Origin: Candidatus Woesearchaeota archaeon
GTDB lineage: Archaea > Nanobdellota > Nanobdellia > SCGC-AAA011-G17 > VGLX01
Direction: 5' to 3'
Length of the DNA: 14,831 nucleotides
NCBI GenBank assembly: GCA_016866645.1
Contig: VGLX01000010.1
Location: forward strand, 1-14,831
Below the pieces are notes generated by a model. It had not been told where the DNA came from and did no database searches. It saw only the letters and a list, made by a program, of their open reading frames with translations. Positions 1 to 14,831 of the stretch are shown here, in pieces; position 1 is the stretch's first letter, and the number at the start of each line of letters is the position of its first letter. The position numbers and the translations under genes are program-made.

Positions 1-324
1 TTTTAGCGCTTTGTTGATCACTCTTACAGTGCCCTTGTAATCATTCGCCCATACCTCTTGATCTCTTCCTATAACCCTGTTGACTCCGACTTCTGCAGCG
101 AGGTGGTAGACTGTCTCTATGTTTCGCATTGCCTGCTCCAGTTTTACTTCGTCAAGTATCGATGCTTGGCAGAACTCTATTTTGTCGATAACTTTTTCTA
201 AGTTTTTCATATTTCCTGTTCGAAGGTCGTCCATCACTCTGACGTTGTACCCTTCTTCGACTAGCTGCTCTACTATATACGATCCTACAAATCCTGCTCC
301 ACCTGTTACTAATACGTTGCTCAT
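1..324 (-). CDS. NAD-dependent sugar epimerase/dehydratase (extended SDR); N-terminal 108 aa only, continues past window start
   Basis: Absent from the supplied ORF track because it runs off the window. My reverse-complement translation from the ATG at 324-322 reads MSNVLVTGGAGFVGSYIVEQLVEEGYNVRVMDDLRTGN...TVYHLAAEVGVN.... It has the TGGAGFVGS Rossmann glycine motif plus the DDLxTG and HLAA motifs typical of UDP-sugar 4-epimerase / 4,6-dehydratase enzymes. Its ATG overlaps the TGA stop (323-321) of the upstream glycosyltransferase as ATGA, suggesting translational coupling. Confidence 0.85.
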   Translation of the reverse strand, partial: MSNVLVTGGAGFVGSYIVEQLVEEGYNVRVMDDLRTGNMKNLEKVIDKIEFCQASILDEVKLEQAMRNIETVYHLAAEVGVNRVIGRDQEVWANDYKGTVRVINKALK

Positions 325-1631
325 TGTTTATTTTTCTTCCTCTGTTTAAAGTTGAGCCTTCTTCCTATTTGTTTCGCGTAACCTACGGTTTTTGGTCCGA
401 TAAGGTGTGCTAGGTCATAGAGAGGTAACAACGCTTCTGCTGCCCAGTCGAATTTCTCTTCTTTGTCTTTTATCATGTATGAAGCTAACGTGCTAATTCC
501 CGAGTATGTCAGGAAGAATGTTGCTAACATAGAAGGGTTTGATAGCAGCGCTGGCATCGTGGCCAGTTTTACAGGATGCATGTAGATATCCCTTAGGGTT
601 TGTACCCTTAAGGCTATGCCTCCTGCGTCGTAGTTCGGCTTCCATTTGTTGTCTTCTTTTCTGAAAGCGTTTTCGATGTATTTTGAATCGTAAGTGTAGT
701 TGGATATGAACTGGGCCCATTTGTCCCTTTGGCTGAAAAGTTTCTTCATGGTGTTAGGCGCTTCTGTGTCGATTACCAGGCTGTTGTTATAGCCTATCTT
801 TGCTTTCTTGGCTAGCAGCCTTAGAGTTATCTCGGTGTCTTCTCCTCCGCCGTAAATTTTCATCTCGTCTAGCGCTTGTTTTAGCATTTCTGGTTTGAAT
901 ATTCCGAAAGCGCCTGATACGCAGAGCTGTGAAGCTTGCTTCAGTGAGTATTTTCCTTTCATGTCATCCATGTCGTTCGGTATGTTGTTGTTGTGCTTTT
1001 CCAAAGAGTACATCGATCCTCTTCCTATTCGCATAGCCTGCTTGTATTCAGTCATTTGTATACGCTCTAGCAGGGTGGAGTCTTTGTCTATTTTCGGCAG
1101 GACTTGCCCAGCCATAGCGTCGAGTTTGAAGAAGTCCATCTCAGCCATCGCAAGCTCTAAGTCGCTCAGGCTGTTGTTGATGTAGCAGTCAGAGTCTAGG
1201 CATATTACATATTTTTTCCCTCTTTCTAGCCATTTCTCTACGCCTTTTCTCTGTGCTCTTACCTTTCTAACATCTTTTTCTTCCTTGGTTATGTCCAGTG
1301 TCTCGAGGTCGTATTTCTTTGCTATGTTCCTTGTTTCATTATTGTCATTTGAGAAGTCATCTACTGTGATTATCTCGGTTTTTGGGACTTTAACTCTTGT
1401 TATTAGGTCTTCTAAGCATTTGTCTGATTCTCCAGGGTTCTTGTAGAGGGGCAATACGAATCCGTATTCTGGCTTTTCATGCTTGAACTTGCTTAGCTCT
1501 TCCCTGAATTCCTTGAACATCTTATTGTTCTTTCTGTAGAGGTAAGTCCTTGTCGCTACGTCTATGCCGTCTCCCACCAAGGCTATTCCTGCTGTTATTG
1601 CTAAGTACAATGGCAATTGGTCTGTTATCAT
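321..1631 (-). CDS. Membrane-integrated processive family-2 glycosyltransferase (cellulose/chitin/PNAG-synthase-like)
   Basis: 436-aa ORF. It carries the GT2 signatures ITVDDFSNDNN, ICLDSDCY (DxD), GGGEDTEITLRL (ED) and FSQRDKWAQ (QxxRW, the hallmark of processive beta-glycan synthases). There is an N-terminal hydrophobic helix (LPLYLAITAGIALVG) and C-terminal hydrophobic helices (ATMPALLSNPSMLATFFLTYSGISTLASYMI). A GGAGG sequence (rc of 1639-1643) sits 7 nt upstream of the ATG. Confidence 0.85.
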   Translation of the reverse strand: MITDQLPLYLAITAGIALVGDGIDVATRTYLYRKNNKMFKEFREELSKFKHEKPEYGFVLPLYKNPGESDKCLEDLITRVKVPKTEIITVDDFSNDNNETRNIAKKYDLETLDITKEEKDVRKVRAQRKGVEKWLERGKKYVICLDSDCYINNSLSDLELAMAEMDFFKLDAMAGQVLPKIDKDSTLLERIQMTEYKQAMRIGRGSMYSLEKHNNNIPNDMDDMKGKYSLKQASQLCVSGAFGIFKPEMLKQALDEMKIYGGGEDTEITLRLLAKKAKIGYNNSLVIDTEAPNTMKKLFSQRDKWAQFISNYTYDSKYIENAFRKEDNKWKPNYDAGGIALRVQTLRDIYMHPVKLATMPALLSNPSMLATFFLTYSGISTLASYMIKDKEEKFDWAAEALLPLYDLAHLIGPKTVGYAKQIGRRLNFKQRKKNKQ

Positions 1632-1632
1632 T

Positions 1633-2460
1633 TTAGAACCTCCATGTCAGCCCTACGCCGACTGTGTGGTTTTTTGATTTTCCTTGGTTATAGTCATAGC
1701 CTACGTTTACTTTTACTTTTTCGCTGAGCTTGTAAGAGAGTCCTGCTCCGGCATTCACCGCTGTCTCGTCGCTTTTGCCCGATTCTTTCCCAACTCCGAC
1801 GTAAGCTTTTCCGCTTAGTTTCTTGTTGAACTCATGATTCCCTGATACGTAACCCATGGTTGTGTTAGTATCCTTAATAGATTCTCTCCAGTGGGTCCCT
1901 TTGACGTCTATCCAGTCCTTGTCGCCAAGGTAGTATCTTAACCCTAGGTTTGTTGAGTAGTCTTTGTCTCCGTTGGTTAATGCTGAGCCTTTAACATCAC
2001 CTATTATCGTTACTGGTTTTTTTATTATGTATTCTCCGTTTACTCCTAGTCCAAATGAAGCGACGTTTTTGTTCCCAAATTCTCTTATTGGGTCGACATC
2101 GTCTTTGACTTCTAAACGTCCGGATAAGTATAAGTCCTCGCTCATCTTCTTCCCTACTTCGAGTTTGATAGTTTCGTCGTTTCCTCTTGCTTTTTTTCCA
2201 TCTATCTTTCCGAAGTGGTCTGCGTGGCTTCCTTGGATGTTTATGTTGAAATCGTTCTTTTTCATGTTTAAGTCTATTATTTCTTTTATAGAAGTCACGT
2301 TAGAATCTGGCCCCTGCCTGGATGTAACTTCGACTTGTGCTCCAACGGATTCGAATTCTATAAACTTCTTGTCTTCTGCCCTCGCGAGCATAGAGTATCC
2401 GAAGATTGTTGCAACTGCTGTTAAGGTTGCTATTCCTGTTTTTATCTTGTTGAGTTTCAT
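1633..2460 (-). CDS. Secreted beta-strand-rich protein with outer-membrane beta-barrel-like signature (function unknown)
   Basis: 275 aa. The signal peptide MKLNKIKTGIATLTAVATIFGYSMLARA|EDKK has an AxA cleavage motif. About 13 short amphipathic alternating segments follow, e.g. ASFGLGVNGEYII, YSTNLGLRYYLG, KAYVGVGKES, AGAGLSYKLS, VKVNVGYDYN. The C-terminus HTVGVGLTWRF ends in Phe, like the bacterial OMP beta-signal. Its stop codon is 1 nt from the glycosyltransferase start. Confidence 0.6.
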   Translation of the reverse strand: MKLNKIKTGIATLTAVATIFGYSMLARAEDKKFIEFESVGAQVEVTSRQGPDSNVTSIKEIIDLNMKKNDFNINIQGSHADHFGKIDGKKARGNDETIKLEVGKKMSEDLYLSGRLEVKDDVDPIREFGNKNVASFGLGVNGEYIIKKPVTIIGDVKGSALTNGDKDYSTNLGLRYYLGDKDWIDVKGTHWRESIKDTNTTMGYVSGNHEFNKKLSGKAYVGVGKESGKSDETAVNAGAGLSYKLSEKVKVNVGYDYNQGKSKNHTVGVGLTWRF

Positions 2461-2468
2461 AGTTTTGT

Positions 2469-2843
2469 TTATGCTATTACGAACGCTTCATAGTATCTAT
2501 GGTTTAGTGATCCGTTGTCGCCGCTTGGGCATGGGACGGATTCGAATAATCTTCCTTCAGGTGAGATGTAGAATGTCCTTCCTCCTTCTTGGATTATCCT
2601 GTCAAATTCTATGGTTTTGTTTTTTATTCTTTCCTTGAGGGAGTATACAAGAGTGTCTTTCTCATTTTTCGTTTTGTTGTCATAAACGTTTTTTTCACCG
2701 CAGCCGCAGTCGTCTGCTATGACAGTTTCGATGCCACTTTTTGGCTTTTGGGTGATATCTTGTGCGTATGCAGCGTAGGTTATGTAAAGACCTGTTATAA
2801 TCCCTAATCCTATGCTTGTTATTTTAGATAGTTTTTTGTTCAT
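2469..2843 (-). CDS. Small secreted or membrane-anchored protein, unknown function
   Basis: I prefer the ATG at 2843 (MNKKLSKITSIGLGIITGLYITYAAYAQD...) over the track start at 2879. It gives an N-terminal hydrophobic signal or anchor and lies 2 nt after the upstream stop. The longer form would overlap the upstream gene by 34 nt. The mature part contains Cys residues (DDCGCGEKN, VPCPSGD). Confidence 0.65.
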   Translation of the reverse strand: MNKKLSKITSIGLGIITGLYITYAAYAQDITQKPKSGIETVIADDCGCGEKNVYDNKTKNEKDTLVYSLKERIKNKTIEFDRIIQEGGRTFYISPEGRLFESVPCPSGDNGSLNHRYYEAFVIA

Positions 2844-2845
2844 TT

Positions 2846-3181
2846 TTACCACCAGTAGTCCTCTAGCATACGATTCCAATAGTATAATTCCGTAGCTTTC
2901 TTTCTGTTTTCTTCATTTATTTTCTTGGTTTCTTTTAGTCTTGATTCTATGTTGTCTATTTCTTTCATCAGTTTAGGTATTCTTTCAGGCTCTATTTTCG
3001 TATAGTGTTCTTGTACGATGTTTCTTAGTCTGTCACAAAGATAGCTGTTTGCTGCTAACAGCCTTTCATCAGGTGTTTTTCTGTATTGCTTTTGTACATA
3101 GGCTAGTACGATGCATGGTATTGTTGCTTGGGCCATGTATTTTAAGGATTCAACTGGTTTTTTTATTGCTGGTATTTTCAT
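2846..3181 (-). CDS. Small charged, probably helical hypothetical protein; first gene of the glycan operon
   Basis: 111-aa ORF with charged, heptad-like C-terminal half (KLMKEIDNIESRLKETKKINEENRKKATEL). The N-terminus MKIPAIKKPVESL partly matches the MK[ILV]P..F.P...L peptide of the four genes at 6415-9209. A G-rich tract (GGGGGG) lies 5 nt upstream of the ATG. Confidence 0.65.
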   Translation of the reverse strand: MKIPAIKKPVESLKYMAQATIPCIVLAYVQKQYRKTPDERLLAANSYLCDRLRNIVQEHYTKIEPERIPKLMKEIDNIESRLKETKKINEENRKKATELYYWNRMLEDYWW

Positions 3182-3237
3182 TTTATCCCCCCTATGTTTA
3201 TTGTATTATTTATTGTATTATTTTCTGGAGTTACTGA

Positions 3238-3252
3238 TATATAAACCTTTTG
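3238..3252 (-). promoter_or_regulatory. BRE/TATA-like promoter core CAAAAGGTTTATATA (minus strand) upstream of the 3181 operon
   Basis: Read on the minus strand this is AAA-NN-TTTATATA, the archaeal BRE+TATA pattern. The 15-mer is identical to the one at 12657-12671. It lies 56 nt from the ATG at 3181. A weaker proximal TATA-like ATAAATAA (rc of 3206-3213) sits 24 nt from the ATG, so the box actually used is unresolved. Confidence 0.45.
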
Positions 3253-3292
3253 TTTTGTAACCACTATATGATAGTAACTAAATAATGTACTG

Positions 3293-3300
3293 TTTTAAAA
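3293..3300 (+). promoter_or_regulatory. TATA-like box TTTTAAAA for the methyltransferase gene
   Basis: Lies 23 nt upstream of the ATG at 3324, the same spacing as four other genes in the window (leaderless geometry). Confidence 0.45.
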
Positions 3301-3323
3301 GCCACAAAACCACAAACACCAAG

Positions 3324-3785
3324 ATGAACTATTACGATAACATCGCCAAAAGCTACAACGAGCTACACGAAGAGGAACAAAAGAAAAAATTGGATATAAT
3401 ATCTAAAGAATTAAAGCCAAAAGGTACGATACTGGATATAGGCGCTGGCACAGGAATCTCTGCCAAATACTTCAAAAATATCGCACTTCTAGACCAGTCT
3501 ATAGAGATGCTGAAACAATCAAAAGGGCTAAGAATCGTGGGCAAGGCAGAAAGCCTGCCGTTCAAAGACAAAACATTCAATAATATAATATCCATAACCA
3601 GCCTGCACCATACAAACATAAAACGAGCGATAAAAGAGATAAAACGAATAAGCAAGAAAAACTGCAAGTATAGTTTTAGCATCCTTAAAAGGGCGCAGAA
3701 ATACTCGCTAATCAAGCAAGAGCTTCAAAACAGTTTTAACCTAAGGGAAATAGACGAAGAAAAGGATATTATACTGATAAGCTGA
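3324..3785 (+). CDS. Class I SAM-dependent methyltransferase (Methyltransf_11-like)
   Basis: The ILDIGAGTGISAKYF motif I (GxGxG) is followed by the LPFKDKTFNNIISITSLHH region. I chose the start at 3324 (MNYYDNIAKSYNELH, a typical N-terminus for this family) rather than the track start at 3285, because a TATA-like box lies 23 nt upstream of 3324. Confidence 0.85.
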   Translation: MNYYDNIAKSYNELHEEEQKKKLDIISKELKPKGTILDIGAGTGISAKYFKNIALLDQSIEMLKQSKGLRIVGKAESLPFKDKTFNNIISITSLHHTNIKRAIKEIKRISKKNCKYSFSILKRAQKYSLIKQELQNSFNLREIDEEKDIILIS

Positions 3786-3800
3786 TACCCTAGAAAGCAG

Positions 3801-3812
3801 AAAAGTTTAAAA
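3801..3812 (+). promoter_or_regulatory. BRE/TATA-like element AAAAGTTTAAAA
   Basis: Lies 24 nt upstream of the ATG at 3837, which is leaderless geometry. It matches the AAA-NN-TTTA(W) pattern seen at the other promoters in the window. Confidence 0.5.
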
Positions 3813-3836
3813 CTCTAAACTTCTTAAACAGAAGAT

Positions 3837-4442
3837 ATGCAATCACCAACAGACGCGGCCAAATCATACAGCGGAGCCGACATACTCCGCAAAGGACTCG
3901 ACCTAAGCCAGTCAAAAGATCCTAACGTATCAACAGCTGAATCAAAAACAGGCGTTTTCTATGACGGAATATACATCAAAAGGAGAAAAGACTTAGAAAA
4001 GCTGGATGACAACGGCAAATACCGCTCATTCACCATAGAGTTCAGGCTTAAGACCAAGAAAAAAAGCGAAGACGTCTTCAACGAATACATACCTTTGTCC
4101 ACCAGGAAGATAGAAGCAGAAATATCCAAAGAAGGATTTGAAGTTTTAAAAGAGCAAAAAGGCACAAGGATATCCTTTACGTTCATCAAAAAAGGGTTCT
4201 TCTCAAAAACCAACATAGGCACGCTTATCTATTCATGCAACGACACAGTCCACGGAGTAAAATTCTCTAAATCATTAACCTTCTTGGAAGGAAGGCATAT
4301 CAACGGATATTATATCCGTGAGACTTACCAAGACTTGAAAGACGAGCTAGACCTGATAGTCTCAGCTAGGAAACGTAAAGAAAAACCTCAAGAAAAAGAT
4401 ATCAAAAAACCTGTTATCCCGTCGGTGATTAAAAGGGTATAG
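3837..4442 (+). CDS. Hypothetical protein, 201 aa, Lys-rich, no recognisable motif
   Basis: A long ORF with a promoter-like element at the canonical distance. I see no signal peptide and no family signature. Confidence 0.65.
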   Translation: MQSPTDAAKSYSGADILRKGLDLSQSKDPNVSTAESKTGVFYDGIYIKRRKDLEKLDDNGKYRSFTIEFRLKTKKKSEDVFNEYIPLSTRKIEAEISKEGFEVLKEQKGTRISFTFIKKGFFSKTNIGTLIYSCNDTVHGVKFSKSLTFLEGRHINGYYIRETYQDLKDELDLIVSARKRKEKPQEKDIKKPVIPSVIKRV

Positions 4443-4455
4443 GACAATAAAATTG

Positions 4456-6336
4456 TTAACCAAACATGTTGAAGAGGCCTTTGCCTTTGCCGTCGTCTTT
4501 CTTCCTTTCTTCGTATCTTTTAGCGCGGTAAGGCTCTGAAGCGTAATAATGCTTGACTTCCCTCTCTTTCTCCTCAGTCTCTCTGACGCTCCTAAGCATC
4601 CTTGACCTGAAGTCCTCTATGCTTTCTTCTGTAGAAGAGAATGTGGATTTTCTTGGGCTGTTCTCCTTTAATGCTCTAAGCTCTTTAAGCATGGTCTCAC
4701 CTTCCCTCTTATTCTTGCACATCGCTACTTCAGCGTTCCTTAAATGCTCTTTCTTAAAAATAGTCAAGTAAATCAGGGTGGTTATTATGAGCGCTAATAA
4801 TGCTGAGTATATTATATTCAAAGAAGTTTTGTTCTTGCCTAGGACGATTATGTTATCAAACTGGTTAGGCATCACCGCGTTGCCGGTGACTGCTATCATA
4901 TACTCCCCGGCAGGTGCTTCTTGAGTAAGATCCACTACTAACACTGCCCCCGGTTTCAGTGAAACTTCTTTCTTTAGCGTGAACTCTCCATTGTTAAGGC
5001 TTACATCTACAGCTTCGTTATAATCAACATTGCCCGTGTTTAATATGTATAAGTTCTGACCTTCAAGCTGCACATCAACAGACTTGACTTTTTCTACTAT
5101 GAATTCCTGCCCAGTTGTCAAATCTGCGTAACTCGCCTTGAGCTTCCATGATCCTGGAATAGAATATTCTGGAAGAGGGATTATTATCTTGCCCTCAGAC
5201 TCGACGGACCCCAAGTATATCGACCTGCCGTTAGCATCTATCAGCTCTATTCTTAACTGGTCTATTATCTCATCACCTGCTTGGTCATACACATACGCAG
5301 CAGCTTCTAACACGTCTTTCGGCTTAAGCTCTGGTTGGAATACGTTAATCTTAATCTTAGTCGGTACTGCTTCGATGTTTATGCTCCTTTGAGTGCTTCC
5401 TTGGTTTCCGCTTTGGTCTTCATTGAAAAAGAACCTCAAAACATGAGTCCCTGTCTCAATATCTGCAGGTATCCTTAATTCGTATAAGAACTTACCGTCC
5501 CTTATCATAGCAGTGTAAGCCTCAGTGCCTAGCTTAATCTGCAGGACACCTTCTTTCATAGGCTCTCCAGATAATGTGTTGACTTCCCCGAGTATCTGTA
5601 ACAAGTCTCCTGGCAGGATTTTAGACTGCAGCGGCTCTACGAACACGTGCACTTGGTCTACGATGCTGAACATGGCAACATTTTCGAAAAGCTTCTTATT
5701 TCCGAAAACGTCAGTTACTAAAACGTCAACTGTGTAGTCTCCAGGGATGTTCCCCATGACAGTGTAGTAATACTTCAACTTGCCCTGGCTTACTGCTACG
5801 TCTTTGGCATAGTAAGTCTTTTCATCAGTCTTGAAATAGACCGTTGCTAGACCGTTTATCTGGGCACCAGTTTCTTTCATGCTCGTAAGATAACCGTAAA
5901 GAGTCAAAGTGTTTCCTAACTGGAGCTGTAAAGGATTTACCTGGAAGTCACCGTATGCCTTAAGCTCATCAGTTACTATAAACCTGTTAGAAAAGACCTC
6001 ATCAACTATCACGCCATTCGAGACTAATGAAGCTTTTACTACGCAGTTGCCCTCAGCAGTCGAAGGGATGATAGCATCGTCTATAACGATTGGTTTAGCA
6101 GTTTTTGGGCTTAAGCTTATCTCCTTGGTAAAAATGTCAAAGCTTACCTTATCACATATCAGCCTGAACCTTAATATGCCGTCTTCTACTGTGACATCTT
6201 CCACTATCTTAGAGTCTATCAGCAAAGGCTCGCCTTTATTATAATATTTTCCAAATGTGTTTAGGTCTATCTTTGCAAGAACAGCCGGCATCAATAGCAC
6301 AGCTAATACTAGTAACAGCATTATCCTCCTTTTCAT
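4456..6336 (-). CDS. Large type-I surface protein with repeated beta-sandwich-like modules, C-terminal TM anchor and ~100-aa charged cytoplasmic tail
   Basis: I chose the start at 6336 (MKRRIMLLLVLAVLLMPAVLAK, a signal peptide) because a TATA-like box lies 24 nt upstream. Short motifs resembling those of Ig/CARDB-like domains recur: IPGDYTVDVLV, IPGSWKLKASY, APAGEYMIAVTG. The C-terminal TM is SLNIIYSALLALIITTLIYLTIF, followed by a K/E/R-rich tail. Confidence 0.75.
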   Translation of the reverse strand: MKRRIMLLLVLAVLLMPAVLAKIDLNTFGKYYNKGEPLLIDSKIVEDVTVEDGILRFRLICDKVSFDIFTKEISLSPKTAKPIVIDDAIIPSTAEGNCVVKASLVSNGVIVDEVFSNRFIVTDELKAYGDFQVNPLQLQLGNTLTLYGYLTSMKETGAQINGLATVYFKTDEKTYYAKDVAVSQGKLKYYYTVMGNIPGDYTVDVLVTDVFGNKKLFENVAMFSIVDQVHVFVEPLQSKILPGDLLQILGEVNTLSGEPMKEGVLQIKLGTEAYTAMIRDGKFLYELRIPADIETGTHVLRFFFNEDQSGNQGSTQRSINIEAVPTKIKINVFQPELKPKDVLEAAAYVYDQAGDEIIDQLRIELIDANGRSIYLGSVESEGKIIIPLPEYSIPGSWKLKASYADLTTGQEFIVEKVKSVDVQLEGQNLYILNTGNVDYNEAVDVSLNNGEFTLKKEVSLKPGAVLVVDLTQEAPAGEYMIAVTGNAVMPNQFDNIIVLGKNKTSLNIIYSALLALIITTLIYLTIFKKEHLRNAEVAMCKNKREGETMLKELRALKENSPRKSTFSSTEESIEDFRSRMLRSVRETEEKEREVKHYYASEPYRAKRYEERKKDDGKGKGLFNMFG

Positions 6337-6360
6337 TACTATAGTATAGTACATATTAAG

Positions 6361-6372
6361 TTTAAATAATTT
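6361..6372 (-). promoter_or_regulatory. TATA-like element AAATTATTTAAA (minus strand) for the surface-protein gene
   Basis: Lies 24 nt upstream of the ATG at 6336. It shares the 11-mer AAATTATTTAA with the element at 8045-8056. Confidence 0.45.
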
Positions 6373-6414
6373 ATGGAACTTAAGAATTCCGATTTTTTCT
6401 ACAGGAACAGAGGG

Positions 6415-7236
6415 TTATCTTGATTTCAACATCAGCTGGTTAGCCAGCCAAGCCGGTATAGGCTGAATGGCAGTTATCCCACGATAGCTATCAAAAGAGT
6501 ACCTTTCTTTCCATTCGATGCTCAAAAGCTTCTTCTTAAACCATCTACGCTTGGTCTCATAAACAGGGTAGTATTGGCCTGCGTCGTACAGCTTGTTGTT
6601 GAAGCTGAACATCGTGAAAGGTATGCCATCCCTCTTAGCTACCACCTTATTCGTTAAAGTGTCCCTTATCTTATTATCAGTAGCCCCATCATACAGGTTG
6701 CTGTCATGTGAGCACAAAGAGTACACCCATTCCTTCCGCTCAGCGACTGGTTTGTCTTCAAGCGTTTTCATAACCTGCTTATAACTGCCAGCGTCATAAA
6801 TCTCCCCGTTATGTGAGCATAATGCCTTAACCCACCCGTCCCTCTCAGCTATTACTTTACCATTGTCTGTTCGGTAGATCTTTTTCAGTCCACCGTCATA
6901 CATCACGCCGTCATGGACGCATAAAGAGCTTACCATATGCCCCCTCTTGGCTATTTGCTTGTTGTTCAAGGTGTCTATTACCTGGTTGTAATCCCCTGTG
7001 TCGAACAATAAGTTGTCATACAAACAGAACGCGTTGATATAATTCGCCCTCCTAGCTACGGTTACAGGCTTATCCATGTCAGGCATCCAGACCATGATGT
7101 CACTTATCCATCCTCCGTGCTCGACGTAACATAAAGCGATGGCTAGGCAAGTGGGCAAGTAAGGTTCTGAGTTGCTGAGCTCTTCGATCTTCTCGTCAAG
7201 CTCCTTCCCTGGCAGGAAGGTTTTAGGAAGTTTCAT
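6415..7236 (-). CDS. Tagged repeat protein D: N-terminal MKLPKTFLPGKELDEKIEEL peptide plus five ~35-aa repeats; paralogue of 7239-8021
   Basis: The track start at 7242 is TTG. The ATG at 7236 gives MKLPK..., which matches the three upstream genes, and lies 2 nt after the upstream TGA. The repeat core is xVAERxxWVxALCSHxGxLYDAGxYxxVxxTLxxK. The C-terminal ITAIQPIPAWLANQL resembles VTALEMIPVSLVKNL of the paralogue. Confidence 0.8.
   Translation of the reverse strand: MKLPKTFLPGKELDEKIEELSNSEPYLPTCLAIALCYVEHGGWISDIMVWMPDMDKPVTVARRANYINAFCLYDNLLFDTGDYNQVIDTLNNKQIAKRGHMVSSLCVHDGVMYDGGLKKIYRTDNGKVIAERDGWVKALCSHNGEIYDAGSYKQVMKTLEDKPVAERKEWVYSLCSHDSNLYDGATDNKIRDTLTNKVVAKRDGIPFTMFSFNNKLYDAGQYYPVYETKRRWFKKKLLSIEWKERYSFDSYRGITAIQPIPAWLANQLMLKSR
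6547..7068 (-). repeat. Five tandem intragenic ~35-aa repeats (protein level) in gene D
   Basis: The conserved Cys/Phe sits at residues 71, 106, 140, 175 and 210. The (Y/F)D(x)G motif sits at 78, 113, 147, 182 and 217. The period is therefore 34-35 residues. Confidence 0.7.
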
Positions 7237-7238
7237 TA

Positions 7239-8021
7239 TCAACTCTTTTTTCTGAAATTGACCAAGTTTTTGACAAGGCTTACAGGTATCATCTCTAATG
7301 CGGTTACTGTCGAGTATCCGAAATCAAGCAATAGCTTGTCGCTGAAAACGTCTGTCACCATGCCGCTGGTCCCGCCTTCTAACAAAGTCCCTCTGAACGA
7401 GCATAAGGCGTAGATTATATGCGCCCTTTCAGCCACTGTCTCGTTAGTGTAAGTGTTTTTTACGCCCATATAATGCCCTGCGTCGTAAAGGCTGCCTTGG
7501 TGGGAGCATAATGCCCTTATCGTGTCGTCTCTTTTTGCGACAAATTTGTTTTTCATAGTTGAGTAGACGCATTGTTCTGTGCCAGCGTCGTAAAGCTCGC
7601 CGTTATGGGTCCTTAAGGCGAAGACACAGCCTAGCCTCTCTTTCAGCTTTGAGTCTCCTGAGTATATGGTCCCCAGGTTGGAATATACTAGTTCGCCGTT
7701 ATAATGGCATAACGAATAGGCTGCAGATAATTGTGTCAGCAGCTCATCATCTGTTAATGCATTGCTTACTCTGGTGTAGGCTCCGCAATCGTATAGTTGG
7801 CTGTCATGATAACAGAAGTCTATCACCATGTATTTTCTCTCGTTGACAAGCTCAGGCCTGATCATCGAAGGCTCCCAGACGTATATCTTCCCCCTGTTAA
7901 CTGCTGTGCTGTCCTCTACTGCTATCGCTAATCCTTGCTCGTTGAAGTCAGGTGTTGAGAGAAGAACATCAACTTTGCCTTCCAAGTCTTTATCCGGCAT
8001 GAAGCTGTCTGGAAGTTTCAT
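7239..8021 (-). CDS. Tagged repeat protein C: N-terminal MKLPDSFMPDKDLEGKVDVLL peptide plus ~35-aa repeats; paralogue of 6415-7236
   Basis: 260 aa. Repeats include FCYHDSQLYDCGAY, SLCHYNGELVYS, ALRTHNGELYDAG, ALCSHQGSLYDAG and ALCSFRGTLLEGG. It has the same domain order as gene D. Confidence 0.8.
   Translation of the reverse strand: MKLPDSFMPDKDLEGKVDVLLSTPDFNEQGLAIAVEDSTAVNRGKIYVWEPSMIRPELVNERKYMVIDFCYHDSQLYDCGAYTRVSNALTDDELLTQLSAAYSLCHYNGELVYSNLGTIYSGDSKLKERLGCVFALRTHNGELYDAGTEQCVYSTMKNKFVAKRDDTIRALCSHQGSLYDAGHYMGVKNTYTNETVAERAHIIYALCSFRGTLLEGGTSGMVTDVFSDKLLLDFGYSTVTALEMIPVSLVKNLVNFRKKS
7335..7853 (-). repeat. Five tandem intragenic ~35-aa repeats (protein level) in gene C
   Basis: The Cys/Arg position falls at residues 70, 105, 137, 172 and 207. 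The YD/YS/LE position falls at 77, 112, 144, 179 and 214. Confidence 0.65.
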
Positions 8022-8044
8022 CGCTAATGATACTCGTCAGAAGC

Positions 8045-8056
8045 TTAAATAATTTT
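8045..8056 (-). promoter_or_regulatory. Possible internal promoter AAAATTATTTAA (minus strand) for genes C-D
   Basis: Located in the 35-nt spacer between genes B and C, 23 nt upstream of the ATG at 8021. Confidence 0.4.
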
Positions 8057-8506
8057 CTAAACAGTAACAATAAACACTCGATCGAATAATGGCAAGTATT
8101 CCAATTTCTTTTTCAGAGATTCGGTAGTCTCGTGGTCGATATAAACTATCTGTATTTTACTTAAAAAAATAGCCTTGTCCAATAGTTCAACAACATCTTT
8201 TCTTCCAAACTCTTTAGTATGATAATCATATGTTTCATAATCTAGTTCCGACTTTGAATCGGTTATTACATTCTTAATCATGCGTTTTACTTCTTCATAC
8301 TTGCTTTCTTTATGCTGGTCTGATATCCAGAATATCTTTATATGCCCTCTTTTCATGGTATCCAAGTTACATCTCAATTGATGATAAATAATATTATGAA
8401 GGAAAACGTCTTGAAAACTGTCTTTAGCCTCAGTTTTTTCTTCTGAAAGCATACCAATTTTATCGTCTAAGCATTTTTCTGGCACAAATATGTCAGGTAT
8501 TTTCAT
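8057..8506 (-). CDS. Tagged protein B (150 aa): N-terminal MKIPDIFVPEKCLDDKIGML peptide plus unknown alpha/beta-looking body; low-GC cassette
   Basis: I prefer the ATG at 8506 over the track start at 8590. It restores the shared N-terminal peptide, has a GAGG 5 nt upstream, and removes an 74-nt out-of-frame overlap with gene A. Confidence 0.75.
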   Translation of the reverse strand: MKIPDIFVPEKCLDDKIGMLSEEKTEAKDSFQDVFLHNIIYHQLRCNLDTMKRGHIKIFWISDQHKESKYEEVKRMIKNVITDSKSELDYETYDYHTKEFGRKDVVELLDKAIFLSKIQIVYIDHETTESLKKKLEYLPLFDRVFIVTV

Positions 8507-8516
8507 AATGTCCTCT

Positions 8517-9209
8517 TCATCTGTCGAACAAAAGTAGGGTGGCGCTGCTGCAGAAGTAGAAGTTGCCGCTGATGTCTGAGCGATAGGCATCGTTACCTAG
8601 TGAGAGCTCAAACAGCTCGTCTTGGCTTGTGTTGCTCCTTAAATAAACGCCCATCATTCTTTTTCTGCCGTTACCATTAAATACAAAATCCACATATTCT
8701 GCTAACTTGTCCTTATCATTATTCATCGCTGCGAGCCAGAACTTATGGTTCTCGGCCTCTTTTCTTGTAAGCCTTTGGTTGTATTTGTCTTTTGTTATGT
8801 CAAGCTCTATGCCTTGCTCAGCATCGTAATTGATTGGTATGAAATCTTCGTCGAATCCTTGTTGGATGTTTTCCAATGTAGAAGACCTTTGAACTATCTT
8901 GAATTTGGCGCTTTTTGCCTTGTAGGCTATGCCTGTGACTGAGTCTATCTGGGTATTGAACAATGTTGAGTTCTTACCGTGAAGTTCATAATCAATAATT
9001 CTTGCTGTTATGTTATCAAAGAATGTGAAAGGCTTCTGTCCTTGTTCTTTTAGGTACGCGATGCATCCCGCAAATGTAAGGTCATGTATAAATTTGATAT
9101 TTTCCTTTAACATAAAGTTTGTGAGTGGTATCGTTTTTTCTTGCTCTAGTAATCCTCTTATATTAACTTCTAAACTTCTCTCCGGAAGGAATATGTTTGG
9201 TACCTTCAT
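8517..9209 (-). CDS. Tagged protein A (230 aa): N-terminal MKVPNIFLPERSLEVNIRGLL peptide plus unknown body
   Basis: The start lies 1 nt after the TAA stop of the vWA gene (TAAGATG). I recognise no family motif in the body. Confidence 0.8.
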   Translation of the reverse strand: MKVPNIFLPERSLEVNIRGLLEQEKTIPLTNFMLKENIKFIHDLTFAGCIAYLKEQGQKPFTFFDNITARIIDYELHGKNSTLFNTQIDSVTGIAYKAKSAKFKIVQRSSTLENIQQGFDEDFIPINYDAEQGIELDITKDKYNQRLTRKEAENHKFWLAAMNNDKDKLAEYVDFVFNGNGRKRMMGVYLRSNTSQDELFELSLGNDAYRSDISGNFYFCSSATLLLFDR

Positions 9210-9210
9210 C

Positions 9211-11100
9211 TTACAGCCGTTCTTCTCTGTCTCTTTCTTTGCCTTCGTAAACCTCTTTGGCCTTGCCTATGACCAGGTCGAAGAGGTCGTCTTGAGAATT
9301 CACGTAGAATACTTCGCAGCCTATGTCTTCTAGTTTCTTGACGTAGTCTTTGTATCCTGAGCCTATGCAGAATATCGCTCCTCGGTTCTTCTCGTTCAGG
9401 TCCATGACTGCTTTCAAGTAGGGGAATGCTGAGTCGAAGTTGTGGAATCCTGTGTCTGTTATTAGCAAGAACTGTTTCGGCTCTGAAGGGTTCTTGACCC
9501 ATTCGAGCATGTCCTCTTGTGGGAGTACTGTGCCTCCACCCTTGTAGGTCAGTATGACCTCATCTATAGCGTCTATGTCTTCTGTCTCGTCTAGAGTGGT
9601 TGTGTCTCTTCCTTTGGTGCTCTGGTCCTCTCCTGAGAAGTTCTTCACAGCCACTTTTACTCCTACGTTCTTCGCAGAATGCGCAGCTGCCATGGCTGCT
9701 AGGACTGCCGGAGCTATCGACTGGTTAGGATTAGTCATGCTTCCTGATGAGTCTAGGATTATGTAGAGGTCTGGCGGCCTGTCGCCTTCCTTGAATCCGA
9801 AAGTCTCCCTGTATCTCCATTTTGACGTCGTGACTCCAGGCACTGCCCTTCCTGCTGTTTGTAACGTGTACTGCAGGTCTAAGCTTTGCGGCGGGTCGCT
9901 AGGGTTCCATCTCTTCGGAGTGAACGGGTGCGCTTTGCCGGCGACTGTGTGCATCGGCCTGAACTTGACAGAGTAGTTCTCTGCTAAGTCACGGTATAAC
10001 CACTTGTTAGCTTTCTCTTCAGAGTCGAGTATTCCTGAGCCTACCATAAGCTCTTTGTATTCTTGGATTATGTTCTTGTTATCCTTACCTAATTTATTAG
10101 CTAGGCCTTTGACTTTCTCTTCTATCTCTTTCTCTAGCTGTTTCATCTTCTTCTCTAAGTCTTTCTTGTCCTTGTCTTGGCCTTGGCCGTCTTTCTTGTC
10201 ATCTTTCTTTGAGGACTTGCCTTTCTTGCCTTTCATGCCCTGCAATTGTTTTAGCATCTGCTTGAGCCTCTTAGCGTCTCCGCTGGATTCGCTTTCGAAT
10301 ATCTGCAGGTCTTTTCCTCCTTTTCCGTCTTCTTTTACGAAAGGCGCGATTATCTGGGTGAACCTGTATACCCGTTTCTCCCAGTTCCTGCAATCATACA
10401 TGTTGTCTTTGACCAATGAGTGTATCCTTTCAGCTGCTCGTTCCTGGTCTTCGCTGAACTTCTTCTTGTCGACCCATCTTCCATCCAGGTTCCAGAGCTT
10501 CTCGTAGACCCTCATGTAGACGTCCCAGCTCTTCCTCGGCGCTTTTTTCATCTCAGGGTCTGATTCTCTTCTCTGTTTGAAACGGTCGTATAAGAAGCAT
10601 ATCTTGTCCTTGTTGTCAGGCATGCCTTTCTCGTCCCCGTGCTCGACTATGTAGTTGTTGTCTACTATGTCTTCGAATATGTTTGAAAGGTTAGCGCCTA
10701 ATTCTTGGGCTTGGAAGCCGTCGGCTATGCCCTGTGATTTCAAAGCTTTGGCTGAGTTGTGAGTGAGAACGAGCTTTGTTAGCAGGTCCGTTGATATCAT
10801 CGCGTAATGGCCTACTCCGTGGAGCTCTAGTATCTCAACTGTGTCTTCCAATTCTTTCTGGTCTTTTATCATCAGGTGCTTCATCACGTGAGGCAGGCTT
10901 ACGTAAGTCTTCTTGTCGAAGTATGTCAAGAATTCCGGGGATGACTGCGGGTCTTTCAAAAGCTGCTTGGCCTCTTCAGTAACCGCCGGATCGTTATCCA
11001 GGTTGTTCTCAGTGGCCACTTTAGGCTTCGGAAGCATTGCGTAGAACCAGAACTTCCTGACTTTCTCCCAGATTTCCTGCTCTTTCTCTTCACTTATCAT
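9211..11100 (-). CDS. 629-aa protein with C-terminal von Willebrand factor A (vWA) domain with complete MIDAS; long N-terminal region of unknown fold
   Basis: LYIILDSSGSM carries the DxSxS motif, with DSSGS encoded at 9739-9753. The downstream GGGT and LLITDTG motifs supply the Thr and Asp MIDAS ligands. The vWA domain covers about residues 444-612 (9265-9771). Residues 280-345 form a K/D/E/G-rich low-complexity, coiled-coil-like linker (10066-10263). Confidence 0.9.
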   Translation of the reverse strand: MISEEKEQEIWEKVRKFWFYAMLPKPKVATENNLDNDPAVTEEAKQLLKDPQSSPEFLTYFDKKTYVSLPHVMKHLMIKDQKELEDTVEILELHGVGHYAMISTDLLTKLVLTHNSAKALKSQGIADGFQAQELGANLSNIFEDIVDNNYIVEHGDEKGMPDNKDKICFLYDRFKQRRESDPEMKKAPRKSWDVYMRVYEKLWNLDGRWVDKKKFSEDQERAAERIHSLVKDNMYDCRNWEKRVYRFTQIIAPFVKEDGKGGKDLQIFESESSGDAKRLKQMLKQLQGMKGKKGKSSKKDDKKDGQGQDKDKKDLEKKMKQLEKEIEEKVKGLANKLGKDNKNIIQEYKELMVGSGILDSEEKANKWLYRDLAENYSVKFRPMHTVAGKAHPFTPKRWNPSDPPQSLDLQYTLQTAGRAVPGVTTSKWRYRETFGFKEGDRPPDLYIILDSSGSMTNPNQSIAPAVLAAMAAAHSAKNVGVKVAVKNFSGEDQSTKGRDTTTLDETEDIDAIDEVILTYKGGGTVLPQEDMLEWVKNPSEPKQFLLITDTGFHNFDSAFPYLKAVMDLNEKNRGAIFCIGSGYKDYVKKLEDIGCEVFYVNSQDDLFDLVIGKAKEVYEGKERDREERL

Positions 11101-11110
11101 TTTTTTTATG

Positions 11111-11131
11111 AAAAAAAAAATTTGAAAAAAA
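11111..11131 (-). terminator. Oligo-T tracts (T7-CAAA-T10 on the coding strand) between the MoxR and vWA genes; possible attenuating archaeal-type terminator
   Basis: The sense-strand spacer reads TAA-TCCTC-TTTTTTT-CAAA-TTTTTTTTTT-CAT-AAAAAAA-ATG. Oligo-dT runs are the known archaeal intrinsic termination signal. Function at this position is an inference. Confidence 0.3.
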
Positions 11132-11136
11132 GAGGA

Positions 11137-12567
11137 TTATTTCTTCCTCTTTATCTTGTACTTCGTTGCTACGTAGTGGTGTATCTTCTGCAGCCAGCAG
11201 GCTAATGAGTACTTTATAGGGTCGTCGTGGCCTGATATTTCTTGTAAGCCGTGGACTTCTACTTTGTTGACGAAGTCTTCTGCTGGCATCTCGCCTTTCT
11301 CTACTTTCTCGAAGGCGTTGACTATAGCTCCGTAGTTCTCGAATATGCCGTCTTTGGCTATGGCCCTTTTGAACCCTTCTTCTGATGTCTTCATTATCAG
11401 TCCTATAAGGCCGAGCCTGTCGTTGACTATTCCTGGGCTTATCGCTTGTGCCGTCGCTGTCGGCTCTAGCTTATGGAATGTGGTGTAAGGGACTATTGTC
11501 TTGACTGTTTCTGTCGTGACCTTGTCCTCCCCTAGGAACCATGCTAGTGCTCTGCAGTAATCGTAAGTCGCTAATACGCTTCTTACTGACAGTTCGTTCT
11601 TCGTGAGCCTACAGGCCATAGTGTCCATGTAGTATTTGCATTCTGCCGGTGACTTGCAAAGCGCGTCTGGCTGCTTGTATTCGCAGCTTCCTTTGTTCAT
11701 GAACGCTATTGCGCTTGGGTTGAACTCTTGAGACGATCCCCTCATGCAGAAGTTTATCTGTGACATTAGGTAGTGGATGTAGTTCCTGGCTTCTTTCTCG
11801 AATGGTATCGCGGCTATTTCTTTTCTTATCTTTTCCAGGTCTTCTTTTGAGAGCTTAAGCTCTGCTGCCAGGTCTAAGGCTTTGGTTAGTTCTCCTCTGT
11901 CGGCAATCTGCCATTGTGTCAGCTGGTCAGGTATCGGCACTTTGACTGCTGCTCCGAACCTGTCGACGAATGGCGGTGTCATGACGAAGTTTCCTGCGTC
12001 TTGGTAGTTGGCTGTCGCGAATATCGGCCCTTCTGTCATGTGGAATATGTAGTCCATGTATTTGACTATCCCCCTGTCTACTGCGTGGTATAGCATGTCT
12101 GACTTGTCCGCTGGCAGCCTGTTGACTTCGTCTATTATGTGGACTGGGCAGGTGCAGAAGTTTCTCCATCTGACTTCTTCCTCTCCGTCTTTGACTAGTT
12201 TTCCTGTGTGAAGCCTTGCTATCATTTTCTCTTCTGTCTGTTCAGGGTTTCCGTGGATTTCTGAGTTGAGAATATCTTCTATCGGGACGTTGTGTATGAA
12301 GTGCCCTACGTATTCCGCTACTGTTGTTTTTCCTGTCCCAGGAGCTCCTCTGTAGAGCAATGAGCCTCTTTTCATCAATGAGGTTAATGTTGTGAATAGA
12401 AGTACTGGTTCGTAGCATTTCTTCTCAGGCATTTTCATCGTTACCTTGCTGTTGGCGTCTATAGGGACTTCTGAGTAGTCGCCTACGATGATGTAAGATG
12501 ATCCCATGTAGAATCCTTTGTCTTGTATATAGCTCATGATGTTCTCTAGCTTTTCTTGGTGTTTCAT
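11137..12567 (-). CDS. MoxR-class AAA+ ATPase, atypically long (476 aa) with N- and C-terminal extensions and a Cys-rich insert
   Basis: Walker A is GAPGTGKT (12325-12348), Walker B is VHIIDEVNR, sensor-1 is IFATAN. It also has PPFVDRF and the lid/sensor-2 region ELSVRSVLATYDYCRALAWFLGEDKVTTETV, which matches the MoxR pattern (GxSxRa...A.A.l.Gr..V..eDv). Confidence 0.9.
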   Translation of the reverse strand: MKHQEKLENIMSYIQDKGFYMGSSYIIVGDYSEVPIDANSKVTMKMPEKKCYEPVLLFTTLTSLMKRGSLLYRGAPGTGKTTVAEYVGHFIHNVPIEDILNSEIHGNPEQTEEKMIARLHTGKLVKDGEEEVRWRNFCTCPVHIIDEVNRLPADKSDMLYHAVDRGIVKYMDYIFHMTEGPIFATANYQDAGNFVMTPPFVDRFGAAVKVPIPDQLTQWQIADRGELTKALDLAAELKLSKEDLEKIRKEIAAIPFEKEARNYIHYLMSQINFCMRGSSQEFNPSAIAFMNKGSCEYKQPDALCKSPAECKYYMDTMACRLTKNELSVRSVLATYDYCRALAWFLGEDKVTTETVKTIVPYTTFHKLEPTATAQAISPGIVNDRLGLIGLIMKTSEEGFKRAIAKDGIFENYGAIVNAFEKVEKGEMPAEDFVNKVEVHGLQEISGHDDPIKYSLACWLQKIHHYVATKYKIKRKK

Positions 12568-12656
12568 GGTTTGGTTTACCCTCCAATGTTTTGCTGGATA
12601 TATTATTCTTATATACAGAACCCCGTTTTTTCGTCTTAGTTTAGAATTTGGAGGGG

Positions 12657-12671
12657 TATATAAACCTTTTG
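12657..12671 (-). promoter_or_regulatory. BRE/TATA-like promoter core CAAAAGGTTTATATA (minus strand) upstream of the MoxR-vWA cluster
   Basis: This 15-mer is identical to the one at 3238-3252 and lies 89 nt upstream of the ATG at 12567. Other TATA-like runs (TATATAAG and AATAATATAT, rc of 12598-12615) lie closer to the ATG, so the TSS is unresolved. Confidence 0.45.
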
Positions 12672-12732
12672 ATTAATACTTACATTATAGTAGTAACATT
12701 AAGGGTTGGTTAGTTGCTGATATCATACTTGA

Positions 12733-13983
12733 CTAAATCTTAGACTCTTGTTGCGAGCAAGAAACGCCTAGATTCCGCAAGCCGTCCTTAAAATAATTAA
12801 TTATCTCAGGCTTTTCCTTGACTGCCCTCTCGAGAGGGAAAACCCCTTTGTCTTCAAACCCTTTCGTAAGTATAAGCCTGGTTGCGAGAGCAGCCATGCC
12901 CCCTGTTGTTAGGGCCATTGCAGAGTTTTTGCCGTCATGCTCACCATAAATGTCTGATGAATACTTAGTATTGCCATCGTCTGCTTCGACCCTCATTACC
13001 AATACGTCCCTGTCTTCAGGACTCATTTTCCAACGCTTTGATAAAACATCAGCTGCGACTTTTCTCGGCGATATCTTCTTGTTAGCGCATTCGTAAAAAA
13101 AGGACTGCTCGTAGAATCCTGCGTCTTTAAGAGCGATTTCATAATCCGACTTGTTTTTTATTTTCTTAAGAAGAAATTGTGAAACATCATAGGCAGTGGC
13201 TTTGTCCTTGCCAAGTTTTATCTCCTCTTGTTTGAAGTATCCTATCTCACTTAGGAGTTTCATCTGTGAGAAATGGCCCGCGTACCTTAGAGTGAACTCT
13301 GACATGTTGCTTACGTGCTTTAGGTTGAACGGCAAGGTCCTTAGCCCGTCGGTTATCCCGCCCTCTAGTTCGCCTACCTGATGGAAGCTTATCTTCTCGA
13401 CAGTTGAGAGGGCTTTCACCCTTTTAGGCTTCTTGTTCCTCACGCATAACGCTTGCCTTTGATATTCTTCTATAAGTCCGGCTATCGACCATGGCGCGAA
13501 GAACCCTCTTTCTTTATTCTTAGGGATTCCGCCTACGTATATCGAAGCGTTCTTAGTCTTTCCTTTCAGAAGGCTGTCGAAGAAAGCGACTAGTCCGTTG
13601 CTGAATCCTGGCGCTATTCCGCAGTCGATGAAGGCTGTGACTTTTTTCTTCTTTGCCAAGCTGTCTAGTTCGGCAAGTTTTGGTTCGGTCTGCTCCCAGA
13701 ATGATATGTCCACTACGTTCTTTCCAGAGACTATCACGGATTTCACAGCGTTGTACCCGAATGCTTCTGGCAGCGCAGAAACGACTATGTCAGCCCCAGT
13801 GGCAAGTTTCGTTACGTTCTCAGGTTTTGATAAGTCTGACTGAACCTTTTTTATCTTAGCATCAGTTATTCTGTCTAAGACGTTTTGGCTGTAGTCTGCA
13901 ATCGTAACATCATGCTCAGTAGCAAGATTAGGAGCTATGTAAGCGCCCATGTTGCCTGCTCCGAGGATTATTATCTTAGCCAC
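12733..13983 (-). CDS. Saccharopine dehydrogenase family NAD(P)-binding oxidoreductase (LysDH / carboxynorspermidine-synthase-like)
   Basis: GTG start. The N-terminal KIIILGAGNMG is a Rossmann motif. The central CGIAPGFSNGL and C-terminal NSAMALTTGGMAA motifs are typical of the Sacchrp_dh_NADP plus Sacchrp_dh_C architecture. Confidence 0.8.
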   Translation of the reverse strand: MAKIIILGAGNMGAYIAPNLATEHDVTIADYSQNVLDRITDAKIKKVQSDLSKPENVTKLATGADIVVSALPEAFGYNAVKSVIVSGKNVVDISFWEQTEPKLAELDSLAKKKKVTAFIDCGIAPGFSNGLVAFFDSLLKGKTKNASIYVGGIPKNKERGFFAPWSIAGLIEEYQRQALCVRNKKPKRVKALSTVEKISFHQVGELEGGITDGLRTLPFNLKHVSNMSEFTLRYAGHFSQMKLLSEIGYFKQEEIKLGKDKATAYDVSQFLLKKIKNKSDYEIALKDAGFYEQSFFYECANKKISPRKVAADVLSKRWKMSPEDRDVLVMRVEADDGNTKYSSDIYGEHDGKNSAMALTTGGMAALATRLILTKGFEDKGVFPLERAVKEKPEIINYFKDGLRNLGVSCSQQESKI

Positions 13984-14006
13984 ATTTCCAGATTTCAGAA
14001 TAAGGG

Positions 14007-14021
14007 TTTAATAAAACTTTT
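14007..14021 (-). promoter_or_regulatory. BRE/TATA-like element AAAAGTTTTATTAAA (minus strand)
   Basis: Lies 23 nt upstream of the GTG start at 13983, which is leaderless geometry. Confidence 0.5.
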
Positions 14022-14088
14022 GCCATAAGTAATCCGAAAGGTTTTCGCTATTCCCTAAGGAAGGCTTAAAAAGAATGACTCATTATTT

Positions 14089-14646
14089 ATGACCGTGAAA
14101 ACAGTACTTGATGGAGAAAAAGTGTATTTGAGGAAACTGAAGTATTCTGACGCTAAAGACATTTACGAGAATGTTAAACATAAAGAAGTTGTGAAATGGA
14201 CATTGAACATACCTCATCCTTATCCGAAAAACGGCGCTATCAAGTTCATAAGGCATAAGCACTCTGCGAGAAGGAAGAAAGAAAGCTACGCGTTTGGGAT
14301 AGTGCCAAAAGACTATGGTAAGGTTGTTGGCGTAATCGACTTGTTTAAGATAGACTGGAAGAACAAGAATGCTGAGCTAGGATACTGGTTGGGAAAAAAG
14401 TATTGGGGTAAAGGTTTGATGACAGAATCTGTAAAGCTAATGCTTGGTTTTGCATTCGAAGACTTAAATCTTCATAAGGTTAAGGCGGACTTGTTTGAGA
14501 ACAACCATGGATCTAAAAAGGTCTTAGAAAAGTCCGGATTCAATCTTGAAGGGAAAATTAAAGAAGGAAGATTCAGGTATGGTAAATGGCAAAATGAGTT
14601 AGTTTATGGGGTATTATCTAAAGACTACCTCGCTAAGAAGAATTAG
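14089..14646 (+). CDS. GNAT family N-acetyltransferase (RimJ/RimL-like)
   Basis: 185 aa. The N-terminal EKVYLRKLKYSDAKDIYE and the core GYWLGKKYWGKGLMTESVKLMLGFAF (acetyl-CoA-binding Q/RxxGxG/A-like) are followed by ENNHGSKKVLEKSGF. Confidence 0.85.
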   Translation: MTVKTVLDGEKVYLRKLKYSDAKDIYENVKHKEVVKWTLNIPHPYPKNGAIKFIRHKHSARRKKESYAFGIVPKDYGKVVGVIDLFKIDWKNKNAELGYWLGKKYWGKGLMTESVKLMLGFAFEDLNLHKVKADLFENNHGSKKVLEKSGFNLEGKIKEGRFRYGKWQNELVYGVLSKDYLAKKN

Positions 14647-14831
14647 TCCTTTGGTTTTTCTGAAGTGTCTGGCTTCTTGCTTCCGCTGTAACCTGTATCC
14701 GCCCAGCCGACTCCGCCTTCTCCAAGATTGAAGCTTGTCTTGCTGATGATTTTTTCCAATGGGCTTTCGCATTTAGGGCATTTGTCTAAGGGGTCATCGT
14801 TGATTTTTTGCATTATCTCAAAGCCTTCTTT
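14643..14831 (-). CDS. FmdB-family zinc-ribbon protein (CxxC...CxxC type), C-terminal part; start lies beyond window end
   Basis: Absent from the ORF track because it is open at the window edge. My translation reads ...KEGFEIMQKINDDPLDKCPKCESPLEKIISKTSFNLGEGGVGWADTGYSGSKKPDTSEKPKD*. The DDPL-KCPKC-...-K.IS motif is the second zinc knuckle of the FmdB family. Its TAA stop (14645-14643) overlaps the TAG stop of the convergent GNAT gene. Confidence 0.7.
   Translation of the reverse strand, partial: KEGFEIMQKINDDPLDKCPKCESPLEKIISKTSFNLGEGGVGWADTGYSGSKKPDTSEKPKD

Follow-up and report, generated by a model that had tools for sequence, protein, structure and literature searches.

A gene cluster in a Woesearchaeota genome raises the question of how a MoxR-class ATPase and its vWA partner are related to four small proteins that are encoded directly behind them and open with the same peptide. 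In the window, the whole stretch of 14,831 nt analysed here, six genes (g1–g6) lie on the minus strand from 12567 down to 6415, separated in order by spacers of 36, 1, 10, 35, and 2 nt. Re-reading of the window confirms the coordinates and spacers of the initial annotation, and all the motifs it quoted are found in the translations (GAPGTGKT, HIIDEVNR, FATAN, VDRF, LSVRS...CRALAW, DSSGS, GGGT, and ITDTG). The locus is best explained as a MoxR-vWA system of the DPANN archaea (Woesearchaeota) whose third layer is variable. Searches with the window proteins gave no defence-system match in PADLOC and no significant match in PHROGs.

Organization of the locus

The intergenic leader at the 5' side of g1 (12568..12697, minus strand) carries, on a reading of the sequence, the candidate archaeal promoter elements AAAGGTTTATATA (~12657-12669) and TATATAAG (~12608-12615), and a GGAGG candidate ribosome-binding site (12579-12583) situated 12 nt ahead of the g1 ATG. 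The six-gene unit proposed initially stands, and a co-directional gene, g7 (4456..6354, minus strand), located 60 nt downstream of g6, probably belongs to the same transcription unit as its seventh member. The g7 product is a predicted surface protein of 632 aa with a predicted signal peptide, Ig/MG2-like repeats, a C-terminal TM helix, and a charged tail; its Pfam matches (DUF4625, Big_13, and MG2) are sub-threshold only. Furthermore, g7 is syntenic in four other contigs, and homologues of it come after the pair or after the tagged genes in L001, L005, L015, L168, and L169.

The MoxR-class ATPase and the zincin-vWA adaptor

The g1 product (11137..12567, minus strand) has 476 aa and a helical extension at its C-terminus; as annotated at the outset, it is an AAA+ ATPase of the MoxR class, and its catalytic motifs are complete. 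Both AAA_5 (8.3e-7) and AAA_lid_2 (2.1e-6) pass the curated Pfam cut-offs, and Walker A (G74-T81), Walker B (D146/E147), N187, R203, and R329 are invariant or nearly so among 24 homologues. The AF2 model (pLDDT 90.5) has MoxR 2r44 as its top PDB match (E = 4.7e-14), followed by RavA and BchI. The initial annotation had considered that the pair might fall inside a characterised clade; the evidence supports its placement outside every one of them, since none of the NCBIfam equivalogs CbbQ, NorQ, RavA, CobS, or BchI is matched by the pair and the best solved relative of g1 is 2r44, an uncharacterised MoxR sharing 16% identity.

The g2 product (9211..11100, minus strand; 629 aa) is the adaptor of g1, in which a K/E-rich linker joins a zincin-like domain at the N-terminus to a vWA domain at the C-terminus (9313..9771, minus strand) with a complete MIDAS, whose DSSGS is encoded at 9739-9753. 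The vWA assignment made earlier is borne out by Pfam (VWA, 2.6e-5, residues 444-596) and by the MIDAS residues D450, S452, S454, T524, and D549, which are invariant in a 26-sequence alignment. A g2 homologue adjoins an ATPase gene in ~113 loci. In the alignment of 93 g2 homologues, most have HExxH at the zincin position, followed by CP[YF]D; in the window lineage, HG[VTLI]GH replaces HExxH and the Cys is also lost, so that the g2 N-domain lacks the catalytic Glu (HGVGH, residues 94-98, encoded at 10807..10821, minus strand). The best PDB match of the g2-family profile is a weak one to the minimal metallopeptidase MJ1213 (E = 0.007), and no Pfam match to DUF2201 or VMAP was found in the 26 g2-family members scanned.

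The shared N-terminal tag

The initial annotation noticed that the genes g3–g6 open with the same peptide of ~21 aa, and an HMM built from nine tags places this far beyond chance: among 18,498 ORFs from 167 sources, the four window proteins score E = 3.5e-13 to 7e-12, whereas all ORFs outside the lineage have E > 3. The consensus, MK[LIV]PxxF[IVL]P[ED]KxL[ED]xK[VI]xxLL, comprises an extended stretch containing Pro and Phe and then a short amphipathic helix in which a Leu-Asp/Glu pair is nearly invariant. The idea of a common handle generalises well past the window. In a search of 1.84 billion proteins, a 30-position tag profile recovers 117 cluster representatives (E <= 1e-3), nearly all matching from residue 1, and the C-terminal parts of the tag-bearing proteins form ~47 groups unlinked by BLAST. 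P4 and F7 are present in 112/112 sequences and L13 in 110/112, and position 14 is acidic in 105/112. From position 22 onward the sequences are variable, with no conserved cleavage-site motif after the tag.

The four window tags differ at many synonymous codon positions, which argues for selection on the peptide rather than recent gene conversion; the conservation is at the protein level and not at the DNA level. Some tagged proteins carry C-terminal membrane hairpins, a predicted topology that would leave the tag in the cytosol, where MoxR and vWA proteins act. No description of the 21-aa tag was found in the literature searched, and the peptide reads as an undescribed address tag on dozens of unrelated protein families in these archaea.

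Structures of the tagged proteins

Beyond the tag, g3–g6 are classed as four unrelated small cytosolic proteins. The g3 product (8517..9209, minus strand; 230 aa; tag encoded at 9147-9209, HMM E = 2.2e-12) matches no family in Pfam, NCBIfam, PADLOC, or PHROGs; its relatives include P0127 and an orthologue in L001 (58% identity), whose gene lies on the far side of a tRNA synthetase gene, upstream of the ATPase. In the case of g4 (8057..8506, minus strand; tag encoded at 8444-8506, HMM E = 3.5e-13), an overlap with g3 would result from the longest ORF, which starts at 8590; the internal MKIPDIF start at 8506, giving 149 aa, is supported by P0162 and other homologues, which start with the tag. 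The C-terminal part of g4 clusters with those of P0148, P0162, P0201, and P0216, all four of which open with the tag.

All four genes had at first been considered unassignable to any family, which no longer holds for two of them: by modelling, Foldseek, and shared repeats, g5 (7239..8021, minus strand; 260 aa; tag encoded at 7959-8021) and g6 (6415..7236, minus strand; 273 aa; tag encoded at 7174-7236) encode predicted six-bladed beta-propellers. These two proteins share 34% identity and repeats of ~40 aa, and the g5 family contains 45 members, found only in Woese- and Nanoarchaeota. The AF2 model of g6, obtained from a 45-sequence alignment, has a pLDDT of 92.1 and a pTM of 0.87 and matches six-bladed Kelch and WD40 propellers (TM ~0.6, E down to 1e-10). 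Foldseek also matches g6 to WDR12 (human Ytm1), though only as one of many generic WD40 propellers. In the model, residues 1-25 of g6 have a pLDDT of 48-75 and are unpacked against the propeller, showing the tag as a flexible N-terminal extension.

Distribution of the pair and of the tagged genes

One to four tagged genes directly follow the vWA gene in five related contigs (the window, L001, L003, L168, and L169), the spacers ranging from a few nt to a few hundred nt; the one found most consistently beside the vWA gene is g6 (L001, L003, L168, and L169). Between the vWA gene and g7, related loci have anything from 0 to 4 tagged genes. An unrelated 334-aa gene separates the vWA gene from the tagged genes at one related locus, and L001 and L169 have further tagged genes on the upstream side, beyond unrelated genes. 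Contigs with ATPases 71-77% identical retain the tag, as do distant arrays. By gene count, most window-type tagged genes with readable context do not adjoin the pair: L171/L172 hold 12 tagged genes, L174 at least 12, L177 ~10, and L176 two. No ATPase/vWA family match occurs within 5-10 kb of the arrays of 10-13 (L171/L172, L174, and L177), or of the dispersed single tagged genes in L176, which is from the same genome as L001. Conversely, L005 and L015, whose ATPases (46-50% identity) are the closest outside the lineage, contain the pair and g7 with no tagged gene. The term "hard-wired", used initially for the association, is therefore too strong.

The initial proposal of an ATPase-adaptor pair coupled to divergent proteins is supported by related Woesearchaeota loci, where arrays of paralogs with shared N-termini of their own are interleaved with the pair. 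In the distant Woesearchaeote GCA_018221125.1, a MoxR-like AAA_5 ATPase barely alignable to g1 is followed by 10 propeller paralogs, a zincin-vWA gene, and 5 further paralogs, and all 15 paralogs open with a different tag, M[TK]INKGKTNEELV..Y.AR.KARKEKP. The zincin-vWA gene, which is split over two contig ends, was identified by its N-domain (hhalign 90% probability) and its vWA part (family HMM 4.6e-10). Accessory paralogs with their own lineage-specific N-termini are situated between and/or after the ATPase and vWA genes in 27/97 non-redundant loci. They are absent in the other 70/97 (Asgard, other DPANN, and a few bacteria), so the pair has a function without them. The largest accessory family (48 sequences, 33 loci) has an N-terminal PLvPvNPeGL[DE].iA..LL as its most conserved part. 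Furthermore, a given C-terminal family can carry different lineage-specific tags, at least three in the case of the propellers and two in that of the cluster-32 domain. The window-type and cluster-3 tags resemble each other weakly (hhalign 11.7, P = 0.006), a score reached by 0/100 column shuffles.

Possible role of the tag

The best explanation, to which we give slightly less than an even chance, is that the tag acts as a handle by which proteins dock to the vWA adaptor. Any protein bearing the tag could then bind g2 through it. In MoxR-associated vWA proteins, the target supplies an acidic residue as the sixth metal ligand of the MIDAS, and the vWA partner's N-domain contributes specificity (PMC9976466). 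By analogy with these and the Rea1-MIDAS systems, the most economical version would have the acidic residue at tag position 14 complete the MIDAS metal coordination; alternatively, the pseudo-peptidase domain may receive the extended N-terminal half of the tag in its cleft. With ATP, the MoxR hexamer would then load, release, or remodel the bound protein, and the C-terminal modules, which we infer to be mostly non-enzymatic binding folds (propellers, GXGXG beta-helices, and membrane hairpins), would serve as receptors or clients that can be exchanged for one another. The same machine may be used in trans by tagged genes located elsewhere in the genome, and different Woesearchaeota lineages may possess different handles co-evolved with their own ATPase/adaptor pair. 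Candidate biological roles are surface assembly with g7, host interaction, or defence.

It is rather unlikely, though well worth weighing, that the tag instead addresses its proteins to another receptor or assembly, as a self-associating N-terminal helix through which tagged proteins assemble together or as a handle for a separate scaffold, and that the pair is a mere neighbour in one lineage where variable genes accumulate at the same spot. The arrays and dispersed genes remote from any ATPase/vWA gene are consistent with such an address, as are the tag-free pairs of L005 and L015, the tagged genes that L001 and L169 have on the upstream side, beyond unrelated genes, and the changing number (0 to 4) and identity of those beside the pair. 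However, mere neighbourhood leaves unexplained why a very distant MoxR-like/zincin-vWA pair is surrounded by 15 self-tagged propeller paralogs and why N-terminally conserved paralogs are interleaved between the ATPase and vWA genes at 27 loci; moreover, the pair is present in all readable contexts of the propeller family but L176.

That the tag is a leader or propeptide cut by the zincin domain of the adaptor, with MoxR gating access and processing activating the accessory proteins, appears improbable. HExxH and CP[YF]D are retained in most of the 93 vWA partners, including one flanked by 15 tagged propellers, MJ1213 is the best (weak) PDB match, the tags are modelled as flexible extensions, and peptide binding by inactive peptidase domains is a known theme of MoxR-vWA systems (PMC7159879); the window lineage would have turned its peptidase into a non-catalytic leader-binding domain. 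Against this, the lineage with the best-conserved and most widespread tag is the one in which the motif Glu is replaced by Gly, which makes cleavage there unlikely; the residues behind the tag show no common cleavage site, and the peptidase assignment consists of the motif and the E = 0.007 match. A functionless tag, arising as a by-product of recent duplication or gene conversion, as a conserved DNA/RNA element at gene starts, or from a mobile or viral source, is very hard to sustain and has largely been refuted already. Tandem, close-packed genes and the intervening 334-aa gene would suit it; on the other side, the peptide is kept while synonymous sites differ, the C-terminal parts fall into 47 unlinked groups, and the tag persists from the close contigs to the distant arrays. 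In addition, 2.9 million viral contigs yield one weak relative of the ATPase, no match to the commonest tag variant, and no relative of the vWA protein; three GenBank phage records match the ATPase weakly and partially (22-26% identity, less than half its length), and PHROGs holds nothing significant.

Comparison with known systems

DUF2201-type proteins are often encoded beside MoxR ATPases in bacteria. Like g2, they possess a putative metallopeptidase N-domain of the HExxH type followed by a vWA-like domain, but the g2 family is archaeal, the motif of the window lineage is HGVGH, and 0/26 g2-family members match PF13203/PF09967 at E <= 0.01. Interchangeable substrate receptors such as the F-box and BTB-Kelch/WD40 proteins share the combination of a short constant N-terminal handle with a variable module, a beta-propeller or another binding fold, in expanded paralog families, and the best structural matches of the g6 propeller are Fbw7, beta-TrCP, Keap1, and KLHL20. 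This likeness is an analogy only; there is no sequence relation to F-box or BTB domains, and ubiquitin-like machinery is absent at the locus.

The pairs CbbQ-CbbO, NorQ-NorD, RavA-ViaA, and CoxD-CoxE likewise consist of a MoxR-class AAA+ gene beside a partner with an N-terminal specificity domain, a linker, and a C-terminal MIDAS-vWA domain, and a similar mechanism may be expected by analogy, with the target held by the MIDAS through an acidic residue and remodelled by the ATPase (PMC9976466). These chaperone pairs each serve one dedicated enzyme client, whereas the window encodes variable, unrelated small proteins sharing a peptide; the window partner also has a zincin-like N-domain, and the pair belongs to none of their NCBIfam equivalogs. 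Rsa4 and Ytm1 are beta-propeller proteins of eukaryotic ribosome assembly whose N-terminal UBL domains are gripped by the MIDAS of Rea1/Midasin, a MoxR-related AAA+ motor, through a conserved acidic residue (PMC6624252). The resemblance would be one of logic, with no homology claimed: the Rea1 handle is a folded UBL domain and not a 21-residue peptide, and motor and MIDAS are in one polypeptide.

The MoxR-vWA ternary conflict systems (Kaur, Burroughs, Iyer, Aravind 2020; PMC7159879), which come in VMAP, iSTAND, FtsH, and beta-propeller types, resemble the window in combining a core with variable components including beta-propellers, in inactive peptidase domains proposed as peptide binders, and in the idea of short shared N-terminal modules coupling effectors to the core. 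They are, however, bacterial and enriched in multicellular bacteria, and in the beta-propeller type the propeller is fused to the vWA protein, often with a GXXXTAKS P-loop (PMC7159879), whereas the window has a GAPGTGKT P-loop and propellers as separate small proteins. No window protein matches the VMAP or bpMoxR Pfam families; the L167 ATPase alone gave a bpMoxR match, which is sub-threshold (E = 0.008). If the docking of tagged proteins to the adaptor is true, the locus would extend the MoxR-vWA ternary systems.

Organization of the locus

The six genes of the locus are arranged head-to-tail on the minus strand and comprise g1 (11137-12567), which encodes the MoxR-class ATPase, g2 (9211-11100), which encodes the adaptor with the vWA domain, and g3 (8517-9209), g4 (8057-8506), g5 (7239-8021; NCBI protein FJZ53_00920), and g6 (6415-7236; NCBI protein FJZ53_00915), which encode the four tagged proteins. 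The coordinates of the initial annotation and its spacers of 36, 1, 10, 35, and 2 nt are reproduced exactly. The longest ORF of g4 starts at 8590 and overlaps g3; the start is placed at 8506 (MKIPDIF) because the homologues open with the tag, the N-terminal peptide common to g3-g6. Candidate TATA-like boxes and a GGAGG motif can be discerned in the sequence of the 165-nt leader of g1. A co-directional gene, g7 (4456-6354, minus strand), is located 60 nt 3' of g6. The surface protein predicted from it contains Ig/MG2-like repeats in addition to a signal peptide, a C-terminal membrane helix, and a charged tail. The window derives from a Candidatus Woesearchaeota MAG, to whose NCBI proteins g5 and g6 belong, and the JGI metagenome contig L087 is 100% identical to it across the ATPase match.

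In addition, a minus-strand gene at 1633-2460 encodes a 275-aa protein with a signal-peptide-like N-terminus and a C-terminal ...TWRF, which matches Pfam OMP_b-brl above the cut-off (E = 1.2e-6; 29.3 bits vs. 28.7). A bacterial-type outer-membrane beta-barrel in an archaeon is unexpected. The gene is conserved at L168:6986-7813, on a related Nanoarchaeota contig, where it is syntenic and adjoins a GT2 glycosyltransferase gene.

The MoxR ATPase and the vWA adaptor

The locus encodes an intact MoxR ATPase together with an adaptor whose MIDAS is intact and whose zincin motif is degenerate. In g1, Pfam AAA_5 (8.3e-7; 29.5 bits, cut-off 22) and AAA_lid_2 (2.1e-6) both score above their cut-offs, and Walker A (G74-T81), Walker B (D146/E147), sensor 1, the arginine finger, and sensor 2, with N187, R203, and R329 among their residues, are kept across 24 homologues. 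A conserved beta-hairpin insert (NPEQTEEKM...) is situated between Walker A and Walker B. The AF2 model of g1 (pLDDT 90.5) matches most closely the uncharacterised MoxR protein 2r44 (E = 4.7e-14, TM 0.72 on target), followed by RavA and BchI. The MoxR class assigned initially is thereby confirmed by the AAA+ core, the AAA lid, the helix 2 insert, and the closest fold. Among the NCBIfam equivalogs, no CbbQ/NorQ/GvpN, RavA, CobS, or BchI/ChlI model matches g1, and the best relevant match is BchD-ChlD (E = 0.026, 13 bits vs. a cut-off of 500). Since the curated equivalog models give no match, g1 is placed in the MoxR class outside the characterised subfamilies; the pair of ATPase and adaptor was not found inside a characterised clade, from which the curated NCBIfam models set it apart. 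With the PADLOC models, g1 gives generic P-loop matches only (TRIP13 at 6e-4).

The domain assignments of g2 are made at the sequence level. Pfam VWA (2.6e-5, above the cut-off) places a vWA domain that ends approximately 30 residues before the C-terminus, and the complete MIDAS noted initially is upheld, with D450, S452, S454, T524, and D549 invariant in 26 homologues. In the N-domain, most of 93 homologues carry HExxH followed by CP[YF]D. The corresponding residues 94-98 of the window adaptor (10807-10821) read HGVGH, and in the window lineage (the window, L001, L003, L168, and L169) the motif is HG[VTLI]GH and the Cys is gone; hence, the window protein carries no HExxH with its catalytic Glu. 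The best PDB match of the family profile is the minimal metallopeptidase MJ1213, which is weak (E = 0.007), so that a zincin-like fold of the N-domain is weakly suggested by this match and the motif. The DUF2201 and VMAP Pfam models match none of the family members scanned. HExxH...CP[YF]D also occurs in the vWA partners of Thor-, Hermod-, and other Asgard archaea, and HGxxH replaces HExxH in the window lineage and in a few bacterial vWA partners. This HExxH domain of archaeal vWA partners, Asgard included, is conserved and previously unremarked, which makes it a further lead.

Outside the tags themselves, the tag HMM scores highest in the K/E-rich linker of g2 (residues ~310-335; window ~10100-10170; 6-9 bits, HMM positions 10-20) and in the equivalent regions of the L001, L003, L168, and L169 adaptors. 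A pseudo-tag borne by the adaptor would merit interest if genuine; the likeness, which is to the tag's helical half, is most likely compositional and was rejected.

The tagged proteins and their N-terminal peptide

All four tagged proteins open with MK[LIV]PxxF[IVL]P[ED]KxL[ED]xK[VI]xxLL, in agreement with the initial report of one common peptide of ~21 residues. The same report placed none of the four in a known family, which holds for g3 and g4, without a family in Pfam, NCBIfam, PADLOC, or PHROGs, but not for g5 and g6, which are beta-propellers according to the predicted model of g6 and the homology of g5 to g6. The two proteins share 34% identity and consist of ~40-aa repeats. The AF2 model of g6, built from a 45-sequence alignment, is all-beta (pLDDT 92.1, pTM 0.87), and Foldseek returns 343 PDB matches at E <= 1e-3, headed by six-bladed Kelch and WD40 propellers. 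The structure searches proposed initially thus lead from the g6 model to a propeller and from the g1 model to MoxR 2r44. Residues 1-25 of g6 are modelled with low confidence as an extension that includes a short helix (13-21) and is unpacked against the propeller. The defence-system, phage-family, and curated-family libraries yield nothing for g3-g6, and PADLOC gives no match for any of g2-g6. A distant relationship of g3 to the accessory protein families termed clusters 3, 26, and 32 is plausible by eye; it was rejected because hhalign aligned the tag only.

With a tag HMM, the E-values of g3-g6 and those of 18,498 ORFs lie more than 10 orders of magnitude apart. At many synonymous sites, the tags differ in their coding DNA; therefore, the peptide itself is under selection, and a non-functional origin of the common N-terminus is essentially excluded. 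A word-indexed search with a 40-aa tag alignment recovered one protein out of 100 candidates, and for this reason an exhaustive search was used, in which a 30-position profile was run on 1.84 billion cluster representatives. It identifies 117 proteins at E <= 1e-3, nearly all matching from residue 1 and 66-351 aa in length, except one repetitive 2,144-aa protein with an internal match. Among 112 of these, Pro at position 4 and Phe at position 7 are invariant (112/112 each), Pro at position 9 and Leu at position 13 are nearly so (110/112 each), and Lys at position 11 and Asp or Glu at position 14 each occur in 105/112.

When the tag is removed, BLAST leaves the profile proteins and g3-g6 in 47 unlinked groups; 22 of these have two or more members, and g3, g4, and g5/g6 belong to three separate groups. 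A Pfam family is found in one group only, the GXGXG beta-helix (8 proteins); other groups comprise proteins whose C-terminal part is a membrane hairpin, a family with an ...IPFP end, and cluster 32, which is also found beside distant ATPase-vWA pairs with another N-terminus. Many unrelated domains thus stand behind one N-terminus, which marks the tag as a modular N-terminal element, a flexible and selected peptide on unrelated cytosolic proteins. The tag appears undescribed: the literature searched holds no description of it, and full-text literature on MoxR with DPANN/Woesearchaeota and on N-terminally conserved paralog arrays gives no account of the system. One profile protein, P0222 (351 aa), carries the tag at residue 1 and again at approximately residue 154 (IKLPKSFRPDKDMDKKTKDLL), which points to a missed stop codon or to two tagged genes having been fused. 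A tag likeness in four PQQ-type propellers of L090 (AFIPKNKK) was rejected, as its tag HMM score of approximately -0.5 bits does not exceed background.

Linkage between the tagged genes and the pair

The pair is conserved in ~113 fetched loci, which come from DPANN and Asgard archaea plus a few bacteria. Across the five window-lineage contigs, the vWA gene is directly followed by one to four tagged genes, and the ATPases are 71-77% identical among contigs with a complete ATPase gene. Upstream of the pair, past unrelated genes, L001 carries a g3 orthologue and two more tagged genes, and L169 carries one. A search of 5.8 billion protein clusters recovers only 45 members of the propeller family, and a MoxR/vWA pair is present in all but one of the readable contexts.

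The most telling case is GCA_018221125.1, an independent instance with a different tag, so regarded because its ATPase barely aligns to g1. Its contig L167 (2029-12478) contains an RHH gene and a MoxR-like AAA_5 ATPase, then a tandem run of ten propeller paralogs, and finally a gene with an N-domain that matches the adaptor family (hhalign 90%); the other contig end, L170 (1-4973), contains the C-terminal vWA part (family HMM 4.6e-10) followed by five paralogs. All fifteen paralogs open with M[TK]INKGKTNEELV..Y.AR.KARKEKP (tag MTINKGKTNEELV). Their start and stop codons overlap, the array is the largest found, and the zincin-vWA gene is split.

Among 97 non-redundant ATPase+vWA loci, 27, all of the Woesearchaeota type, carry accessory paralogs between and/or after both genes, and 70 carry none. 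The best-conserved part of the largest accessory family is an N-terminal block, PLvPvNPeGL[DE].iA..LL, which aligns weakly and in the same register with the helical half of the tag (hhalign 11.7, reached by 0/100 column shuffles). Clusters 3 and 32 are probably homologous, as judged by profile alignment (hhalign 84%), and their members (e.g., L013:11409-12251, L008:2919-3665, L001:5118-5813, and P0143) share, besides the N-terminal block, a basic C-terminal tail that is also conserved, ...S[RL]G[VI]R(A)x[KR]K. Tagged arrays are thus recurrently linked to the pair family, with homologous C-terminal domains behind lineage-specific tags.

The initial description of the tagged proteins as hard-wired to the pair goes too far: linkage is strong in some lineages, and others lack it. 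L005 and L015, the nearest loci outside the lineage (ATPase 46-50% identical), retain both the pair and g7 but carry no tagged gene. Simultaneously, L171 (5801-13158), L174 (1-7694), and L177 (8680-14657) contain ~10-13 consecutive small genes, nearly all opening with the window-type tag, of which MKLPKTFRTEKNLD is a variant, and no member of the ATPase/vWA family is found within 5-10 kb of the tagged genes at L171/L172 (12), L174 (at least 12), and L177 (~10), nor of two dispersed tagged genes at L176, from the genome of L001. The neighbourhood survey of g3-g6 homologues therefore gives a divided answer, with the pair beside nearly all readable propeller contexts but large tagged arrays elsewhere without it, and the initial interpretation is partly supported.

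Several further neighbours were observed. The L171 array adjoins a PF09826 Beta_propel gene, as does the L005 ATPase locus. In some DPANN loci (L023, L027, L028, L033, L036, and similar), a classical-clade AAA+ ATPase lies upstream of the pair, and a P-loop protein, a transglutaminase-like protein, and a TrmB-like regulator lie downstream; in Asgard loci (e.g., L050), the neighbours are SMC and classical AAA+. L003, a close relative without g7, carries a GvpA-type gas-vesicle gene (PF00741; 16567-16791) 1.3 kb 3' of its tagged genes. GvpN is also a MoxR-class ATPase, and the proximity may be due to chance.

Possible function of the tag

MoxR-vWA pairs are widespread, and to our knowledge few have known clients, one enzyme each. 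The reading preferred here, with a confidence just short of even, is that the tag acts as a docking handle for the adaptor, that the ATPase acts on the docked module, and that dispersed tagged genes are reached in trans. Upon docking of the tag on the adaptor, the conserved acidic residue of the tag (position 14) might complete the MIDAS metal site, by analogy with the acidic residues established in this role for other MoxR/vWA pairs (PMC9976466) and for Rea1-MIDAS (PMC6624252); the extended half of the tag might instead sit in the pseudo-peptidase cleft. The docked module would then be loaded, released, or remodelled by the ATPase, and the products of dispersed tagged genes would be served by the same machine in trans.

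The main competing explanation, judged less likely, is that the tag addresses another receptor or mediates self-assembly and that the linkage in the window lineage is secondary; the arrays distant from any pair stand on its side, and the association of a different tag with a pair in GCA_018221125.1 stands on the other. Cleavage of the tag as a leader by the adaptor N-domain is improbable: it suits the HExxH-bearing lineages but fits the window lineage poorly, because Gly replaces the Glu. A viral or mobile origin was rejected, the pair being essentially absent from viral collections. IMG/VR contains one weak ATPase relative, viral contigs contain no exact match to the commonest tag variant, and GenBank phage records give weak partial ATPase matches in three and none to the vWA protein. 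Under the docking reading, the tagged proteins are candidate partners of an orphan MoxR-vWA family, and since these are genome-encoded and peptide-marked, the binding question of the pair becomes directly testable, peptide vs. adaptor.

The tag is common to more than 100 DPANN protein clusters, 93% of them without a Pfam family, which suggests an investment by these reduced genomes in binding-module repertoires that can expand and bears on how episymbiotic archaea meet their hosts or viruses. A wider proposal, speculative and less likely than not, is that DPANN possess a general, unrecognised protein-addressing system, in which a lineage-specific N-terminal peptide of ~21 residues would bring binding modules of dozens of unrelated kinds, most of them non-enzymatic, to a MoxR-vWA machine, with expanding arrays of up to 15 paralogs that would recognise host, virus, or surface targets in these episymbionts. 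If true, it would be a prokaryotic counterpart of interchangeable receptors such as Rea1-MIDAS/UBL and F-box.

Comparison with known MoxR-vWA systems

In its working, the locus is comparable to the MoxR-vWA chaperone pairs, and its logic resembles that of the ternary conflict systems built on MoxR-vWA (Kaur et al., 2020). In the VMAP/iSTAND/FtsH systems, the third core protein is a VMAP, an inactive STAND NTPase, or a double FtsH AAA+ (PMC7159879); no VMAP or STAND Pfam model matches g1-g6 at E <= 1, and no such gene is present within the window. In the beta-propeller system, the propeller is located C-terminally on the vWA protein and the MoxR often has a GXXXTAKS P-loop (PMC7159879), whereas g2 has no fused propeller, the P-loop of g1 reads GAPGTGKT, and bpMoxR PF20030 gives no match. 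The PADLOC models assign g1-g6 to no known anti-phage defence system. With no VMAP/iSTAND/FtsH component, no fused propeller, and an ordinary P-loop, the locus lacks the defining features of the systems of Kaur et al. and is a variant within the MoxR-vWA systems. Compared with those systems, it is archaeal, the N-domain of its adaptor is apparently zincin-like, and its third layer consists of separate proteins that share a common short peptide.

Follow-up and report, generated by a model that had tools for sequence, protein, structure and literature searches.

Several described systems couple a MoxR-type AAA+ ATPase to a vWA protein. In the 'ternary' MoxR–vWA conflict systems described by Kaur, Burroughs, Iyer and Aravind (2020; PMC7159879), effector-associated domains (EADs) form a constant N- or C-terminal module on many different effector or signalling bodies, encoded both within the operon and at other genomic sites, and are thought to recruit these bodies to the MoxR–vWA core; EADs are folded, span some 80–100 aa and pair homotypically, a core component carrying one copy. 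In CbbQ–CbbO and NorQ–NorD, a MoxR AAA+ with a vWA adaptor serves one dedicated client (Rubisco and NO reductase), which is engaged via a surface residue and not a portable terminal peptide. In these two systems the MIDAS site binds the client carboxylate (for CbbQO, PMC4660213), while in NorQD a vWA finger fills the AAA+ pore and the MIDAS site and N-terminal domain hold the client (PMC13036017). [quoted passage not shown] 2024, PMC10907252). Variable proteins of nano-archaeal DGRs, such as AvpA (PDB 5IOO; Paul 2015, Handa 2016), are marked by TR/VR pairs, adenine-specific mismatches and an adjacent RT, and a role in host interaction has been proposed for them (PMC5006420); the consulted papers on archaeal DGR targets mention neither the N-terminal tag described below nor a link to MoxR–vWA, and AvpA as deposited carries no tag.

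The window (14,831 nt of contig VGLX01000010.1 from a Candidatus Woesearchaeota archaeon) encodes a MoxR–vWA pair followed by four proteins, A to D, that share a 21-residue N-terminal tag: MKVPNIFLPERSLEVNIRGLL in A (9147..9209; tag HMM, 42.0 bits), MKIPDIFVPEKCLDDKIGMLS in B (8444..8506; 48.3 bits), MKLPDSFMPDKDLEGKVDVLL in C (7959..8021; 41.5 bits) and MKLPKTFLPGKELDEKIEELS in D (7174..7236; 43.0 bits), all on the minus strand. The gene starts (9209, 8506, 8021 and 7236) are those proposed in the earlier note, and independent gene calls on public contigs identical to the window gave the same starts (products of 230, 149, 260 and 273 aa), with B beginning at 8506 rather than at the longer ORF start, 8590. 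The tag consensus is MK[ILV]PxxF[ILVM]PEKxLExK[ITV]ExLL, and M1, K2, P4, F7, P9, L13 and L20 are identical in A–D, as had been noted. Acidic residue 14, previously singled out as invariant, is so among these four, but family-wide is E/D in 40 of 58 tags that had not been selected by DNA pattern. In the same sample E/D10 (47 tags) is at least as conserved as residue 14, and the truly invariant positions are F7 and P4.

The tag is widespread and strictly N-terminal. A profile made from the four 30-aa window N-termini, run against 1.84e9 representative proteins, retrieved 61 at library-wide E ≤ 1e-3 (E-values as low as 1e-10); 59 of these matches begin at residue 1, and for the remaining two, which begin at residues 7 and 10, the called start is probably too far upstream. 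At least 139 distinct tagged ORFs were identified by regex in Woesearchaeota/Nanoarchaeota DNA, and 181 by HMM at ≥25 bits; they sort into ~37 body clusters unrelated by BLAST, and one MAG alone has at least 22 tagged genes. The core K[ILVM]PxxF[ILVM]Px[KR] occurs 140 times in the six-frame translation of related loci (~0.96 M residues), 139 of them directly after ATG/GTG/TTG. Within the window, a tag HMM trained on 121 tags gave 41.5–48.3 bits for the A–D N-termini and found a full tag at no other start codon; the runners-up are start codons inside tag B (24.6 bits) and tag C (19.9 bits), and no unrelated start exceeded 7.6 bits. Regex and HMM scans of the kind envisaged in the earlier note thus place the tag far beyond this locus.

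Codon usage shows that the tag is maintained as a peptide. Across 130 different tag DNAs, four-fold sites are almost unconstrained: P4 is encoded by CCT (67), CCA (48), CCG (8) and CCC (7), P9 by CCA (44), CCT (44) and CCG (34), and at least five Leu codons are in use at L20. As third codon positions vary freely, selection must act on the tag peptide, as was previously argued against gene conversion. The initial similarity alone would also fit chance, recent gene conversion or a signal at the RNA/DNA level, e.g. a shared 5′ regulatory element, and in one related locus, L093, two paralogs are 91% identical in DNA sequence over their 5′ ends, indicating local gene conversion there. As a general explanation this is refuted by the free synonymous sites, the E-values and the placement of 139/140 core motifs at start codons, and only two stray matches to a degenerate DNA pattern were found in 596 Gb of genomes, leaving it a negligible probability.

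The bodies behind the tag are diverse. Protein A (8517..9209, minus strand; 230 aa) is a member of the largest tagged family (23 sequences), a DGR variable-protein family without matches in Pfam, NCBIfam or PDB sequences; the family alignment places its C-terminal hypervariable scaffold at about 8520–8624 (minus strand). Protein B (8057..8506, minus strand; 149 aa) is a small soluble protein to which no fold was assigned; it had no significant family match and falls in tagged family 9 (e.g. P0103, P0155). Protein D (6415..7236, minus strand; 273 aa) is a six-bladed kelch/WD40-like β-propeller (AF2 model, pLDDT 89, pTM 0.86; Foldseek TM about 0.63 to Keap1/KLHL kelch domains) and the most constant tagged partner in the operon, with homologs 3′ of the vWA gene in L005, L007, L090, L091 and L092, either immediately or behind other tagged genes. 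Its β-propeller paralog C (7239..8021, minus strand; 260 aa) is syntenic in L005, L007 and L090. None of A–D has a PADLOC match. The four bodies had been described as unrelated; this is true of A, B and C/D, which belong to different families (hhalign probability <2%), but not of C and D, which are 34% identical and have LYDxG blade repeats in common. The wider idea of a portable head on unrelated bodies is borne out, since only one pair among the 17 families with at least three members is related by hhalign. Other tagged bodies include GXGXG β-helices, membrane-anchored proteins, a radical SAM enzyme and Zn-ribbon-like proteins. In a tagged AvpA homolog, the alignment to AvpA (PDB 5IOO) starts at residue 34, paired with AvpA residue 7, so here the tag has been added to a known fold.

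In the AF2 model of D, tag residues 1–9 are disordered (pLDDT <50), residues 11–21 form a helix (pLDDT 66–74) and neither segment packs on the propeller. The tag thus looks like a flexible extension with an amphipathic acidic helix, in line with the extended segment and acidic helix that had been deduced from the letters. A short terminal amphipathic helix with a flexible linker on unrelated proteins is also seen in encapsulin and microcompartment cargo peptides, but these have no counterpart of the Pro/Phe-rich first half of the tag, and the gene calls inspected for the window and related loci (~0.5 Mb) include no BMC, EutN or encapsulin (HK97-type) genes. Sec, Tat and class III signal peptides were rejected as candidates, as the tag is hydrophilic and acidic and has no h-region, twin arginine or prepilin motif. 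The maximum 19-residue hydropathy lies in C-terminal segments in only 5/115 tagged proteins; some tagged families have a C-terminal TM hairpin, which puts their N-terminus in the cytoplasm. From the absence of a hydrophobic signal region, the cytoplasmic bodies and this topology, the tag is predicted to face the cytoplasm. Earlier analogies with microcompartment targeting and secretion signals are not upheld, given cytoplasmic bodies, no hydrophobic region and no shell or translocon genes, and the likeness to polymorphic effector cassettes, which combine a long trafficking N-domain, a C-terminal toxin domain and an immunity gene alongside, also falls away, with a constant part of only 21 aa and no toxin Pfam above noise in 115 tagged proteins.

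Upstream of the tagged genes, the MoxR-type AAA+ ATPase (11137..12567, minus strand; 476 aa, with a C-terminal extension that sets it apart from CbbQ and NorQ) has the Walker A motif GAPGTGKT and matches Pfam AAA_5 (8e-7) and AAA_lid_2 (2e-6); in every related locus its ortholog precedes the vWA gene. The vWA protein (9211..11100, minus strand; 629 aa) consists of an N-terminal helical domain, a K/E-rich linker and a C-terminal vWA domain (Pfam VWA above cut-off) with an intact MIDAS (D450-S-S-G-S454, nt 9739–9753, minus strand, plus GGGT and TDTG). The two adjacent genes, a MoxR-class AAA+ and a vWA protein with complete MIDAS, thus match a MoxR/vWA chaperone pair of the CbbQO/NorQD type, a type further marked by a vWA finger in the AAA+ pore and by stimulation of the ATPase by its client. 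In the AF2 model of the vWA protein (pLDDT 85), the best PDB match of the vWA domain by Foldseek is that of NorD in NorQ–NorD (9qh8_G). Residues H94, N140, D144, E200, D450, S452, G453, S454, T524 and D549 are invariant among 39 aligned homologs.

Within the N-terminal domain of the vWA protein lies a degenerate HExxH, H94-G-V-G-H98 (nt 10807–10821, minus strand); the N-terminal domains of CbbO and NorD have no HExxH. More distant homologs read AHE[IV]GHH while the Woesearchaeota clade reads HGxGH: the catalytic Glu is replaced by Gly or Ala in 10/10 sequences of this clade, HE is retained in the 29 more remote homologs, almost always within a complete HExxH, and the L093 protein has Tyr in place of the second His. 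The window protein therefore lacks the zincin combination of HExxH with catalytic Glu and a third metal ligand, and the only Pfam match to the domain, M48, is non-significant (E 0.084, in a bacterial homolog). The motif, the conserved downstream Glu/Asp and the topology of the model suggest a zincin-like domain. Both this domain and the DGR variable proteins had been overlooked in the earlier note.

DGRs target three tagged families: the A family, family 1 and the AvpA (PDB 5IOO) homolog. In L093, RT, TR and VR lie inside the MoxR–vWA operon, with the RT adjacent, and 12/12 VR–TR mismatches over 72 nt fall on TR adenines. Behind an A-family gene in L053 come an Asn-codon-rich TR and an RT, and ~23/25 core mismatches are on TR adenines, with a one-codon indel; variable columns of the A-family alignment, window protein A included, coincide with TR Asn codons. 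Protein A of the window has only a VR-like scaffold, DGR targeting being evident in relatives (L093, L053), and no RT or TR was found within the window. The tagged AvpA homolog (L039, 516–1286) matches 5IOO at E 1e-64 and has a C-type lectin fold; neither the A family nor family 1 matches a PDB sequence, and most tagged families show no evidence of DGRs. The DGRs within the L093 operon and beside the L053 A-family gene parallel the bacterial MoxR-associated DGR sensors. L093 has exactly the part set of the antigen-sensor loci of Doré et al., but the variable proteins here are separate and have an N-terminal tag.

The order MoxR–vWA followed by tagged genes is found in six related loci (L001, L005, L007, L090, L091 and L092). 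The first gene after vWA has the tag or a degenerate form of it in all of these except L007, where the tagged C and D homologs come after two untagged ORFs. In L093 (vWA 29% identical; 60% GC), the order is MoxR–F1–F1–F1–vWA–F1, and the four F1 genes are homologs of tagged family 1 (E down to 3e-38) whose products start MKPLI.[VI].[ML]TPEERAER…LL, with M1, K2, P4 and E14 aligning to the tag. The genomic association of the tag with MoxR–vWA thus spans deep divergence; Woesearchaeota synteny is inherited, so that truly independent support comes essentially from L093 and, more weakly, from L092. The pair is present in 7/7 checkable tag-bearing genomes or contigs, including JAHIPG01, whose MoxR–vWA operon has no adjacent tagged gene. 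The proposed functional link to the adjacent pair thus has some comparative backing in the conserved operon, but the tag is not confined to it: MoxR/vWA was found in only 1/79 loci identified by the tag scan. No other recurrent neighbour able to serve as receptor was found near tagged genes and, with tags so dispersed, context singles out MoxR–vWA only via the conserved operon. Homologous MoxR–vWA operons of Janthinobacterium (L095) and in L096 have no such tag.

We propose, as an evenly balanced judgement, that the tag is a putative docking peptide recruiting binder, sensor or effector proteins to MoxR–vWA. It would be a portable short linear motif on unrelated cytoplasmic proteins of one Woesearchaeota/Nanoarchaeota clade, with an extended Pro/Phe-rich segment (residues 1–9) and a three-turn acidic amphipathic helix (residues 10–21; hydrophobic face L13, I/V/T17, L20, L21), and its likely receptor would be the single MoxR AAA+/vWA pair encoded beside A–D. 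The vWA protein, to which the tag would bind physically, is a plausible receptor by analogy, given the MIDAS invariant in 39 homologs, the NorD-closest domain and the CbbQO/NorQD precedent. Against this reading speak the dispersal of most tagged genes, the JAHIPG01 operon, the tagless operons of L095 and L096 and the variability of the acidic tag positions. Candidate peptide-binding devices, with putative residue–site contacts, are the intact MIDAS site and the HExxH-like domain, which without catalytic Glu could be a pseudo-peptidase cleft. Clients would include DGR-made hypervariable ligand binders, β-propellers (C, D), β-helices, membrane-anchored proteins and at least one enzyme, and the presumed output would be that sensor, binder or effector modules couple interchangeably to a single ATP-driven core for remodelling, in a split version of the bacterial MoxR–vWA 'ternary' sensing or conflict systems. 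If so, the tag plugs hypervariable binding proteins into the neighbouring ATP-driven MoxR/vWA remodelling machine. Unlike EADs, the tag is a 21-aa linear peptide, and the third component of those systems (VMAP, iSTAND or FtsH) is absent here, the window having neither a VMAP nor an iSTAND gene. The core components themselves have no tag (MoxR N-terminus, 0.3 bits; best vWA-gene start, an internal linker Met, 7.6 bits), so recognition must be heterotypic; EAD membership, which entails homotypic pairing, was rejected.

The tag could instead be an address label for non-Sec sorting or export, e.g. to the cell surface or a host cell, independent of MoxR–vWA. The DPANN, episymbiont lineage, the tagged genes as a large family that evolves fast, is rich in ORFans and forms tandem arrays, mostly remote from MoxR–vWA, the proposed host-interaction role of nano-archaeal DGR proteins (PMC5006420) and an Ig/MG2-like surface protein conserved in the operon would all fit, but no recurrent translocon-like gene lies near tagged genes, hydrophobic and twin-arginine features are lacking, a radical SAM body and the topology of other tagged proteins keep the tag in the cytoplasm, and the ancestral context in L093 is a cytoplasmic MoxR–vWA operon; we consider this rather unlikely. 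Mutual binding of tagged proteins, or binding to a common scaffold, by way of the N-terminal strand and helix and into a heteromeric structure, with no recognition role for MoxR–vWA, would explain the conserved hydrophobic face (L13/17/20/21), the tandem, translationally coupled arrays suggestive of co-expression and a weak look-alike of the helical half of the tag in the vWA linker. Such an assembly element is improbable, as the helix has only ~three turns, the monomer model shows a disordered tag, no gene for such a scaffold turned up and the strict requirement for residue 1 would be left unexplained.

Flexibility and strict N-terminal position would also suit a leader or pro-peptide recognised and cleaved, with the vWA protein's HExxH domain as the ancestral peptidase, and the AHE[IV]GHH and invariant downstream Glu retained in distant homologs are consistent with this. 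However, loss of the catalytic Glu in all ten sequences of the tag-rich clade that were compared, Tyr for the second His in L093, the lack of an evident cleavage-site motif after residue 21 and the absence of the tag alongside intact-HExxH homologs (Janthinobacterium) make it quite improbable. An N-terminal degron or co-regulation signal, read by proteasome/PAN, Lon or another general factor, would need just such a free, flexible N-terminus on many unrelated proteins; it seems very unlikely, having no associated protease gene, no account of the conserved MoxR–vWA operon link and no clear reason for DGR-diversified binders all to carry one.

Downstream of D, the window encodes an Ig/MG2-like type I membrane protein (4456..6354, minus strand; 632 aa; weak MG2/Big_13 matches). 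It has a signal peptide and, at its C-terminus, a TM helix and a charged tail in the cytoplasm. L005, L090, L091 and L097 have a homolog in the same directly downstream position, and this conserved neighbour may possibly belong to the system.

The window carries a single minus-strand gene string encoding a MoxR-type AAA+ ATPase (11137–12567; Pfam AAA_5 and AAA_lid_2), a 629-aa vWA protein (9211–11100), proteins A (230 aa; 8517–9209), B (149 aa; 8057–8506), C (260 aa; 7239–8021) and D (273 aa; 6415–7236), and an Ig/MG2-like membrane protein (632 aa; 4456–6354). Pieces identical to the contig are present in several public metagenome assemblies. The start codons taken for A–D in the earlier note are those of independent gene calls, and the four N-termini align without gaps over 21 residues (the tag), with M1, K2, P4, F7, P9, L13 and L20 invariant. 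A 111-aa ORF at 2846–3181 (minus strand), starting MKIPAIKKPVESLKY, was considered as a fifth tagged gene and rejected; it has a superficial likeness (M1, K2, P4, P9, L13), but scores 4.7 bits with the tag HMM and appears to be either a non-member or a badly decayed member.

The common N-termini first seen in these four proteins proved to be part of a much larger set when genomes and metagenomes were scanned, as the earlier note had proposed. The motif was back-translated into a degenerate 40-nt pattern (~40 bits) and three sequence collections were searched. A one-genome-per-species collection (596 Gb) gave 21 matches, 17 in the Nanoarchaeota MAG JAUYDG01 and two in a second Nanoarchaeota MAG, JAHIPG01, the other two being bacterial, off ORF starts and at the expected chance level. 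JGI metagenomes gave 61 loci, frequently tandem arrays of 2–5, while viral contigs scanned with the same pattern gave no match and hence nothing pointing to a viral origin of tagged genes. ORF calling in pattern-matched loci yielded 139 unique tagged proteins (90–444 aa, median 177). The tag HMM at ≥25 bits recovered 181 distinct ORFs, among them at least 22 on 14 contigs of JAUYDG01. Position is strict: 139 of 140 occurrences of the core motif in 0.96 M six-frame residues lie immediately after a start codon. A homology search with 42-aa tagged N-termini found no match at E≤10; what succeeded instead was a profile of the four window peptides only, run exhaustively against 1.84e9 representative proteins, which gave 61 proteins at a library-wide E≤1e-3. 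Matches begin at residue 1 in 59 of these, all 60 sequences retrieved are bona fide tagged proteins, and the named members belong to Nanoarchaeota or Woesearchaeota, including FJZ53_02610 from a different contig of the window's own genome. In the literature searched, no description of the tag was found. This N-terminal module is genuine, has overwhelming statistical support and had not been annotated before.

The tag is modular, being borne by ~37 BLAST clusters. C and D are paralogs (34% identity), and the bodies of A, B and C/D are unrelated even at profile level, extending what had been noticed from the window alone. Among 17 tagged families with ≥3 members, hhalign found one related pair (families 4 and 11) and gave the family of protein A (A family) only 1.9% probability against another tagged family, family 1 (F1); descent of all bodies from one fast-diverging superfamily was rejected at this sensitivity. 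Searches of Pfam, NCBIfam, PADLOC and PHROGs returned no family for A–D, nor for almost any tagged body, the Pfam exceptions among 115 tagged proteins being one radical SAM enzyme, GXGXG β-helix proteins and a methyltransferase match that is probably due to chance. Profiles of family 1, the A family and the vWA family, searched against PDB sequences, brought up nothing useful. In L039, a tagged protein (516–1286) is clearly homologous to AvpA (PDB 5IOO, E 1e-64), an archaeal variable protein of a diversity-generating retroelement (DGR) with a known CLec fold. The alignment starts at residue 34 of the L039 protein and residue 7 of AvpA; the tag has therefore been added to a fold that also occurs untagged. 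In the radical SAM enzyme (L016, 2846–3706, minus strand; CNAKCKYC cluster motif, Pfam E 2.7e-23), the first 14 tag residues are fused directly to the core. Two homologs in other loci lack the tag, and this looks like an instance of an enzyme acquiring it.

The tag consensus is M-K-[LIV]-P-K-[TI]-F-[IVLM]-P-E-K-[DN]-L-[ED]-x-K-[ITV]-E-x-L-L. In 58 tags chosen independently of the DNA pattern, P4 and F7 are invariant, followed by E/D10 (47/58), P9 (46/58), K16 (43/58), L13 (42/58), K/R11 and L20 (41/58 each) and E/D14 (40/58). Residue 14, which the earlier note had singled out as the invariant acidic position and possible MIDAS ligand, is therefore not a uniquely invariant acidic position, and its role at the MIDAS site is hypothetical. 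Third codon positions vary with almost no constraint (Pro4 and Pro9 are each written with three or four codons, Leu20 with at least five), so that selection acts on the peptide, as had been argued from synonymous differences in the window. On this codon usage an RNA-level or gene-conversion origin of the likeness was rejected, and we give practically no credence to the tag as a chance or RNA-level signal. In an AF2 model of D (pLDDT 89, pTM 0.86) the body is a six-bladed kelch/WD40-like propeller, tag residues 1–9 fall below pLDDT 50, and residues 11–21 form a helix (pLDDT 66–74) unpacked against the body, with L13, position 17, L20 and L21 along one face. The description of the tag as an extended segment plus an amphipathic acidic helix was thus right, and the model points to a flexible element. 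That the tag is a degron is very improbable; that it is a shared assembly element is unlikely.

No hydrophobic signal region was found in the tag. A strongly hydrophobic segment occurs in only 5/115 tagged proteins, always near the C-terminus, and in two tagged families it resembles a TM hairpin with a Lys-rich tail, an arrangement that would leave the tag in the cytoplasm. Cleavage of the tag as a leader would fit its strict N-terminal position and appears quite unlikely. Around tagged genes, a search for another recurrent neighbour fit to act as receptor or translocon returned nothing but housekeeping genes (tRNA synthetase, TBP, Hjc, Lrp). Use of the tag by some other sorting route is unlikely. 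Tests of membership among signal peptides, microcompartment/encapsulin targeting, polymorphic toxin cassettes and active zincins were all negative, leaving the secretion and microcompartment analogies drawn earlier unsupported.

Gene context points both ways on a link with MoxR–vWA, and loci from the tag scan argue against an exclusive one. Among 79 loci found purely via the tag, MoxR/vWA is present in only one. On the other side, six loci (L001, L005, L007, L090, L091 and L092) share the order MoxR–vWA–(0–3 tagged genes)–D-type propeller, and the tag-bearing MAG JAHIPG01 also has a MoxR–vWA pair, though with no adjoining tagged gene. The association extends deeper, to L093, which is the most telling locus for the link. 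On this 60%-GC contig, with a vWA protein just 29% identical, the order is MoxR–F1–F1–F1–vWA–F1. The four F1 genes are homologous to tagged family 1 of Woesearchaeota (E down to 3e-38), and their products start with a diverged tag (MKPLI.[VI].[ML]TPEERAER…LL.PRP; M1, K2, P4 and E14 aligned). The suggestion that the peptide is a handle for the adjacent MoxR/vWA pair is thus plausible and has comparative support from these gene strings and L093. The tag may have originated as the N-terminus of an operon-encoded MoxR–vWA partner and later spread genome-wide to many bodies in one Woesearchaeota/Nanoarchaeota clade. More distant homologous operons (L095 of Janthinobacterium, and L096) have no tag and other downstream partners; in L096 the vWA gene is followed by two LRR paralogs (2917–4607) with their own common N-terminal region of ~150 aa, pointing to a broader pattern in which a vWA gene precedes paralogous partners that share an N-terminus. 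In L007, the D homolog is followed at a distance of ~1.3 kb by a gene for a GvpA-like gas vesicle protein (PF00741; 12102–12326; also L008, 3041–3265) that was not seen in the other loci; a gas-vesicle link was dropped, as GvpA is near just one locus.

L093 also contains a complete DGR within its MoxR–vWA operon. Behind the last F1 gene lies the RT gene (6486–7517), preceded directly by a 72-nt TR (6392–6463). The TR matches a VR (3699–3770) at the 3′ end of the third F1 gene, making the C-terminus of a family-1 paralog with a diverged tag the target. All 12 mismatches in the 72 nt fall on adenines of the RT-proximal copy, the signature of a DGR. L053, a locus recovered only via the tag, carries (all on the minus strand) an A-family gene (5249–5941), an Asn-codon-rich TR from about 4991 (template translation GLRALVLNNDNNNSNANGNNNLNNNARFASNN) and an RT ORF (3765–5006) whose called start lies within the TR and which encodes a homologous RT (phmmer E 3e-119). 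About 23/25 core mismatches between VR and TR are at template adenines, aside from a one-codon indel, because of which this copy may not be a currently active target. In 15 A-family members, including A of the window, hypervariable C-terminal columns coincide with template Asn codons, placing protein A in a DGR variable-protein family, although neither an RT nor a TR occurs in the window. Together with family 1 and the AvpA homolog, this makes three tagged families that are DGR targets. By combining MoxR, vWA, a DGR and tag-like partners in a single operon, L093 matches the parts list of the MoxR-associated DGR "antigen sensor" loci of multicellular bacteria (PMC10907252).

By sequence and structure, the MoxR–vWA pair of the window is of the CbbQO/NorQD type, and the vWA domain of NorD in the NorQ–NorD complex ranks first in Foldseek for the vWA protein. 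Its MIDAS site (D450, S452, G453, S454, T524 and D549) is invariant in an alignment of 39 homologs. The N-terminal domain, unrecognised by Pfam, has the look of a zincin-like domain that had escaped annotation. It carries AHE[IV]GHH, an HExxH motif, in distant homologs (Janthinobacterium, Actinokineospora, metagenomic), with N140, D144 and E200 invariant downstream, while the window protein has HGVGH (residues 94–98; nt 10807–10821, minus strand) and in 10/10 vWA proteins of the tag-rich clade the motif is HG.GH or HAAGH, indicating loss of the catalytic Glu. In an AF2 model (pLDDT 85) HGVGH lies in a long helix after three short strands, a predicted topology compatible with a zincin. In CbbO the MIDAS site binds a specific Rubisco carboxylate (PMC4660213), extended or unstructured peptides are bound by the MIDAS site in the work of Kaur et al. 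(PMC7159879), and in NorQD the vWA finger fills the AAA+ pore, with the MIDAS site and N-terminal domain thought to hold the client (PMC13036017). These precedents make the vWA protein, and not the ATPase pore, the plausible receptor for a flexible N-terminal peptide of acidic character. Passage of the tag through the pore is less likely, as the vWA finger occupies it in NorQD. A low-confidence, K/E-rich linker of the vWA protein (residues about 311–344; window about 10069–10170, minus strand) contains KDLEKKMKQLEKEIEEKVKGL, which has a weak likeness to the tag's helical half (7.6 bits in the window, up to 12 in orthologs) and could be an internal pseudo-tag, an autoinhibitory mimic or a low-complexity chance match.

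Functionally, the closest known elements are the effector-associated domains (EADs) of MoxR–vWA ternary systems. However, the tag is a linear motif and an EAD a domain, and homotypic EAD logic was rejected, since neither MoxR nor the vWA protein bears the tag (tag HMM). We would rate the proposed tag system as a form of adaptor-mediated recruitment to MoxR–vWA systems.

We see an about even chance that the tag is a docking peptide recruiting interchangeable cytoplasmic proteins to the MoxR/pseudo-peptidase-vWA core. Binders, sensors or effectors would dock onto one such core, the proposed clients being DGR variable proteins, propellers, β-helices, membrane-anchored proteins and the occasional enzyme. 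Tag and vWA protein would interact physically, and the MIDAS site and HGxGH cleft may take part in this; the output may be sensing or host interaction. More tentatively, and with the odds against it, this DPANN clade may possess a general cytoplasmic 'address tag', a 21-residue code on dozens of unrelated clients per ~1-Mb genome, many of them DGR-hypermutated binders, captured and remodelled by a single MoxR/pseudo-peptidase-vWA machine. If so, the clade would have an innate sensing or host-interaction apparatus that is modular and split over separate genes, for which no archaeal counterpart has been described, and this would be the first MoxR–vWA system with a portable linear motif as substrate code. 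What MoxR–vWA machines recognise has been worked out for just a handful of dedicated clients; given a portable peptide code, substrate recognition could be tested directly using synthetic peptides and MIDAS mutants, and a sequence rule would list the clients of such a machine from genomes alone. Archaeal DGR variable proteins would be tied to an ATP-driven partner, and the bacterial idea of a DGR-diversified sensor with MoxR and vWA would extend, in split, tag-mediated form, to DPANN archaea. The tagged genes form a large, fast-evolving, previously unannotated DPANN set, likely to be important in symbiont–host or symbiont–virus interactions.

Two other genes of the window deserve mention. Two genes upstream of MoxR is a GNAT acetyltransferase (14089–14646, plus strand; Acetyltransf_3, E 4e-33); Acetyltransf_3 comprises N-terminal acetyltransferases of the RimJ/RimL type. 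Further GNAT genes are close to the operon in L091 and L097, the GNAT neighbourhood itself is not conserved, and any connection with the N-terminal tag is pure speculation. A 275-aa protein (1633–2460, minus strand) has a signal peptide, a C-terminal ...GLTWRF and a match to Pfam OMP_b-brl (bacterial outer-membrane β-barrel) at 29.3 bits, with a curated cut-off of 28.7; an outer-membrane-type barrel, as this match suggests, would be unexpected in an archaeon. It is conserved, beside a GT2 glycosyltransferase, in a second MAG (L090, 6986–7813).
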